64,000 bases of DNA from Candidatus Bathyarchaeia archaeon (GCA_050015395.1 JBEKBM010000011.1:1-64000); one strand, 5' to 3'; positions 1 through 64,000 are shown, numbered from the stretch's first letter. Notes: generated from the sequence alone by a model not told the origin. Numbers and translations: made by a program.

Positions 1-232
1 AGCGTCTGATGGGTGTTTTTTGAGGTGCCAGATTATGCGTGTATCATTTTGTAGTCCTTTGAGTCTGGCGTAGACGAGAACTCTTATGGCTCTGAGGCGC
101 CCGTAACCTGGGTTTCCGCGTCTTTTAGGCTCTTTTGGAACGACTGTTTTGTTGACGATAAGCCTGACGAGTTCACAGGCTTCCATGAAGACAAGAAGAC
201 GCTAACTAGATTTAAAATTATGCACACCCCTC
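1..232 (-). mobile_element. End of an IS element; N-terminus of a DDE-type transposase (ORF 186->1, runs off window), family uncertain (IS5/IS1182/ISH3-like)
   Basis: Manual translation from ATG at 186: MEACELVRLIVNKTVVPKEPKRRGNPGYGRLRAIRVLVYARLKGLQNDTRIIWHLKKHPSDA; the RRGxPGY motif followed by a helical segment resembles transposase N-termini; candidate terminal sequence GAGGGGTGTGCATAA at 232-218. Confidence 0.6.
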
Positions 233-234
233 GG

Positions 235-311
235 CTCCAAATATGATTCAACATAGTTCAACATAGAATTAATGCCCGCACTTTCAACATGAAACAGTGC
301 TCTTTCTGCAT
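235..311 (+). repeat. Partial copy of dispersed non-coding repeat family
   Basis: CAAATATGATTCAACATAG...CATAGAA...CGCACTTT shared with copies at 38681-38820 (-) and 52285-52449 (+). Confidence 0.8.
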
Positions 312-481
312 GTGAAGAGTTTAGTTACGTTGGTTTTAGACAAGATTTTAGAATTTTCCCGAGCTAATTGTTCTTGAAGGCGGCGTGCATGGACAAAACA
401 GGTTTTTGATAAATCTGTAGATTTATCAAAAACTTTCAACTTTCAATTATTAGCATTCCTAAAAAATGAATTGCATTTTGC

Positions 482-1930
482 TCAATTATTAATTAGATCA
501 CGAATTGCCGACTGAACGGATATGCTTTTGTCAATGAAGAACTTATGAACTATAAGTACCGATTCATAGCTTGACAAAGCAAACAGCTTCAAGTTGGGAA
601 ACATGTTTCGGAATGTACTCCCTCCAACTCTGTTCAAATCAAAGCAAAGAATAGCTATTCCGCTGTCGCCCTTTTTTCTTCCGACACGACCAAGTCCCTG
701 TTCGAGTCTTCTTGCCATGTCAACTTTGCCGTTGGATGGTCTTCCTTTTAGCAATTCTATAAATCTGGGTCTAGGAAAAGGAGGATCTATTACTATGAGC
801 AGCTTGAGTTCCTTTATGGTTACGCCTTCCCAAAATACTGTTGATGATGTAAAAAGCACGCCATTAGGCAGATTTAAAAATGCTTTGTATGCTTCAGGTT
901 TCTCGGGCGCACGATTAGGAAGCAAGAAAACACTATTTGAATTCTTATTGATCTCTTTGAAAGCCTTTGCGCATTTAGCGAAGTTATTAAAAAGAACGAG
1001 CGTGCGTGAGTTTGATTCTTTAATTAGTGTTTTCAATAAAACCAATTTATCTGCATCAGAAAGGCTATCTTTCACTGAAATACACAAACGTTGATTGTTT
1101 CTCCATTCAGCAGAGGATTTTACAGGCTCCGCTCTGTCGATAATGTCGCATGAGATACCACAATAGAAGTTGAGTTCTCCATCAGAAAGTTGAGTAGCTG
1201 AAAAAAGCAAAAGATGTTTATTAGGCAGTTTAAAAGTGCGGAGGTCATCAAGTTGCACGAATTTTAGAGTACATACATTGATTTCTTTCCAGATATAGAC
1301 AAAGCAACGCCATGAAGTAGGGTTATCTAGAACTTTTTGCAATTTAGCTTTGAATCCAGGTTCACGTTTCAAGCCATCCAACATGTCTTTTGCAGACGCA
1401 AAAGATATCTGCCGCGCTACGAAATTTCGCTCTGATGGAAGATATCGCGCTAAAAAATTCAGGTAAAATTTGTCGCTTAATGAAAAGTTAAAATTTTTGA
1501 CTGCTTGCCCCTCAAATTCCCAAAATGATTTGAGGTTATGCGCTTCGTCAACTATTACATAATCATATTGTTTATCCGTTTTGAGATATTCGTGCAAATT
1601 CATAATATCAATGTTAGGTAATCCTCCGCAAATGTCTGAGCACGCATTTCTAAAATCCTCCTGAAGGTAATTGCTTGGAACTACTATTGCGATCGTTTGC
1701 CCTGATTCCCGAAATGCTCTGGATAGCAAACAAATGACGTGAGTTTTGCCTGAAGCTGGAGGGGCATCAAATATCCAAACTTTTTTATCTGAGTGCTCCA
1801 TTTTTTTGTATACTCTATCTAACAATTCTCTTTGTTCTGGAAGAAACGAACCATGCTTTTGGAATGGTATCGAAAGCTCCTGCAGATGTGTAATCCACGT
1901 AATTATCGGAGGGATATCAGGATTAGACAT
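482..1930 (-). CDS. DinG/XPD-like SF2 helicase lacking an obvious Fe-S domain (helicase B of the Argonaute operon)
   Basis: Q motif LPEQ, Walker A APPASGKT, motif II DEAH, motif III SAT, motif V FWEGVTI, PPFPRP, motif VI QGLGRVGR; likely start ATG 1930 (MSNPDI) overlapping the Ago stop, rather than 1978. Confidence 0.85.
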   Translation of the reverse strand: MSNPDIPPIITWITHLQELSIPFQKHGSFLPEQRELLDRVYKKMEHSDKKVWIFDAPPASGKTHVICLLSRAFRESGQTIAIVVPSNYLQEDFRNACSDICGGLPNIDIMNLHEYLKTDKQYDYVIVDEAHNLKSFWEFEGQAVKNFNFSLSDKFYLNFLARYLPSERNFVARQISFASAKDMLDGLKREPGFKAKLQKVLDNPTSWRCFVYIWKEINVCTLKFVQLDDLRTFKLPNKHLLLFSATQLSDGELNFYCGISCDIIDRAEPVKSSAEWRNNQRLCISVKDSLSDADKLVLLKTLIKESNSRTLVLFNNFAKCAKAFKEINKNSNSVFLLPNRAPEKPEAYKAFLNLPNGVLFTSSTVFWEGVTIKELKLLIVIDPPFPRPRFIELLKGRPSNGKVDMARRLEQGLGRVGRKKGDSGIAILCFDLNRVGGSTFRNMFPNLKLFALSSYESVLIVHKFFIDKSISVQSAIRDLINN

Positions 1931-4190
1931 AAAATATCCTTTGGTGAACGTCTTGGTTAGAGGGAAGACCATATTCATTTACGTACTTAGCATATTTCTT
2001 CAGATAATATAGTGAGGCAGGTAATCTCGTCCCGTTTCCACTAGTTCCAGCTTCTAGCGACATTGAAAGTACACTATGCATAATTTTGTTTACATCAAAT
2101 ATTCCTTTAGTCGCCAATATCTTAACCCTGATAGGGGTTGGGCAACCTCTATAGTATGTCCCGACTTTCGTTGATCCGGTTGTTAGAATGTAGTATTCAT
2201 CCGATGCTGTCTGCATTATGACCCCTTGGGGAGCATTTTCGTAAGATTCAAGCGGATAAGCGACAACAGTTCTTCGCCTGCTGCTGGGAGAAGCAAGCAG
2301 GGGTTTAAATGTAGAAAATAATCTCAATTCATCTCTTTGCAAGATTTTTATGAAAAAGAATTCAGTTGTGCCCTTAAGCGCTTCTAATATTAGATCTTGA
2401 ATTTGCAGATCAGAAAATGACATGATCGCTATCAATTTGTTATTATTGGCAATTTTAGTCTTCATTTCATTGAGCAGGTTTTGAAAATCGTCATATTCGA
2501 AAGGCTTTGACTGGTAGAGTAATTCTCCTTCTGGCGTCATTAAACTATAAAGAAAGCTTTTTGTTCCATTAAACGGGTTCCTATATGCATAGATTGAAAG
2601 AATATTTGCATCCTCAGGGTTAGCCAGTAGCCAAGGATATCCGCCTAATTTCAAAGTAATCTGCATAACCAATTGTGGAATAGAGTCAGTATTGGCTTTC
2701 TCTGGAGTAAGGTTTTGATGTGCCAAGCCTATATTGCTCACAATTTTTTCTTTGTATTGCCTTATTATCTTTTCATCTTTGGTAATCGTTAAAACAAGGT
2801 TATATCCAGAGAAATCATGTTTTTCAACATCAATATTATTCAACGTGTCAACAGATAAAGTGCAATTGTTTCTATGTTCTATTTCTCTCGAAAGGCTCTC
2901 TACAAAAGATGTGTATTCCTTGTCACAGACCGCTAATATTTTATTCGCTCCAATTGGCTTGGCAAAGACTTCTTTCGCAGTGTATTTTTTGTAGAAGTTT
3001 ATGCCATATGGGGGTAATAGTTCCACTTCTTTGTTGCCAAATTTAATGTTTATTGTAGATGGGGGTTCAACGATTTTTCTAACATCTTTGGGAAATACTG
3101 CAAATTCCAATTTGGCAGGATAGACTTTTTTGAATCTATTACTTAAATTATAATCTATCTTTCTAACAAGATCAAAAATTTTTCTTTGTTGGTCGCCACA
3201 ATGAGGGTGTAAAATATCAAAAACTTGGGACGTTTGGGAATCTGAAATTCTCATACTGATGTCTTTAAAGGTATGTCCGACTACTAAAAATTCCGGAATG
3301 TGAAATTGGGTCTTGATTGTGCCTTCTTTTGTTTCGAGTTTCCATTTAATCAACGGTTGATTCTCGTCTTTTACAGGAATACCTTGTGCTATCTTGTGGT
3401 ATTCACATGGAGAAATATTACCTTCCAAAACCTTGTCTTTAGCTCGTGTTTCCCAGGTTATTTCATCTATTATTATAGATGGAGCCGAATATTCTTTTAC
3501 GTTTGCTGTTCTGTTACGAAAAGCCCAATTAACAAAATTGATGTAGTCTTTTGGTGGATTGTAAAAATCGACTGGTTTCTTTTTTATAGCTTGCCACCAC
3601 TCTGCTAAAATCTTCAATTCATTCAGCAAATTTTTCCAAGATCGAAGCTCAATTTCTCTATTAATCAGCAAATGAGGAATACCAAATGCCACACGAACGC
3701 CACGATAGAATCTTCTCCCATCTTCAACTCCAATTCTTTTGCGAAGAGATTCATCAAAATAGCCTTCGCCTCTTTCCATAATATACGGGGAAAACTCACT
3801 ATATTTGTAGTAATCATCAGACAAGTTACAAAGCGATAAATCAACAATTTTGTTGATGAGCCTTCCATAAGCAATAGGTTCATCAGCAAAACTTACCGAA
3901 TGTGTCTCTTCAAACTTAAGCTTAACCGTAAAATCGCCTAGATTCTCAAGTTGAATTTTGTTCACTATGCCACTTTCAGGGATAGTAGCTTCCAAGACTT
4001 TTATTCTGCCTTCATCAGAAATTACGGCTGTTTCCGTGGAATCCGTGAGTTTTTTAGCGAGTCGCCCCAAAATTTTGTAGAAATGGGCAGGTCTTGCCGG
4101 ACGAGGATCAATTTCTGGGAAGTATGTGTTAATTTTAAGAGGTTCATATACTCTTAGTTCAAACAGATTAGCATTGTAGCTTGTGCTCAT
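1923..4190 (-). CDS. ago: Long prokaryotic Argonaute (N-L1-PAZ-L2-MID-PIWI), predicted catalytically inactive
   Basis: PAZ signature EYHKIAQGIPVKDENQPLI...FHIPEFL; MID end QLVMQITLKLGGYPW; PIWI motifs NAPQGVI, RGCPTP, RLPASLYY; C-terminal RIFYV; catalytic positions read LSIYAY (for GIDV), no RDG, YLKK (for YADK/YAH). Confidence 0.88.
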   Translation of the reverse strand: MSTSYNANLFELRVYEPLKINTYFPEIDPRPARPAHFYKILGRLAKKLTDSTETAVISDEGRIKVLEATIPESGIVNKIQLENLGDFTVKLKFEETHSVSFADEPIAYGRLINKIVDLSLCNLSDDYYKYSEFSPYIMERGEGYFDESLRKRIGVEDGRRFYRGVRVAFGIPHLLINREIELRSWKNLLNELKILAEWWQAIKKKPVDFYNPPKDYINFVNWAFRNRTANVKEYSAPSIIIDEITWETRAKDKVLEGNISPCEYHKIAQGIPVKDENQPLIKWKLETKEGTIKTQFHIPEFLVVGHTFKDISMRISDSQTSQVFDILHPHCGDQQRKIFDLVRKIDYNLSNRFKKVYPAKLEFAVFPKDVRKIVEPPSTINIKFGNKEVELLPPYGINFYKKYTAKEVFAKPIGANKILAVCDKEYTSFVESLSREIEHRNNCTLSVDTLNNIDVEKHDFSGYNLVLTITKDEKIIRQYKEKIVSNIGLAHQNLTPEKANTDSIPQLVMQITLKLGGYPWLLANPEDANILSIYAYRNPFNGTKSFLYSLMTPEGELLYQSKPFEYDDFQNLLNEMKTKIANNNKLIAIMSFSDLQIQDLILEALKGTTEFFFIKILQRDELRLFSTFKPLLASPSSRRRTVVAYPLESYENAPQGVIMQTASDEYYILTTGSTKVGTYYRGCPTPIRVKILATKGIFDVNKIMHSVLSMSLEAGTSGNGTRLPASLYYLKKYAKYVNEYGLPSNQDVHQRIFYV

Positions 4191-5875
4191 TAATTATTTC
4201 CCCTTTGTGCTTTTTCAAATTCACTTAGAAGATCTTCGATGTTGAGCGCTATTATTCTCTTTCTGTATGCCTCTGAAAAATGCGCGCTCTTCTTGTATTT
4301 CTCTAACCGGTTATCTAGAATAATGCAGACCCCTGTGTCATTTTCTTTTCGGATTAGTCTGCCAATTCCTTGTTGGAGTCTGATCAACATCTTACGTCTT
4401 ACAAACGGAAATGAATCACGCGGTTCAAGGTGAACTGGTGGTCTTATGAACGGCAAAGAAAATATTATCTCTAATTTTAAGTCGCTTATGTCAATGCCTT
4501 CCCAAAGTCTTGAAGAGGCAGTAGCCATGATAATATCCGCTTTCTCAACGCATTGCTGTACCTTTTCAGTTTGGTAACTATCATCAATGAAAGTAATTTC
4601 GCGGGTAACTATTTTTTTGAGGGTGTTTTCAGCTTTTCTTTGGTCTCTATAACTCTTGAAGAGCAAAAGTGTTTTGCCTTTACCTCTTTTTAGAATTTCA
4701 GCAGCTATCTCTGCACTTTTCTCAATTGAATCGCTGCTGTCTTTTGGGAAATCTCGTGTTTCCAAGATTTGTAAACCATTAAACCAATTTTCCACTTGAG
4801 GCGGCACACTCTTGGGTATTATCGAAATTGAATCATCAGTATATTTTCTGTGTGTGCAGTAACTGGCATGAGTTATAATGTCACCAGGCGTTGCGCTGGC
4901 GAAAACTACTTTTGATTTTCCAAAGAGTTTCTTGACAACGTTGTTCTGAAAACTATCCGATTTCCTAGCTATCAAGGCGGCTTCTTGTGGATCATTTTGA
5001 TTATAGTAGTCTTTTTGGATGTAGAAAGTATTGTACGATGTATTCTTGCAGCAATTTGCAAAATACAACATATCAAAAACTATGTCTCTATCGGCTTCAT
5101 CTATGTTTTTAAGCTGGTTTTGAAGCTGATCGAAACCTTCTATTTCAGCAATCCCTTTAATGACATCATCAGGCATTCGCCTGTTTAATTGATCAGGCGG
5201 TATAGCGCGAAGAGCGTCATCAAAATAATCTAAGAAGAATCCTGTAAAATCTGCTATAGCATCGTTTTTCAATTCGTGCCTTTTGAAAAGATCATTAATT
5301 TGATAATAGGCAAGTCTATTCTGGAACTTGTCATCAAGAGCGTTTTCAAATCCGTGGGAGTCATCAATAATTATTAAGTCAAAGCCGCGCTCTGTTGGCG
5401 TGGAAAGAAACTTATGGAAATTTGTTAGGATAAAAGGATATTCCTCGAACTCCTTTGTTATGTTAAGAACCGTGCATTCAGGTCTCTCTTTGCTGCATTC
5501 ACTTTTTTGTTTCTTATTGCAAGTTCCGTAGTCCGCCTTGTTACCTGTTAGTAAGCAATCATAATGCTCGATGCCCTTAACAACGTGTGGCTTAGTTTTA
5601 ACTTTAAAATTGGGCAGATATTTTCTTTCTAGCTGATCGATAATCAGGTTTGTTGCCACAATTATACATACTCTATGTCCGTGATTAGCCGCAACTATTG
5701 CTGCAGGCAAATAAACATAAGTTTTTCCGGTTCCCGTAGGAAGACAGGTTGCAACGTCATTCCCTTTTGCTAACCCATTCACAAGTTCTTTGATTGAATC
5801 ACGTTGATATGGTCTGGGGTTTACAAGGAATGTACTTAGGCACTCATCAAGAGATAACGTTAAACCTGTGGTCAT
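4190..5875 (-). CDS. DinG/XPD/Rad3-family helicase with four-Cys putative Fe-S segment (helicase A of the Argonaute operon)
   Basis: PRPYQ Q motif, PTGTGKT, KGIEHYDC...C...C...C, motif II variant DDSH, SAT, LWEGIDI, LPF, QGIGRLIR, ILDNR; stop overlaps Ago start (TAATG). Confidence 0.9.
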   Translation of the reverse strand: MTTGLTLSLDECLSTFLVNPRPYQRDSIKELVNGLAKGNDVATCLPTGTGKTYVYLPAAIVAANHGHRVCIIVATNLIIDQLERKYLPNFKVKTKPHVVKGIEHYDCLLTGNKADYGTCNKKQKSECSKERPECTVLNITKEFEEYPFILTNFHKFLSTPTERGFDLIIIDDSHGFENALDDKFQNRLAYYQINDLFKRHELKNDAIADFTGFFLDYFDDALRAIPPDQLNRRMPDDVIKGIAEIEGFDQLQNQLKNIDEADRDIVFDMLYFANCCKNTSYNTFYIQKDYYNQNDPQEAALIARKSDSFQNNVVKKLFGKSKVVFASATPGDIITHASYCTHRKYTDDSISIIPKSVPPQVENWFNGLQILETRDFPKDSSDSIEKSAEIAAEILKRGKGKTLLLFKSYRDQRKAENTLKKIVTREITFIDDSYQTEKVQQCVEKADIIMATASSRLWEGIDISDLKLEIIFSLPFIRPPVHLEPRDSFPFVRRKMLIRLQQGIGRLIRKENDTGVCIILDNRLEKYKKSAHFSEAYRKRIIALNIEDLLSEFEKAQRGNN

Positions 5876-6050
5876 CTAGGTTTCACTCATTTCCTCTTTT
5901 CAATTGCCGATTACTGCAGGTATGTTCGCTCTGTGCTAATAAGGTTTAATACTGTTTACAACAAGGAGGCGGACTCGATTCAAGCTCTTGGATAAGTTAA
6001 ATACCTGATTTTTGGAGCTGATAAGAATGTGAGTCACAATACAATCATAA

Positions 6051-6066
6051 GTAAGAATATTCTTAC
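6051..6066. promoter_or_regulatory. Perfect 16-bp palindrome, probable autoregulatory operator of the AbrB-type antitoxin
   Basis: GTAAGAATATTCTTAC just upstream of the AbrB start at 6084. Confidence 0.6.
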
Positions 6067-6083
6067 CATTAAACGGCGAAAGC

Positions 6084-6344
6084 ATGATGGAAGCATCCAC
6101 AACTAAAGTTTCCTCTAAAGGGCAAGTGGTTATCCCAGCGAACGTTCGCAAAGCAGCTAACCTAAAGAAAGGCGAGAAAATCCTAGCAATAGCTATTGAT
6201 GACATGGTTGTTCTTAAAAAAATAATTGATAAATCCTTTGAAGAAACCATTAAGCCAGTATGGGCAAAAGTTAAGCAGATGGGTCTTTCGGAGAAAGACA
6301 TAAACACCCTCATCGACCAAGCAAAAGCCAAAAGCAGTTCTTGA
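6084..6344 (+). CDS. AbrB/MazE/SpoVT-family DNA-binding protein (antitoxin)
   Basis: TKVSSKGQVVIPANVRKAANLKKGE signature. Confidence 0.92.
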   Translation: MMEASTTKVSSKGQVVIPANVRKAANLKKGEKILAIAIDDMVVLKKIIDKSFEETIKPVWAKVKQMGLSEKDINTLIDQAKAKSSS

Positions 6345-6375
6345 CACAAACGTTTGGATTTCAAGCCTTATCGGT
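6325..6375 (+). pseudogene. Truncated PIN-domain (VapC-like) toxin remnant
   Basis: Frame overlapping the antitoxin stop reads KPKAVLDTNVWISSLIG (PIN N-terminal motif), with no start codon nearby and no further PIN similarity. Confidence 0.7.
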
Positions 6376-6572
6376 TTCAAGCTTGCAAGAAGAGCACGTG
6401 CACTTTATTTTTTTTTCGCTGCTCCTCCACAACTGACGCCGCGGTTTTATCTTCAAGGTCTATAAACATCGTTTCCAGCTGAAGTGCTTTTGAGCTAACA
6501 ATCCCAACTATTTGAGTAAGCTGGCTCTCGTATTCTCTGTTTACATCGTCTGCCCCACCGCAATTGTTTTAT

Positions 6573-6780
6573 AATCACAATCATAACAGAAATCACATGG
6601 GTTACAAGACATGCGCTATCTGTGGACGAAAAGTCTACAAAGGAGAGGGAATGTACTACGGAGGTCGCCTAATACATCGAACCTGCAGGGGTATAGCCAA
6701 AATTCAGCGGTACAAGCTTAATGAGAAGTAAGTTCAAGGGAGAGTTATCGTGGAAAATCACAATCATAACAAAAATCACA
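6573..6780 (+). repeat. 25-bp direct repeat (6573-6597 and 6756-6780) flanking a small ORF
   Basis: AATCACAATCATAACAGAAATCACA vs AATCACAATCATAACAAAAATCACA (24/25 identical). Confidence 0.9.
6597..6731 (+). CDS. 44-aa zinc-finger microprotein (C-x2-C-x17-H-x2-C)
   Basis: Manual translation MGYKTCAICGRKVYKGEGMYYGGRLIHRTCRGIAKIQRYKLNEK; absent from ORF track. Confidence 0.7.
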   Translation: MGYKTCAICGRKVYKGEGMYYGGRLIHRTCRGIAKIQRYKLNEK

Positions 6781-7240
6781 AAATAAATCCTTTCTCACCG
6801 CAACAACCAACACAACGGCATTTTTTTCTATTTCAGATTATTAAAAAGCGCAAATAGTTTTTTAATTATATGAAACGCTATGCAAACCATGCTTGCCGAG
6901 TCTGCTTTCGGTAGGTCCGAGCCTTTATTGGGGATTCTTTGACTCCTTGACTTTTAGAGACGCATAATGACGAATATAGACGAAACCTGCAAACGCTTCA
7001 AGCCCCAAACCTAAAAAGCAACACAAAACAACCAAAACAAACTCTTCTCTTTTGACAATTTAGCTACTTGCTACAGTTTCTGAATATTTTGCTTCGTCTT
7101 ATTGCTTCTGCTATGGGAAGCCTATGGCGTTTAGGGCTATTGTGGATCCGACAAACAGCAGCATCAGTTAGCGCCAATATGACAGCAAACAACAGTTTTG
7201 GTGAAAAGTCTTTTTAGCTTCATCTGCACACTATAGCATC

Positions 7241-7306
7241 ATGCCATCTCTAAAAAAGAAGAATGCTACGAAAAAAGCAAAGCATGAAGCAAAAACGGGC
7301 AAATAA
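7241..7306 (+). CDS. Possible 21-aa lysine-rich peptide
   Basis: MPSLKKKNATKKAKHEAKTGK; BRE/TATA-like GAAAAGTCTTTTTA about 25-30 bp upstream. Confidence 0.35.
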   Translation: MPSLKKKNATKKAKHEAKTGK

Positions 7307-7375
7307 GACGGGCTGCCGCTTTTGCAATATAATTATATAATTCTTTAAGCTTATGTTACTTTTGAGGAAACTGCT

Positions 7376-7747
7376 TTGTCAGAGTTTGTTTGGAATAAGC
7401 CTGTCGTGTGCATTTTTAAAGAGCGCGACGTTAACCCTGAAATAGACCCTTTTGTAGTTGTTAAGGCAAAAAAAATAATGCTTGCCCGTTCCGATAACTC
7501 TCAAGTAGTTGGCAGCCTTGTAGATTTCTTCACTTTGATGGGTGATGCTGACTATCTTGTGTCGCCTGAAGGTGCAGTTGACCATTATGTAATGTGCTGG
7601 TTTGACGACACTGAGCCAGATATGACTAAAGACCTGAGGCGTTTAAGAGGAGTTACCCTTAAGGGAAAAGTTGCTTGCGCACTTAACGCAGCCGGCAAAA
7701 GGACGTATAATGCAGCTTTCAAGGCTGAACATGCCAAACTGAAATAA
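7376..7747 (+). CDS. Hypothetical protein
   Basis: 123-aa ORF with protein-like composition and AT-rich TATA-like upstream region. Confidence 0.75.
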   Translation: MSEFVWNKPVVCIFKERDVNPEIDPFVVVKAKKIMLARSDNSQVVGSLVDFFTLMGDADYLVSPEGAVDHYVMCWFDDTEPDMTKDLRRLRGVTLKGKVACALNAAGKRTYNAAFKAEHAKLK

Positions 7748-7928
7748 CCCGATTTCGATTTTCTACATTTTCAGGCTAAAGATAGTTTACTCAAAAGAAA
7801 CCCGTAATAGCAGCTCTAATGGTAAATCGAACCGCTGTAACCCGCGGAGTTAATGGTGAATTTATCATTTTTCTTAAACTTAATTTTAAATATAACTGCA
7901 TAAACTCTATTGGATAAGGTCATAGACC

Positions 7929-8336
7929 ATGGTTGAGCAAAAGTTACATGCAATTCTAATTACTGGTAGAACAATCGATCAAGGCGTTGGAAAAGAGATG
8001 GGGAAAGGCTCAAAAGAGTACTTTGACAGCTCCGCCCTCTGCTTTATTGATGAAGCGGACATGAAAAAACTGGGCATAAAAAGCCGAGCAAAAGCAAACG
8101 TTAAGGTTACTTCAAAGTACGGTTCAGTCATCGTTAAAGCAGCGAAGAACCCCTACGGCTCCAATCCTGGCTTGGTTTTCATCCCCTGCGGTTTATGGGC
8201 AAACGCCGTCTGCGGAGATGAAACCTTCGGCATGGGTATGCCTCTTTTTAAGGGTTTTCAAGTTGAAGTTGAACCTGCCCCAAACCAAGCCATCTTAACG
8301 CTTGATGAGCTTTTGAAAGAGGAGTATGGAAGGTAA
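7929..8336 (+). CDS. fwdD: Formylmethanofuran dehydrogenase subunit D
   Basis: LITGRTIDQG, VFIPCGLWAN, GMPLFKG; first gene of fwd operon. Confidence 0.93.
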   Translation: MVEQKLHAILITGRTIDQGVGKEMGKGSKEYFDSSALCFIDEADMKKLGIKSRAKANVKVTSKYGSVIVKAAKNPYGSNPGLVFIPCGLWANAVCGDETFGMGMPLFKGFQVEVEPAPNQAILTLDELLKEEYGR

Positions 8337-8341
8337 TTGTT

Positions 8342-9838
8342 ATGACAGAAATAATAAAATCAGTTGTTTGTCCAATATGCGGCTGCTTATGTGATGACCT
8401 AGAAGTAACAGTGGAAAATAACGAGATTGTTAAAATGAAGAATGGCTGTTCTGTCTGTGAAGCTAAAATGGTTCACGGGTACAAGAGTGATGAGAGAATT
8501 TTAAAGCCGCTGATAAGAAAGGACGGTAAGTTAGTCCCTGTATCGATGGATGAAGCAGTACACAAGGCAGCCCAAATTCTCACGGACGCAAAGTATCCAC
8601 TGCTGTTCGGCTGGAGCAGTTCAACCTGCGAAGCGCAGCGAATTGGTGTTGAATTAGCTGAAGAATTAGGCTCAGCACTTGATAACTGCTGCAGCGTTTG
8701 CCACGGCCCGTCAGTTATGGCAACACAAGAAATCGGTATCCCCTCATGCACTCTTGGGCAAATCAGACATCGTGCAGACCTAATAATTTACTGGGCATGC
8801 AACCCATGGACTTCACACCCAAGACACCTTGAAAGATACACCAGCTTCACTGAGGGACGCTTTGAGGGTAGCGAATGGAAAAGTTATCTGGAAAAATTAA
8901 AAGGTACCCAAAGTAAGAAAAAAGTGGAAGCAGCTTCACGGCGAATCATAGGCGGATATGAACCGACGCCTCCTCCGCAAGCGTACACTGTTGATGCACC
9001 ACCACAGACAATGCAGAAGGCGGGGCGTAAACTGATTGTTGTTGACGTAAGAAAAACCATGACTGCCGAGGCAGCTGATTACTTTATTCAAGTTCAACCA
9101 AACAAGGACTATGAAATACTTGATGCGCTCAGATGTTTAGTGGTTGATCAAGAACTGGACGTTGACAAAGTTGGCGGTGTTCCAGTCGAATACTTAAAAG
9201 AAGTAGCTGACGAAATGGTGAACTGCGAGTTTGGGGTCATCTTCTTCGGTCTCGGCTTAACTCAAAGCGCTGGCAGATTCAGAAACGTCGAAATAGCAAT
9301 TGCGTTAACACGGGACCTTAATAGAAAAACCAAATTTGTAATCTCGCCTATGCGAGGGCACTTCAACGTTACAGGCGCAAACACGGTTTTCGCTTGGCAA
9401 ACAGGTTACCCATATGCAATTGACTTCTCACAAGGGTACCCGCAATACAACCCGGGGGAATTCACAACCATCGACCTTTTGAGACGCGGTGACAACGACG
9501 CAACACTAGTTATTTCATCAGATCCAGGGGCGCACTTTCCTAAGCCAGCCATGCAAAATATGATGAAGCACCCGTTAATCACCATTAACCCAGACATGAA
9601 CGCTATCTCAAGGCTTGGAGACGTGGTGTTTCCAACGCAGTGGTGCGGAATAGAATGTGAGGGCTCAGCTTACCGCATGGATCACGTGCCGATAATGCTG
9701 CGCAAAGTCGTTGAGCCACCACCAGGAATCCTAAACGACGAGCAGCTCCTAAAGAGAATCCTGGATGAAGTCCGAGTAATTAAAGCACAAAAGGCAGAGA
9801 AAGAAGAATCACCCGAGAAAAAAGAGGCGGCTTGCTAA
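8342..9838 (+). CDS. fwdB: Formylmethanofuran dehydrogenase subunit B (Cys form)
   Basis: CPICGCLCDD Fe-S motif, SVCHGP, CTLGQIRHRAD, MRGHFNVTG, YRMDHVP. Confidence 0.96.
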   Translation: MTEIIKSVVCPICGCLCDDLEVTVENNEIVKMKNGCSVCEAKMVHGYKSDERILKPLIRKDGKLVPVSMDEAVHKAAQILTDAKYPLLFGWSSSTCEAQRIGVELAEELGSALDNCCSVCHGPSVMATQEIGIPSCTLGQIRHRADLIIYWACNPWTSHPRHLERYTSFTEGRFEGSEWKSYLEKLKGTQSKKKVEAASRRIIGGYEPTPPPQAYTVDAPPQTMQKAGRKLIVVDVRKTMTAEAADYFIQVQPNKDYEILDALRCLVVDQELDVDKVGGVPVEYLKEVADEMVNCEFGVIFFGLGLTQSAGRFRNVEIAIALTRDLNRKTKFVISPMRGHFNVTGANTVFAWQTGYPYAIDFSQGYPQYNPGEFTTIDLLRRGDNDATLVISSDPGAHFPKPAMQNMMKHPLITINPDMNAISRLGDVVFPTQWCGIECEGSAYRMDHVPIMLRKVVEPPPGILNDEQLLKRILDEVRVIKAQKAEKEESPEKKEAAC

Positions 9839-11530
9839 ATGACCGAGTTACTCATAAAAAACGGCTTCGTCTTTGACCCCATAAACGGGATTAACGGCGA
9901 AAAAATGGACATTGCAATCAAGAACGGCAAAATCGTTGCAAAAGTCACGCGGAGGGCTCAAGTGATTGACGCTACTGGCTTAACCGTTATGCCTGGCGGT
10001 GTTGATATTCATACTCACGTTGCCGGCGGAGAAGTTAATACTGGCAGAATTGTGCGTCCAGAAGATCACGTTAAAGATGTGGAACACAAAACAGCCTTAA
10101 CGCGTTCAGGCACTGGTTATTCAATTCCCTCTACTTTCACGACGGGTTACCGTTATTCACGTATGGGTTACACAACAATCATGAATCCATCTATGGTCCC
10201 ACTAGAAGCAAAGCACACGCATGAAGAACTAAACGATATTCCGCTCGTTGACAAAGCCACGTACCCGCTGCTGGGCGACTGGTGGTTTGTACTAGAAAAC
10301 CTAAGCAAAGGCAACATTGAAGAATGCGCAAAACACGTCGCTTGGATGCTTGATATAACTAAAGGCTACGCCATAAAAATCGTTAACCCCGGCGGACTGG
10401 AATCTTGGGGTTTCGGGCACAATGTCCACAGCATAGATGACCAAGTTCCAAACTTCTGCATTACTCCACGCGAAATAATGAGGGGCTTAGCTAAAGTTAA
10501 CAAACTGCTAAATCTTCCCCACACGATTCACCTTCACACTAACAATCTGGGCTTGCCAGGCAACTACACCACAACCCTCGACACCATGAGGGCGCTTGAA
10601 GACTTATACACAGACGGCAAACCAGTAGCACACATAACCCACTTGCAATTCAGCAGTTACGGCGGCGACGGCTGGAGCCACTTTAAATCGGCAGCAGAAG
10701 AAATCTCAAGCTACATCAACGCTCACAGCCACATGACCTTCGACATGGGACAAATCATATTCACAGACACCACAACCATGACAGCTGACGGCCCCTTCGA
10801 GTTCACGCTCTACGAGTTAAGCGGTCACAAATGGGTTAACAGTGACATTGAAACTGAGACAAGCGGCGGAATCATACCCTTCCAATACAAGAAAAACAAC
10901 GCCGTCAACGCAACCCAGTGGTCAATCGGCTTAGAGTTAGCCTTACTAATTAAGGACCCTTGGAAAATGTTCCTGACCACAGACCACCCCAACGCTGGGC
11001 CATTCTTTGCTTACCCAAGAATTCTCGCTTGGCTAATGAGCAAGGATGCACGTACGGCAACGTTGAATCATTGTCACAAGAAAGCTCAGAAAAAGAGCCT
11101 GCTACCTTCCATTGACAGGGAATTGTCGCTCTACGAGTTAGCAATTATGACTCGTGCGGGACAAGCTAAAGCTTTAGGGCTCAAAAACAAGGGGCAGTTA
11201 GGTGTTGGCGCTGACGCAGACGTTGCAATATACAACATTAATCCTGAAACAACCGACATAGCCAAAGAGTTCAAGACGGTGCGCAGAGCCTTCAAGCATG
11301 CGGCTTACACGATTAAGGACGGCAAAATCGTGGTTAAAGACGGCAAAGTCGTAGGCGAAGCTAGCGGCAGAACCATGTGGCTTGATGTCCAGACAAAAGA
11401 GCCATGCATAATTGACGAAGAGATGAAACGCAAGTTCAAGCAATACTGGACCGTTGAATACGACAATTACCCAGTGTTTGACCATTACTTGAAGGTTCCA
11501 GAAAAATTAACCATAAAGGCACGTGTCTAA
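9839..11530 (+). CDS. fwdA: Formylmethanofuran dehydrogenase subunit A (amidohydrolase)
   Basis: DIHTH, KIVNPGG, HLHTNNLG, TTMTADGP, TTDHPNAGPF. Confidence 0.97.
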   Translation: MTELLIKNGFVFDPINGINGEKMDIAIKNGKIVAKVTRRAQVIDATGLTVMPGGVDIHTHVAGGEVNTGRIVRPEDHVKDVEHKTALTRSGTGYSIPSTFTTGYRYSRMGYTTIMNPSMVPLEAKHTHEELNDIPLVDKATYPLLGDWWFVLENLSKGNIEECAKHVAWMLDITKGYAIKIVNPGGLESWGFGHNVHSIDDQVPNFCITPREIMRGLAKVNKLLNLPHTIHLHTNNLGLPGNYTTTLDTMRALEDLYTDGKPVAHITHLQFSSYGGDGWSHFKSAAEEISSYINAHSHMTFDMGQIIFTDTTTMTADGPFEFTLYELSGHKWVNSDIETETSGGIIPFQYKKNNAVNATQWSIGLELALLIKDPWKMFLTTDHPNAGPFFAYPRILAWLMSKDARTATLNHCHKKAQKKSLLPSIDRELSLYELAIMTRAGQAKALGLKNKGQLGVGADADVAIYNINPETTDIAKEFKTVRRAFKHAAYTIKDGKIVVKDGKVVGEASGRTMWLDVQTKEPCIIDEEMKRKFKQYWTVEYDNYPVFDHYLKVPEKLTIKARV

Positions 11531-12346
11531 ATGATAACCTTAACCCCGCTAAGAAAATTTGACGTTCCAGTACAAGCTGCATGCATTAGCCCAGACGTCT
11601 TCAAGGGCAAAGACACTGCTGAAATAGCAAACCTACCAGTAACCGAAGGAAACCGCCAACTAAAACTGTGCAACCTCTTTGAAATAAAAGAAGACAACGC
11701 TGAAACCCCAACCATAACCATCAACGGCGACGTAGGCAAAGTCAAACGGATTGGTCAATGCATGAAAACTGGCGAAATAGTCATCAACGGCGACTGTGGC
11801 ATGCACACAGGTGAAAAAATGGCAGGCGGCAAAATCACAGTAAACGGCAACGTAGGCGGATGGACAGGCAACGAAATGAAAGCTGGCACAATAGAAATTC
11901 ATGGAGACGCAGGCGACTACTTGGCTTCACCATACCGCGGAAGCAGCAGCACAGGCATGAAAGGCGGCTTAATAACTGTTGACGGCAAAGTCGGAAGCGA
12001 CGTAGGCTGTTACCTGCATGGAGGAGTACTCAAAATCGGCGGCGGCGCAGGCAGATTCCTCGGCTACCACATGAGCGACGGCGCAATCCTTGTTGACAAG
12101 GAAACTGACACTCGTGCTGGCGCATGCATGACAGGCGGCAAAATAGTCATAACAGGCACAATCGAAGAAGTAATGCCCACATTCACCATTGACAGCGTAA
12201 AAGCCAAAGTCAAAATCGACGACACACAAAGCGTCGCAGGACCATTCTACGTGTTTCTCGGCGACTTGGCAGAGCACGGCAAAGGCAAAATCTTCGTCTC
12301 AAAAGCCAACAATCCGCAGCTAAAAACATACGAAAAATACCTATAA
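11531..12346 (+). CDS. fwdC: Formylmethanofuran dehydrogenase subunit C
   Basis: Repeated GxxMxGGxIxVxG beta-helix units, FLGDLAEHGKG. Confidence 0.96.
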   Translation: MITLTPLRKFDVPVQAACISPDVFKGKDTAEIANLPVTEGNRQLKLCNLFEIKEDNAETPTITINGDVGKVKRIGQCMKTGEIVINGDCGMHTGEKMAGGKITVNGNVGGWTGNEMKAGTIEIHGDAGDYLASPYRGSSSTGMKGGLITVDGKVGSDVGCYLHGGVLKIGGGAGRFLGYHMSDGAILVDKETDTRAGACMTGGKIVITGTIEEVMPTFTIDSVKAKVKIDDTQSVAGPFYVFLGDLAEHGKGKIFVSKANNPQLKTYEKYL

Positions 12347-12773
12347 TTCTATTTTGGGCAACGCTTCAGGCGTGAGCTCGCGTCTATTTCTTTTAAACCT
12401 TAATTACTGTTCTTTTATGGTAATTTTTTTGTGGAGTTAGGTTCGGCTATTTACTTGCGGAGAATTGAGCGTTTGGCATGTGTGTAGAGTTGTTCTTTGC
12501 TATTTACTTGTTGAAGTTGGTTGTAAATAGTAGGGAGGGGAGGCTTGATTGTTTTAGATTTATTGTCGAAGGTTAAAGTGTAAGGTATTGTGCTGATGTT
12601 TTTTGTATCCTACTGCGGTTGTTTTACCTTTATTTTAGTTAACAGCGCTTGATTCAGCCTTATTTTTGACGTCACGCATATACATAGATACTAGTCACCC
12701 ATGTCCATTGTTACCTGTCACTAATTTTTCTTAAGCGTAGGATTAGAATAGGTTAACGCTTGCTTCTTCTTGC

Positions 12774-12825
12774 TCGTTTACTATAGTAAACGAAACTTAA
12801 GAATTACGTTTACTACACTATACGA
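12774..12825. promoter_or_regulatory. Tandem palindromic operator-like sites
   Basis: Perfect 20-bp palindrome TCGTTTACTATAGTAAACGA (12774-12793) plus degenerate copy CGTTTACTACACTATACGA (12807-12825). Confidence 0.55.
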
Positions 12826-12900
12826 ATCTTGTATCAAATGGTCAAATGGTGCTTTAAGGATTAATAGCGAAAGCTACAGAAGCTTCTGTCTCTCTCACAC

Positions 12901-12937
12901 CCTACCCCCCCGGTTCACTGTATGATCCAAATATGAT
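12901..12937 (+). repeat. Short degenerate copy of the dispersed repeat family
   Basis: CCTACCCCCCCGGT...CCAAATATGAT matches the CCTACCTCCCGGT and CAAATATGAT blocks of the longer copies. Confidence 0.5.
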
Positions 12938-13008
12938 ACGGGGAATCCGCCTTAAGCCATTGGTTAATGTGAAATAAAGATCAAGAATTGTAAACAAAGA
13001 ATTCTTTT

Positions 13009-13410
13009 TTAAAGTTTAATTCCATTAAAATTTATTGTTAGATTTATGTTTGACCCCTTTTTATCAAAGCTAATCACCATTGGACTGAAAGTATTAACTT
13101 CAGCACAATAACTATCCAATTTGGCTGCTAAAACTTCATCCGTTAAATTATCTATTTGTCTTAAGTCGGAGAAGAGATGTTTTGCTGACACTTCAAAACC
13201 ATGTACTCGAAACCGTTCGGAATCAGGACAAAAACATGCTAAGGAATACGTTATCTCGTTAATGGCTTGCTTAATTTTAACGATATTTTCTTCTGTAAGG
13301 TTATTTTCAAGCTCCATTATTTTAGAAGTTAGTTCCTGAATGTTCTTTCTTTTGTTATCTATTCTATCAATTAATCCAAAGACAATTTTATCTTTTTCAA
13401 GAGCTGCCAT
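13009..13410 (-). CDS. Hypothetical protein (helical)
   Basis: 133-aa ATG ORF in AT-rich accessory region. Confidence 0.7.
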   Translation of the reverse strand: MAALEKDKIVFGLIDRIDNKRKNIQELTSKIMELENNLTEENIVKIKQAINEITYSLACFCPDSERFRVHGFEVSAKHLFSDLRQIDNLTDEVLAAKLDSYCAEVNTFSPMVISFDKKGSNINLTINFNGIKL

Positions 13411-13948
13411 ATTTGTAATTCTACAACTTTAAGCTTTAAGTTTTTGCATCGCTTGTTTTTATGGAAAAAAGGCTTTTTAAAAACTCAAATAGTAAAATTT
13501 CGTATTTAATGGGAGTTTAGAGAAGAAGACGGAGGCAATAAGCTTTCATATCATTCATTTGAACGTAAAGCATGTAAATAGTTAGCATTATATTGTTGTA
13601 AGAATCAAAGCTCAATTTTGGCATTGGAAATAACTTCTCAAAGTCTTCAGCGTTAACATCTATATTGCGCTTTAAGTCATGTCGAATAGAGTTATAAGCA
13701 TTAATGATTCCAGAAAACTCTGGTTGAATATCTGAGTAAATTTTCTCAGCCTGCCGATTCTCAGGAATTTTGCTTGTTGCCTTTTGCGTTTCGGGTCTTC
13801 ATAGATTAAATCAAATGGATAAATACAGAAACGAAATGAACAAACTATAGTTGTTCTTACAGTCGTTCATGTCTTTTGTGGTCGTCCTTATGTGCGTTTT
13901 TTGTGTTTTGGGAAAAAGGGTTATTAATGTTGGACGTTCATAGCGGAT

Positions 13949-14173
13949 TTGGGAAAGCGTATGAAAAGAGAGGAAGCGGTAGTTCTTCTAAAAGAATTAG
14001 GCTCAGAGCGTTTAATCCAACCGTCTTTGGCTCTAATTGAACGGAGAAAACCAGATAGGTATCAATTGCAGATTAGAGGCGATTATAATCGTCAACTAAT
14101 TGGAGTATTTGTAAAGAAGAGACACTTCTCATTCGAAATGAGCAACGATTATTTAATTATTTTCAAGCCATAA
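13949..14173 (+). CDS. Small hypothetical protein
   Basis: 74-aa ORF (ATG at 13961 also possible) with upstream TATA-like TTATTAA. Confidence 0.65.
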   Translation: MGKRMKREEAVVLLKELGSERLIQPSLALIERRKPDRYQLQIRGDYNRQLIGVFVKKRHFSFEMSNDYLIIFKP

Positions 14174-14609
14174 CATTCTTTAAACGGCTTGTTTCTTCAG
14201 CCAATTTTGCCGTATGCGTCCTATGGTGCTTTTTAGTTTTTGCGTCTAATCATCAATTTTTAGTTGGTTGCAATATTCAGAGCTCTTGTTTTAGTTTAAT
14301 GAATTAAGTTGGAAAGGTTTTTTGGGGAATGCCTTTTTTCTTTAAATAATAATCAAAATAAAGCAAAAAAAGAACTTGAATAAGAAGTAGAGTTACTGAG
14401 CACAATGCTTGAAAGCCTAATAGAACTATTAGAAAAGAAGGGAATAGTCTCACAAGCAGAATGGGAAAAGTGCATTAAAGAACAGATATTGGTTAGGTAG
14501 CGCTCGTTTGTGATTGCTTACGTGCAATACAAAAATGTTAAATAGTACTTTAGGTTTAAGCAATATTGCTAACATTTCCACTCCGGCAATGTTAGCCAGA
14601 GTACATGTG

Positions 14610-15800
14610 TTAATGGACTAATGTGTTGCCCTTTTGTCGATTTACGTTTTTTCTTACTTCTTTAGCAGATAAAACTTCAACATCATGAATATGAGTAATT
14701 CCTTCAGCTAACTCTTTTGCTTTACTGCCAATGTAAACAATAGTATCGCCATCCTGTACTTTTGGCAAATCAAGTTGAAGGTTAAAAAGTTGGGTAGCCC
14801 CCCCTTTGTAATACGCATAAGCTGTTACGTTGAACCAAGGTTCTAGCTGTTTTATTAGTTCATGAAAACTTTTTTCCTCTTTAGGAACAATTTCAGGTGG
14901 CTCATCATCAGATTCATTTCCTGTTTCAGAATTTATGGGTGCCGTTTCTGTTTGAGCCCTTAATTGAAGCTTTGTCAAATCATCAACTATTAAGAAAATC
15001 ATAGGTCTAGCCAAATATGGCGCAATATCTATTTGGTCTTCAGAATGCCAACCATATTGGGGTACTCCGAAGAAATCTAGATAATGGCTATCAACGCTTA
15101 TTCCGTAAGGTTGCCAAATTTCTTGAATATTCTCTTTTCTTAACCCTTTCTTTTGAGTATAAAGTTTAGCATCAGTTAAATAAGCGATTATATCTGCAAT
15201 CATAATGTTTATGTTGCATTCATCACCGTGTGGAAATATTTTTGGTTTGGTTTTGTTTATCAATGTGTTCCATGCATGTGTACGTTTGGAAGAAAATCCA
15301 TCCAGTATTATTTCCGGGTTAGAAGTACGTGGCAATGCAAAATATGACCAAGCAGAAAGATAAGAGAACATTGGCTGAAGATTCCTTAAAAATTCTGCCG
15401 ATTTAATTTCATAAGCAGGTGCTTTATAGCCTCCAACTTTAACAAGCGGATATTTGTCTGGGGGCATGACAACATAAGTTATGTGAATAAACTCTATGTA
15501 CTCTTTTAGTTTAGTAATCAGTTTATCACAAAAAGGTATCGCTATTTTATGAGATAATGCTTTTCTTAAGTAACTGGAATCATACATGAGTTTTTTTTGC
15601 GGTAACTGGAACTCGGTCGCTAGTTCTGCAATGGTACTCAAGCATTTTGTCTTAAGCTCTTCATTGTCCCTAACTTGTGCGCCGACACCAAGAGGTGAAT
15701 AGTATGAATCTTCTTTTACAAGATAAGGCGCATTTGTCAGTGGGTCTAATCCTTGGTAAATTTTCCTTCTAAGAAAATCCTTTGAATCAAACGCCAACAA
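14610..15800 (-). CDS. Hypothetical protein with probable RNase H-like (DUF3800-like) N-terminal domain
   Basis: Acidic motifs LAFDSK at N-terminus, IILDGF, and IMIADIIAY, similar to the DE/D/QxAD pattern of DUF3800. Confidence 0.55.
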   Translation of the reverse strand: MLAFDSKDFLRRKIYQGLDPLTNAPYLVKEDSYYSPLGVGAQVRDNEELKTKCLSTIAELATEFQLPQKKLMYDSSYLRKALSHKIAIPFCDKLITKLKEYIEFIHITYVVMPPDKYPLVKVGGYKAPAYEIKSAEFLRNLQPMFSYLSAWSYFALPRTSNPEIILDGFSSKRTHAWNTLINKTKPKIFPHGDECNINIMIADIIAYLTDAKLYTQKKGLRKENIQEIWQPYGISVDSHYLDFFGVPQYGWHSEDQIDIAPYLARPMIFLIVDDLTKLQLRAQTETAPINSETGNESDDEPPEIVPKEEKSFHELIKQLEPWFNVTAYAYYKGGATQLFNLQLDLPKVQDGDTIVYIGSKAKELAEGITHIHDVEVLSAKEVRKNVNRQKGNTLVH

Positions 15801-16112
15801 TGTTATCGCCTAATTGAAATTCAATTATTATTGCTGAACCGTTTTAAGGGTTTGCACTAGAAAAGACATAGTAATAAATCATGGGTGATAATGTAAATAG
15901 CCAAAAAAATTTAATTTTCTTAATCTCTCGCTCTCTTCTTGCTTTAACTATTGCATTTCAGCGTCTATTTGCTGTTTTATCTTTTCATAGCTGATAGCAG
16001 TGACTTCTCAGACTTTTACGATTTCCTAACCTTGTTGGTCTAACATTTGGGTAGCCGAATGCCTTATCAACAGGGCTGAGTTCAAAACACAACAACAGAA
16101 GAGGACAAAGTT

Positions 16113-16898
16113 ATGCGTCAAGTTGACATGGTAAGGCTTGACTTATCAACTGGGAAGGCAGAGAAAACAACGGACTGTGTTGCCGAAGAAGTTCCCCTAC
16201 AAATCTCATTAAATGACGCTTACACATTCGTAATCTGGTGTTCTCCCTCGCAGTTTAAGGAGCTTGCAGTTGGCTACTTGCTTGCCGAGGACATTTTGTG
16301 GTCGGTTGACGAAATTGAATCGTTAAGCTCCAGTGAGAAAGAGAATAGTTGCCATATTAAGTTGAAGGCGGGCGTGGATTTGGATGAGCGCATGAAACAT
16401 TCACGCCGAAGCACCCGCATCATTCCCCTCATCAAAGCCAGCACATCACCCTACCAGCATGACGAGAAAATACCTGTCGTAAAATCGCAGCTGAAGGTTA
16501 AAGCCCAAGTTATCCTAGACGCAATGAACCAGATCAACAGTCTTGCTAAGGGCTTTAAGGAAACTGGGGGGCTGCATGACTCCGCCATTTTCAAGTCAGA
16601 CGGCACAATCGTGGCTTTCTCCGAGGATGTGGGAAGGCACAACACCGTTGACAAAGTCATAGGCGAAGCGTCACTAAAGAAAGAGGATTTCAGCCAGTGT
16701 TTCATGATTATAACTGGGCGTGTGCCGGGCGACATGATTTACAAGGCGGCAAAGGTTGGCTTACCCATTGTTGCTTCCGTGGCGGCGGTTCTTAGCTCAG
16801 GCATTTCCTCGGCGGAAAAAGCTAACATTGCATTGGTGGGGTTTGTGCGTGGGAAGCGTATGAATATTTACACTGGAGCAGAACGAATAATCGTGTAG
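16113..16898 (+). CDS. fdhD: FdhD/NarQ-family Moco sulfurtransferase-like protein
   Basis: AEEVPL, ELAVGYL, FKETGGLH, EDVGRHNTVDKVIG, TGRV, GFVRG. Confidence 0.93.
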   Translation: MRQVDMVRLDLSTGKAEKTTDCVAEEVPLQISLNDAYTFVIWCSPSQFKELAVGYLLAEDILWSVDEIESLSSSEKENSCHIKLKAGVDLDERMKHSRRSTRIIPLIKASTSPYQHDEKIPVVKSQLKVKAQVILDAMNQINSLAKGFKETGGLHDSAIFKSDGTIVAFSEDVGRHNTVDKVIGEASLKKEDFSQCFMIITGRVPGDMIYKAAKVGLPIVASVAAVLSSGISSAEKANIALVGFVRGKRMNIYTGAERIIV

Positions 16899-16904
16899 GC
16901 GTCC

Positions 16905-18176
16905 GTGATGAATAGACCTGATATTAGGCGACTGCCAAAACGTGCTAACCCACAAGAAGCATTAACCAAACTGCTTGATGCAGTACGCTCAAAACCACTA
17001 TCGACCGAAGGTGTCAGGTTAGACGAAGCTTTAGGAAGAGTGTTAGCAAAAGATGTCTTTTCAAACGTTAACATACCAAGCTATGATAAAACCTTCATCG
17101 ACGGCTACGCAATCAACCCAAAAGACACCGCAGACGCATCAACCGCAAAGCCTGCAGTCTTTAAAGTGGTTGGTAAACTGTTTCCAGCTGACTACCCAAC
17201 TAATGCCAAAGTCGCAAGCGGCGAAGCAATTTACGTTGCATGCGGAGCACCCATACCCAAGGGTGCAGCATCAACCGTTAAAGTGGAAGAAACCCGCTTA
17301 AACGGCGACAAAATCGAGGTAGTCAGAGAAATTAAGCCAGGCGAGGGCATTATACCGCTTGGAGACGACGTTAAACAAGACGCATTAATTCTTAAGCAAG
17401 GGCAAGTTTTAAGACCGCAAGACATTGGGTTGCTCGCATCGATTGGAATGTCTGAAGCTGAAGTGTTCAAAAAGCCAAGCATCGCCATTCTATCCGGCGG
17501 AGACGAACTAATCAAACAATGCAAAAAAGACCCAACAAAAATCGCAAATAACTACGCCTTAGTCGTTGCAGGGTTGGCTTCCGAATTAGGCGCCGCAGCA
17601 ATGCTGAAGGGAATAATGCCTGACGCTTTAGACCAAGTGCAAGCGAAAATCGGTGAAGCCTTGCTAGACGCCGATATTGTCGTTACTATCGGCGGCACAT
17701 CGGTAGGCATGAAAGACTTTGTTCCAGACGCCATAAACAATCTTGGACAACCAGGCGTTGTTGTGCAAGGGGTTTTGTTGAGGCCTGGGGCTGTTTCAGG
17801 CTTCGGCGTTGTTAAGGGTAAGCCAGTTGTGATGTTGCCTGGTCACATCGGGTCTTGTATCGCTGGGTTTTACCTTTTTGTTTCTCCCTTAATCCGCCTT
17901 TATTGCGGTCTGCCAGGAGACGGTTTGCTTCCATGTTTAACGGCTGAGTTAAATGAAGCGGTTGATTCTGGCCCGCAATTCAGGTTTCTGCTCCTTCACC
18001 TAAAACGAGCCAATGGCAAACTTTTAGCAGAGCAGGTTGAGGGCGGTTCAAGCGCCTTAACAACTATCGTCAAATCAAACGGATACTCAATAATTCCACC
18101 GCACACAAATTTAGCTAAAGGCACCAAAGTAGACGTCCACTTGTTCGGAAAAACAGAATTGACGCAGATAACCTAA
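16905..18176 (+). CDS. moeA: Molybdopterin molybdenumtransferase MoeA
   Basis: ALGRVLAKDV, DGYA, GGDEL, GGTSVGMKDF, LPG. Confidence 0.95.
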   Translation: MMNRPDIRRLPKRANPQEALTKLLDAVRSKPLSTEGVRLDEALGRVLAKDVFSNVNIPSYDKTFIDGYAINPKDTADASTAKPAVFKVVGKLFPADYPTNAKVASGEAIYVACGAPIPKGAASTVKVEETRLNGDKIEVVREIKPGEGIIPLGDDVKQDALILKQGQVLRPQDIGLLASIGMSEAEVFKKPSIAILSGGDELIKQCKKDPTKIANNYALVVAGLASELGAAAMLKGIMPDALDQVQAKIGEALLDADIVVTIGGTSVGMKDFVPDAINNLGQPGVVVQGVLLRPGAVSGFGVVKGKPVVMLPGHIGSCIAGFYLFVSPLIRLYCGLPGDGLLPCLTAELNEAVDSGPQFRFLLLHLKRANGKLLAEQVEGGSSALTTIVKSNGYSIIPPHTNLAKGTKVDVHLFGKTELTQIT

Positions 18177-18183
18177 AGCAAGT

Positions 18184-19272
18184 TTACGTTACTTTGGGCG
18201 GATACCTGTGAACGTGACTATGCTTTCCCATCACCCATGATTCGCACCATGATTTATCAGCCAAAGCTCGTTCCGCCAGAAGTATGCAACGGTTTTCCTC
18301 GTGTATTTCAGCTTCTATTCGATAATTGTTCGCAGCCCTCAGAAAAGCCTCTTTGCCTTCAAAATCCAGTTCAGTAGCCGCTTTGGGGTCAAGTTGCTGC
18401 TGAGACAGCTTCAGCAGTGCTTCACCTTGGTTTTCTCCGCTTACTGCTGCCCAAAAAAAGTTGTTAGAAACCTCAAAGTTGCTGGTGCATGAAGCAAACC
18501 TGCTCTGTGCCTCTGAAAGTTTACCTCCTTGGAACATTTCTGCGCCCTCTCGAAGAAGCTGCAAATCAGAAATTGATAGAACACCCAAGTTTACTTTCAA
18601 GTCTTCTGTGACTGGACCATGAGAGCGGCGCGTCTGCAGTTGATTTAAGTCTTCTTTAAAGTTAATGTTGATGAAGCTTTTGAGTTCTGGGTCAAGCGTT
18701 TTGATGTGGTTCACTGGGGAAGCAAACAGTATTTTGGAGGCGCCTCGTGGTATATCGTCTGAGCGTGGCCGCTTCAACTTGCACAGTGTGTCAGTGATTT
18801 CTAAGCCACTATGCCTTTCAAGCACCATTATGAGGGTTTCAAGCCTGCCGTTAGGCCACATTGGAATAACCACCTGAAAACCTTCCGCCTCATTAAACAG
18901 GTAATCAGCAACAGCTGGTTGCAGAAAGGGCATGTCACAGGGCAAAGTAAGACAATAATCAGATTGAACCGATTTCAACCCAGACATAATTGCCACAGTA
19001 GGACCACTGACATGATTATTTTTTTCGTCAATAACTATCTTGATGTCTGTTTGAGCATATTTTTTTAGGATTTGAGCGTATTTTGCTTTCCGTTCCTCAT
19101 CGTTTACGGATATTGCAATTTCATCAACAACGCCTTGAACGTTTTCAACAGCGTGAATCAAAAGTGGCTTTCCTGAAAGCTTGGCGAGGGCTTTGTCTTG
19201 CCATTTTTTGCCCCTCGACTGGAACCTGCGGCCTTTTCCTCCTGCCAGTATGAGTGCAGCCCGTTTGGTCAT
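18184..19272 (-). CDS. mobA: Molybdenum cofactor guanylyltransferase with C-terminal helical extension
   Basis: ILAGGKGRRF, DKAL, PCDMPF, SFININ; roughly 140 extra C-terminal residues. Confidence 0.9.
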   Translation of the reverse strand: MTKRAALILAGGKGRRFQSRGKKWQDKALAKLSGKPLLIHAVENVQGVVDEIAISVNDEERKAKYAQILKKYAQTDIKIVIDEKNNHVSGPTVAIMSGLKSVQSDYCLTLPCDMPFLQPAVADYLFNEAEGFQVVIPMWPNGRLETLIMVLERHSGLEITDTLCKLKRPRSDDIPRGASKILFASPVNHIKTLDPELKSFININFKEDLNQLQTRRSHGPVTEDLKVNLGVLSISDLQLLREGAEMFQGGKLSEAQSRFASCTSNFEVSNNFFWAAVSGENQGEALLKLSQQQLDPKAATELDFEGKEAFLRAANNYRIEAEIHEENRCILLAERALADKSWCESWVMGKHSHVHRYPPKVT

Positions 19273-19283
19273 TGCGTCTTTCC

Positions 19284-19883
19284 TCAGTTAACAGTTTTTG
19301 CTGGGTTTGCTCTGTGCTTTTCTAATTGTTTTTTGACTAGTTCTACGAGTTTTTGCCCGTCTTCGGGAACCTTAATTATTGGTATGTTGGTGTAGGTTGG
19401 GTTGCTTGTGTTTTGGGCTATTATGCCTGCAATCGCTAAGATCGGCGGAACCGTACCTTCTAAAGTCTGTTCGAGGCCATTTTGGTCTTTTGCAGTAATA
19501 ATCTTTGGTACGTCTTGCCTTTTAGCGATTAAACTGTGGAAGCCTTCAATGAAAACAACATCTAATTTTTCTTGTTCAAGTAGAGCGATTATTTTGTCTA
19601 AATCGTTGAGCGCCATCTGGGTTTTCTTAATGATGTCTATTTCGTCAGGTGAAATCGCCACAATTACTTTGGCGCCTGCTTTAGCATATCTCCAAGTGTT
19701 AGTGCCCTCCTTGTCCATCGTAAAGCCCTTGTGATGCACGTGCTTTATTGAGCCGATTTTGTAGCCTTCGGCTGAGAGGTGAGAAATCAGGTATTCTAAG
19801 GTTACTGTTTTTCCTGAACCGCTTACGCCGACCGCGGCAATAACTAAAACCGTACCGAGTTCACGCTCCTGTTTGAAAATCAA
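19284..19883 (-). CDS. mobB: Molybdopterin-guanine dinucleotide biosynthesis protein B
   Basis: GVSGSGKT, IKHVHH, DKEGTNTWR, IEGF; true start probably slightly downstream. Confidence 0.92.
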   Translation of the reverse strand: MIFKQERELGTVLVIAAVGVSGSGKTVTLEYLISHLSAEGYKIGSIKHVHHKGFTMDKEGTNTWRYAKAGAKVIVAISPDEIDIIKKTQMALNDLDKIIALLEQEKLDVVFIEGFHSLIAKRQDVPKIITAKDQNGLEQTLEGTVPPILAIAGIIAQNTSNPTYTNIPIIKVPEDGQKLVELVKKQLEKHRANPAKTVN

Positions 19884-19903
19884 TTCGCTTGGCTTTATAA
19901 ATT

Positions 19904-20491
19904 GTGCCTCAGTTTTTTGTTTTATGCATTAAACAATATATGGCTCATTTACCGTACAAGCTTGATAGGTGCAAGCATTTGCCTAAACTTGTTGCGGTTG
20001 TCGGGGGGAAGCATTCGGGAAAAACCACGGTGATTGAGCATTTAACAATGGAGCTTAAACGTCGCGGTTACCATGTTGGAGCAATCAAAGAGATGGTTCG
20101 CATCGCAACTTTGGATACGCCCGCCACTGAAACCGACAGGTACAGAGATGCAGGAGCAGAAATAATAGTTGCTATCCCAAGAAACGAAACCGTAATTTTC
20201 CTTAAAAAAAGGCTCAGTTTAAAAGAGGTTTTGCCCTTCCTTAAAGAGTTAGATTACGTTATTTTAGAGGGCTTTGAATCAGAGAAAAACCTGCCGAAAA
20301 TTATCGCGGCAAAAACCGCTGAAGAAGCCAAGAGCTACTATGATGATTCAGCCATTGCGATTTCAGGCATAATAACGGAATCAGAAACGGAAATCAAGAA
20401 AATTTTCAGCATGAAAATTCCGAAGTTTAAGAGTTTAACGGAAACTAGAGAATTCGCTGATTTGGTTGAGCAAAAAGCTAAAACAGCTTAA
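19904..20491 (+). CDS. mobB: Second MobB paralog, divergently transcribed
   Basis: GGKHSGKTT, LDTPATETDR, ILEGF, PKI; true start probably TTG near 19979. Confidence 0.85.
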   Translation: MPQFFVLCIKQYMAHLPYKLDRCKHLPKLVAVVGGKHSGKTTVIEHLTMELKRRGYHVGAIKEMVRIATLDTPATETDRYRDAGAEIIVAIPRNETVIFLKKRLSLKEVLPFLKELDYVILEGFESEKNLPKIIAAKTAEEAKSYYDDSAIAISGIITESETEIKKIFSMKIPKFKSLTETREFADLVEQKAKTA

Positions 20492-20513
20492 GGAAATTTG
20501 GGCAACTGGTGAA

Positions 20514-21017
20514 TTAGCTTACTTGGATTGTTACTATGCCTTCGATCCACCTTTGCGCGTACTGATCATTGCCTATGATAAGCCGAAATGGTCCTTCGCC
20601 GCCGTTTTTGAGGGCTGTCAAGAGTTTGCCGTCTTTCTGGTAAGCAATTATGGTGTTTTGTCTCATTGCATCTTGCATTGAAATGGTAGTTCCGTAACCA
20701 TCTGAAGCTTGAATGTAAACTGAAGTGGCATTTGACGATACATGGGCTTGTTCCAGCAGTGTTCCAAGCGAAACGCCCGTGTAGTTGAAGACGCCGTTAC
20801 CTGAAGGTTGACCGCTTGACGATAAGGTAACTTGAACAGTCACTGGCGTGAACGTTTGAAGTTGGCTTAAAGTAACGTTCAAAGGATTGCTTACTTGTCC
20901 CTTGATTTGAAGGGTTCCTTCCTGTACCGCAGCTGGCCGCGTATAAAAATAGAGGGGAACTGCTGCCGCAACTAAAACAATAATCAATGCCAGAGAGATT
21001 TTTTTATTTTTGTTCAA
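20514..21017 (-). CDS. Membrane-anchored sulfite-oxidase-like molybdopterin-binding-fold protein
   Basis: N-terminal TM; LQIKGQV, YTGVSLGTLL, ASDGY, GPFRLII, RWIEGI. Confidence 0.8.
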   Translation of the reverse strand: MNKNKKISLALIIVLVAAAVPLYFYTRPAAVQEGTLQIKGQVSNPLNVTLSQLQTFTPVTVQVTLSSSGQPSGNGVFNYTGVSLGTLLEQAHVSSNATSVYIQASDGYGTTISMQDAMRQNTIIAYQKDGKLLTALKNGGEGPFRLIIGNDQYAQRWIEGIVTIQVS

Positions 21018-21588
21018 TGTTTATTTTTCCTCCGAAACCGATTTTTCCTATTCTAACGAGGAGCATGTTTGCGATGAATCCGCCTATGCAGCCGCTTATT
21101 GCCGCAACAACAGCCAAAAACGACAACACAACCGTTGGTAATACGAGGACTAAAGTGCCGACTAAAATGGTTCCCACGACGTTAGCAATTGCAGATGCCC
21201 CCATACAACAAACCGCACAGCAGGCTTTGTGTCTTGAGAGTAGGAAGAAAGCGTCTATGGCTAAGCCAGGCCCGAGGTAAATAACGAATGATAGGAGTCC
21301 AAAGTTGCCGAATGGCATAAGCAGGCTTATGAAGGCTTGAGTGAGCGAGGTCATTGAGGCAGCGCCGATTTTGCGTACGAAGCCGAATGCCATTACTGGC
21401 CACATCATGTACACTCCTCCTGCTACTGCTCCAGTAGGAATATAGAGAGGTCCAGTTATGGCAGCGACTAAGGGGTGAATTATGTTTTTTGTTGCTAAGC
21501 CCAAACTTGCGAATAATGCCATTAGGACTAGGTCTGTGGTTGCTATTTTTAGGGTGCCTTTGTGCATGTTTTGGATTTCAGGGTTCAT
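21004..21588 (-). CDS. ECF-transporter S-component-like membrane protein
   Basis: About six hydrophobic segments, TTDLVLMALFASLG start, GAASMTSLTQAFIS; likely start ATG 21588. Confidence 0.7.
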   Translation of the reverse strand: MNPEIQNMHKGTLKIATTDLVLMALFASLGLATKNIIHPLVAAITGPLYIPTGAVAGGVYMMWPVMAFGFVRKIGAASMTSLTQAFISLLMPFGNFGLLSFVIYLGPGLAIDAFFLLSRHKACCAVCCMGASAIANVVGTILVGTLVLVLPTVVLSFLAVVAAISGCIGGFIANMLLVRIGKIGFGGKINIEQK

Positions 21589-21596
21589 GCTTAACT

Positions 21597-21622
21597 CCGA
21601 TGTTATCACTTTGTAACATCGG
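21597..21622. promoter_or_regulatory. Inverted-repeat operator between TATA box and start of the S-component gene
   Basis: CCGATGTTA-N8-TAACATCGG, adjacent to TTTATTTTA on the minus strand; ModE-like regulator gene immediately upstream. Confidence 0.7.
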
Positions 21623-21688
21623 TAAAATAAACCTTATGATAGGCTAAAAATTCAAATCCAAATTAAGCTAAAAGGCTCTCCCCTGCAT

Positions 21689-22084
21689 TCACGGAAGCTC
21701 TTTCAAAACAACATCAAGCTTAGCCTGAGCCCTCCTATACCGCACAACTAACTCTTTCCCGAAATCTGTAACCTCAGATGATCCGCCGCCCTTCGCTCCA
21801 CCACGAACTCGTATAACCAGCAATTGCCCAAGCCGTTCCTCTGCCAAAGTAATCCGGTGCAATGCGTACCGATAAGACATGCTCAAATGCTTTGCAGCCG
21901 CCAATATCGAGTGATACTTATCAATCTCTTCTATCAATTCAGCTAAACCGTCGCCGAAGACTGCTTCTTTCTTTTCGTTAATCATCCAAAGCTTGATCTT
22001 GTAACCAAGAGTACCCATGATTAGCCACCACTGGTTACTTAGGGACTTAGAAGAATTAAGTTTAGCGTTTTCACTTAGTCTCAA
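21689..22084 (-). CDS. ModE-type winged-helix regulator (no TOBE domains)
   Basis: VFGDG, SILAAAKHLSMSYRYA, RGGAKGGGSSEVT; likely start at MGTLG. Confidence 0.9.
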   Translation of the reverse strand: MRLSENAKLNSSKSLSNQWWLIMGTLGYKIKLWMINEKKEAVFGDGLAELIEEIDKYHSILAAAKHLSMSYRYALHRITLAEERLGQLLVIRVRGGAKGGGSSEVTDFGKELVVRYRRAQAKLDVVLKELP

Positions 22085-22185
22085 CTCGCTAACAAAAAAT
22101 CAATTACCATTTAATATCCCGTGAGAGAACATATAGTTAACTGTAAAATTGAGAAGTATAAGAAAAAATCACAAGACCTACAACA

Positions 22186-23205
22186 TTACGCTTCTATGAC
22201 TTTCGCGTTTTTTAGAACATTAACGTTCCCATTGCCTTTAGTTACATAACCCACTTCAAAATGCTTAACCTTACGCTTATCCAACTCATCCAGCAAAGCA
22301 TCGGTATCTTCTTTAGCTAATGCGATCAGCATTCCACCTGCAGTTTCTTTTGCTTCACCCTGCAACAATGGGTAACCGAAAAGCTCAGCCAAAACTGGCG
22401 TTCCACGAATCACCGTCAACTGGTTAATCACGATGTCAACTTTGCCCAGAACCGCCATGTTTCCAGCATGACCTTTAAGACCAAAGCCTGTCACATCAGT
22501 TGATGCATGAACCGGAACTTGCTGCATGGCTTCAGCAACAGGCTTATTAGAACTAATCATTCCATCAATGGCTTCATTAACAGCCGCTTCAACCAGTTCT
22601 TCTGGAACCTCTCTGAGCAGTTCTCGTCCTTCATCCTCTTTTCTAAGTCTATACGCAGCCATCGCAGGCGCAATCCCCAAAGGCTTAGTCAAAAACAAGC
22701 GGTCACCAACTTTGGCTCCACGAGTATAAACGATGTTTTCGGGATCACCAACACCAGTCGCTGCCCCACCAATAATTGGCCAAGGATTCCGAATCGTGTG
22801 ACCGCCCAAAACAGGTGCATCCATTTCGCGGCAGAAATCCCCAAAACCCTTCAACATACCCACAGCTAACTCGTCAGGCATGTTCTCGGGAAACGCCATA
22901 ATCGACAAAACACTAACAATCTTGGTAACCGCCAAAGCGTAAATGTCACTTGTCACGTTGCTTCCAGCAATTCTGCCTTGAATTTCAGGTTCATCAACCA
23001 TTGGGGTGAAAAAATCAAGCGTATTCAAGACAGCAATTCCATCAGCGATTTTAACAACGCTGGAGTTCTCCCAAGGACCAGCCAACACATCCTCGCCGAA
23101 ATCAGCCGTCAAACCAGCTTTATCCAACAATTCGCCTAACTGGTACTGTGGAAGCTTGCAACTGCAACCATGCACTGGAACAACTTTAGTTAACCTATAA
23201 CCCAA
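22186..23205 (-). CDS. selD: Selenophosphate synthetase SelD (Cys form) or SelD-like protein
   Basis: GCSCKL, TLDFFTP, SDIYA, GGHT, LTKPLG, TDVTGFGL, ETAGGML. Confidence 0.92.
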   Translation of the reverse strand: MGYRLTKVVPVHGCSCKLPQYQLGELLDKAGLTADFGEDVLAGPWENSSVVKIADGIAVLNTLDFFTPMVDEPEIQGRIAGSNVTSDIYALAVTKIVSVLSIMAFPENMPDELAVGMLKGFGDFCREMDAPVLGGHTIRNPWPIIGGAATGVGDPENIVYTRGAKVGDRLFLTKPLGIAPAMAAYRLRKEDEGRELLREVPEELVEAAVNEAIDGMISSNKPVAEAMQQVPVHASTDVTGFGLKGHAGNMAVLGKVDIVINQLTVIRGTPVLAELFGYPLLQGEAKETAGGMLIALAKEDTDALLDELDKRKVKHFEVGYVTKGNGNVNVLKNAKVIEA

Positions 23206-23251
23206 CTTGTATTTCCTCCTAAACTTCGGTCCTCAGTTTTCTCATATAGGC

Positions 23252-23476
23252 TTAATGTTTTTTTATCATTATTCGAAACTCATTCTCTGATTTGGACGCT
23301 TCAACCACTTCATGCCCATTATTTTTTACCCAACGCTGAATATTCTCAAACTCCAATTCCCCCTCACCCGCAACCTCAAGCAACTGCCCAGAAGCCATGT
23401 TTTCGAGCTTACGCTTTGTAAACGCTACAGGCATGGGGCACATTTTTCCCTTAACATCCAATCTTTCAATGTCCAA
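23252..23476 (-). CDS. tusA: TusA/SirA-family sulfur carrier
   Basis: LDVKGKMCPMP motif. Confidence 0.92.
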   Translation of the reverse strand: MDIERLDVKGKMCPMPVAFTKRKLENMASGQLLEVAGEGELEFENIQRWVKNNGHEVVEASKSENEFRIMIKKH

Positions 23477-23485
23477 AAATTGTCA

Positions 23486-23851
23486 CTAGAAAACTATTAC
23501 CTTGTCACTATTAACTGTCCACTCAACAAGCTCATGAACAGTCGCAATTTTCACCCCATCAATTAAATCCGTTTGGGTTAAACCACGTGCTTCAACGCAG
23601 ACCACGCAGGCTTTCACTTCAGCGCCGCCTTTGATTAGGTCCTCTAGGGTTTGCCCATAATTGGTTAAGCCTGAAGCAGGTTTTTGCCCCTTTTTTGCAA
23701 GGTACACGCCGTTTTCAAACAACCAAATTCTTACTTTATGTCCTTCTACGTCACAAGTCCAAGCGAATCTTAAAGCTGAGAGGGCGCGTTCTTTTGCGTA
23801 TGGTGCTTCATTTATTATTAATGTGAAGGTTACCAAATTATTCAACCTCAA
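23486..23851 (-). CDS. DsrE/TusD-family protein
   Basis: APYAKE, ALRFA, FENGV, ACVVCVEARG. Confidence 0.9.
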   Translation of the reverse strand: MRLNNLVTFTLIINEAPYAKERALSALRFAWTCDVEGHKVRIWLFENGVYLAKKGQKPASGLTNYGQTLEDLIKGGAEVKACVVCVEARGLTQTDLIDGVKIATVHELVEWTVNSDKVIVF

Positions 23852-23972
23852 GTTTCCTAATAATATTTATTCAAAAAACTAATATAAGCGTTTTCCAAAC
23901 AAAAAACAAATAACATATAAACATTTCAAAGAAGCATTACTAACAAGGTACAAAAGGAGTTCTATTAAGCGC

Positions 23973-24905
23973 ATGGAAACCATAAGGTTCGATTACCTCA
24001 AAACATTCCTCACAGTAGCCAGAACACACAGCTTCTCAACAGCAGCCAAAGAATTAGGAACAAGCCAAGGCACAGTAAGCCACCACATAGCAGCATTAGA
24101 GGAATATTTTGACGCTGAACTATTCAAGCGCACAGCCAGCGGCGTAGAAGTTACCGAAGCAGGGGCAACCTTGAAGGAAAGCACAGAAAAAATACTCGAA
24201 GAAGCCCAAAATGCTAAAATCAAAATATCCTCAGCTAAACACAATTTGGCAGGGACAATAAAGATTGTCGCAAGCACAATACCAGAAGAACACATAATTC
24301 CCAGCTTAATTGCTGGATTCCAAAAAAAGCATCCTGATGTAAGATTCAAAATAAAAGCGCAGGACAGCATAACAAGCCTTCAAAGTCTACAAGCCAACGA
24401 TGCAGATTTTGCAGCTGTAGGAACAATATTAGGTTACGAAGAAAAATTCGAGGCGGTCCAAATAGGCGAAGAAGAACTGGTACTAATTGTACCGTGCAAT
24501 CACGAATTAGCCAATCATAAATCTGTCAAGCTAAATGAAATCAAAAAGTATCCATTCATCAACCGGGAAGAAACATCTGGCACAAGAAAGGAAATAGAAA
24601 AAATATTTGAAAACAATGGTATCTCAATATCGCAATTGAAGCTGGCATTGGAGTTGGGAAGCACCGAATCAGTAATGACAGCCGTCTCAGAAGGCAGAGG
24701 AATAAGTGTTATTTCTTCGATAGCTGCGAAAAAAGCCCAAGCAGCAGGCTTAGCAAAAATAATCAAAATTGAAGAAGCAAAAAAGCAAAGAAAACTCTAC
24801 ATGGTAAGACCAAAAAGAACTCTTCTTAAAACGTGTGAGGTCTTCTGGGATTTTTGCAAAGAATATACCTTCAAAAACGCTGCTATTTCATGTCTAAAGG
24901 ATTAA
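23973..24905 (+). CDS. LysR-family transcriptional regulator
   Basis: SFSTAAKELGTSQGTVSHHIAALE HTH, ASTIPEEH, REETSGTR, LGSTES. Confidence 0.95.
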   Translation: METIRFDYLKTFLTVARTHSFSTAAKELGTSQGTVSHHIAALEEYFDAELFKRTASGVEVTEAGATLKESTEKILEEAQNAKIKISSAKHNLAGTIKIVASTIPEEHIIPSLIAGFQKKHPDVRFKIKAQDSITSLQSLQANDADFAAVGTILGYEEKFEAVQIGEEELVLIVPCNHELANHKSVKLNEIKKYPFINREETSGTRKEIEKIFENNGISISQLKLALELGSTESVMTAVSEGRGISVISSIAAKKAQAAGLAKIIKIEEAKKQRKLYMVRPKRTLLKTCEVFWDFCKEYTFKNAAISCLKD

Positions 24906-24956
24906 AGCTATTTCAATGGCATATCTTAAACGCAAGTAGATGGCTAGAGTTTACGA

Positions 24957-25343
24957 TTATGTTTCTTCTTCGAGCTGTATCCAAATTTTTCCTGACTTAA
25001 TTTTCAAATCATACTTTGTTAACTTAATGGATGGTTCATCTTGGTACTCGCCTGTTCTTAAGTCAAAATGCCAATCATGGCAAGGACAAACAATCAAGAA
25101 GCCCTCAAGGGTACCGCCTGAAAAAGCACAACCCATGTGTGGACAGCGGTTATCGATAGCGAAAATTTGACCAGACTGCTTAATCAGTAAAACTGGAGAA
25201 CCTTCAACCGACACAAGCTTCATTGCGCCTTCTTGCAGCTCTTTTTCTTCTAAAACAGGAACAAAATTATCCATCTTACCCAACTTCTGCCTCTGCCAGA
25301 TGTTACTCGTTAATTGTGAGATAAGTTTTGTGGCTTCTGCCAA
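24957..25343 (-). CDS. Rieske [2Fe-2S] ferredoxin
   Basis: CPHMG and CPCHDWHF motifs; probable start at MDNFVP. Confidence 0.92.
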   Translation of the reverse strand: MAEATKLISQLTSNIWQRQKLGKMDNFVPVLEEKELQEGAMKLVSVEGSPVLLIKQSGQIFAIDNRCPHMGCAFSGGTLEGFLIVCPCHDWHFDLRTGEYQDEPSIKLTKYDLKIKSGKIWIQLEEET

Positions 25344-25405
25344 TTACGTCGGAGAACTTGCCTTCGCCACATAGGGTTATTCCGCATTGGCTGTTTTGCA
25401 GGTCA

Positions 25406-27070
25406 TCATTTACTCCTGAACTTTAAAAAGTAAACTACTCCACCAGCCGCCATGGCAGCAACAAGCCCAGCAATAATAAAAAGAGAATATTTAACGTAGA
25501 GTGGCGGCGGGGTCACCGTTATCATTAACTGTTGGCTATAACAGCTGTAAGATGTTTGAGTTTCAGGACAAGTTGCAGTAACAGTCCACTGTCCAGAAGA
25601 GTCAGGTCGGAAACTTGCCACAAAAGTACCGTCACTGTTCACAGTGCAATTTATCGTTTGGGTAGAGTTGATGCTGTTGAACTGCACTTCAACTGTGGAA
25701 TTATTATCGTTTGGGGTTAGAACTCCGTTGATTGTGATGTTTTCGCCAAGGCGTATTTCATCTTTAACTGCTGTAATGTTAAGAGTTAATGGCTCCTTTA
25801 CGGTGTAGTTGCCTGATGCATACAAGCCATTTTCTAGAACATCAGTTGCGTTAATTTGGTATTGAACTAGTGTTCCTGCCGTTTGCCCTGGAATAGTAGC
25901 ATTGCATGTTTGGTTGCTGATATCCATGTTCATGGTATTAGTAGCGGTCCAATTGTTGGTGGTGTATGACAGTTGAGCCGACGCCAAATTAGTATTGTTT
26001 GAGGTGAAAGCGATTTCGGTTAGATTGCCTGGATAAACTCTTTCCGGAGTAGTTAAGGGCGTTAAGGTCTCATTTTCAAAATTAGTTTTCAACATAAATG
26101 TAATATTTCCTGAGCCTACTTCGCCGATAAGCACTAAATGGTAGAGATTTGGTCCAGCGTTAGGTGAAGTGTAATTTAGAGACATCGATTGACCCATGTA
26201 TTCGCAGCTTGCGTAGGCTACGCCTCTGTAGCCATTGGGTTCAAAGTTGTAGCCGCCGACTGAACCACTTAAGTTGCCATACAAGCCTGGTTCCCAAGCC
26301 AATGGAAAATTGTCTAAGCTTGGCGATTCAGCGTTATTCATTAAGTAGAGCCTAGCTTCATACATGTCTAGCGTATTTGGAACATTTATGTATAATTGAA
26401 CATATGACGCGTTGGTTTCGAACTCATAGGCCCAGTTTGTGTAGAAAGTTGAGTTACCGCCGTTTGTGCCTTCGACATAACTTGTGTACCACTGGTCGCA
26501 TTGGAGATTTTCAATTATCATAAAAGTAGCTTGTTGAGCACCTTTGCTGTCAACTGGATTATTGTTTATGACAAACGAGTAGTTGCCTGATTGCGTCGGC
26601 GTAAAAAGCGAGTCATTAACAGTTGTGCCTAAGTGTTCTGGAAGACCAGCTGATTGAGTGTGTGAACTCTCCAAGTTTCCCTGCGGGTCATAGACGTAGA
26701 CGTTGTAGTCTGTTTTTGCTACGGATGAGGTGTTTATGTACGCTCCATAAAAGTAAATATGATAGTTATGGCCTGCTTGAAGAGGGCAGATGATGGTCCA
26801 GTTTTCGCCGATCGCTATTTGCGAACTGTTAACTAGTACTGGGAACATTGGTTTTTCAACGTAAGTGCAGTTTCCTTCAGCATTGACGAAGTTATGTACG
26901 TAGTTTGTGTATTCTGAAGTTGTGGTTAATTGGATGGTGGAGGCTTGAGCCTGGATGGTGGAGGCTTGAGCCATGAATAATGGACTGAAAACTAAGACTA
27001 CGATTGTAATCAATGATAGGATTTTTGTTTGGGGGTTGATTTTCAGATGCATGGCTGAATCAGCTTGCAA
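25406..27070 (-). CDS. Secreted, C-terminally membrane-anchored protein with Ig-like domains
   Basis: N-terminal signal, N/T-rich beta sequence, C-terminal TM plus KFRSK; internal AQASTIQ duplication. Confidence 0.8.
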   Translation of the reverse strand: MQADSAMHLKINPQTKILSLITIVVLVFSPLFMAQASTIQAQASTIQLTTTSEYTNYVHNFVNAEGNCTYVEKPMFPVLVNSSQIAIGENWTIICPLQAGHNYHIYFYGAYINTSSVAKTDYNVYVYDPQGNLESSHTQSAGLPEHLGTTVNDSLFTPTQSGNYSFVINNNPVDSKGAQQATFMIIENLQCDQWYTSYVEGTNGGNSTFYTNWAYEFETNASYVQLYINVPNTLDMYEARLYLMNNAESPSLDNFPLAWEPGLYGNLSGSVGGYNFEPNGYRGVAYASCEYMGQSMSLNYTSPNAGPNLYHLVLIGEVGSGNITFMLKTNFENETLTPLTTPERVYPGNLTEIAFTSNNTNLASAQLSYTTNNWTATNTMNMDISNQTCNATIPGQTAGTLVQYQINATDVLENGLYASGNYTVKEPLTLNITAVKDEIRLGENITINGVLTPNDNNSTVEVQFNSINSTQTINCTVNSDGTFVASFRPDSSGQWTVTATCPETQTSYSCYSQQLMITVTPPPLYVKYSLFIIAGLVAAMAAGGVVYFLKFRSK

Positions 27071-27383
27071 ACGTTATGTATTGCGGGCGCTTGACATATT
27101 GGTTATGAAGGCGGAATCTGTATTTTCAAGACAGGATTTTGAATCCGAAAATAGTTTCTGTTTCAGAGCCAAATTGGTGGCTGATTTTTTTTTAAAAAAA
27201 TGTTTAAAGTTTCCTTAAAAAACTTTTTTGAAATTCTGCTTATGTATTTCTGGGCATTATTGTTTTTTGTTGTTGAATTGGTTTTCTTGTTTTTTTTAAT
27301 AATGATAGTGTATATTGAGTCTTGCTACGGAAGATATTTATAAGGAATTGTGCGTTCTCTTTGTTACAGGTGAAAAATAAACA

Positions 27384-27971
27384 ATGATCCGACTCTTAAA
27401 AAACCATTACGCACTTGCCACAGTAATAACTACACTCATAATCCTAGTAGTATCAATATTGCTTGCAGGTGTTTTAACTTACTTTGCCATAAATGTAGTC
27501 AGCACCAGGGTTCAACAGGAAAGTCTTCAGCTTTCAGACCAGCACATTTGGATTACCTCAGCCGGTGTCGCTGAAGGTGCGATTATGATAAAGAACACTG
27601 GCGGACGCGACGTCGTCATTAGCCAGATCCAAGTGCGTGGACAACCATGCGGCCAAATATACGATCTAATAGCAGCCACAGAGGATAAAGGCTTAACTGA
27701 GGACTTACAATACATAGTCCCAACAGAAGTCCCAGGCTCACCAGCAACATATAACTTAGATAATGCTGCCGTTACTGATTTTACAGCCACTCTACCAGCA
27801 GCTCCAGCCACAGGTAACTTCGTGTTATCTTCCGGCGGCACTATGGTTGTTTACATCATTCAACCAGACAGTGTTAGCCTCAACGACATCGGCTTAACTG
27901 TTGGTTTCACAGTCTTCACGGCACAAGCAATTTACTACACAGAGACAAACGTTCAAGCAACAACAGGTTAA
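27384..27971 (+). CDS. Archaeal pilin/archaellin-like protein 1
   Basis: Class III signal KNHYA/LATVITTLIILVVSILLAG; KNTGGRD. Confidence 0.88.
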   Translation: MIRLLKNHYALATVITTLIILVVSILLAGVLTYFAINVVSTRVQQESLQLSDQHIWITSAGVAEGAIMIKNTGGRDVVISQIQVRGQPCGQIYDLIAATEDKGLTEDLQYIVPTEVPGSPATYNLDNAAVTDFTATLPAAPATGNFVLSSGGTMVVYIIQPDSVSLNDIGLTVGFTVFTAQAIYYTETNVQATTG

Positions 27972-28160
27972 GATTAAATAACCTTAAGAGTATCTACCCC
28001 TCCTCCCCCTTATTCTTTCTATTTTAAGAAAAAATATTTTAAGAAAAATTGTTCTTTTTGCTTTCTTTTCTGTAACTTTTTAGATGCGTATTTTTTTTTA
28101 CGCACAAGTTTACTTATCCAGAAATCGCGTAATGGTTTTTTCAGGAGATTTAAAAATAAA

Positions 28161-28712
28161 ATGAGAAATATACTGAGAAATATACTGAAAAATCGTTTGG
28201 CTCTAAGTACAGTCATTACAACGCTGATTATTCTAGTGGTTGCAGTGCTTCTTGCAGGTGTCGTAACTTACTTTGCTATCAACATCGTAAGCACCAGGGT
28301 TCAACAGGAAAGTCTTCAGATTTCATACGCTCACATTTGGGTCGACTCAAGCGGTAATGCCATAGGTGCGCTTATGATAACGAACACTGGCGGACGCGAC
28401 GTCGTCATCAACCAGATCCAAGTGCGTGGACAACCAGTCAATTGGGATAATACAACGGCAGCGGTGTATGCTGGAACACCCAAGTCAACTGATACAGACT
28501 TATCGTACATTGCAGCATCGGCCTTAGGCTCAACCTATACCGCAACCTCAGGTCCCTTAACGTTATCTGCCGGTTCCTCTGTTGTCGTTTACACCATTTC
28601 ACCAGACAGTGTTAGCCTCAACGACATAGGCTCAACAATTGCTTTCACAGTCTTCACGGCACAAGCAATATTCTACCAAGAGGCAAACGTTCAAGCAGCA
28701 CCAGCAAGTTAA
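28161..28712 (+). CDS. Archaeal pilin/archaellin-like protein 2 (paralog)
   Basis: KNRLA/LSTVITTLIILVVAVLLAG; long nucleotide blocks identical to pilin 1. Confidence 0.88.
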   Translation: MRNILRNILKNRLALSTVITTLIILVVAVLLAGVVTYFAINIVSTRVQQESLQISYAHIWVDSSGNAIGALMITNTGGRDVVINQIQVRGQPVNWDNTTAAVYAGTPKSTDTDLSYIAASALGSTYTATSGPLTLSAGSSVVVYTISPDSVSLNDIGSTIAFTVFTAQAIFYQEANVQAAPAS

Positions 28713-28919
28713 GATTAAATAACCAAAAGAGTATCCCCCCCCTCCCCTCTTCTTTCTTTTTTAAAAAAAAGTATTATAGTTTTATGAACGAATTATTTTG
28801 GCTTTATTCCATGTTTTCGATGCTATTTGAAATAATATGTGAATTGTTCATACACACAAATGGCTTAATCCATTCTTCCAGCTTTTCTATAGTAAATGCA
28901 CATGTACGAGAGGATGTAA

Positions 28920-29759
28920 TTGGCGGTAATCTTGCATAGTCGACTCTTCAGAAGGTTTGTTCGATCTAAAGGTGCATTGGCATTACCGGTTACATTCCTT
29001 ATTCTGCTCGTGTCAACGCTAGGCATCATTACAGTTACCTATTACTTTGCAGTTGAAAACATCAACACGCAAAGCGAAGCTCTCAAGGTTTCCACAGCCC
29101 AACAAGACTTCATATCTTTGGACAATGATATTCTTTCAACTTTAGGGCAGCCTGGCTCCTCAAGCACGATTGACTTGAGTGATTCAGGCGGATTAACAAA
29201 CATTACCAGCAATATTCTAACCATCAACGTCACTGACAATTCTGACATCGATGAAACTATCTTTAACTCATCAGTAGGCCAAGTCACCTATGAACTTCCA
29301 TGTTCAGGCTCAATCGACACAGGATTTTACCTAGTAGGAGACAGCCAAACAATAACCAACCAAAGCGGCGCGTCACCAAGTCAGCTTTACATAACAAATG
29401 GACCTCAGGGACCTGAGATCCAGCTGCAGTACCGACCAACAGTGACATACGCTGCTGCTGGATATGAAGATGGTCAAGCCGTCTACGATGTTCGTATCTA
29501 CATTGTCAACCTGAACTCTTCAGCCCTAATAGCATGGGGCGGCGAGCTTCCCTTACAAATCTCCTGCACAAGTACACAATTAACAACTGAAACTTACAAT
29601 GTTCCCTACCAACCCGAACCCGTGAACTTAGTGATATCTTCTCAGTTGAACGGTGCCAGCGGAAGCGTTTCCATTCCGATTTCAAGCACGCATGAAGGCT
29701 CAATAATCTACATAGAAAAGGTAATTTCTAACGTATCAATCGAGAGGTGGATCAGGTAA
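28920..29759 (+). CDS. Minor pilin-like protein
   Basis: RSKGA/LALPVTFLILL class III-like signal. Confidence 0.75.
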   Translation: MAVILHSRLFRRFVRSKGALALPVTFLILLVSTLGIITVTYYFAVENINTQSEALKVSTAQQDFISLDNDILSTLGQPGSSSTIDLSDSGGLTNITSNILTINVTDNSDIDETIFNSSVGQVTYELPCSGSIDTGFYLVGDSQTITNQSGASPSQLYITNGPQGPEIQLQYRPTVTYAAAGYEDGQAVYDVRIYIVNLNSSALIAWGGELPLQISCTSTQLTTETYNVPYQPEPVNLVISSQLNGASGSVSIPISSTHEGSIIYIEKVISNVSIERWIR

Positions 29760-29762
29760 ACA

Positions 29763-30203
29763 ATGGTGACGATAATTCCAGGTTACGTGTACTCGATTTT
29801 TGCAGCCCTTATCGTTGGCGCAATCATAGTTTCCAGTTGCAGCTTTTCAATGGTAAACGTAAAAAATGAAGCTGAAAGCCAACAGTTAGCCAATATTGAT
29901 GAATATGTAGCAGCACAAAGCCTAACTCTTATTACGCATGTAATCCAAGACGGCCAAAGTACTGCTCTGTTTCTGGATCTTCCTTCACAAATCGGAAACC
30001 AAGAATACTCGATATCAATAGCAAACGACTCGTCCAGTGCATGGGTTGAATCTGGCTTTGGAACAGCCGTCCAAAGTCAACCACAAATATACATACCTGC
30101 CGAAATTAACGCATCAGGAACTTTTGTTAGTGGTTTGGGCAGGGCTTTTCTGCAATGTTACTACCAAAACCAGACTGTTACTTTAAAATTAATTAGTGAG
30201 TGA
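29763..30203 (+). CDS. Pilus-associated protein
   Basis: N-terminal hydrophobic helix, LDLPSQIGNQEYSI; operonic. Confidence 0.7.
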   Translation: MVTIIPGYVYSIFAALIVGAIIVSSCSFSMVNVKNEAESQQLANIDEYVAAQSLTLITHVIQDGQSTALFLDLPSQIGNQEYSISIANDSSSAWVESGFGTAVQSQPQIYIPAEINASGTFVSGLGRAFLQCYYQNQTVTLKLISE

Positions 30204-31786
30204 TTGAATTGAACTTAGGCAAAAAGAAACAAGAAATCCAAGAAAAAGAAAAAACCTCAGACGAGGAAATGATAGCCTACTTAGGCATTCAGGGCTATCA
30301 GGTGCCTGAAGGTTACACACAAGTTGAAAGTTACCCCCTCAATCCCCCGTTCTCTTATGCCTGGATATTCCAAGACGACTCTGAAGGAAGCTTCTTCTAC
30401 GTTGTTGATGAACTCCCCATGTCAAGAGAAGAAAGAGAATCCTACAAGCGCCTAAAAAACATTCTTGAATATGAGCTTAAAGCCCCAAGAATAGATGAAA
30501 CGCTTGTTGCATCGTTCCACAGACAGCTTCCAACCATACTAGAAGAGCACCAAAAAGCTCTCGAAGGAACCGACCAAGTGGGTCTAAGAAAAATCTCTTA
30601 CTACATTGAAAAAGACTTGATAGGTTACGGAAAAATCGAAGGGCTCATAAACGATCCGTTAATAGAAGATATAAGCTGTTTAGGCCTAAACAAGTCCGTT
30701 TTCATTTATCATAGAAAATACGCTAACGCACGAACCAACATTATTTTTACTGATGAGGAAGAATTAGACGATTTCATGACAAGAATAGTACACAGACAAG
30801 GCAAACACGTAAGCATAGCTCACCCAATAGTGGACTTAACCCTTCCAGGAAAGCACAGACTTGCAATATCCTTCGGAAAAGAAACAACCCCAGCTGGAAC
30901 AAGCTTCACTATAAGAAAGTTCAAAGAAGACCCATTAACCATCGTGGACTTGATAATCAACGAAACAATTGACGAGTCAATCGCAGCGTACCTTTGGATG
31001 CTAATGGAAAACAAAATGTCAGTCATGATTGTAGGCCCAACAGGCGCAGGAAAAACAACCGCCTTAAACGCTATTGCATGTCTGGTACGACCAGAACTTA
31101 AAATGATTTCAGTTGAAGAAGTTCAAGAAATTAATTTGCCACAGGAAAACTGGGTGTCAACTGTTGCACGAACAGGATTCGGAGGAGACAGCGAAGGCGA
31201 AGTCACACTCTACGACTTAATAAAATCAGCCGTTAGGCACAGACCAGCATTAATCCTTGTAGGCGAAATCAGAGGCGACGAAGCATACGTTCTCTTCCAA
31301 GCCTTAGCAACAGGACACGGTGGATTATGCACAATGCACGCTGACGACGTAGAAACAGTCATTAAACGGCTAACACAGCCACCCATGAACATCCCACAAA
31401 ACATATTGTCACTGATGAACTGCGTAATAGTTGTCAAGCAAGTCAAAACCTCAAGCATCTACCCGCTAGAACGAAGAATGTCTTCCAGAAAATTTGTTAG
31501 TGTCGCTGAAATCGATAATAACGGTGTCCCACATGAAGTTTTTAATTGGAACATGTCCTCAGACACTTTTCAACAAAACCTAGATAAAAGCTATTTACTA
31601 TCTAAAATAGCCAAAAACCTCGATGCTCCTTTAAGCGTTGTTCAACAAGAGTTTGAACGAAGAAAACAAATTATGCTAAAAATGGTCGAGAAAAACCTTC
31701 GCGACTTCAGAAGCGTCCACAAAGCATTAAACAGTTCACTTATCCTCTCGGAGTTAGCCGCTAAAGAACAGTCAAAGGTGCAATAA
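30200..31786 (+). CDS. Type IV pilus/archaellum assembly ATPase (PilB/TadA/ArlI family)
   Basis: DPLIEDISC, FTIRKF, GPTGAGKTT, RHRP, VGEIRG, TGH, TMHA. Confidence 0.96.
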   Translation: MIELNLGKKKQEIQEKEKTSDEEMIAYLGIQGYQVPEGYTQVESYPLNPPFSYAWIFQDDSEGSFFYVVDELPMSREERESYKRLKNILEYELKAPRIDETLVASFHRQLPTILEEHQKALEGTDQVGLRKISYYIEKDLIGYGKIEGLINDPLIEDISCLGLNKSVFIYHRKYANARTNIIFTDEEELDDFMTRIVHRQGKHVSIAHPIVDLTLPGKHRLAISFGKETTPAGTSFTIRKFKEDPLTIVDLIINETIDESIAAYLWMLMENKMSVMIVGPTGAGKTTALNAIACLVRPELKMISVEEVQEINLPQENWVSTVARTGFGGDSEGEVTLYDLIKSAVRHRPALILVGEIRGDEAYVLFQALATGHGGLCTMHADDVETVIKRLTQPPMNIPQNILSLMNCVIVVKQVKTSSIYPLERRMSSRKFVSVAEIDNNGVPHEVFNWNMSSDTFQQNLDKSYLLSKIAKNLDAPLSVVQQEFERRKQIMLKMVEKNLRDFRSVHKALNSSLILSELAAKEQSKVQ

Positions 31787-31789
31787 CAA

Positions 31790-33307
31790 ATGACTGCTTC
31801 TGGCGGTTTTATCGGCAAAATATTCGGTTCACTATCTAAGGCTACTAGTGAAGAAAAAGAGAAAACCGAACAGGAACTGCCATTCGCAGTAATGATTTTC
31901 ACGCTTATGGCTGCAAGCGGAATATCCCCCTACGACAGCTGGAAAAAAATGCGAAAGCTTACCTTCCTTCCAGCATTCAAAAAAGAAGCGGACGAAGTCG
32001 TGCGCCAAGTTGAAGTTTTAGGCAAAGACCCTTTAAGTGTCATGCAGATGCGCGCAGAAACCACAGCCTCCAAGCTATATAGAAATTTTCTGGGCGGCTT
32101 TGTTTCTTCAATTAGAAGCGGCGGAAAAATGGTTGATTACATGAAAAGCCAGTTGAAAGCAATCTTTGAACTGCGATACATTAATCTGAACCGATCAATT
32201 GAGCGAATCGCCACTTTGGTTGAAGCCTACTCGGTCATGCTGATTGTTGTGTTATGCTCGTATATTCTTTTTGTTGTTTTATCATCATCAAACGTTATGT
32301 CGCTGCTGGTAAGCAGTTCAGTATCCACTTCGCCTATGCTGTCTTACTTAATAGCGTTTATCATTATGCCTGTGGGATCGTGCATCTTCATTTTGATGGC
32401 GCATAACCTGCAACAAAGCGCTTTCCCCGACCTGAAAGACCTCTACAAAAAAGCCTTATTCTTCATACCACCTGTATTCGCCATAATAGCTCTCATCGCA
32501 ATTGTTCCTCAACTATCACAAGCAGTAAGCCCCGTGGGGTTACCTGCAATCACTACCATAGGCTTAGTTGCTGCTTCACTGCCGATTGCATTCCAATATT
32601 GGCGCATCTCAAAAATCAACTACAACGCAGAAGAATCACTTCCCAGCTTCATAAGAGACGTAACAGAATCACAAAAAACCGGGCTTTCACCAGAAAAAAG
32701 CATAATACAAGCTACAAAACGCAAAGATTACGGACCCTTCTCCAAATTTTTAGATTTAATGCGTAGCCAAATCGAATGGGGCATACCTTTAAGAAAAACT
32801 TTTGATAACATACGTAAGGAAATTCGAAGTTGGTTTGTCACAGTTAACTTTGCCATGCTGGTGGAAACCATTGAAATCGGCGGCAACTCAACCCAATCGC
32901 TAGAGATACTTTCGGAATATAGTGAAAAAGAACACGAATTACAAGTCAATCGGCGTGAACTTTTGAAGCCTTACATACTTCTTGCTTTCATATGGAGCGG
33001 ATTAATCGCTGTCACAACCACCATAGTTGCCTTAACCACTAACTTAACCACCAGCATGATGACAACTGTTAACAACACAAACCTCGCATCAGTCGCTTCA
33101 ATATCCATGTCAAGTCAGCTTAACATGTTCTCTGTGGGCATTATCATTCAATGCTGGATCTCAGGGTTCTTCATCGGAAAAATCAGCGAAGGCAACCTGG
33201 GCGCTGGATTTAAACACGCAGCATTGCTGGCAGCAACCGCATACGTGTCTTTGGTTGTCTCTCAAATTGTTCTTTCACGCCTTTTTGGAGGACTAACCGG
33301 CACTTAA
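31790..33307 (+). CDS. Type IV pilus membrane platform protein (PilC/TadC/ArlJ family)
   Basis: Two T2SSF-like repeats (ELPFA...ASGIS; ESLPSFIRD...TGLS), GKISEG. Confidence 0.92.
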   Translation: MTASGGFIGKIFGSLSKATSEEKEKTEQELPFAVMIFTLMAASGISPYDSWKKMRKLTFLPAFKKEADEVVRQVEVLGKDPLSVMQMRAETTASKLYRNFLGGFVSSIRSGGKMVDYMKSQLKAIFELRYINLNRSIERIATLVEAYSVMLIVVLCSYILFVVLSSSNVMSLLVSSSVSTSPMLSYLIAFIIMPVGSCIFILMAHNLQQSAFPDLKDLYKKALFFIPPVFAIIALIAIVPQLSQAVSPVGLPAITTIGLVAASLPIAFQYWRISKINYNAEESLPSFIRDVTESQKTGLSPEKSIIQATKRKDYGPFSKFLDLMRSQIEWGIPLRKTFDNIRKEIRSWFVTVNFAMLVETIEIGGNSTQSLEILSEYSEKEHELQVNRRELLKPYILLAFIWSGLIAVTTTIVALTTNLTTSMMTTVNNTNLASVASISMSSQLNMFSVGIIIQCWISGFFIGKISEGNLGAGFKHAALLAATAYVSLVVSQIVLSRLFGGLTGT

Positions 33308-33323
33308 AAGGAGAAACAATGCG

Positions 33324-34376
33324 TTGCCATCAACCTCCATTGACACCTTCTTCGCATGCACAATCATTGTAGCCGTAGCTTTGATTGCAACCGCTTTTCT
33401 ATGCTCAACAATGCAAACCAGCATAAACAGCACACAAGACATCAACAAAGATAGTTACCTGCAATCCATAGCCGACTACATCATAACAAACCCTGGAGCC
33501 CCCGTCAACTGGGGAACCAGCAGCAGTGTTCCCGCCGACTTCGGATTAGCAGCCGCCAACTCCACAATCCCCTATGAACTAGACATAGATAAAATCACTC
33601 GGTTAAACAACCTAAACAGCTACGCATTATCCAACTTTAGCATGGAAAACGCCGCTAAACTAAACAATATAGCTTTAGGCATAACGGTTTCTCAAATTAT
33701 GTCCATAAGCATTGAACAACCAAGCACCAGCCCAGCAGGCAACGATGTATCTTTTACCTTCACGATTTTAACATACATTGATTCCGAACCCACAAGCGCA
33801 AACCTAACCTGCTATGTTGTAGCAGCAAACAACTCTCCGAGCGAGGTAACCAATAGCACTTTCATTGGGGTTGGCTACGTTACCGTTAAAATCCCAAGCG
33901 CAGAGACCGGTAACGCTATGCTTATTGTGTTCGCAAGAGCATCTTTCGACGACAGAATAACCTCATACGCAATCTACAACTTCCAAAATTCAACCCAGGA
34001 ATCAGCCCCAAGCAACAACATTTTAACTTTAACCCCGCTTAATTACACGCTAAGCTACACCACAAATTCAGCTGACTTAACGATCCAAAACGACTACATC
34101 TTCTCCTACACATATCAGCAGAATCTCACTCTCGTGCAAGGCAGCACAACTCAATACCTAATTCCAACAATAATTGACAATAGCCCCTTCGTCATAGTTC
34201 TCTGCGGTTTTCTCAATAACGGCACTTATTTTCAAGAATGGACCTCTTACCCTCAAGTTCCATTGAAAGCAGGTTCAAGCTTTGAGGATTCAGAGCAAAA
34301 CGTCTTCAGCTACCTCGTGACAATAAACGGTGTGCTCTATAAGGTTGATGTAAGTTTTGGAGATGTGATTTCCTGA
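33324..34376 (+). CDS. Pilus-associated secreted protein
   Basis: SIDTFFACTII hydrophobic N-terminus, PGAPVNWG, FGLA. Confidence 0.75.
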   Translation: MPSTSIDTFFACTIIVAVALIATAFLCSTMQTSINSTQDINKDSYLQSIADYIITNPGAPVNWGTSSSVPADFGLAAANSTIPYELDIDKITRLNNLNSYALSNFSMENAAKLNNIALGITVSQIMSISIEQPSTSPAGNDVSFTFTILTYIDSEPTSANLTCYVVAANNSPSEVTNSTFIGVGYVTVKIPSAETGNAMLIVFARASFDDRITSYAIYNFQNSTQESAPSNNILTLTPLNYTLSYTTNSADLTIQNDYIFSYTYQQNLTLVQGSTTQYLIPTIIDNSPFVIVLCGFLNNGTYFQEWTSYPQVPLKAGSSFEDSEQNVFSYLVTINGVLYKVDVSFGDVIS

Positions 34377-34402
34377 AACTGCTAAGAGACAAAAGAGGGC
34401 AA

Positions 34403-34807
34403 GTGCGCATAATAGAAGCGATTTTCGCTACAATCCTTTTGATGTCATGCCTAGCTCTTATTCCATCATCGTCAAGCGTGCCGGATTCAACAGGAAACCT
34501 TATTTCAACAGCTCAAAACGTCCTGTTAAGTTTAGACAGCAACGGGCACTTGGCAACCTTAATTGATAATCAAAATTGGACAGCGCTTAAAGATTGCTTG
34601 GAATCTGCTCTTCCGCTTACAGTATGGTTTAACTTAACAGTTTTCAACCAGACCATGAATATCATAAACCCTCCAAATTTTCCAATTTGCAACGCAGGCG
34701 CTGTAAGTGATAAAATCGTTTCAGTAGACTATGTTTGCGCAAGCCAAAACAGCACATATGCAATCTACATCCTTAGGCTGCAACTGTCAGAGGTAGGATT
34801 AACATGA
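34403..34807 (+). CDS. Minor pilin-like protein
   Basis: Upstream in-frame RDKRG/QVRIIEAIFA class III signal suggests the start is about 10 codons earlier. Confidence 0.75.
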   Translation: MRIIEAIFATILLMSCLALIPSSSSVPDSTGNLISTAQNVLLSLDSNGHLATLIDNQNWTALKDCLESALPLTVWFNLTVFNQTMNIINPPNFPICNAGAVSDKIVSVDYVCASQNSTYAIYILRLQLSEVGLT

Positions 34808-35571
34808 AAAAACGCAACCTAAAACACAACAGCTCAGGCCAAGTGATTATAATCACAGCTTTACTGGTAGCGACGCTTTTACTATCCACCGCCATCTATG
34901 TCATTGAAACCGAAAAAGAAGTGCCAACGGCTAACACCAGCGAAGAAAACGTTTTCCCAGCATACCAGCAAAGCATAAGAAACACTCTGATTAGTGCACT
35001 AGCAGATATAACCAACGGTAGTAAAACGAGCGTTTTAACCGATGACCTAAAAGAATTGAATGCGGCAATCACTTCCGACTCATACCAAGCCATGCTCCAA
35101 ATGAATTATACTCTGCTAAACGCAGCCAACACCTACCAAAACGGCATTTGGATCTCTTGGAATGGCAGTCAAGGAATCTCAAGTGATTATGTCCGTTTTG
35201 TCTTTAACTCTTCAGCACCTTCAACATCTTCCAGTTTGGCATTTGATGTACACGTAACTACAGAGGCCGATTTGAGCGGAAACTATTTCCAACTTAACAG
35301 CAGCTTCACGCAAGTAAACTTAACAGTCAACGTACTCAACGAGGGCAAACCAGCTTTAGCGCAAAACTTCACTTTTTACTTTGAGAATGCAACTGATGAT
35401 TTGGTAAAAGTGGATTCTCCAATCATAACCGATTTTGGGAATGGAACATATGCAGTGTCGTTTATAGCTGAAACAGATCAGCCAAGTGACCCTCTTCTTG
35501 TATCTATGCTTTGTCAGGATCAGCGAGGTATATTTGTTGGAGCGAATGTAACATGCAGCAACATAGCGTAA
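34804..35571 (+). CDS. Minor pilin-like protein
   Basis: HNSSG/QVIIITALL class III signal. Confidence 0.75.
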   Translation: MKKRNLKHNSSGQVIIITALLVATLLLSTAIYVIETEKEVPTANTSEENVFPAYQQSIRNTLISALADITNGSKTSVLTDDLKELNAAITSDSYQAMLQMNYTLLNAANTYQNGIWISWNGSQGISSDYVRFVFNSSAPSTSSSLAFDVHVTTEADLSGNYFQLNSSFTQVNLTVNVLNEGKPALAQNFTFYFENATDDLVKVDSPIITDFGNGTYAVSFIAETDQPSDPLLVSMLCQDQRGIFVGANVTCSNIA

Positions 35572-35602
35572 TAGTGCTTAACAAAAGGAGAGAAGCAGCA
35601 GA

Positions 35603-37141
35603 ATGAATCAAACGAAAGCATTAAAAATTCTAGTTGTAATCCTAACGGTTTCTATCATACTGACTCAAACCATAAGCGCTGCTCAGACTCCCTCTCCACT
35701 AACGGTTGACGATAATTTGGTAAACGTTCTACCAGCACACGTGATTTGGGAAAAAAACTATGGCGTCTTGGGAGATGACGACCGAGCATATAATGCGCTA
35801 GCAGCTGGTGACGGATATTTGGTTGTTGGTTCATCTGAATCGAATAAGACAGGCGTGACTGTTGGTTGGGTTTTAAGGCTTGATACGGATGGCAATGTTA
35901 TTTGGAACCAAACGTTCCTTGAAGGATCCGGCACGGAACTTAGGTTTGCTCTTAATTTGACTGATGGTTTCTTGCTTGTAGGCAACGAATTCTTGCCATC
36001 GGGAGATGAAAACGGATATGTCGCAAAAATAAACAGTCAAGGAGCATTAATATGGCAGACCACCATAAGCGGAGAAGGTCTCAACAAGCTCTTTTCAGCA
36101 ATTGCCACTCAAGACGGCTTTGTACTTTTTGGGTTAACCTACTCCAATGTAAGTGGAGACTCCGCTGCTTGGGTAGTCAAACTTGACACAAATGGCAATG
36201 TTGTTTGGAACAAAACCTACGGAAATGCCGCAGAGACTGCCGCAACAACCGGCGTTTTAGCATCAGATGGCGATTACATGGTGGCAGGTTACACGAACCC
36301 TCGAGGAGAAAGCAACTATGATTTTCTACTCATGCAAATTGACCCGGCTGGGAACATGATATGGAATAAAACCTATGGTGGAACAGGAAGCCAAGAAGCC
36401 TCTGCAATGACAAAAGCCTCTGACGGCTACGTAATCGTCGGAGACACCCAATCGCCAGATAGTAATATGCATGCGTGGGTGGTGAAGGTTGACTGGAACG
36501 GTACAATGTTATGGGCTAAAACAGTGGGGGGCAAAAACGCTGATTCGCCATCATGCATTACTCCTTCAGAGGATGGCGGTTACTTAGTCGGCGGCTTCAC
36601 TTTTTCTTTCGGCGCAGGAAATCGTGATTTTTGGCTCTTCAAAATCGACGATTCAGGACAAGTCATGTGGAGTTGCACTCAAGGCAACGCGGGTTACCAA
36701 GAAGCTTACAGCGTCATCGAAGCCGGAAAAAACCAATATGTTATGGTGGGGTGGACAGACCCACCTGGACAGCCTGCTTTAATCGGCAAGGCTCGATATA
36801 TGTTCTATATTGTAAACCTCAGCTATCCTCTAGATAGCAATGGGCTTTCAAGTTTTCAGTTTATCTCCTACGCCGTTATCGTATTTGCGATTTTACTGGC
36901 AGCTTGGTTTGTGGTGTTTAAACTTCGCCATAAACCGAATACTAATCAAACCGTTGATGAGCAAAGTAAGAATAAACCTAGCGGTTTTCAAAACTATTAC
37001 TACTTGTATTTACAAAACGGTCAGCTAAACAGACCCAACCCTTGCCCTCTTTTTGCTACCCAAACAACTAAGCAAAAAGCGTACCCATATCTGCACTTTA
37101 AAAGTATCTTTCAAGGCAATAGTGCGCCTACATATTGGTAG
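35603..37141 (+). CDS. Secreted beta-propeller repeat protein with C-terminal TM
   Basis: Repeated KLDxxGNxxWNKTYG units, DGGYLVGG. Confidence 0.85.
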   Translation: MNQTKALKILVVILTVSIILTQTISAAQTPSPLTVDDNLVNVLPAHVIWEKNYGVLGDDDRAYNALAAGDGYLVVGSSESNKTGVTVGWVLRLDTDGNVIWNQTFLEGSGTELRFALNLTDGFLLVGNEFLPSGDENGYVAKINSQGALIWQTTISGEGLNKLFSAIATQDGFVLFGLTYSNVSGDSAAWVVKLDTNGNVVWNKTYGNAAETAATTGVLASDGDYMVAGYTNPRGESNYDFLLMQIDPAGNMIWNKTYGGTGSQEASAMTKASDGYVIVGDTQSPDSNMHAWVVKVDWNGTMLWAKTVGGKNADSPSCITPSEDGGYLVGGFTFSFGAGNRDFWLFKIDDSGQVMWSCTQGNAGYQEAYSVIEAGKNQYVMVGWTDPPGQPALIGKARYMFYIVNLSYPLDSNGLSSFQFISYAVIVFAILLAAWFVVFKLRHKPNTNQTVDEQSKNKPSGFQNYYYLYLQNGQLNRPNPCPLFATQTTKQKAYPYLHFKSIFQGNSAPTYW

Positions 37142-37253
37142 CTCATTTTTGATAAGAAAATTTGCGAACTAAAATGGACCTGCCTTACCATTGGCAACCG
37201 CTGAAAACTATGGTAAAAAAAGCTTAAAAACGGCTGATCTGCTAATTAGCCGT

Positions 37254-38225
37254 TTATGTTTCAGTCAGTTTAGAGAATAGCATTTGCAGAAGCTTAATGA
37301 AGGAACTGTAGTTTGTCCATATTGCCGCCGTTTTGTACTTCTTCTTTGCATCCCCATCATTTGCCGCGTCTTCATGGAATGCAATCAATACTTCTTTATT
37401 ATCAGAAATCATAAAGCACGGCAAGTTTTGTTCATCAACAATTCGGTGGGATTCACTTAGCCATTGCAGTTGCCCGATGAAATAAGCGCTTTTTAACGAG
37501 TTATCAGTAACCAAGATAACATTTACTTTGTCAGCTTGATTTTTTAGTTTGTCAGAGAAATCGCTATAGTACAGCTGGGCTAAGTAGCCTGCTGAAGCGA
37601 AGACTTGAAACTCTTTTTCGGTTCTTTCAAGTAATTCATTAGCTTTCATGAGTACTTGCTGTTCACCCTCGAGCATTTGGAAAAGCTCTTTTTTCGCGTT
37701 TGCAACTTTCTGCTGAGGTATGGATTGCCAAAGTTCCACAAGGCTTGTTTTTTCCTGTTCTAAAAGCCTGATTTTTATTTTTTGCGCATCTACCAGCAAA
37801 TCAATGGCTTTATCCAATGGCACAGCTGTGAATTTTAGAGGTTTCTCGAAAATAGAAAAAACTACGCCTCTCTTCTCTAAATCTCTTAAGATTCGGTAAG
37901 TTTCAGTCCGATGAAGCGAAATTGCTTCCGCTATTTCTCCAGCCTTCATTTCACCTGCTCTTGCAAGATGCAAGTAAACTTTAATCTCGTTTTTAAGCAG
38001 TCCAAACCTTGAAAGTGTCTCTTCGATAGTTGATAATTGCTCATTGTATGATTGATCCTTCTTTACCAGTTTCCAAGATTCATTTTGCTTATCGTACACT
38101 TTCGTTAATTCTTGTTGTTTTTCCATTGTAAGTGCCATTGTGGGGGGTTCACCTTGTTTCTCAACATTTGGGGTACTGCTACCCAATTCTGACCATTTAT
38201 ATATAATATAATTACGACTTAACAA
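37254..38225 (-). CDS. TrmB-family transcriptional regulator
   Basis: FGLLKNEIKVYLHL...HRTETYRILRDLEKRG...KPLKF; true start probably near MALTMEK. Confidence 0.9.
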   Translation of the reverse strand: MLSRNYIIYKWSELGSSTPNVEKQGEPPTMALTMEKQQELTKVYDKQNESWKLVKKDQSYNEQLSTIEETLSRFGLLKNEIKVYLHLARAGEMKAGEIAEAISLHRTETYRILRDLEKRGVVFSIFEKPLKFTAVPLDKAIDLLVDAQKIKIRLLEQEKTSLVELWQSIPQQKVANAKKELFQMLEGEQQVLMKANELLERTEKEFQVFASAGYLAQLYYSDFSDKLKNQADKVNVILVTDNSLKSAYFIGQLQWLSESHRIVDEQNLPCFMISDNKEVLIAFHEDAANDGDAKKKYKTAAIWTNYSSFIKLLQMLFSKLTET

Positions 38226-38282
38226 TCTGAATTACAAATCCACATTTCAAAACGCAATCAAATAGCCTCTGCTTACAGGGCA

Positions 38283-38355
38283 GCAGCCTAGCTCAGTCTG
38301 GTGAAGCAGCTGGCTGTTAACCAGTCAGTCAAAGGTTCGAATCCTTTCGGCGGCG
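38283..38355 (+). tRNA. Degenerate tRNA-Asn(GTT), probable pseudo-tRNA
   Basis: TAGCTCAG D-arm start, GCTGG-CTGTTAA-CCAGT anticodon arm, AAAGG-TTCGAAT-CCTTT T-arm, 3' CGGCGGCG; 5' acceptor strand GCAGCC has a mismatch and lacks one base. Confidence 0.7.
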
Positions 38356-38680
38356 TTTCATTTCTTAGCTAACGCAAATTGAATATTTTCTAAACAATCT
38401 ATCAATTTAGCGCTCTCGCTTTACCTATAAGCTCTGTCTGCGTTTTTCTTGTACATAGTGGATGCCCTTGTAATCGTATTCCGATAATTTTTGAAAGTAG
38501 GTGGTACTTTTACGTTTATGAGCGGTTCTTTGCGTTCTTTTTCGTCGACGCACGCCAGTTACTTTATGGCTTGTTTGGGTGGAGAAGTTCTTTGATGTTT
38601 CCCACACATTTTGTGGTTCATGCCAGTATTTGAGGCATCTAACAGTAAAGTCCATTTAGTAACATCAAAAACAAATAATA

Positions 38681-38820
38681 CTATGTTAAAAAAACATGTT
38701 TCTATGTTGAAAGTGCGCGTATTAGTTTCTATGCAGTGCTATGTTGAATCATATTTGGCGTCTATTAGGCTCATCTAGTAGACCGGGAGGTAGGCTTGTG
38801 CACACACAAACGTCCTAAGA
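38681..38820 (-). repeat. Dispersed repeat family, long copy
   Basis: Reverse complement aligns with 52285-52449: TCTTAGGACGTTT, CCTCCCGGTCTACTAGATG, CAAATATGATTCAACATAG, CGCGCACTTT, CAACATAGAAA. Confidence 0.9.
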
Positions 38821-38866
38821 CAAAAGCCAAGAAACAGGTGTTAAATACCCAAGCCGATTACATTTC

Positions 38867-40585
38867 TTATGTTTCAAGCGCTTTTGCGGAAGCGTTAGCA
38901 TAAATTGACCCGAATTTGTTTACGAGGTCTTTCTGAGTGTAAACTGAGGCATGTAAGTTAAAGAAATTGTCCATTCTGCCTGTTTCCACACCAATTCCGA
39001 TAACTATGACTCCTTTCCGTAGCAAATCATCAACGCATTCTTTTAGGGTTATTGGCATGTCGGGATAGCCATATGGCCACCCGTCGGAGATAACTATTAA
39101 GCAGCGTTGTTCTTCAAACCGTTTAGCCAGCATTTTTCCAGCCATCTGGATTGCGTCAGGAATGTAAGTGAGTCCTTCAAATTTCAAGCCGCCAATTCTA
39201 CCTCTAACTCTCTTTGAATAAGATTCCGAACTGTCCTTAAGTATGTAGAGTTTATCGCTGAAAGCGAAGAATGTCCAGGATGTTGGGTCAGTCATTAACT
39301 CTTTCGCTGCCTCAGCCACAGCTATAGCTAATGCTCGACCATATTCTCCTTTCACCTGCATACTGTTGCTAACGTCAAAAATTAGTGACCACGCAAAATT
39401 TGGCTTAAGATACTCATCAAGGACAAACACATCTGTCGCTGGCTTGTTACTTGCCAAGGATTGAATTACAGCAGCTAAATCTAGTTGACCCATTTCTTGC
39501 CTTGGGTCCTCATCAAAATAATTAAAGGCTGATCTGAGAGTGTCGAGAAGTCGCCGGCTTGCCCCTTGAACCAAATTTCTGGCTCTTAGATATTGGGTAT
39601 AATCTTCCTCTGGAATAGAGACCGATTTAAATCGGGTCAAAGTTACATAGGGGTTGATTTTTGAAAGTATTTTTTCTTCACGTAGCTTTTGGTAATTGTC
39701 AGAATTAAATGCTTGTAAGGCCTCTACTTCCTGTTCCGGTCTCCAACATTGGTCTATATTGTCAACGGTAGGTACGTTGCCTCCTATGCTTATGAGAGAT
39801 TGCCAAAATAGGCCTTCAAAATCATCATCCACTGATATTTCCGCTTCGCTGTAGATGCTGCAGCGCCCGTTGCTTTCAGTATGTCTAAGTGAGGGCGCTT
39901 CCAAAAATGGGCCAAAAGGCTCAAGTAAACGCTTTATACCTTTAACTTTTTCGTCAAATAACTCTTCCAGTTTAATCTGTTCGCCAGCTATTGACGCTAA
40001 GAACGTTACTTTAAGAGCCGTTAGGTCGCTGAATAATTGATTTACTGTTTGCTCTTCCTCTGTGCCTGGAGAATTTTTGATTAAGCCTGTGTTAAGTTTT
40101 GTCAGTAAAGCCGCCATAAGCTTCGTTGAAGCGGTAAAGATTCTTTCTGAAGATTTTATTTTCTGGTAAGCCAACGCGTTAGCGTAAGCAATGTCGAAGA
40201 ATCTGTCAGGATACCAAGCTTGAATGTAGCTGTTGATGTAAGTGTCATTAATTAGCGACTTGGCGAACGCTTCAACTATTGAGTCTGACTTTTTAGGAAC
40301 AATTTTTTCTTTGGGAAATGGCGCCAAAGTGTGAGTTGTTAAGTGTAGAACAGATGCCCTAAATAATCGCCCAATTTTCGATTTACCTTTATTGTTTGCC
40401 TCAAATTTGTGTCCAAGGAATGAAACGTTTCCGTCTTCCAACATGCGAACGGTTGGGAGCTTAATGGTGAACCCAAAATTGTCACTTTGCAACGTAGGCT
40501 GAAATAAGGTTGGGTCCTGAAGTATTTTTACTTTAGTATTATCCTTTTGTAAAGAAACCGACCAAGCATAATCAATAAATCCCAA
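38867..40585 (-). CDS. vWA-domain protein (NorD/CbbO-like), partner of MoxR ATPase
   Basis: GQLDL, MIDAS DVSNS...T...ISDG, VIGIGV. Confidence 0.9.
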   Translation of the reverse strand: MGFIDYAWSVSLQKDNTKVKILQDPTLFQPTLQSDNFGFTIKLPTVRMLEDGNVSFLGHKFEANNKGKSKIGRLFRASVLHLTTHTLAPFPKEKIVPKKSDSIVEAFAKSLINDTYINSYIQAWYPDRFFDIAYANALAYQKIKSSERIFTASTKLMAALLTKLNTGLIKNSPGTEEEQTVNQLFSDLTALKVTFLASIAGEQIKLEELFDEKVKGIKRLLEPFGPFLEAPSLRHTESNGRCSIYSEAEISVDDDFEGLFWQSLISIGGNVPTVDNIDQCWRPEQEVEALQAFNSDNYQKLREEKILSKINPYVTLTRFKSVSIPEEDYTQYLRARNLVQGASRRLLDTLRSAFNYFDEDPRQEMGQLDLAAVIQSLASNKPATDVFVLDEYLKPNFAWSLIFDVSNSMQVKGEYGRALAIAVAEAAKELMTDPTSWTFFAFSDKLYILKDSSESYSKRVRGRIGGLKFEGLTYIPDAIQMAGKMLAKRFEEQRCLIVISDGWPYGYPDMPITLKECVDDLLRKGVIVIGIGVETGRMDNFFNLHASVYTQKDLVNKFGSIYANASAKALET

Positions 40586-40608
40586 AATGCAATAACTCCA
40601 AATTATTG

Positions 40609-41628
40609 CTATTTATTAAAAACTGCTTCTAGGATCCTCCTCACATCTGCTTGGACTTCGGCGTTGTCGCTGGTTAACCCGACTATGGTTTCTTCAGCTC
40701 CTCCCATAGGAGTATTTCCATCTTTGACTAAAGTAGCCCAGTTGATTAAGTCGCCTAAGGAGGGTCCATAAGGCAAGTCGCCTGCTTTGTATTGTCTTCT
40801 CAACTCGGCGCCAGCTTGAATGATTTTATAAGCGGTATCCTGATCAACATTTGTTCTTTTACGCAACATGTCCACCTCATCCGGAGAGATGGTTTCTCCA
40901 ACGCTTAAGAAATCAAAGTTTATCCAGACAGCCATGCGTCGTCTCATGGCGGCGTTTAACGGTTTTGTCCCTAAGAATTCAGATGTGGCAGGGTTCATGC
41001 TAATAATCATGTACCCGTACTTATGGCGCTCAATTACCTCACTGTCTTTTTCATTTAGCACCAGGTGGCCTCTTGTGTCTAAAACTGGGTTTAATCTTGT
41101 GGCTACGTCCTGCTTCATCATGTTTGCTTCGTCGAGGTACATGATGCCGCCTTTTCTTAGCCATTGGGTTAATAGTCCGTCTACCCAGTTTTCTTTGCCT
41201 AACCCGATGAATCGCCCGATGAGGTCAAATGAGGATGTTGATAAGCCGCAGTTGACTTCCCAAATTGGTAAGCCTGTGAGTTCTGCCACTAAGTAAACAA
41301 TGTGGGTTTTGCCTGTTCCTGATGGTCCGATTAAGCTGCATTGCTTGAAATAATAGAGTGCGCGTACGATGCGTTCAACGTAGTTTAGTCCATGGTCTAG
41401 GTATTCTGGCGTGTTTTTTGGTATCATGTCGTCAAGGTGGGAGAAGCTGAAGTTCGGGTGAAGGTCGTATCTTTGTATGTTGTATTTTTCGTATAAGGGG
41501 CATTTGGACATGGGGCGTTCTTTGTCTAAGGATACGGTTACCTTGAATTTGTCTTCTTTAAGGGATGAAACCTCATGAATTCTGCTTGCATCAGCTTTTT
41601 CTTTTGTACCTTGATGTCCATAACTCAT
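40609..41628 (-). CDS. MoxR-family AAA+ ATPase (CbbQ/NirQ/NorQ-like)
   Basis: GPSGTGKT, DLIG, WVDG, YLDEAN, SMNP, LNAAMRRR. Confidence 0.93.
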   Translation of the reverse strand: MSYGHQGTKEKADASRIHEVSSLKEDKFKVTVSLDKERPMSKCPLYEKYNIQRYDLHPNFSFSHLDDMIPKNTPEYLDHGLNYVERIVRALYYFKQCSLIGPSGTGKTHIVYLVAELTGLPIWEVNCGLSTSSFDLIGRFIGLGKENWVDGLLTQWLRKGGIMYLDEANMMKQDVATRLNPVLDTRGHLVLNEKDSEVIERHKYGYMIISMNPATSEFLGTKPLNAAMRRRMAVWINFDFLSVGETISPDEVDMLRKRTNVDQDTAYKIIQAGAELRRQYKAGDLPYGPSLGDLINWATLVKDGNTPMGGAEETIVGLTSDNAEVQADVRRILEAVFNK

Positions 41629-41847
41629 TCGGCGCCGTCTCTGGAGTAATATTGAGTTTAGGATCCAATAAATAAATAATGCGTATTACTACTTCATATA
41701 CACACTACATATTGCGCTGCGACTAAATCTTTCGTATTCCTGCTTCATATTGCGGTATGTTTTGCGCACCTAAAATTCTGTGCATAAGCTTCTGAGACAT
41801 ACAAGCACTTTTCTGCTTAGAAAACGCTAAGCACCATTTGATCAACA

Positions 41848-42378
41848 TTGACTCAAGAAGTAGTAGTTAAGGAAGCGCCTGCAGAACTCTTCTCTTCGCA
41901 GGAACTCAAACAGTCTGAGAAGAAAAAGCAGGTGACAATTCAAGAGCTTGTTGAATCTCTAAAAAGCACAGGCGACGATATCGGCCAAATAAGCGAATTA
42001 TGTTCAGAAGAAAAAATATTGGTAGCTCAATTTTTCTCGTCTCTCTTTAAACTCATGCAGCCCCTAGCTTCATCAATAGCTGTAAACCAATTAGCACTTC
42101 CAGCTCAACTGGGCGATGTAGTCCAAGCACATATTGATCCAACAGGACATTTGATATTACAGTTTGAAGACGGTCACCTTGAACTCAAAGATTTAAGCGA
42201 AGAAAAAAACCGCGACCTCATGACTGCAGTTGTCGGAGATGTCATGCCAAAATTCAAAAACTTAACAAGCCAGCAAAAACGCAAGTTAGAGAACCGGATA
42301 AAGCTACTCTCAAGTATAACAAAGGAAATTCAGAAGAGTTCCGAGGCTCTTTCAGCAGCTATGTCTGCTGACCAATAG
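41848..42378 (+). CDS. Hypothetical coiled-coil protein
   Basis: 176-aa ORF, protein-like composition. Confidence 0.75.
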   Translation: MTQEVVVKEAPAELFSSQELKQSEKKKQVTIQELVESLKSTGDDIGQISELCSEEKILVAQFFSSLFKLMQPLASSIAVNQLALPAQLGDVVQAHIDPTGHLILQFEDGHLELKDLSEEKNRDLMTAVVGDVMPKFKNLTSQQKRKLENRIKLLSSITKEIQKSSEALSAAMSADQ

Positions 42379-42389
42379 CTACCCCTTTT

Positions 42390-42732
42390 TTATTTGCCTG
42401 CTAGGTAACTAACCGTAAAGCTTGATCCGCCAGCGGTAAGAGCTGAGACTGACGTTAATTTAGCATTTTGGCTGTTTGTCATTTGTATTTTAGAAAATGA
42501 AAACGTGGCTATGAGACCAGTAACATTGTTTACGTTTACATGGCAATCTGTAAACGTGATGTTTCCGAAATCTGGCAGGGTGCTAGTTTGGTTATTTATA
42601 GTTGGTCTTTCCACTATCCATTCGCCTGAAGAACGGGTGGAATTGTAAACAACATTGTTGCTGAAGGTTTGCCCGGTTGTTGCATCGCTTATTTGTATGC
42701 TCCACTGATTTGTGTCTGAATTAACTATATTT
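42390..42732 (-). pseudogene. C-terminal half of interrupted G1 (peptidase A4) glutamic peptidase
   Basis: Reads NIVNSDTNQWSIQISDATTGQTFSNNVVYNSTRSSGEWIVERPT...LPDFGNITFTDC; EWIVE catalytic motif. Confidence 0.9.
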
Positions 42733-42795
42733 CAACACATATACGAGTGTGTTTTATACATTCCGTTTATATTATTGCGCGCGAATGTATATCCG

Positions 42796-44073
42796 ATGAT
42801 AAAAATGAACGCAACAAACGAAAACGAAAAAATCGCAAAGATCGACATTCCACTGAAACGCGCGGATGCACAGATATGGCTGTTAGGTTTCAAGGAAATA
42901 AAAGAGAATTGGCTAACAGAGGTTAAAGCTGAACGGACGGGAAGCGAAAAAACCGCAAACATCTATCTTGATATAATCGCGTTGTTCTGTCGATACATGA
43001 ACATGACGCCTGCCGAAATTGTAGCGAAAGGCACGCTTGAAGTTAGAAAAGAGGCGACAGGCGATTTACAGCGAAAAACGTGGGCTGATCAAACATCGCT
43101 CGCGTTCTTCACATGGTTGCAGACGCAGAAAGGCAAGTGCGGAAAACTTTGGACGCGTACACGCGCAAAAACCGCTTATGGCACCGTAAGATCATTCCTT
43201 CGTTACAACGGCTTCACGTTCAAAGGAAAAACCCCGATTGCGCAGACGCAAACCCATACTAAACTGCCATCGAACGAGCAGTTGGCAAGTGCATGGAAAA
43301 TAGCAACGTTCACGCAAAAGCTTGCTGTTGGAATTTTAAGATCGACATTGTGGCGTCCAGAAGACGCGTTAACATTAGCGTTCGGAGACTTACAAGAGCA
43401 ATATGATCCGAAGCGGTTTTACATCGAGAAGGTCACGGAGAAGGAACAGCTTCCAGTCGGCGTTTACTTAACAGCGGAAACAACGGAATTGGTACGGTTG
43501 GACATGCGGAAGCGTTTCGGTAATGAAATCCCGAAAGACGCAAAAATCTTAGATTACAACTATAACGCGTTGCTTGGAATTGTGCAACGGTTCGGTGAGT
43601 CCGTCGGATTAAAGCTTTCACCGAAATACTTCCGCAAAATGGGACGGACAAGATGCGCTCCGATAATCGGTCAAGACGCACTTTTCAAAATGGCAGGGTG
43701 GGCGCTTCCAGGCGTCGGGCGCAATTACATGTTACCGTCTCCCGAAGACACGTTAAAATCCTATTTACGGATTGAAGCGTTGTTGACGTTTGAGCCGAAA
43801 GCTGTAAGCGATAAGGATCAACAAATCGAAAACTTGCTTATGGGCGCAATTGCGCAAGGATTATTAGCGCCTGAAAAAGCGGCGATGGTAAGGAACGTAT
43901 GGCGCATAAAAGCGTTATCACCTGAACAAGTAGCGGTTGAAATTGCCAAAATGAAAAAACAGCTTCCAACACAAGGCGGAGGCTTAAACTTCCAGCAGCA
44001 GGCATCGGATCAATTCGCAAAGATTTTACTTGACGCGTTAAAGCAAGTAAAACAAGAAATGAACAAAACCTAA
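42796..44073 (+). CDS. Tyrosine recombinase/integrase
   Basis: SEKTANIY core-binding helix, LWRPEDAL (R), TEK (K), SPKYFRK (HxxR variant), MAGW, RNY (Y); start moved to ATG 42796 because 42712 lies outside the att core. Confidence 0.9.
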   Translation: MIKMNATNENEKIAKIDIPLKRADAQIWLLGFKEIKENWLTEVKAERTGSEKTANIYLDIIALFCRYMNMTPAEIVAKGTLEVRKEATGDLQRKTWADQTSLAFFTWLQTQKGKCGKLWTRTRAKTAYGTVRSFLRYNGFTFKGKTPIAQTQTHTKLPSNEQLASAWKIATFTQKLAVGILRSTLWRPEDALTLAFGDLQEQYDPKRFYIEKVTEKEQLPVGVYLTAETTELVRLDMRKRFGNEIPKDAKILDYNYNALLGIVQRFGESVGLKLSPKYFRKMGRTRCAPIIGQDALFKMAGWALPGVGRNYMLPSPEDTLKSYLRIEALLTFEPKAVSDKDQQIENLLMGAIAQGLLAPEKAAMVRNVWRIKALSPEQVAVEIAKMKKQLPTQGGGLNFQQQASDQFAKILLDALKQVKQEMNKT

Positions 44074-44225
44074 ATTTCCCTTTCTTTTTTCTGTTTGTTT
44101 TTCGCAAAATTTTCCTATCTGTCCGTTCTGTCCGTTCTGGAAAGGCTTTTATGCGCGACTGCATCTTTAAAACTGTTGACTTGAAAAACGGAAACCTTGC
44201 GATCTGCGTCTCCGACTTTGCGACT

Positions 44226-44578
44226 CCGAAAGTACGTTAACTTGAACGTTTGTTCAATATCCGAAAGTACTTTGCAATTGAACGTTTGTTTAGTTAATTT
44301 TATCGAATATCTGTTCGAACTTTCAATAAAAACTTCGAACTATGAACATTTATTCAAATTTCAAGGGAAAACAGAACAAAACGCGAACGAAATCGAACTT
44401 TAAAACTTGCGCATCTATCCAACATAACGGAGTTATTTTTAACGTTTGTTCATTTTTTCATGGTTTTTCTGCAAAAGTGTACAAAAAGAGTACAAATGAC
44501 GCGAGCTAACCGCGTGGTAGGTCGAAGATTTTTGAAAATTTGTTAAGATTTTTCGGTTAAAAATGAACGTTCGTTCAA
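44226..44578. repeat. Cluster of five 16-bp quasi-palindromes in a non-coding part of the element
   Basis: TTGAACGTTTGTTCAA 44242, TTGAACGTTTGTTTAG 44278, ATGAACATTTATTCAA 44342, TTTAACGTTTGTTCAT 44438, ATGAACGTTCGTTCAA 44563; CCGAAAGTAC at 44226 and 44261. Confidence 0.75.
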
Positions 44579-44747
44579 TGTTCGATAAAATTCGATGTTT
44601 TTCGTTCAAAAGCACGTATCCGCGCCCATGCTTCGAAATCGCTCGAAATCCATCGAAGTGACGCTTGTTTTCATGTGGTTTTGATAGGTTTTGACGCGGA
44701 GACACGCGAGCAATGCGCGGTCTGCTAACTTAATCTCTATCTGCTTT

Positions 44748-45212
44748 TTATGGTTTTCCGTTTGAACGAACAAAGAACCGCACCGTGTTATAGACAAGTC
44801 GCGGTATGTCATCTTCCCTTGTCGGAGTCGCGATTTGCCAAACCTCTTTAGGAACGATCTTAACCGCGTATTCTGCGCTAAAAACTTTTGTGTCAAAAAC
44901 TGCGCGCCATAACCCGATTATTCTGTCTTTCTCCATGTCAACGTCTTTCAGCAAGAATAAGGCTTGAAAGAAAGGTGTCATGTTTTCTCTGTTAAATATC
45001 TCCTTTAACTGTTCTTCGGGTAATGTTTCAGCGAGAAGTTTAAGGTCTTTAAGAGCGAGGGTTGCGTACGTCAAAAGTCTTTTATCATATTCGGTTTGTG
45101 TATGTTTGTCGTAACCTGCCTTTGTTTTGCTTTCAACATATTTCTTCATTCGTTTCGTCAACATGTTTTTTCCTTCTGTCACAATTTTTGTGTTTTTTAC
45201 GTTAATTAACAC
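44748..45212 (-). CDS. Hypothetical protein of the element
   Basis: 154-aa ORF, likely start MLTKRMK; divergent from main element operon. Confidence 0.7.
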   Translation of the reverse strand: MLINVKNTKIVTEGKNMLTKRMKKYVESKTKAGYDKHTQTEYDKRLLTYATLALKDLKLLAETLPEEQLKEIFNRENMTPFFQALFLLKDVDMEKDRIIGLWRAVFDTKVFSAEYAVKIVPKEVWQIATPTREDDIPRLVYNTVRFFVRSNGKP

Positions 45213-45289
45213 GCGAATTGTTCATATAAACGTTTGCAATCATGTACATACAAACACGAAAACAACAAACAAAATGAAGGAACATCAAT

Positions 45290-45430
45290 TTGAGAAATTT
45301 AACTATCCCCGTAAGCGATGCAATCTTTGACAAATTCAAGGCTATTCAGGAACAGCACGATTTCAAAAATCAGTCGGATTGCTTGGAGTACATCATAGAG
45401 CAAGTAGCGACAAAGGAGATTGAAAAGTGA
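45290..45430 (+). CDS. Ribbon-helix-helix (CopG-like) small regulator
   Basis: Manual translation from TTG: LRNLTIPVSDAIFDKFKAIQEQHDFKNQSDCLEYIIEQVATKEIEK; stop overlaps next start (GTGA). Confidence 0.7.
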   Translation: MRNLTIPVSDAIFDKFKAIQEQHDFKNQSDCLEYIIEQVATKEIEK

Positions 45431-46029
45431 TAGTCTCCGTTGCTAAATCGCTTTTAAAACAGGAGATAATCGATTTATCCACGCATTACGTTAGATATGG
45501 TTTCGCGGATGGACATCTCGAAAATCTCTGGGAAAAAGCTTACTTAATGCGGAAGGAAGGAAAAATTGATACAGAACTCGATGCATTCATTACAACAAAC
45601 TTAATCCCGTATCTCGCTAAATCACATGGCATTTATCACGCATATCTACCCGAAAACGCTGATCTTAACGATTTTTGGATTTTAGTTGGGAGATTAGCGT
45701 CGAAGCAGGATATTGACGAGTTTAAGGTTTTCTGGACGGTCACCTTAGCAAACGCTAAGAACTTGCATCCTAAAACGGAAATTGGAATAAAGGAACAAGA
45801 AGAACTTTTAACTGACATTCCAAATGAAGAAAAAGAGAGTTTACGACGTTTTGCATATCTCCCAATGCAGCCGATGACTGACGCGAACGATCCGAGAAAC
45901 CAACAATTTCATAATTTTTGTATCGACGTTGCCAATGTCATTGTGGAAAGTAAGCGTATTGTGATTGATTTACCACGTCCGCAGGGCGCTTCGTGGTTAT
46001 CAAGTGAAGAAACACGCACAGGTGCATAA
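45427..46029 (+). CDS. Hypothetical protein of the element
   Basis: 200-aa ORF, coupled to RHH gene. Confidence 0.75.
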   Translation: MIVSVAKSLLKQEIIDLSTHYVRYGFADGHLENLWEKAYLMRKEGKIDTELDAFITTNLIPYLAKSHGIYHAYLPENADLNDFWILVGRLASKQDIDEFKVFWTVTLANAKNLHPKTEIGIKEQEELLTDIPNEEKESLRRFAYLPMQPMTDANDPRNQQFHNFCIDVANVIVESKRIVIDLPRPQGASWLSSEETRTGA

Positions 46030-46033
46030 AAAA

Positions 46034-46801
46034 ATGAATGAAAAATTAATCGTGAACAACCCACAAGAAATTCTAAAAATTTCCAATCTTTCTCCTTTGA
46101 TAAACCCGATTTTACGGTCAAAGACGAGTAATAGGGAAAAGGCAGAATTAATAGAGGCTGTTTGCGGCAACTTACAATTGTTTAACGGCGTGGCTAATAA
46201 ACCGTCCGAAATTTATAAAATGGCTAAAGTGACGGTGCAAATAGGCGACCTTACAAAACAAATAATGAACATGGAAGGAACAGACGAACAGAAAGCGGAA
46301 TTTATGAAGTTCATTTTTGGCGATTTGCAAAAACAAATTGATAAGAACGCGGAGATTGACGAACAAATTCGTCCTATATTAGCTGAAGAATTCCGAAAGC
46401 AATTTTACGCGCTTCCAGAAATTGCAGCTCGAATGAACCTGTTCGAAGTCGCAAAATTAGACACGGAATTCAAAACCTTAACCGCTAACATCAAGGAACA
46501 TTTAAGTCCTGAATTTATAAGTTCGCGTCAAGACCGACTCGTCACCATGAAAACTCGAAAACTGTTAACTGAAGCGGTAGAAAGCGACAAGGTTAAGAAA
46601 ATATTCAAAGTGAGTCCTGACGACCCCGAGGCGCTAAAAGCGATCACGGAAACCATGCTTACGGAAGCGCGACAACGGAACGCGGATTTAAAGCGGAAAC
46701 TTGGAGAATTATTGCCTAATCAATTTGTTTACGCTAACCTTTCAATGTCCGATAAACATTTAGTAAATTTTCTCAGGGAGGCGATAAAGATTGAAAAGTG
46801 A
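46034..46801 (+). CDS. Hypothetical helical protein of the element
   Basis: ORF 45965-46801; likely start ATG 46034 (MNEKL) just after the previous stop. Confidence 0.75.
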   Translation: MNEKLIVNNPQEILKISNLSPLINPILRSKTSNREKAELIEAVCGNLQLFNGVANKPSEIYKMAKVTVQIGDLTKQIMNMEGTDEQKAEFMKFIFGDLQKQIDKNAEIDEQIRPILAEEFRKQFYALPEIAARMNLFEVAKLDTEFKTLTANIKEHLSPEFISSRQDRLVTMKTRKLLTEAVESDKVKKIFKVSPDDPEALKAITETMLTEARQRNADLKRKLGELLPNQFVYANLSMSDKHLVNFLREAIKIEK

Positions 46802-47253
46802 AAAATCTGGATCAACCGCTTTCCGAGCTGAAACCAGCGACGACGAGTCATCAAAAATTATGAAAGTTTACGAACAACAATCGCCTTACTATCAAGGCGA
46901 AACAGGACAAACAGATCAGCGTCCAGTAATGGGTAAAGGCGCAAAGATGGATGTTATTCAAAAGTTCAATTTGGACGTGGAGAAACATCAAACAGCGGAT
47001 AACGTAACCGACATAAGCAAAAAGCAAAGGGAAGGAAATAAAACCCTTCCGTAAAAAGGCGCAAAAAATGACGACTGTAGCTGATTTAAAAAAGCAACTT
47101 GCTGGATTAAGAGCAACCATCGAAAAAATGGAAGGAACGATACAAGAAAAAGAAGAGTTTTTCAAATTAATAACGAAAAACGAAAACGCTGAAATAGCAA
47201 AGTTTGAGTACGAAGAAGCGGAAGTGAGACGACAAACTTCGTACATTGTTTGA
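46791..47253 (+). CDS. Two small hypothetical ORFs (46791-47054 and 47068-47253)
   Basis: Consecutive co-oriented short ORFs; second is coiled-coil-like. Confidence 0.55.
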
Positions 47254-47544
47254 GTGATAAAAGATCGAGACCCATCGACCAGATATCACAACGAGCTTTA
47301 CGGAGGGGAAATCCGTGTTTCTTCTCCGTAGGCTCCAAAAGTAACGCGCGTCGGAAACGCGTTATCTGGAAACTCCAACGTACGCTTTTTTGGTGTACGT
47401 GGTTTCCAGCAAACGCTTACAAAGGTCAAAAATTCGACGCAAAGACAAACGGCGCGAAACAAGGTCGGGGTGTTCGGTGCGGGAGGCTATTCTTCACTTC
47501 CGCATCGGCACCCTTAGGATAACAACATAAGAGATAAGATAAAA

Positions 47545-47802
47545 ATGAAAAGGAAAAGGAAACAGCTATATTATGGCTGGTGTGGAAAATGCGACAATAT
47601 AGTCATAAGTCGTTTTCCATTCATCGGTTTATGTCGCTGCCGTAGCGTCCACATTGTTAAACTGAAACGGACAAATTTAACGCTGAATGAAATCCGAGAA
47701 ATAACGCAAAAACCGCAATGCGTCGCAACAATGGAAATTCCAAAAGAAACTCCGAAGGAAACGCGACAGGAAATAACATACGTGATTTATGGAGCCGAAT
47801 AA
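47545..47802 (+). CDS. Small zinc-ribbon-like protein
   Basis: WCGKC...LCRC. Confidence 0.65.
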   Translation: MKRKRKQLYYGWCGKCDNIVISRFPFIGLCRCRSVHIVKLKRTNLTLNEIREITQKPQCVATMEIPKETPKETRQEITYVIYGAE

Positions 47803-47803
47803 A

Positions 47804-48114
47804 ATGAGCGGTGGAGAAATAGACGACGTCGCGGGGAAGATTGACCGTGCTGCTGGACAATTGGATCAGGCTGGTGGCGTGATTAAAACTAAACCGCGTC
47901 CAAAACCTGTAAAATCAACAACGAAAAAGGCGGTGAAGGAGAAATGAACTATGAATTTCTAATGGCTTACCGTCCGCCTTTATCAGCGGATCAGATTGCA
48001 GAAATAAGCGACGCAATAACAAAACTTGTTAATCAAGCGGTCACAGCAGCAGATACTAATGCTAATAAGCGTGCGGAAGAATTGTTACAGAAAGCGGAAA
48101 CGGAGACACAATGA
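47804..48114 (+). CDS. Two overlapping small ORFs (47804-47947, 47 aa; 47944-48114, 56 aa)
   Basis: Manual translation MSGGEIDDVAGK... and MNYEFLMAYRPP...; ATGA overlap. Confidence 0.55.
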
Positions 48115-48135
48115 CGGACGAAGAGGTGAGAAAAT

Positions 48136-48594
48136 ATGGATATAAAAGATGGAAAAGCGTATCAAACGGAAACGAGTGATGGAAAATTCACCTTTAACCG
48201 AATAAAGAAACCGACCGTTAAAGGCGGAGTCATCTATAACATAATAGAAACAGAAACAACCCTTTTCAAAGGAGACTATTTTCTGCCTATGTGGGATAGC
48301 ACGGATCATCTTCAATTTGCATGTCAAAAATGCAAAAGCGCAGCGGACGTTTTAAGGATTAAATTCGACACAAAATATGCTGGACCTCCAGACCCAAAAT
48401 ACGTTATGCTCTTTTATTTAGGCTGTCCAGCTTGCGGACTTTCAGGTGTACGTAAGATTTACTTGGATGTTAATTTAGCGAAGTGGCATAATCAGGTCGC
48501 GTTTGACGGAGAGAAACTCTACGTTTACGGCAACGAAAGAAAGCCAGTGCAAGTTTTAGATGTTGAAATAAAACAACCTGAAAAGGAAAAATAA
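48136..48594 (+). CDS. Zn-binding hypothetical protein
   Basis: CQKC...CPAC; SD GAGGTGA upstream. Confidence 0.75.
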   Translation: MDIKDGKAYQTETSDGKFTFNRIKKPTVKGGVIYNIIETETTLFKGDYFLPMWDSTDHLQFACQKCKSAADVLRIKFDTKYAGPPDPKYVMLFYLGCPACGLSGVRKIYLDVNLAKWHNQVAFDGEKLYVYGNERKPVQVLDVEIKQPEKEK

Positions 48595-48610
48595 AAGAGA
48601 TTGAACAATA

Positions 48611-50110
48611 ATGAGTGAAAATGTTAAGAATAATAGGAATAACGGGAATAATGGTGAGAAAAAGGTATACCCCTACCTCTGGAAACCTGTAACAGACAAG
48701 GACATAGAAGAAATATTGGGGGTTAAGATACCTCAATTACATAAGGCGCATGGAACCGTTAAACGAATGGTTAAACTCGAAGAAAACGAAGAAAACGAAG
48801 AACAGAAAAGAAAAGTTGAACAGTCACCTGGCAAGATAATAGACAGACACGTCATTGAACAAGCAAACGAAAACCTCTATTACGTTTACAGCTTAGATAA
48901 GCGCGGCTTCGCTGTTCCTGAAAACGTGAATAAGACATGGTCAACCTTTGCAACGTCCGATATAGTTTACGTTCCACTTTCCCGTTTGTTATGGCGTCCG
49001 CTGCCAATGATGAACCTTGCCTTTGAATATGACTTCACAAACATAGCGATATTATACAATGAGGTTAGACGGTTTCTTTTTGATCACGTAGATTTCACCA
49101 ATGATATAGAATATGACCTTTGCGCGGCGTGGGTTTTACACACATGGAGACTGGAAAACTTTACTGTTACACCGTACATTTTCTTTTACGGCCCTGCAAA
49201 GTCAGGTAAGACAAGAGCGATGGAAGCGTTAGGCGCGTTATCCTTCCGCTCCGTACTTGCTAACTTCTCATCCGCTGGACTGTACCATATAACGGAGCAG
49301 TGGAAACCAACTATCTTTCTGGATGAAGCTGAAGTGTATTTGCGAGGCAACGATCAAGGCGACATCTTGAACTTTCTTAACATGGGTTACAGACGCGGAC
49401 AATACGCGATCAGAATGAGGGAGAACATGAAGACGGGACGGTTTGAGCCTGAACCCTTCGACGTTTTTGGAGCAAAAGTGTTGGCGGGAACAAAGAATTT
49501 ACTTGCAACGTTGTACTCACGCTGTTTTCCCATTATTATGACCCGTGCCACACGCGATTTGAAACGTTCAATAGATTACGAGTGGGCAGACGAAATACGC
49601 GCAAAGTTGGTTATGTATCGGTTTCTTTCTTTAGCTGACGGATCCGAACCCGTCTCTATACCCGACGATTTCCTATCCATCGTTAAAGACGGAAGATTAA
49701 GAGAGCTGCTATATCCCTTGTACGTTGTCGCTCCCGAAAACGTTAAACTTGTCTTTATCAATTACGCTTCGCAATTAGACGCTGAATCTGAACGGGAAGA
49801 CGAGTTAAGCGTGGAAAGCTACGTTTACAACGCTTTAATCAGCGTGCGTAAGGACAGGAATCTTGTTCCATTGTCAGAAATCGCGGACGTTGTTAACGTT
49901 AGTTTAAAGGAGTCGTTAGGAAACAAAACGGTTGCTTCCGCGCTTAATAGGCTTGGGTTCCACAAGATATTAGTGCGAAATCGCGTTCACATCGTTTGGA
50001 ATGAGCAGCTTGCAGAGCGTTTAAGTAAACGTTATCCTAAACGCGAAATGATGGAAGACATTAAAGACGATTTTAAAGGCGAAGAAATCAAGGATAGTTA
50101 TAAATCATAA
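48611..50110 (+). CDS. P-loop ATPase, probable replication helicase/Rep of the element, with C-terminal winged helix
   Basis: WVLHTW, GPAKSGKT, IFLDEAE, LNMGYRRG, LYSRC; C-terminal LSEIADVV...VASALNRLGF. Confidence 0.75.
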   Translation: MSENVKNNRNNGNNGEKKVYPYLWKPVTDKDIEEILGVKIPQLHKAHGTVKRMVKLEENEENEEQKRKVEQSPGKIIDRHVIEQANENLYYVYSLDKRGFAVPENVNKTWSTFATSDIVYVPLSRLLWRPLPMMNLAFEYDFTNIAILYNEVRRFLFDHVDFTNDIEYDLCAAWVLHTWRLENFTVTPYIFFYGPAKSGKTRAMEALGALSFRSVLANFSSAGLYHITEQWKPTIFLDEAEVYLRGNDQGDILNFLNMGYRRGQYAIRMRENMKTGRFEPEPFDVFGAKVLAGTKNLLATLYSRCFPIIMTRATRDLKRSIDYEWADEIRAKLVMYRFLSLADGSEPVSIPDDFLSIVKDGRLRELLYPLYVVAPENVKLVFINYASQLDAESEREDELSVESYVYNALISVRKDRNLVPLSEIADVVNVSLKESLGNKTVASALNRLGFHKILVRNRVHIVWNEQLAERLSKRYPKREMMEDIKDDFKGEEIKDSYKS

Positions 50111-50175
50111 TTGTTTTTGACTCTGGGGTATACCCTTTTTACCCCGTTATTCCTATTATTCCTAACATTCCTCAC
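48615..50175. repeat. Inverted ~55-bp iteron-like arrays at 48615-48673 and 50125-50175
   Basis: AATGTTAAGAATAATAGGAATAACGGG...AAAAAGGTATACCCC vs reverse complement AATGTTAGGAATAATAGGAATAACGGGGTAAAAAGGGTATACCCC. Confidence 0.9.
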
Positions 50176-50192
50176 AAGCGGGAGGTGAATAT

Positions 50193-50486
50193 ATGGTTAA
50201 GATAAAGACGTACACAAAAGAGATTTCTTCAGCTAACATCCTTTCCATTGAGGCGGGAACTAACACGCCTTGCGGTGGAGATGCGGGTCACGGTGGAGAA
50301 ACAGTTTTCAAATTGAAAGACCTTGGAGCAACAGCTTGGCAGCTCAAATGCGATGATTTTAAGAAAGATCAACCGAAAGAAATTGAACTTACACTCTTCG
50401 GTGATACGGAAGCGGAAACCTTCATTGAAGCTTTAGAATTTGCTGTTTCTACTTTAAAAGCTCAACAGAAAAAAGTTAAATCTTAG
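50193..50486 (+). CDS. Hypothetical protein of the element
   Basis: SD GGAGGTG; GGDAGHGG motif. Confidence 0.8.
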   Translation: MVKIKTYTKEISSANILSIEAGTNTPCGGDAGHGGETVFKLKDLGATAWQLKCDDFKKDQPKEIELTLFGDTEAETFIEALEFAVSTLKAQQKKVKS

Positions 50487-50892
50487 TGTGGAGCGCGTTT
50501 TTCAGCCTCCACGTATTTTCTTAATGCAACATCAACGGCGTGAGAGCGATTTCTAAATCGTTGAGTTTTAACTTGTTCATCGATCCAACGCACCAAGTCC
50601 GGGTCAACGGTGACGGATATTTTCAGTTTCATATCATTCAAGTATTGTTCGACTCCTTAAATGCTTTATCGGGTAAACTCTGCTTCGCAAGTGTTATATA
50701 CTTTATCCTACCAAATAGAACTCGTCATGTCAAAAACGAATTTGAAAAGCCGAATTGACGCATTACCGCTTGATCTGCAAGCGCGTTTAGTCGCGGATAC
50801 GCAGACAGTCATTGAATACGAGCTTTTACCGATTTTGGAGACAGACGCACGGAAACGAAATGGAACCGAACGAACCGAAAGGAGGTGTATAA

Positions 50893-51624
50893 ATGGATAA
50901 AAACATCATAATCGCGGGAGCAATCGTTTTAACCGTTCTTCTATTATCGCTAAGTTTCTTTGCTTTTCTATCAATTCAACAGACAGATCAGAACAACCAA
51001 CTAAAAACCCAAAACACGGCTTTACAATATAACGTGGAATATCTAAATGGCACCGAGTTTTTAGTGTTAGAAAACGGTTTACTATCAGAGAACGGAAGCT
51101 ATTTACAATCTCAGATAGGCAATCTCCAATCACAATTGCAAACGGCAAACGGTGAAATCGCTAATCAAAGCAACACAATCACAGGCTTTTATCAATCACA
51201 GGAAAATGAGCTTAACAACCTGCAAGCAGCTTTAGACGCTAAAGCGTTAGGTTCTGCAACCTCAACGCCGACGCCGTCTCCAACACCGTATCCAACAGCG
51301 ACGCCGACACCGCAAACATTAGTCATAACTGTTTTGGGGCTGGAAAATCATCCGTCTAATTCAACAACAACGCTGGTTTATCTCCAAAACAATAATCCAG
51401 AAACGCTGTATAACTGCTATATTCTAATCGACATAACGAGCGAGGGTTACGCGTCCAGCGGGGTATTATTGATTGACGGAACTTATCTCCCCGTTGGAAC
51501 ATACGCTTTCAGTTTAAGCGACATCGGAGCTTATCAAACGCAGACGGATATTTTACCTATAAACTACCTGACGCTTTGCACTGCTCAGTATCAAACGGAA
51601 GCGTTCGGTTCGCCTTCACCGTAA
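50893..51624 (+). CDS. Membrane-anchored coiled-coil protein with PT linker and C-terminal beta domain
   Basis: SD GGAGGTG, N-terminal TM, Q/N-rich heptads, TPTPSPTPYPTATPTP. Confidence 0.8.
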   Translation: MDKNIIIAGAIVLTVLLLSLSFFAFLSIQQTDQNNQLKTQNTALQYNVEYLNGTEFLVLENGLLSENGSYLQSQIGNLQSQLQTANGEIANQSNTITGFYQSQENELNNLQAALDAKALGSATSTPTPSPTPYPTATPTPQTLVITVLGLENHPSNSTTTLVYLQNNNPETLYNCYILIDITSEGYASSGVLLIDGTYLPVGTYAFSLSDIGAYQTQTDILPINYLTLCTAQYQTEAFGSPSP

Positions 51625-51713
51625 AACCGCTCGCGCGCTTTTTCATTCCTTTTTTCGTTTAATTCACATTTTCTATTTTTTCGATTGAAAAACACACATC
51701 AACGTGTGTATAT

Positions 51714-52161
51714 CTATATTTATAGAGGCAATCATCGTGTCTCCTGGAGACACGGCTATGCTGGTTAATCTTACAGCAAAACTTGGCAGCAATTCATACC
51801 AAGCAGTATAGGTGTCCTGCCCATTTACCACATCGTGCTCCGTTCCAACTTGAATTAAGCTTTTGTCCGATTGACCGCCGATTCCAATCCAAGCAGAAGA
51901 ATAGCCGTCACCTGATGAAACGTTAACTTTCGGCACTATCCATGAAGCGTTTACACCCATAACTTCAAACTTGGAATTAGAATCTTTTTCAATGATGTAT
52001 CCAGCCCAGCTTAAGCTTGAAACGCTTTGACCTTGAGGATAACTAGCAAACAATGACGCCAAAATCGAGAGCAAAGATAAAGATAACACTAACAAAAGAA
52101 CCCAAACAAGAATAAGAAAAACCGCTCTGGTCCTAAACTTTCTTTTTTCCTGCAAAAGCAA
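51714..52161 (-). pseudogene. N-terminal half of interrupted G1 glutamic peptidase
   Basis: Signal/TM, SWAGY, SWIVP, SAWIGIGG, LIQVGTE (catalytic Gln), AWYELLP, VSPGD; similarity ends at the att core. Confidence 0.9.
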
Positions 52162-52284
52162 TTTTCCTCAATTTACCGTTAATAAAAATGAATCACTCTC
52201 GCTAGAAAAAAACCACTTCTAATTTTTATAGATATTGGAAAATAGCCAAACCCCAAGAAGTTTGAAAAAGGGGTTAGTTAAGCA

Positions 52285-52449
52285 TCTTAGGACGTTTTTG
52301 TGTGTGTGCTCAAGCTACCCTCCCGGTCTACTAGATGCTTCTAATATGCTTCAAATATGATTCAACATAGATGTGCATAGAACTGAGACCGCGCACTTTG
52401 CATGCAGAATGGTGCTTTTCAACATAGAAAAAGCTGTTTTTTGATGTAG
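52285..52449 (+). repeat. Dispersed repeat family, long copy
   Basis: Aligns with reverse complement of 38681-38820 and with 235-311. Confidence 0.9.
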
Positions 52450-52605
52450 AAAAAAAGCACTAAAAAGAAAAAACAAGAGCTAAATATACACAGCTAATTA
52501 AATTAGAAACCAAACCGTGCCAAAACTACAAATACCCAAAAATATCCGTACTAACTAAGGTGAATATTCAAATGCTTAATTCCCAGAGGTTACAGAGTAT
52601 TTTTT

Positions 52606-53445
52606 ATGTTTCAAGTGAAACCGATGCGCGCTGGCGATTTTCCGTTTGCAACTAAATTAGCCAACACTATGAACTGGAACATGGCAAGGGAAGATTTTGA
52701 GTTTATGGCTTCGCTTGAGCCAGAGGGTTGTTTTGTTGTTTTTCAGGGTTCTGAACGTTTAGGTATAGCTACAAGTATCAGTTTCGGGAAAGTAGGTTGG
52801 TTTGGCAACTTAATAGTTAAAGAAAGCACTCGGAACAAGGGTGCTGGAAGCCTTCTTGTAAAGCACGCTGTTAACTATTTGCAAAGCAAAGGCGTCAAAA
52901 CCATTGGGCTTTACGCTTATCCAAACCTGATTGGCTTCTACGGCAACTTAGGCTTCGAACGTGATGAGGATTTTTCGGTATTGCATGCGGAATCATTGGG
53001 TTCTTTGACCGCTGAAACTCTGCCCAAAATTGGAACGCGGCAAATTCAGGCAGTAGCCGAGTTTGATAGCGGATGTTTTGGCGGAAACAGAAAAAAACTG
53101 CTGGAATTCATCATTTTTGAAAAGGGCAATTTAAGCTATTATCTGGCTGAGAATGATGAGGTTGTTGGATATGTGGCCGCTAAGGTTTACGAGAAAATGG
53201 TTGAGGTTGGACCATTAATATGTCAGGCAGGTCACGTTGATGATGCTGTTTCTCTTCTCAAAGCGGCTCTTGTAAAATTAACGGGTTTAAGCGTTTACGC
53301 GGTGCTGCCCAAAAAAGAAACTGCACTTGCGGACATGCTTTTTAGTGTTGGTTTTAAGGAAGATTTTAGTGTGTCAAGAATGTTTCTAGGTCAAGCTGTC
53401 TCAAAAAATTGTATATACATGGCTGAATCTTTAGAAAGAGGATAA
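52606..53445 (+). CDS. GNAT-family N-acetyltransferase (tandem GNAT)
   Basis: RNKGAGSLL motif A, FYGNLGF, VGPL. Confidence 0.9.
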   Translation: MFQVKPMRAGDFPFATKLANTMNWNMAREDFEFMASLEPEGCFVVFQGSERLGIATSISFGKVGWFGNLIVKESTRNKGAGSLLVKHAVNYLQSKGVKTIGLYAYPNLIGFYGNLGFERDEDFSVLHAESLGSLTAETLPKIGTRQIQAVAEFDSGCFGGNRKKLLEFIIFEKGNLSYYLAENDEVVGYVAAKVYEKMVEVGPLICQAGHVDDAVSLLKAALVKLTGLSVYAVLPKKETALADMLFSVGFKEDFSVSRMFLGQAVSKNCIYMAESLERG

Positions 53446-53448
53446 TTT

Positions 53449-54813
53449 ATGAGTGAAGATTACTGCAAGATTTTACTTGAAGATTTTCTTAAGAATTCTT
53501 GGTTAAGCGTAAAAGTCTTAGTTGAAAAACTAAGCAGTTTCAAAGAAGAGAAGCGTGCCAAACAGGTAACGTTATTTCATTATGTTAACGGTCAGAAAGT
53601 AAACGTTCAATTTGAGGGCAACCGGTTTTTTTTAAGAGGCTCAGTTGAGTACACAAATCCCCAGCTAACCGTTGAGGAAGTACAAGGAATTATTGGCACG
53701 CGCCTGCTTGAGGCTTGCGGAAACTACTTTGAAAAATACGGTTTACATGAACCAAACAGTGGCGACATTGCTCAGCTCTTGGAGATATTGAAAAAGCCGC
53801 CTGAAGACTGCATTGTTCCTTTTTTGCTGAACACTGACGATGTAGAGGCAGACCGGTACTCCATGAATCCGCTGAAACATTCCATTGTGGCGAGTGGGCA
53901 AAGCGCTTTTCCAGCAGCATACGTTAAAACTGACCAGCTAAAGGTCGATGAGGCGTTCGTTAAAAAGTATGATGGCACCTTAATCTCTAAAGGTGAAGCA
54001 GAACTAATAGGCAACAGCCTTAAAGACGCTAATGGTTCTTACTTGGATTTGGTTGATTCAGTAAAGTACAAGCAGCTTGAGCCGCTATCTGAGTTCTTCG
54101 GCATGAACCTGTCACTTTACGCCCTACGAATGCCTCTTTCAACCCTGCAAACGGAAGGAAAAGACGGTTTACTGCATTACATTATCAGTGAAAGCCACCG
54201 CGATTACGAGGCTATTAACGAAGCTTACTCTTGCATGGGCAGAAGCATGACAAAGCGAACAACGCTGCTGACGGTGCCGCATTCAAAAAAAGGCTACGGC
54301 TCCAAACGGGTAGCCCGCGGCAAAATACACTTTGAAGATGGTAAACTGCTGGATGTTACCGTCAAATACAAGACTACTAAGCTTTACCCCAACGCCATTG
54401 ACACGGACGATGTTGCGGTTGCCCAAGCAGATGACAGTTTCACTGTAACAGGAGAAAAACTTGGCGATTACAGTTTTTCAGAGACACCCTCATCACCCCA
54501 ATTCTTCCTTTACTCCATAGGTTCACCTGAAGACGCAGCGGTTTGGCACGGAGTCGGCGCCTTCGCTTCTCCACAACTGCTCCAAAGCTATTCGTCGGCC
54601 CGCAAGGCTTGCCGAGAAGGAAAGCTAATTAAAAATCTGAACCAAAAATATAACATTAAAGCGGAACTACCATTGCAGTTTAACCTTGCCCCCGAAGGCA
54701 TATGGAGCCACCCAGTTCACCGTAACATCGACGCCAGCATCGGAACCGTAGATGACCTTCCAGATTTGGCGCATAGAGGAATGAAGATTGAGTATCTTTC
54801 AGCTTTCAAGTAG
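53449..54813 (+). CDS. Hypothetical protein
   Basis: 454-aa operonic ORF, no recognised motif. Confidence 0.8.
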   Translation: MSEDYCKILLEDFLKNSWLSVKVLVEKLSSFKEEKRAKQVTLFHYVNGQKVNVQFEGNRFFLRGSVEYTNPQLTVEEVQGIIGTRLLEACGNYFEKYGLHEPNSGDIAQLLEILKKPPEDCIVPFLLNTDDVEADRYSMNPLKHSIVASGQSAFPAAYVKTDQLKVDEAFVKKYDGTLISKGEAELIGNSLKDANGSYLDLVDSVKYKQLEPLSEFFGMNLSLYALRMPLSTLQTEGKDGLLHYIISESHRDYEAINEAYSCMGRSMTKRTTLLTVPHSKKGYGSKRVARGKIHFEDGKLLDVTVKYKTTKLYPNAIDTDDVAVAQADDSFTVTGEKLGDYSFSETPSSPQFFLYSIGSPEDAAVWHGVGAFASPQLLQSYSSARKACREGKLIKNLNQKYNIKAELPLQFNLAPEGIWSHPVHRNIDASIGTVDDLPDLAHRGMKIEYLSAFK

Positions 54814-54819
54814 GAGCAG

Positions 54820-55356
54820 TTGTGTGCTTTGTCGGCTATAGAGTATGCGGTATTTAGGATTTTTCGTTTGTTTAGGAAACTTCCTTTTAACCCACTTAGC
54901 ATTGTAAACCGTAAGGTAATTTTCGCAGAATACTTTAAGGATTTTGGCAAACTTGATGCAGTGAAACGTATTTTTGGCGAAAAAACCGAAGAAGTCCTCC
55001 GTCACCTCAAGGTGGAACTCAGCTGGATTTTCGGCTACATGTACGTGGACGGCTCCGACGGGCACCTTACAATAAGCAAAAGCTACCTAAACAACGGCAA
55101 CAGAACTGACATTTACTTGGATTTAATCCATGAATTGTGTCATGTCAAGCAGTTTATGGATGGAAGAGAACTCTTTGACCCCCGGTACGATTATGTGGAG
55201 CGACCCACCGAGATTGAAGCTTACCGTTATGCTGTCCAAGAAGCAAGACGGCTCGGACTCAGCGAGGCGAGAATCTGCTTGTATTTGAAGACTGAGTGGA
55301 TGAGTGAATACGACTTTAAACGGTTAGCAAAAGCAGTTAACGTCTCATGTTGCTAA
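54820..55356 (+). CDS. HExxH metallopeptidase-like protein
   Basis: IHELCHVKQ and PTEIEAY. Confidence 0.75.
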   Translation: MCALSAIEYAVFRIFRLFRKLPFNPLSIVNRKVIFAEYFKDFGKLDAVKRIFGEKTEEVLRHLKVELSWIFGYMYVDGSDGHLTISKSYLNNGNRTDIYLDLIHELCHVKQFMDGRELFDPRYDYVERPTEIEAYRYAVQEARRLGLSEARICLYLKTEWMSEYDFKRLAKAVNVSCC

Positions 55357-56535
55357 TGCCTCATGGTAAACATTGAGCATTTTTTGAGCGCAAATGTTCC
55401 ACGTGAAGTTCTCAGTCACAAACCTTCTGCCGTTAGCGCCCATTTTTTCTCGCAGCGACTGGTCTGAAAGCAGCTTCATTATGGCATCTGCCAACTTATC
55501 GGTGCTGCCCCGCTTCACAAGCAAACCTGTTTCGCCGTTGCAGACGGCTTCATTGACTCCGCCCACGTCAAAAGCAACAACTGGCTTAGCTGATGCTTGG
55601 GCTTCAAGCAGCACTATGCCTTGTCCCTCCTGAATAGACGGCAAAGCAAACACGTCAGCGCAATTATACACTGCTGGGAGCATATCCTCTTTAACATTAC
55701 CCAGAAACGTAAAGTTGCCTGAAAGATTCGCAGCCTCAAGTTTTCTGAGTAGCTGGTTTCTTAATGGTCCTTCTCCAACGATTATAAACTTGGTTTCCTT
55801 GTATTCTTTTACAATTTTTTTGGCGGCTTCAACCAGAAAAGGCAACCCCTTCCGAGGGATCAAACTGCCGACAAAAAGCACACAAGGCTCATTCTCTAAT
55901 CCGAATTGCCTCTTTACTGCCGCTTGGTCTTCAAAGGGCTTAAATTTCTCTGGGTCAACGCCGTTTGGAACAATCCGAATTTTAGCCGCATCAACATTAT
56001 AGAACTGCTTAATTTTCTCAAGCGAATACTGGCTTATTGTGACTATTAGTGTGGCTTTTTTCGCTGTTTCCTCTTCCAGCTTGGCAAGTCTATGCATGAA
56101 ATAGTTAGCAATTCTGCCTCTAAATGACTGGTACCTGTTTTCTCTTGCTTGCTCGTACTCGTCGGCAAGGACGCCGTGAATCGTGTGCACAAATGGTTTT
56201 TTGATGCCATGGTTATTTAGTGCTTTTAAGAGTCCATAGCCGCTTACCGCATGGGCTTCATAAACATCAGCGTCAATAGCGCCTGCTTTTTTTGCGATGC
56301 TTCTGTTGAAGAACCAGTTATCTAAAGGAAAAATTCTGTCTGTTGAATAGCACGGAACAAAACTTACGCCGCCAATGATAGTTGATTCTTTGAAGCCTGC
56401 CTTGGTGCCGCTGTAAACGGTGATGTCCACTTGGTTTTGCAGTCGCTTGGCAGTTTCGATTATCCGCTTTTCCACTCCTCCAAAGTACAGGTGAGGCGGC
56501 TGAGTGTTGAAGACGGCTAACCGAAACTTTCCCAT
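55345..56535 (-). CDS. GT4-family glycosyltransferase
   Basis: GGVE, HTIHG, VPNGVD, RKG, EGQGIVLLEA, GETGLLV. Confidence 0.95.
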   Translation of the reverse strand: MGKFRLAVFNTQPPHLYFGGVEKRIIETAKRLQNQVDITVYSGTKAGFKESTIIGGVSFVPCYSTDRIFPLDNWFFNRSIAKKAGAIDADVYEAHAVSGYGLLKALNNHGIKKPFVHTIHGVLADEYEQARENRYQSFRGRIANYFMHRLAKLEEETAKKATLIVTISQYSLEKIKQFYNVDAAKIRIVPNGVDPEKFKPFEDQAAVKRQFGLENEPCVLFVGSLIPRKGLPFLVEAAKKIVKEYKETKFIIVGEGPLRNQLLRKLEAANLSGNFTFLGNVKEDMLPAVYNCADVFALPSIQEGQGIVLLEAQASAKPVVAFDVGGVNEAVCNGETGLLVKRGSTDKLADAIMKLLSDQSLREKMGANGRRFVTENFTWNICAQKMLNVYHEALAT

Positions 56536-56681
56536 TCATTACACTTCTGTTACACGTTGATTGAACTTAGCTAATGTTAACTTCCATTTGCATATAAGTT
56601 AGATTGCTCTTTTGCTTGAAGATGCTGAGACGAAGCTTTTTAAAACTGAATTAATCTAGATATTTCTAGCGGGTTTTAACA

Positions 56682-56990
56682 GTGCTTAATGATTTTGAAC
56701 TTGTTATCTACGGTCTTATCGGAACCGAAATTTTCGCGTTCAGCTCAGGTGATTTCAGGGACGTTTTAAAGGCTGTGACAAAAGCAAGGAGCAGCATAAA
56801 TCAGGTCTCTAAAGAGTCTACCCTGCTGTTGACTCAAGCAGCGCTATCAGCGCCAGAGTCTAGCAACAAAGACCTTATGCTTTTGAAGGCGGCGAATAAC
56901 CTTGGGATTGTCACGCTTGGCAAGACCCGTGAGCAGCTCACCGAAGAGATTAATGTTAAAGTCAGAAAACTAACCATTAGCACCGTTTAA
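56682..56990 (+). CDS. Hypothetical protein
   Basis: 102-aa ORF filling the intergenic space. Confidence 0.55.
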   Translation: MLNDFELVIYGLIGTEIFAFSSGDFRDVLKAVTKARSSINQVSKESTLLLTQAALSAPESSNKDLMLLKAANNLGIVTLGKTREQLTEEINVKVRKLTISTV

Positions 56991-57112
56991 CATCTTCATT
57001 ATACCTAAATTAAGGCATAGAATGCATAGTCCGCACTATTTCATATGCCCAATCGCTATGGCTTAATACTTTTATATAGTCTCTTAGCGTATTTTTCGGT
57101 ACGGGATGAAAA

Positions 57113-60100
57113 GTGACTGCCCAATCCGAAGCTGACTCAAACCAAAGCTTACCAACAAACTACAATCCGCTTGAACTTGAAAAGGAAATCCGCGAATTCT
57201 GGATTAAATGTCAAATTCGAGACAAACTTGAGCTTATCGAAAAAGACGCTAAGGGCATCTTAGGTTACGTGGAGGGACCGCCCACATTAAATGGCATCCC
57301 ACACATTGGACACGCACGTGGACGGGTAATGAAGGATATTCGTTACCGATGGAAAACCATGCAGGGCTACTACATGCCTTTTTGGGCTGGATGGGACTGC
57401 CAAGGCTTACCCGTGGAGCTGGAAGTTGAAAAACTCCTCGGCGTCAAAAACAAGCGCGAACTTCTCGAGCATGTTGGTCAAGAACGTTTCATTGAGGAAT
57501 GCAAGAAAGCAATCATGCGCTATCATGGGATGTGGCTTGAGGCCGACACAAACCTCGGCGTTTTTATCAATCAGGAGAAGGCTTACTGGACCTACAAAGA
57601 CGGCTACATCGAACGTGAATGGCAAATCCTAAAACGAGCATGGGAACAAAACCTCCTCGAAGAAGGGCACTACGTGGTCGCTTACTGTCCAGGATGCCAA
57701 ACATCGCTGAGCAGCGCAGAAGTTGGTTATGAAGGCAGCTACAAGGAAGTGGAAGACCCATCATTATACTTCAAATTCAAAGTCTCTGGCAGCAAAAACG
57801 AGTTTTTCCTTGTTTGGACAACAATGCCCTTCACAATAATAACCGACACTATGCTCGCGGTTCAGCCAAACGCTGAATACGTGAAAGTGAAAGTCGGCGA
57901 AGAAACCTGGATAATGGTAAAGCAACGCGTCGAGCCAGTTATGCAGGAACTCGATATAATAAAGTATCAAGTCACCGAACAAATGTTGGGTAAAAGCTTG
58001 GAAGGCACAGCCTACGACTACCCATTAAAAGACTTAATTCCTAAACAAGCGGAGCTTGAAACCAAGCATCCCTTGGTGCATAAGGTTATAGGCGAAGAAT
58101 TCGTTGACGTTAACACTGCCACAGGTGTTGTGCATCTTTCGCCTGGAAACGGTGAAGACGATTTTTGGGCAGCACAACGCAGAGGCGTTCCCATCTTCGC
58201 TCCATTCGACGATGAAGTAAAATTCACCAAAGACGCAGGAATGTTCGTTGGTGTTTTTGCTCGCGACGCCGATTACTTGGTTGTTGAAGAACTCCGCAAC
58301 CAGAACGCTTTCGTCAAAGTCGTAAAGGTGAAACATGAGTACCCAACTTGCTGGCGTTCTCACCACAAACTCGTTTGGCTAGCAAGAAAAGAATACTTTT
58401 TGCGCACAGACAAGTTAAACAGCAAAGTGCTTGAGGCTGCGGAAAAAGTTGAATACTTTTTTGAGGAACCAAGAAACCGGTTTTTGGGTTTTCTGAAAGA
58501 AGGAAAGCCATGGTGCATAAGCCGAGAACGCATCTGGGGCACACCGCTGCCAATTTGGGCGTGCGAAAAATGCGGCAACAAGCGCATAGTCGGAAGTAAA
58601 AAAGAACTAATTGAAAACGCTCAGGAAACGATTCCTGAAGACTTTGAGTTGCACAAGCCGTGGGTTGACCGAATTACGTTTAAATGCGAAAAATGCGGCG
58701 GAAGCATGCGCCGAGAAGACTTCGTATTGGACACTTGGCATAACAGTGGCGCTTCACCATACGCACGCTTTACCGACGAAGAAGTTGAGAAGTTTGTGCC
58801 AACAGCCTTCTTAACTGAAGGCATCGACCAAACGAGAGGCTGGGCGAACTCGTTGCTGCTTGAATACGTTGTTTTAACCGGAGAACCAGTTGCCCCATAC
58901 AAGTCATTTCTGTTTCAAGGTTTAACGCAGGATGCGAAAGGCAGAAAAATGAGTAAAAGCTTAGGCAACGTAGTTGAAACCAACAAGCTATTGGAGAAGA
59001 ACTCAGCTGACCTGTGCCGCTTTTATATGACGCGCAAATGCTCGCCGATTGATTTTATGAATTTTGACATGCAAGAACTAAACCGTCGCCCATACCAAGT
59101 TCTGTCGACGCTGTATCATTTAAGCAGGTTCTTTATGCAAAACGCAGCTTTCGACGAGTTCGATCCAGGCAAGTACACGTTAGATTGGGCTTTTGAGGCA
59201 AATAAGCTTGAGGCAGCTGACTTGTGGCTGCTGTCTAAACTGCAAGAGAAAATTGAAGACTACACCAACAAGCTTGAAAGGTGCGAATTCAACGTTGCCG
59301 TAGCCGTTTTGGATGATTTCGTAATTGAAACACTGAGCAGGCTTTACGTGCCTATGATTCGAAAGGAGCTTTGGACTGATGAGCCTGAAACGCTTGAGAG
59401 ACGCCAAACCATCTATGCGCTGCTACATCATACGCTGAAGACGGTAACGTTGCTCTTCAACCCAGTCACGCCTTACCTGAGCGAGGTATTGTACCAGAAA
59501 GTTTACAGGCAACTTGAACCCGAACTGCCCGAATCGGTCAATTTCGCTGCTTGGCCTGTGCCAAACCAGAAAATGCGTGACAAAGCCCTTGAAGAGCAAT
59601 TTGAAGTTCTGCTTAAAACGGTATCAATAGCTTACGCTGCAAGGCAACAGGGGAAGCTGAAGCGAAGGTGGCCACTTAGTAAAGCAATCGTGGTTGCGCC
59701 ACAAAAAACACTAGCAGCATTAAAGTGTCTTGAGGCATTGTTCTTGGAGCTTACAAACGTGAAAGCCGCAGAATACGCAGTGCAGGTTCCGGAGTACGTT
59801 GAAGGCGAGAACTGGGTTTCCAGTCAAGAAGGCGACATAACCGTATTCGTAAGCGGGCAACGGGACGAAACCCTGCTGGGCGAAGGCATAATGCGAGATT
59901 TGGCGCGTCGTGTCCAAGCGCTGCGCAAAGAGATGGGGTTTGTACCGACGGATGTTTTAGAGTCGGTTCACATTGCCGAGTTGGATGCTGAAAGCATGAC
60001 GCTCCTGAAGCCGTATCTGGAAGAGATGGCTGGACTGGTGAGAGCTAGGAAAGTGTATTTGCATGGCAGTCGCAGTGAAGTTGAAGCAGAATGGCACGAA

Positions 60101-60142
60101 TCAGAGTTAGACGGCAAAAAAATATACCTTAACATTCACTAG
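57113..60142 (+). CDS. ileS: Isoleucyl-tRNA synthetase (archaeal/eukaryote type)
   Basis: EGPPTLNG.PHIGH, GWDCQGLPVE, WTTMP, TGVVH, WCISRERIWGTP, EGIDQTRGW, KMSKS. Confidence 0.97.
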   Translation: MTAQSEADSNQSLPTNYNPLELEKEIREFWIKCQIRDKLELIEKDAKGILGYVEGPPTLNGIPHIGHARGRVMKDIRYRWKTMQGYYMPFWAGWDCQGLPVELEVEKLLGVKNKRELLEHVGQERFIEECKKAIMRYHGMWLEADTNLGVFINQEKAYWTYKDGYIEREWQILKRAWEQNLLEEGHYVVAYCPGCQTSLSSAEVGYEGSYKEVEDPSLYFKFKVSGSKNEFFLVWTTMPFTIITDTMLAVQPNAEYVKVKVGEETWIMVKQRVEPVMQELDIIKYQVTEQMLGKSLEGTAYDYPLKDLIPKQAELETKHPLVHKVIGEEFVDVNTATGVVHLSPGNGEDDFWAAQRRGVPIFAPFDDEVKFTKDAGMFVGVFARDADYLVVEELRNQNAFVKVVKVKHEYPTCWRSHHKLVWLARKEYFLRTDKLNSKVLEAAEKVEYFFEEPRNRFLGFLKEGKPWCISRERIWGTPLPIWACEKCGNKRIVGSKKELIENAQETIPEDFELHKPWVDRITFKCEKCGGSMRREDFVLDTWHNSGASPYARFTDEEVEKFVPTAFLTEGIDQTRGWANSLLLEYVVLTGEPVAPYKSFLFQGLTQDAKGRKMSKSLGNVVETNKLLEKNSADLCRFYMTRKCSPIDFMNFDMQELNRRPYQVLSTLYHLSRFFMQNAAFDEFDPGKYTLDWAFEANKLEAADLWLLSKLQEKIEDYTNKLERCEFNVAVAVLDDFVIETLSRLYVPMIRKELWTDEPETLERRQTIYALLHHTLKTVTLLFNPVTPYLSEVLYQKVYRQLEPELPESVNFAAWPVPNQKMRDKALEEQFEVLLKTVSIAYAARQQGKLKRRWPLSKAIVVAPQKTLAALKCLEALFLELTNVKAAEYAVQVPEYVEGENWVSSQEGDITVFVSGQRDETLLGEGIMRDLARRVQALRKEMGFVPTDVLESVHIAELDAESMTLLKPYLEEMAGLVRARKVYLHGSRSEVEAEWHESELDGKKIYLNIH

Positions 60143-60183
60143 AAAACGTATAACTTAAAAACCGTAAAAATGAAGGGAAAAAT

Positions 60184-60360
60184 ATGGTGGAAGAAGCAAA
60201 CAACAACATAAATTACAAGTGCCCCCACTGCCCATGCATATTCTTAACTAAAGCAGACCTGCAGAAACACATAAACTGCTTCGGCAATGTCAAAGAAGAA
60301 CACGAGTTTTCTTACCGCAAAACTCACGGCAGACTAGAACACGGGTACGGCGAAGAATAA
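60184..60360 (+). CDS. 58-aa C2H2-like zinc-finger protein
   Basis: Manual translation MVEEANNNINYKCPHCPCIFLTKADLQKHINCFG...; absent from ORF track. Confidence 0.7.
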   Translation: MVEEANNNINYKCPHCPCIFLTKADLQKHINCFGNVKEEHEFSYRKTHGRLEHGYGEE

Positions 60361-60463
60361 GCCTTAATCTACCCATAGCCTCATTTCTTTTAGTCCAAGA
60401 CTTTGTTAACCGAAACCTCTAAATGTGCTCACTAAGGTATTTTTTCAGAAACGCGCCAAGGAG

Positions 60464-60538
60464 GGGCCGGTAGATCAGCTCGGTATGATCGCCGCGTTCG
60501 CAACGCGGAAGCCGCGGGTTCAAATCCCGCCCGGTCCA
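60464..60538 (+). tRNA. tRNA-Ala(CGC)
   Basis: GGGCCGG/CCGGTCC acceptor with G3:U70, CCGCG-TTCGCAA-CGCGG anticodon arm, GCGGG-TTCAAAT-CCCGC T-arm, discriminator A. Confidence 0.96.
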
Positions 60539-60660
60539 CTATGTTTTTGCAAAAATAGCTTGATTTTAATTTACCCTTTAGCGTTGTCTGCGTTTGTTGA
60601 CGACTAAACCGTTACTAAGAGCTTATGCAGCCTGGTCCTCAACCTTAACTGTTTTATATC

Positions 60661-62166
60661 TCAGGTTTTGCCTATCTTTCGGTTTCTAAGCGTAAGCACA
60701 ACTGCAACGGAGACCGCTATGATGACCAGCGACAAGATTAATAACGATGGAAACTCTGGAACTGAAGACTTTGCGGTGAACACAATTGATACTTCATGGG
60801 TGCTGAAGCTGGTTGTGTACCATACGTAGTAGTTGTTGCTGTCTTGTGTGTAGCCTTGGTTTTGGGCATGTTGGTCGTCGATGTAGATTGTTGGTGTGGT
60901 TCCGTAGGTTACTGCGTTTTTTGGGATGGTTATGTTGCCAAAGCCTGTGGTGCCGCTTTCGCCTGTTACGGTGAAAGACACCGTTGTTGATGCGGCGGAC
61001 TGGTTTGTTGTGATTGTGATGTTGGACATCTGGGTGCTGGTTATGTTTCCGCTGATTGCTAGGTCAACTGTTGCGCCACTACCTGTCGTTGCGGCGACGG
61101 TTGTCCCTGATGGTGTTGTTGTTGGCGTCGGCGTCGGTGTTGTCGTAGGTTCTTGGGAAACTAACGGGAAATACTCTTCATTCACCGCCGTAGTGCTGTT
61201 AACGTCAGGAGCGTAGGGAGGCTTGGAAAAGATTATACCGCCTATGGCATAAATTGCCCCATTCACAGCTACAACCCCCAAACCAGAGCGGGCAGTCAGC
61301 ATCGGAGCACCAATCGTCCAGTTGCCTGTTTGGGGATCATAAATTTGGGTCTGGCCAAAACTCCCAACCAGTCCGGGTGCTCCCCCGATGACGTATATTT
61401 CTCCTGAAATTGTAGCTGCGCCTGCTTCATACACGACAGATGGCGGCAAATTGACAAGCTCATTGGGAAAGTTCCAAGTGTTATTTTCAACATCATAGCA
61501 TTCGGCAGCCTCTCCGTAAACTGGTATCAAATAGCTAAATAGGCCGTAAAATATGTATATTTTGTTGTTAGATACTGCTGAAGCATACTCGCTTGTTCCC
61601 CATAGCGGGTCAGGCGCCATTGTGGTCCAAGAATTGCTTGCAGGATCATACACTTCATTAGCTGTTGAGTAAGTGCCATCATACGGTCCATTATTATTTG
61701 AGAGTGCTCCGTCGATAAGGTAGATTTTGCCGTCTACAACGTTAGCTTGCAGGTAGGCTCTTGCTGTAGGCATGGGCGCTCCAGTTTGCCAAGTGTTTGT
61801 TGCGGGGTTGTAAATTTGAGTTGTTGCAGTGCAATCAATTGGATTACCATTTGTGTCAAAGCCGCTGCATCCTCCGAAGACGTAGATCATGTTTTGGTAA
61901 GTTGCCATGGCAAAACCGTATTCCGCTGATGGGATGGGTGCCTTGCCGGTCCATGTGTCGGCTGATGGGTTGTAAAGGTAGGTTGAGTTAGGTGTAACCG
62001 CGTATATTTCCCCGTTTACTGCAACTGCCTGAACGTAGCCAGACGCAGCGGGCATGGGTGCTCTTTCAACCCAGAAGTTGCCTGAAGCCTTCGCAGGCTC
62101 AACCGCAACAACTAAAGAGCTTAAAAGAGCGAGCGTAACAAGAAGAAAAGCACCAAACTTATTCAT
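60661..62166 (-). CDS. Secreted Kelch-repeat protein with PEF-CTERM sorting signal
   Basis: About six Kelch repeats (IYVFGG...YNPATNTW), T/P linker, VPEFP plus TM plus basic tail. Confidence 0.92.
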   Translation of the reverse strand: MNKFGAFLLVTLALLSSLVVAVEPAKASGNFWVERAPMPAASGYVQAVAVNGEIYAVTPNSTYLYNPSADTWTGKAPIPSAEYGFAMATYQNMIYVFGGCSGFDTNGNPIDCTATTQIYNPATNTWQTGAPMPTARAYLQANVVDGKIYLIDGALSNNNGPYDGTYSTANEVYDPASNSWTTMAPDPLWGTSEYASAVSNNKIYIFYGLFSYLIPVYGEAAECYDVENNTWNFPNELVNLPPSVVYEAGAATISGEIYVIGGAPGLVGSFGQTQIYDPQTGNWTIGAPMLTARSGLGVVAVNGAIYAIGGIIFSKPPYAPDVNSTTAVNEEYFPLVSQEPTTTPTPTPTTTPSGTTVAATTGSGATVDLAISGNITSTQMSNITITTNQSAASTTVSFTVTGESGTTGFGNITIPKNAVTYGTTPTIYIDDQHAQNQGYTQDSNNYYVWYTTSFSTHEVSIVFTAKSSVPEFPSLLILSLVIIAVSVAVVLTLRNRKIGKT

Positions 62167-62370
62167 TCATGCCACTTCTTCGCTAATAGTCTAATGCAAA
62201 AGTCACTATTAAACAATAATGTATTAGCTTGCTTAAAAGAATAAGACAGCGATTTTGTTATAGACGTTAAAGTAAACTGCCTGTTTACAGTATATTTGCG
62301 GCTCAATTTTTTGGCTCCACAGCACTTTTTCACGTTTAATGTTAAAAAAAGAAAGGGGGTTAGAGGTAGC

Positions 62371-63600
62371 TTACCTCTTTCGTTTATAGATTAGGTAGCT
62401 TGCAATCATAGTTGCTGCTATCAGTGTTGCAACCGCCATAGCTTCATAGTCGGATGAGTAATTGGGTGATGCAGCCTTAGAGGAAGATGTTTGTACAACG
62501 GTTGTGTCTTGTCCGCTTGGTTGACTCGGTGGTGCAGCGCCGCTGCCGACAGCCGCAATGATTGATATTTGTCCTGTGTCAGCCCACTCTAAAACATGTA
62601 TAGCAGTTACTCCGTCAGGGTAAGTGCTGTTCAATGGCAGATACATGTTCCATTGCGGATACAATATGCCGTTTCCCCTGTCCTCCATGCTCAACGAAGC
62701 GATCGCTGGCTCATCGCAAAAAGTAAAGTTTGACACTGTCTGATTGTCTCCAGTAAGGTAAGAGTATGATTGGGTGGCATATTGCTTAGCGATCTGTATC
62801 GCTTCATTTTGGGGCACATTCACGTTCGCGTTGCCAACAGTGAAGAAGTTCCAGTTATCTTGGAAAAACGTTAACCCGCCATTCTGGAATGTCATAGACA
62901 CCACTTTATAGTTATCTGTGATGCTGTTAACGGTGTATGTCCACTGCATTGATTCTGTGTTTCCAGAGGTGGATATTTGCTGGACAATATTAGCTGCCGC
63001 GTCTGTGGTATTTTGCAGTCGGCTAGCCGAGTTTAGCATGCTCGTAAAGGTCGGTATGTATGATGCTTGGCTAAAGTTTCGGTAGTTTTCAAGGAGGTTG
63101 TGGGCGGCGCTTAGAGGATCAGTTTGGCTTTGAGTGTAAAGCGGTGAACCCGAGATGGGGTAGAGTTTGCACCAGACCAAGATATCGTTTCTGAAGATTA
63201 AAATAACGTCTAAGTTGCTTCCCGTAGCTGTAAAGCTGTATTTTAATGCTTCCTCGTTAGGCACGCCTGAAGTAGCAGATATGTTGATGGCTTCCACCTG
63301 TACAGTGTACTTTGCCAAGTCAAGCTCAGCTACGTTGCTCATGAACGAGACAGCGTTTCGCGACATAGCCGAATCAGGCAAAGTTGCACTAGGACCTGGC
63401 AAGGTTCCAGTCACGTTACCTGAAGCAGAAGCAGATTGAGTAATTTCTTGTGAATGCACGTTAGGCAATGACATAAGTGAAAGCGTTAAGACTGCCAATA
63501 GAGTCAATGCTAAGCCAAATTTATTTAAAGAAGGATTCATCGCAATCACTCCTCCAATACATAGTAGATTGTCGGTAGCATCAAGTTGCCGTCGCCCCAA
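62371..63600 (-). CDS. Secreted, membrane-anchored hypothetical protein
   Basis: Signal from MNPSLNK (likely true start near 63540), WADTG motif, C-terminal TM plus KRKR. Confidence 0.8.
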   Translation of the reverse strand: MGRRQLDATDNLLCIGGVIAMNPSLNKFGLALTLLAVLTLSLMSLPNVHSQEITQSASASGNVTGTLPGPSATLPDSAMSRNAVSFMSNVAELDLAKYTVQVEAINISATSGVPNEEALKYSFTATGSNLDVILIFRNDILVWCKLYPISGSPLYTQSQTDPLSAAHNLLENYRNFSQASYIPTFTSMLNSASRLQNTTDAAANIVQQISTSGNTESMQWTYTVNSITDNYKVVSMTFQNGGLTFFQDNWNFFTVGNANVNVPQNEAIQIAKQYATQSYSYLTGDNQTVSNFTFCDEPAIASLSMEDRGNGILYPQWNMYLPLNSTYPDGVTAIHVLEWADTGQISIIAAVGSGAAPPSQPSGQDTTVVQTSSSKAASPNYSSDYEAMAVATLIAATMIASYLIYKRKR

Positions 63601-64000
63601 GGCATCATATAGACAGGGAAGGGAACGTTTGTCATAACGTTTTGGGCACCGACCGTACCGTTCGGATAGCTATATTTGGGACCCCCATCAATCCACTGGC
63701 CACCAACCCAATAACCTTGCGAGACAGTTATGTTACCTAATGTTAAAGTATTCCAATATGTCACTTCGCCGCCAATGTCATGGGGGTTGTTACTGCTAGT
63801 GCCAACCCAAAATGGTGAGGTTGAGAAGGTGCCTTGGCCGCCGTTGGTTACATATGATGTCATGTCAAGCGCTTCATTTATCGTAGTGTCTGGATACAGA
63901 GCATAGTAGTAGAGGCCTTCAAGCCAACCCTGGCAAGTATACCCGCCTTTTAGAGGATCAGTGAGCCAGGGCGACGAGTCACCCTCCCAAGGGGTGTTTA
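63546..64000 (-). CDS. C-terminal part of a hypothetical protein; frame open to window end
   Basis: Frame upstream of 63863 stays open: WEGDSSPWLTDPLKGGYTCQGWLEGLYYYALYPDTTINEALDM...WGDGNLMLP. Confidence 0.7.
   Translation of the reverse strand, partial: NTPWEGDSSPWLTDPLKGGYTCQGWLEGLYYYALYPDTTINEALDMTSYVTNGGQGTFSTSPFWVGTSSNNPHDIGGEVTYWNTLTLGNITVSQGYWVGGQWIDGGPKYSYPNGTVGAQNVMTNVPFPVYMMPWGDGNLMLPTIYYVLEE

What the first reader, a model, noticed from the sequence alone, without database searches (positions are those of the whole stretch)
482..5875. Helicase-Argonaute-helicase operon: inactive long pAgo coupled to two different DinG/XPD helicases, with no nuclease
Seen: three minus-strand genes with overlapping stop/start codons (TAATG at 4190; ATGTCTAA at 1930-1923). 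The middle 755-aa protein has PAZ, MID and PIWI motifs but lacks the acidic tetrad. Both neighbours carry SF2 DinG/XPD motifs and neither shows a recognisable nuclease domain. The locus is bounded by an IS end and a decayed AbrB-PIN module. Known: inactive pAgos usually work with an effector (SIR2, TIR, nuclease or membrane proteins); DdmE loads the helicase-nuclease DdmD; pPIWI-RE sits with one DinG plus an REase; type IV-A CRISPR recruits CasDinG. Inference: a guide-directed archaeal defence or silencing system in which Ago recognises a target and loads a helicase heterodimer for unwinding, transcriptional interference or plasmid clearance. I know of no description of this architecture, but cannot search.
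Basis: partly seen in the sequence, partly recalled or inferred. Interest (0 to 1): 0.93.

Follow-up and report, generated by a model that had tools for sequence, protein, structure and literature searches.

The report
Argonaute flanked by two XPD/DinG helicases
An archaeon from peat carries a tightly packed three-gene cassette, an Argonaute that can no longer cut flanked by two DNA-helicase genes and no nuclease, which looks like a rare and so far undescribed kind of guide-directed defence system.

Summary
Three overlapping minus-strand genes encode helA (561 aa), a 755-aa Argonaute and helB (482-498 aa).

- **Argonaute:** the model (pLDDT 89) is a complete long Argonaute. The catalytic positions read Y534 and L730, and D594 is unconserved, so it should not slice.
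- **Helicases:** both are XPD/DinG-family paralogs with conserved ATPase motifs. helA has four invariant cysteines (Fe-S type); helB lacks that insert. No nuclease domain was found in any of the three.
- **Conservation:** the same gene order occurs in 25 of 26 related loci; the 26th contig ends 157 nt upstream of its Argonaute gene. No fourth gene or flank is conserved.
- **Distribution:** Argonaute and helA were found in the same 2 of 401 genomes of the phylum. The cassette sits beside restriction-modification genes in 4 loci.

Best reading (about 0.5): a guide-directed defence cassette in which the inactive Argonaute finds the target and the two helicases act as effectors. The nearest analogues are DdmDE, pPIWI-RE and type IV-A CRISPR with CasDinG, but it fails the membership tests of all three. 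Eight literature searches found no description.

Binding, guide type and function are untested. An apparent helA-Argonaute fusion was a frameshift. I rate it a new variant of a known kind.

The parts
4190..5875 (-). helA: 561-aa XPD/DinG-family SF2 helicase with a Cys-rich (Fe-S type) insert
   Evidence: ORF. Pfam Helicase_C_2 1.5e-18, ResIII 3.4e-14, DEAD 5.3e-9. PADLOC typeIV_DinG PDLC01439 1.2e-40 over residues 11-545. The family profile hits T. acidophilum XPD at 1e-20. In 17 homologs G48, G50, K51 (Walker A), D171-D172-S173-H174, Q501-R506, R509 and C107, C119, C127, C134 are invariant.
1923..4190 (-). Catalytically inactive long Argonaute (N-L1-PAZ-L2-MID-PIWI), 755 aa
   Evidence: ORF. 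AF2 pLDDT 89.3. Foldseek top hits MILI 2.4e-39 and hAgo2 1.7e-37. VIA: HrAgo1 Z 26.8 (rmsd 3.9, 661 aligned), EfPiwi 26.4, RsAgo 24.5. Tetrad positions Y534 / about D594 / L730. K480 and Q492 are invariant and K514 is nearly invariant in the MID region.
482..1930 (-). helB: XPD/DinG-family SF2 helicase, a paralog of helA without the Cys-rich insert. 482 aa from the ATG at 1930; the ORF is open back to 1978 (498 aa).
   Evidence: ORF. Pfam Helicase_C_2 6.1e-11. PADLOC typeIV_DinG 1.5e-20. AF2 pLDDT 84.2, with residues 1-20 below 50. Foldseek: XPD 3.1e-17, DinG 5.2e-16, Hna, CasDinG 5.4e-15. hhalign of helA against helB profiles: 99.9%, E 9e-33, 388 columns, with a gap opposite helA residues 98-140. 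G77, K78, T79, H80, E145, H147, N148, Q427, G428, G430, R431 and R434 are invariant in 17 homologs.
402..433 (-). Hairpin with a 14-bp stem, 49 nt downstream of the helB stop; a possible end of the operon
   Evidence: Consensus scan. This is a pattern match only: the scan found 5 terminator-like sites against 6.2 expected from shuffles, and archaeal termination is not modelled.

Best explanation
The cassette is a self-contained, horizontally mobile, guide-directed nucleic-acid interference (defence) system of archaea.

Proposed mechanism. The Argonaute cannot slice. It binds a short guide through its MID and PAZ pockets and recognises complementary invader nucleic acid. Target binding then engages the two ATP-driven XPD/DinG-type helicases as the effectors. 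Both should be 5'-3' motors by family, so they could load on the two strands exposed at the D- or R-loop and move apart. Unwinding would strip proteins, block replication or transcription of the plasmid or virus, or expose single strands to host nucleases, because the cassette has no nuclease of its own.

Shown here: the gene order and its conservation; loss of the catalytic residues; retention of the ATPase motifs; absence of a nuclease domain; patchy distribution and co-occurrence.

Inferred: guide binding, recruitment of the helicases, their direction of travel, and the outcome for the invader.
For: - Gene order helA-Ago-helB was seen in 25 of 26 related loci (L001, L004, L006-L029). The 26th, L016, ends 157 nt upstream of its Argonaute gene. 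Genes overlap or lie no more than 18 nt apart in the loci I read off.
- Divergence of the three genes co-varies over 21 loci with all three full length: Spearman 0.90 (Ago-helA), 0.90 (Ago-helB), 0.96 (helA-helB). Kin are not independent.
- The Argonaute profile and the helA profile each hit the same 2 of 401 genomes of the phylum, G000 and G318.
- There is no conserved fourth gene (ORFs of 70 aa or more). The 450-nt flanks match only among close relatives.
- The tetrad is lost in all 34 aligned members at D1 and at H/D4. The nearest outgroup proteins, P0070, P0077 and P0152, keep acidic or His residues there.
- ATPase motifs are invariant in both helicase families.
- Context fits defence. Type I R-M genes flank L013 and L023, and Res plus methylase genes flank L012, with the Res homolog also in L014. 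In the window an IS-like repeat and an orphan MazE antitoxin flank the cassette. Cassette GC is 37.6%, below all 102 windows of 5.4 kb in the rest of the window (38.6-46.5%).
- There is precedent for the logic. DdmE, an inactive pAgo, recruits DdmD, whose helicase is DinG/XPD-like (bioRxiv 10.1101/2024.05.10.593530, passages). [quoted passage not shown]
Against: - There is no experimental or expression evidence.
- Nothing shows that the three proteins touch.
- Adjacency to R-M genes holds for only 4 of 26 loci. Other neighbours look like housekeeping genes, for example fwd genes in the window and a family-B DNA polymerase in L010.
- The family was not found on viral contigs or plasmids, so mobility is inferred only from patchiness, GC and flanking repeats.
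- A helicase-only effector would be unusual for a pAgo system. DdmDE needs DdmD's nuclease activity.
- The mapping of the second catalytic Asp is uncertain, and D594 is present in the window's protein.
Confidence: 0.5

Rival explanations
1. The helicases act upstream of the Argonaute rather than as effectors. They open double-stranded DNA or R-loops so that the Argonaute can reach a single-stranded target, or they help produce or load guides. Interference would then come from stable Argonaute binding (a steric block) or from host factors.
For: The pAgo DdmE cannot open perfectly paired dsDNA by itself (passages of 10.1101/2024.05.10.593530). The HrAgo1 operon carries a helicase that its authors suggest may help make guides (PMC11217426, passages). 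The conserved triad and the intact ATPase motifs fit this reading as well as the main one.
Against: Two different dedicated helicases, one with and one without the Cys-rich insert, seem more than target access needs. An inactive Argonaute without an effector gives only stoichiometric binding. No nuclease for making guides is encoded in the cassette.
Confidence: 0.2
2. It is an abortive-infection type system. Target-bound Argonaute releases the helicases to act indiscriminately, by genome-wide unwinding, collisions with replication forks or ATP drain, so that the infected cell stops growing.
For: Most characterised inactive pAgo systems are described as working through effectors that trigger abortive infection (abstract starts of PMC11442185 and PMC13535254 in the listings). 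Foldseek places helB near Hna (5.5e-16), which its paper describes as an abortive-infection system (abstract start of PMC13381803).
Against: No toxic domain (nuclease, NADase or membrane protein) is present. A helicase alone is not a known suicide effector.
Confidence: 0.1
3. It is not a defence system but a genome-maintenance or regulatory module, for example R-loop resolution, repair at specific sequences or transcriptional silencing of resident elements. It would use XPD-like helicases as in nucleotide-excision repair.
For: The nearest solved relatives of both helicases by sequence are archaeal XPD repair helicases. Burroughs et al. raise transcription-related roles for prokaryotic PIWI proteins (PMC3702460, passages). 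In the window the neighbours on one side are metabolic genes.
Against: The family was found in only 2 of 401 genomes of the phylum, and in 1 of 10 other genomes of the same genus. That does not fit a housekeeping role. The low GC, the flanking repeat and the R-M neighbours fit a mobile defence island better.
Confidence: 0.1

Closest known systems
DdmDE (Vibrio cholerae plasmid-defence module)
   Same: A catalytically inactive pAgo acts together with an SF2 helicase whose core resembles DinG/XPD, with INS and Arch inserts. DdmD's INS lacks an Fe-S cluster, as helB appears to (10.1101/2024.05.10.593530, passages).
   Different: DdmD carries a C-terminal PD-(D/E)xK nuclease that is essential for plasmid elimination. 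Here there are two separate helicases of about 500-560 aa and no nuclease. The Argonaute model matches DdmE only at Z 8.3, against Z 20-27 for other Argonautes. No Ddm model was among the PADLOC hits at E up to 0.1.
pPIWI-RE three-gene system (Burroughs, Iyer, Aravind 2013)
   Same: It is a three-gene operon with overlapping termini that joins a PIWI-module protein to a DinG-clade helicase with a Cys-rich insert. Its distribution is patchy, and a model of helicase recruitment at hybrid duplexes was proposed (PMC3702460, abstract and passages).
   Different: pPIWI-RE operons are bacterial, in the strict order REase-DinG-pPIWI-RE, with one helicase and an REase nuclease. The figure legend read draws a conserved globular region 'X' before the MID and pPIWI-RE domains, not N and PAZ. 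Here the cassette is archaeal, in the order helicase-Ago-helicase, has no REase, and encodes a full long Argonaute with a PAZ domain. The PADLOC PprPIWI model matches only residues 5-524 at 1e-16, and PprDinG matches helA only at 0.0015.
Type IV-A CRISPR-Cas with CasDinG
   Same: A guide-directed recognition module is coupled to a DinG-family helicase in place of a nuclease. helA's best PADLOC hit is a type IV-A-associated DinG model over its full length (1.2e-40). CasDinG is among helB's structural neighbours.
   Different: No Csf proteins and no CRISPR-like repeats are present. NCBIfam cas_csf4 scores 46 bits against a cut-off of 400. The recognition module is an Argonaute.
Asgard HrAgo1 operon
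   Same: It is an archaeal Argonaute with eukaryote-like features, flanked by a helicase gene. HrAgo1 is among the best full-length structural matches (Z 26.8, rmsd 3.9, 661 aligned).
   Different: HrAgo1 clusters with eAgos. Its neighbours are an RNase III and a helicase compared with Dicer's domains (PMC11217426, passages). It is described there as an RNA-guided RNA silencer, which I take from the title and abstract. Here the tetrad is lost, there is no RNase III, and the two helicases are XPD/DinG type. The family profile does not detect HrAgo1 in the PDB even at E up to 10.
Long-B pAgo effector systems (BPAN and relatives)
   Same: An inactive long pAgo is encoded with an effector in one operon (abstract start of PMC13535254 in the listing).
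   Different: The effectors named there are nucleases; that SIR2 and membrane proteins also serve as effectors is my recollection. Whether this family belongs to the long-B clade could not be tested, because I had no named reference sequences.

Membership tests
Argonaute/PIWI superfamily, long form | N-L1-PAZ-L2-MID-PIWI architecture and fold | tested here: met
   AF2 model pLDDT 89.3. Foldseek hits to full-length eAgo and PIWI proteins at 1e-39 to 1e-35. VIA Z 20-27 spanning residues 2-755.
Argonaute/PIWI superfamily, long form | Pfam Piwi (PF02171) and PAZ (PF02170) above gathering score | tested here: inconclusive
   Piwi scores 26.5 bits against a cut-off of 28.9, and PAZ 17.9 against 28.8. 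Many of the 43 homologs carry precomputed PF02171.
Slicing-competent Argonaute | DEDX catalytic tetrad in the PIWI domain | tested here: not met
   D1 is Y534 (Y26/L4/K2/H2 of 34). Position 4 is L730 (L32/M2). D2 is about D594, with D in 19 of 34 and an uncertain column. No conserved Glu finger was identified.
Long-B pAgo clade | Phylogenetic placement within long-B | tested here: inconclusive
   In a 60-row quick tree the family is a long-branched clade (support 100) sister to three metagenomic proteins (support 96). The tree held no named long-A or long-B references.
DdmDE | Helicase partner fused to a PD-(D/E)xK nuclease | tested here: not met
   No nuclease family appears in Pfam, PADLOC or NCBIfam for either helicase. 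The helB model's Foldseek matches are XPD/DinG-type helicases. helA aligns to a 575-position DinG model over positions 7-564.
DdmDE | DdmE-clade Argonaute | tested here: inconclusive
   VIA gives Z 8.3 to DdmE (9ezy_B), against Z 20-27 for other Argonautes. No sequence test against DdmE was possible.
pPIWI-RE system | Operon order REase - DinG - pPIWI-RE, with an REase-fold gene first | tested here: not met
   The order here is helicase-Ago-helicase in 25 of 26 loci, with no REase hit. The defining feature is taken from PMC3702460.
pPIWI-RE system | PIWI-RE type module (conserved R and E; region X instead of N and PAZ) | tested here: inconclusive
   PADLOC PprPIWI matches at 1e-16 but only over residues 5-524. 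The generic pAgo model is stronger, at 2.6e-28. The model has a PAZ domain that matches PIWI PAZ domains. The R and E signature itself was not checked.
Type IV-A CRISPR-Cas | Csf effector proteins and a CRISPR array beside CasDinG (Csf4) | tested here: not met
   No repeat array was found in window 1-9000. cas_csf4 TIGR03117 scores 46.2 bits (helA) and 14.4 bits (helB) against a cut-off of 400.
XPD/DinG (Rad3) family SF2 helicases | Helicase_C_2 domain, Walker A, DEAH-type box and motif VI | tested here: met
   Helicase_C_2 scores 67.8 bits (helA) and 43.1 bits (helB) against a cut-off of 25.3. The motifs are invariant in 17 + 17 homologs. The nearest solved sequences are archaeal XPD. helB's fold matches XPD and DinG.
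XPD/DinG (Rad3) family SF2 helicases | Four-cysteine Fe-S insert after the Walker A strand | tested here: met
   This holds for helA only: C107, C119, C127 and C134 are invariant in 17 sequences. helB has a gap opposite helA residues 98-140 and no such invariant Cys set, so it is not met for helB. Metal binding itself is not testable here.

The most novel reading that the evidence does not exclude
This is a nuclease-free Argonaute interference system. A non-Asgard archaeal Argonaute, whose PAZ and PIWI domains are by sequence closest to the eukaryotic PIWI clade, silences or evicts invading DNA. On guide-directed target binding it loads two paralogous XPD-type motors, one with and one without an Fe-S insert. 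This would be the Argonaute counterpart of type IV-A CRISPR with CasDinG. It would also be a prokaryotic precedent for Argonaute-directed, non-slicing silencing at the DNA or transcription level.
Probability: 0.25. Interest if true: 0.85.

Novelty: new variant of a known kind. Interest (0 to 1): 0.66.

Why it matters
Inactive prokaryotic Argonautes are understood through their partners: NADases, nucleases, membrane proteins, or the helicase-nuclease DdmD. A conserved cassette whose only partners are two helicases would add an effector class that has no destructive domain.

It poses a clear question: how does unwinding alone stop an invader? It also gives an Argonaute parallel to CasDinG-based silencing.

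The Argonaute itself is of evolutionary interest. Outside its own small clade, its profile finds metazoan PIWI proteins before any characterised prokaryotic Argonaute, although the limited tree does not nest it among eukaryotes.

The system is compact (5.4 kb) and should be easy to test in a heterologous host.

Tried and rejected
- **Complex prediction.** Argonaute residues 1-400 with full-length helA gave "no answer" (score 0.00). This is no evidence either way. Only this one pairing was tried. Ago MID-PIWI with helA, Ago with helB, and helA with helB remain untested.
- **Apparent natural fusion.** L015 has a 1341-aa helA-Argonaute ORF. I rejected it as a fusion. The last ~30 residues of helA are readable in another frame after a 1-nt shift. 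L016 is 100% identical to L015 over 5009 nt, so it is not independent.
- **Expression.** No RNA holder was listed among the 24 runs that hold the stretch. All four runs laid were DNA contigs.
- **Single-sequence search of the PDB.** phmmer with the Argonaute found nothing significant (best E 0.39). Only the family profile did.
- **NCBIfam.** No family was found for the Argonaute.
- **Viral contigs and plasmids.** No relatives were found.
- **Genome collection scan.** Only one locus was found.
- **Small-subunit rRNA.** None was found in the genome. The archaeal domain was shown instead by ribosomal protein L21e being present and Sigma70_r2 not being found, with the control genomes splitting as expected.
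- **Tree.** It has no named long-A or long-B references and many long branches. It cannot place the family relative to those clades or show a special link to eukaryotes.
- **Protein Atlas.** It returned only generic Piwi clusters.
- **Closed or unused tools.** I did not open any supplementary files. The orthogroup tables of Ryazansky et al. 2018 might list such helicases.
Full report
**The observation**

The window holds three minus-strand ORFs at 4190..5875 (561 aa, here helA), 1923..4190 (755 aa) and 482..1978 (498 aa, here helB). helA's TAA and the next ATG share base 4190, reading TAATG. An ATG at 1930 overlaps the TAA of the middle gene, reading ATGTCTAA. The helB ORF is open back to 1978. 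However, residues 1-20 of that longer form are modelled with pLDDT below 50, and most homolog alignments start near residue 28. So 1930 is the likelier start. A 14-bp hairpin lies 49 nt behind the helB stop. It is a pattern match only: the scan found fewer such sites than in shuffled sequence.

**The middle protein is an Argonaute**

By sequence alone this is borderline:
- Pfam Piwi 4.8e-6, 26.5 bits against a cut-off of 28.9; PAZ 0.003.
- PADLOC pAgo PDLC02436 2.6e-28.
- No NCBIfam family.
- Nothing by phmmer against the PDB.

A family alignment of 34 of the 43 homologs found (37-92% identity) gave an AlphaFold2 model with pLDDT 89.3 and pTM 0.85. Foldseek matched it over its full length to MILI (2.4e-39), hAgo2, Siwi and the Asgard HrAgo1.

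VIA-align, run against 48,161 representative chains, listed only Argonautes at the top:

| Structure | Z |
|---|---|
| AfAgo (MID-PIWI) | 26.9 |
| HrAgo1 (rmsd 3.9, 661 aligned) | 26.8 |
| EfPiwi | 26.4 |
| Drosophila Piwi | 26.2 |
| AtAgo10 | 25.3 |
| CpAgo | 24.7 |
| RsAgo | 24.5 |
| MjAgo | 21.2 |
| PfAgo | 20.3 |
| SiAgo | 20.3 |
| TtAgo | 15.5 |
| DdmE | 8.3 |

So it is a complete long Argonaute. Structure does not tie it to one clade.

**The catalytic residues are lost**

I mapped the catalytic positions through the HMMER alignment of the family profile to EfPiwi and a MAFFT alignment with named PIWI proteins.
- The first Asp is Y534 (Y26, L4, K2, H2 among 34 members).
- The His/Asp position is L730 (L32, M2).
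- The second Asp lies near D594. That column is uncertain and holds Asp in only 19 of 34 members.
- I found no conserved Glu finger.

The family therefore should not slice. The nearest proteins outside the family (P0070, P0077, P0152) keep Asp/Glu and Asp/His at the first and fourth positions.

K480 and Q492 are invariant and K514 is nearly invariant in the MID region. Their spacing matches the 5'-phosphate pocket of eukaryotic Argonautes as I recall it. That is recall, not a test. The family also carries a conserved insert in the PIWI domain (R681-G682-C683-P684, invariant) that the compared PIWI proteins lack. Its N-terminal half, L1 and L2, is more conserved than MID-PIWI.

**An unexpected sequence affinity**

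The family profile was searched against 1.84 billion representatives. It found 91 proteins at E up to 0.001.
- About eight of these are full-length family clusters.
- A few are metagenomic proteins.
- I looked up 20 of the 91 by name. Ten carry eukaryotic names, nine of them animal (eight labelled PIWI or Ago3, plus an unnamed protein of the myxozoan Henneguya) and one from the protist Pharyngomonas. One is a Bacteroidota MAG protein.

Against all PDB sequences, 17 of 17 hits at E below 0.01 are PIWI-clade proteins. AGO-clade MID domains come at E 0.16-1.5 and one cyanobacterial pAgo at 0.7. HrAgo1, TtAgo, PfAgo, RsAgo and DdmE are not detected at E up to 10.

A quick 60-row tree shows the family as one clade (support 100) on a long branch of 2.19. 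It is sister to P0070, P0077 and P0152 (support 96). It is not nested among the eukaryotic sequences, and it lies on the side of the other archaeal pAgos with unstarred support of 86. The tree lacks named long-A and long-B references and has many long branches. So the PIWI-like affinity stays an unexplained observation, not a phylogenetic claim.

**The two neighbours are XPD/DinG helicases**

| Test | helA | helB |
|---|---|---|
| Pfam Helicase_C_2, bits (cut-off 25.3) | 67.8 | 43.1 |
| PADLOC typeIV_DinG PDLC01439 | 1.2e-40, residues 11-545 | 1.5e-20 |
| Family profile against T. acidophilum XPD | 1e-20 | 2e-6 |
| Invariant ATPase motifs in 17 homologs | G48, G50, K51; D171-D172-S173-H174; Q501-R506, R509 | G77-K78-T79-H80; E145, H147, N148; Q427, G428, G430, R431, R434 |
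| Invariant four-Cys set | C107, C119, C127, C134 | none; gap opposite helA residues 98-140 |

The helB model (pLDDT 84.2) matches XPD (3.1e-17), DinG, Hna and CasDinG. The two are paralogs: hhalign gives 99.9%, E 9e-33 over 388 columns. helA's four invariant cysteines match the Fe-S-type insert typical of the family.

Scores against curated equivalogs (YoaA, DinG, Csf4) are far below their cut-offs. The two proteins therefore belong to the family but not to a named orthologous group. No nuclease family was hit in any of the three proteins in Pfam, PADLOC or NCBIfam. Neither helicase has room for an extra domain.

**Conservation of the cassette**

Scans returned one genome locus (L001, whose title names a Bathyarchaeota MAG), one locus in a genome of the same genus (G318) and 25 metagenome loci, one of them identical to the window.
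- Of the 26 loci that are not the window, 25 show helA, the Argonaute and helB in that order. In L008 and L009 the outer genes are cut by contig ends.
- L016 ends 157 nt upstream of its Argonaute gene.
- In L029 the Argonaute is broken, and in L018 helB is broken.
- Genes overlap or lie within 18 nt of each other in the loci I read off.
- Identity to the window's three proteins co-varies over the 21 loci with all three full length: Spearman 0.90, 0.90 and 0.96. Kin are not independent.
- No other ORF family of 70 aa or more is shared across divergent loci. The 450-nt flanks match only among close relatives.
- In 401 genomes of the phylum, the Argonaute profile (E up to 1e-10) and the helA profile (E up to 1e-15) each hit the same two genomes, G000 and G318. 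Within the genus that is 1 of 10 other genomes.

**Context**

The host genome is archaeal. Ribosomal protein L21e is present and Sigma70_r2 was not found, and the control genomes split as expected. No AmoA was found, although that search rang in no control genome either. One homolog is named Nitrososphaera sp.. The stretch is held by 24 peat or wetland DNA runs.

Around the cassette in the window:
- In four runs the cassette lies on a single contig piece of about 5.8 kb (window 265/297 to 6122/6125) with no differences.
- Window 1-300 has about ten-fold depth and many alternative junctions at 233-315. Window 1-262 recurs at or near contig ends in the genome. So an IS-like repeat bounds the left side.
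- On the right lies a MazE/AbrB antitoxin ORF (6084..6344, PF04014 9.2e-10), followed by formylmethanofuran dehydrogenase genes.
- Cassette GC is 37.6%, below all 102 windows of 5.4 kb in the rest of the window.

Elsewhere the cassette sits next to type I R-M genes (L013; L023 by cluster membership) and a Res-like helicase, with a methylase gene as well in L012 (L012; L014 by cluster membership). It was not found on viral contigs or plasmids. No CRISPR-like repeats are nearby.

**Mechanism**

The best-supported reading is a guide-directed defence cassette. The inactive Argonaute is the sensor, and the two helicases are what acts on the target.

The precedent is DdmDE. There an inactive pAgo with a 5'-phosphorylated DNA guide recruits DdmD to the displaced strand. 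DdmD's helicase is DinG/XPD-like with an INS insert lacking Fe-S, and it moves 5'-3' (passages of 10.1101/2024.05.10.593530). That system needs DdmD's nuclease, which is absent here.

[quoted passage not shown] Two 5'-3' motors could leave the target site on opposite strands. This is inference.

Rivals are laid out with odds in their own section:
- The helicases serve target access or guide supply.
- The cassette is an abortive-infection device.
- The cassette has a genome-maintenance role.

**Novelty**

Eight full-text searches found no description of an Argonaute flanked by two DinG/XPD helicases. I also read passages of these papers and found none:
- Ryazansky et al. 2018 (PMC6299218).
- Burroughs et al. 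2013 (PMC3702460).
- Bastiaanssen et al. 2024 (PMC11217426).
- A DinG review (PMC11981726).
- A 2026 survey of archaeal immunity (PMC12988326).

Ryazansky et al. note in general terms that pAgo operons often encode helicases. Subscription journals and supplementary tables were not seen.

The principle of an inactive pAgo working with an XPD/DinG-type helicase is known. I therefore rate this a new variant of a known kind. It differs by the pair of paralogous helicases, the lack of any nuclease, the archaeal host and the PIWI-like Argonaute.

Noticed in passing
window 233-262: A roughly 30-nt sequence at the inner edge of the IS-like repeat recurs, alone, at about 30 places across many contigs of the same genome, at 90-100% identity. 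It may be a terminal repeat of a MITE or IS family, or a preferred insertion site.
   Followed up: partly
window 1-262: An IS-like multi-copy repeat. It has about 10x depth in 4 of 4 runs, and copies lie at or near contig ends in C42, C40 and C18. The ORF at 1..186 (-) has only a faint DUF772 transposase hit (E 0.027). It probably explains why the contig ends here.
   Followed up: partly
window 6084-6344 (+): An 86-aa MazE/AbrB-type antitoxin ORF (PF04014 9.2e-10) with no intact toxin gene behind it; only a 42-aa ORF follows at 6354..6482. Contig depth is about twice that of the neighbouring bins in bin 6001-6300 in two or three of the four runs laid, so related copies may exist.
   Followed up: partly
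window 6573-6597 and 6756-6780: A 25-nt direct repeat (96% identical, 183 nt apart). It lies in or beside two small ORFs that begin with His/Asn-rich stretches. One of them (6564..6731) has a Cys pattern like a zinc ribbon.
   Followed up: no
window 7929-12346 (+): A formylmethanofuran dehydrogenase gene cluster: a Molydop_binding subunit, FwdB-like (TIGR03129 7e-168), FwdA (TIGR03121 2.6e-244) and a GXGXG subunit. Further on lie MoeA, MobA, SelD and a selenium-associated LysR-type regulator.
   Followed up: partly
L004 2871-5528 (+) (G318): In the congeneric genome a third helicase with DEAD, ResIII and Helicase_C_2 domains (885 aa) lies about 1.3 kb beyond helB on the opposite strand. It is not conserved in other loci.
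   Followed up: no
L015 about 2260-2460; L016; L029 4486-6730; L018 6687-8022: Damaged copies of the cassette. There is a 1-nt frameshift near the helA C-terminus that mimics a helA-Argonaute fusion (L015 and L016 are the same sequence). The Argonaute is split into three ORFs in L029, and helB into two in L018. These could be assembly errors or decaying cassettes.
   Followed up: partly
proteins P0070, P0077, P0152 (metagenomic, 773-784 aa): These are the nearest relatives outside the family. They keep Asp/Glu and Asp/His at the first and fourth catalytic positions. Their gene neighbourhoods could not be fetched, so it is unknown whether they have helicase partners.
   Followed up: partly
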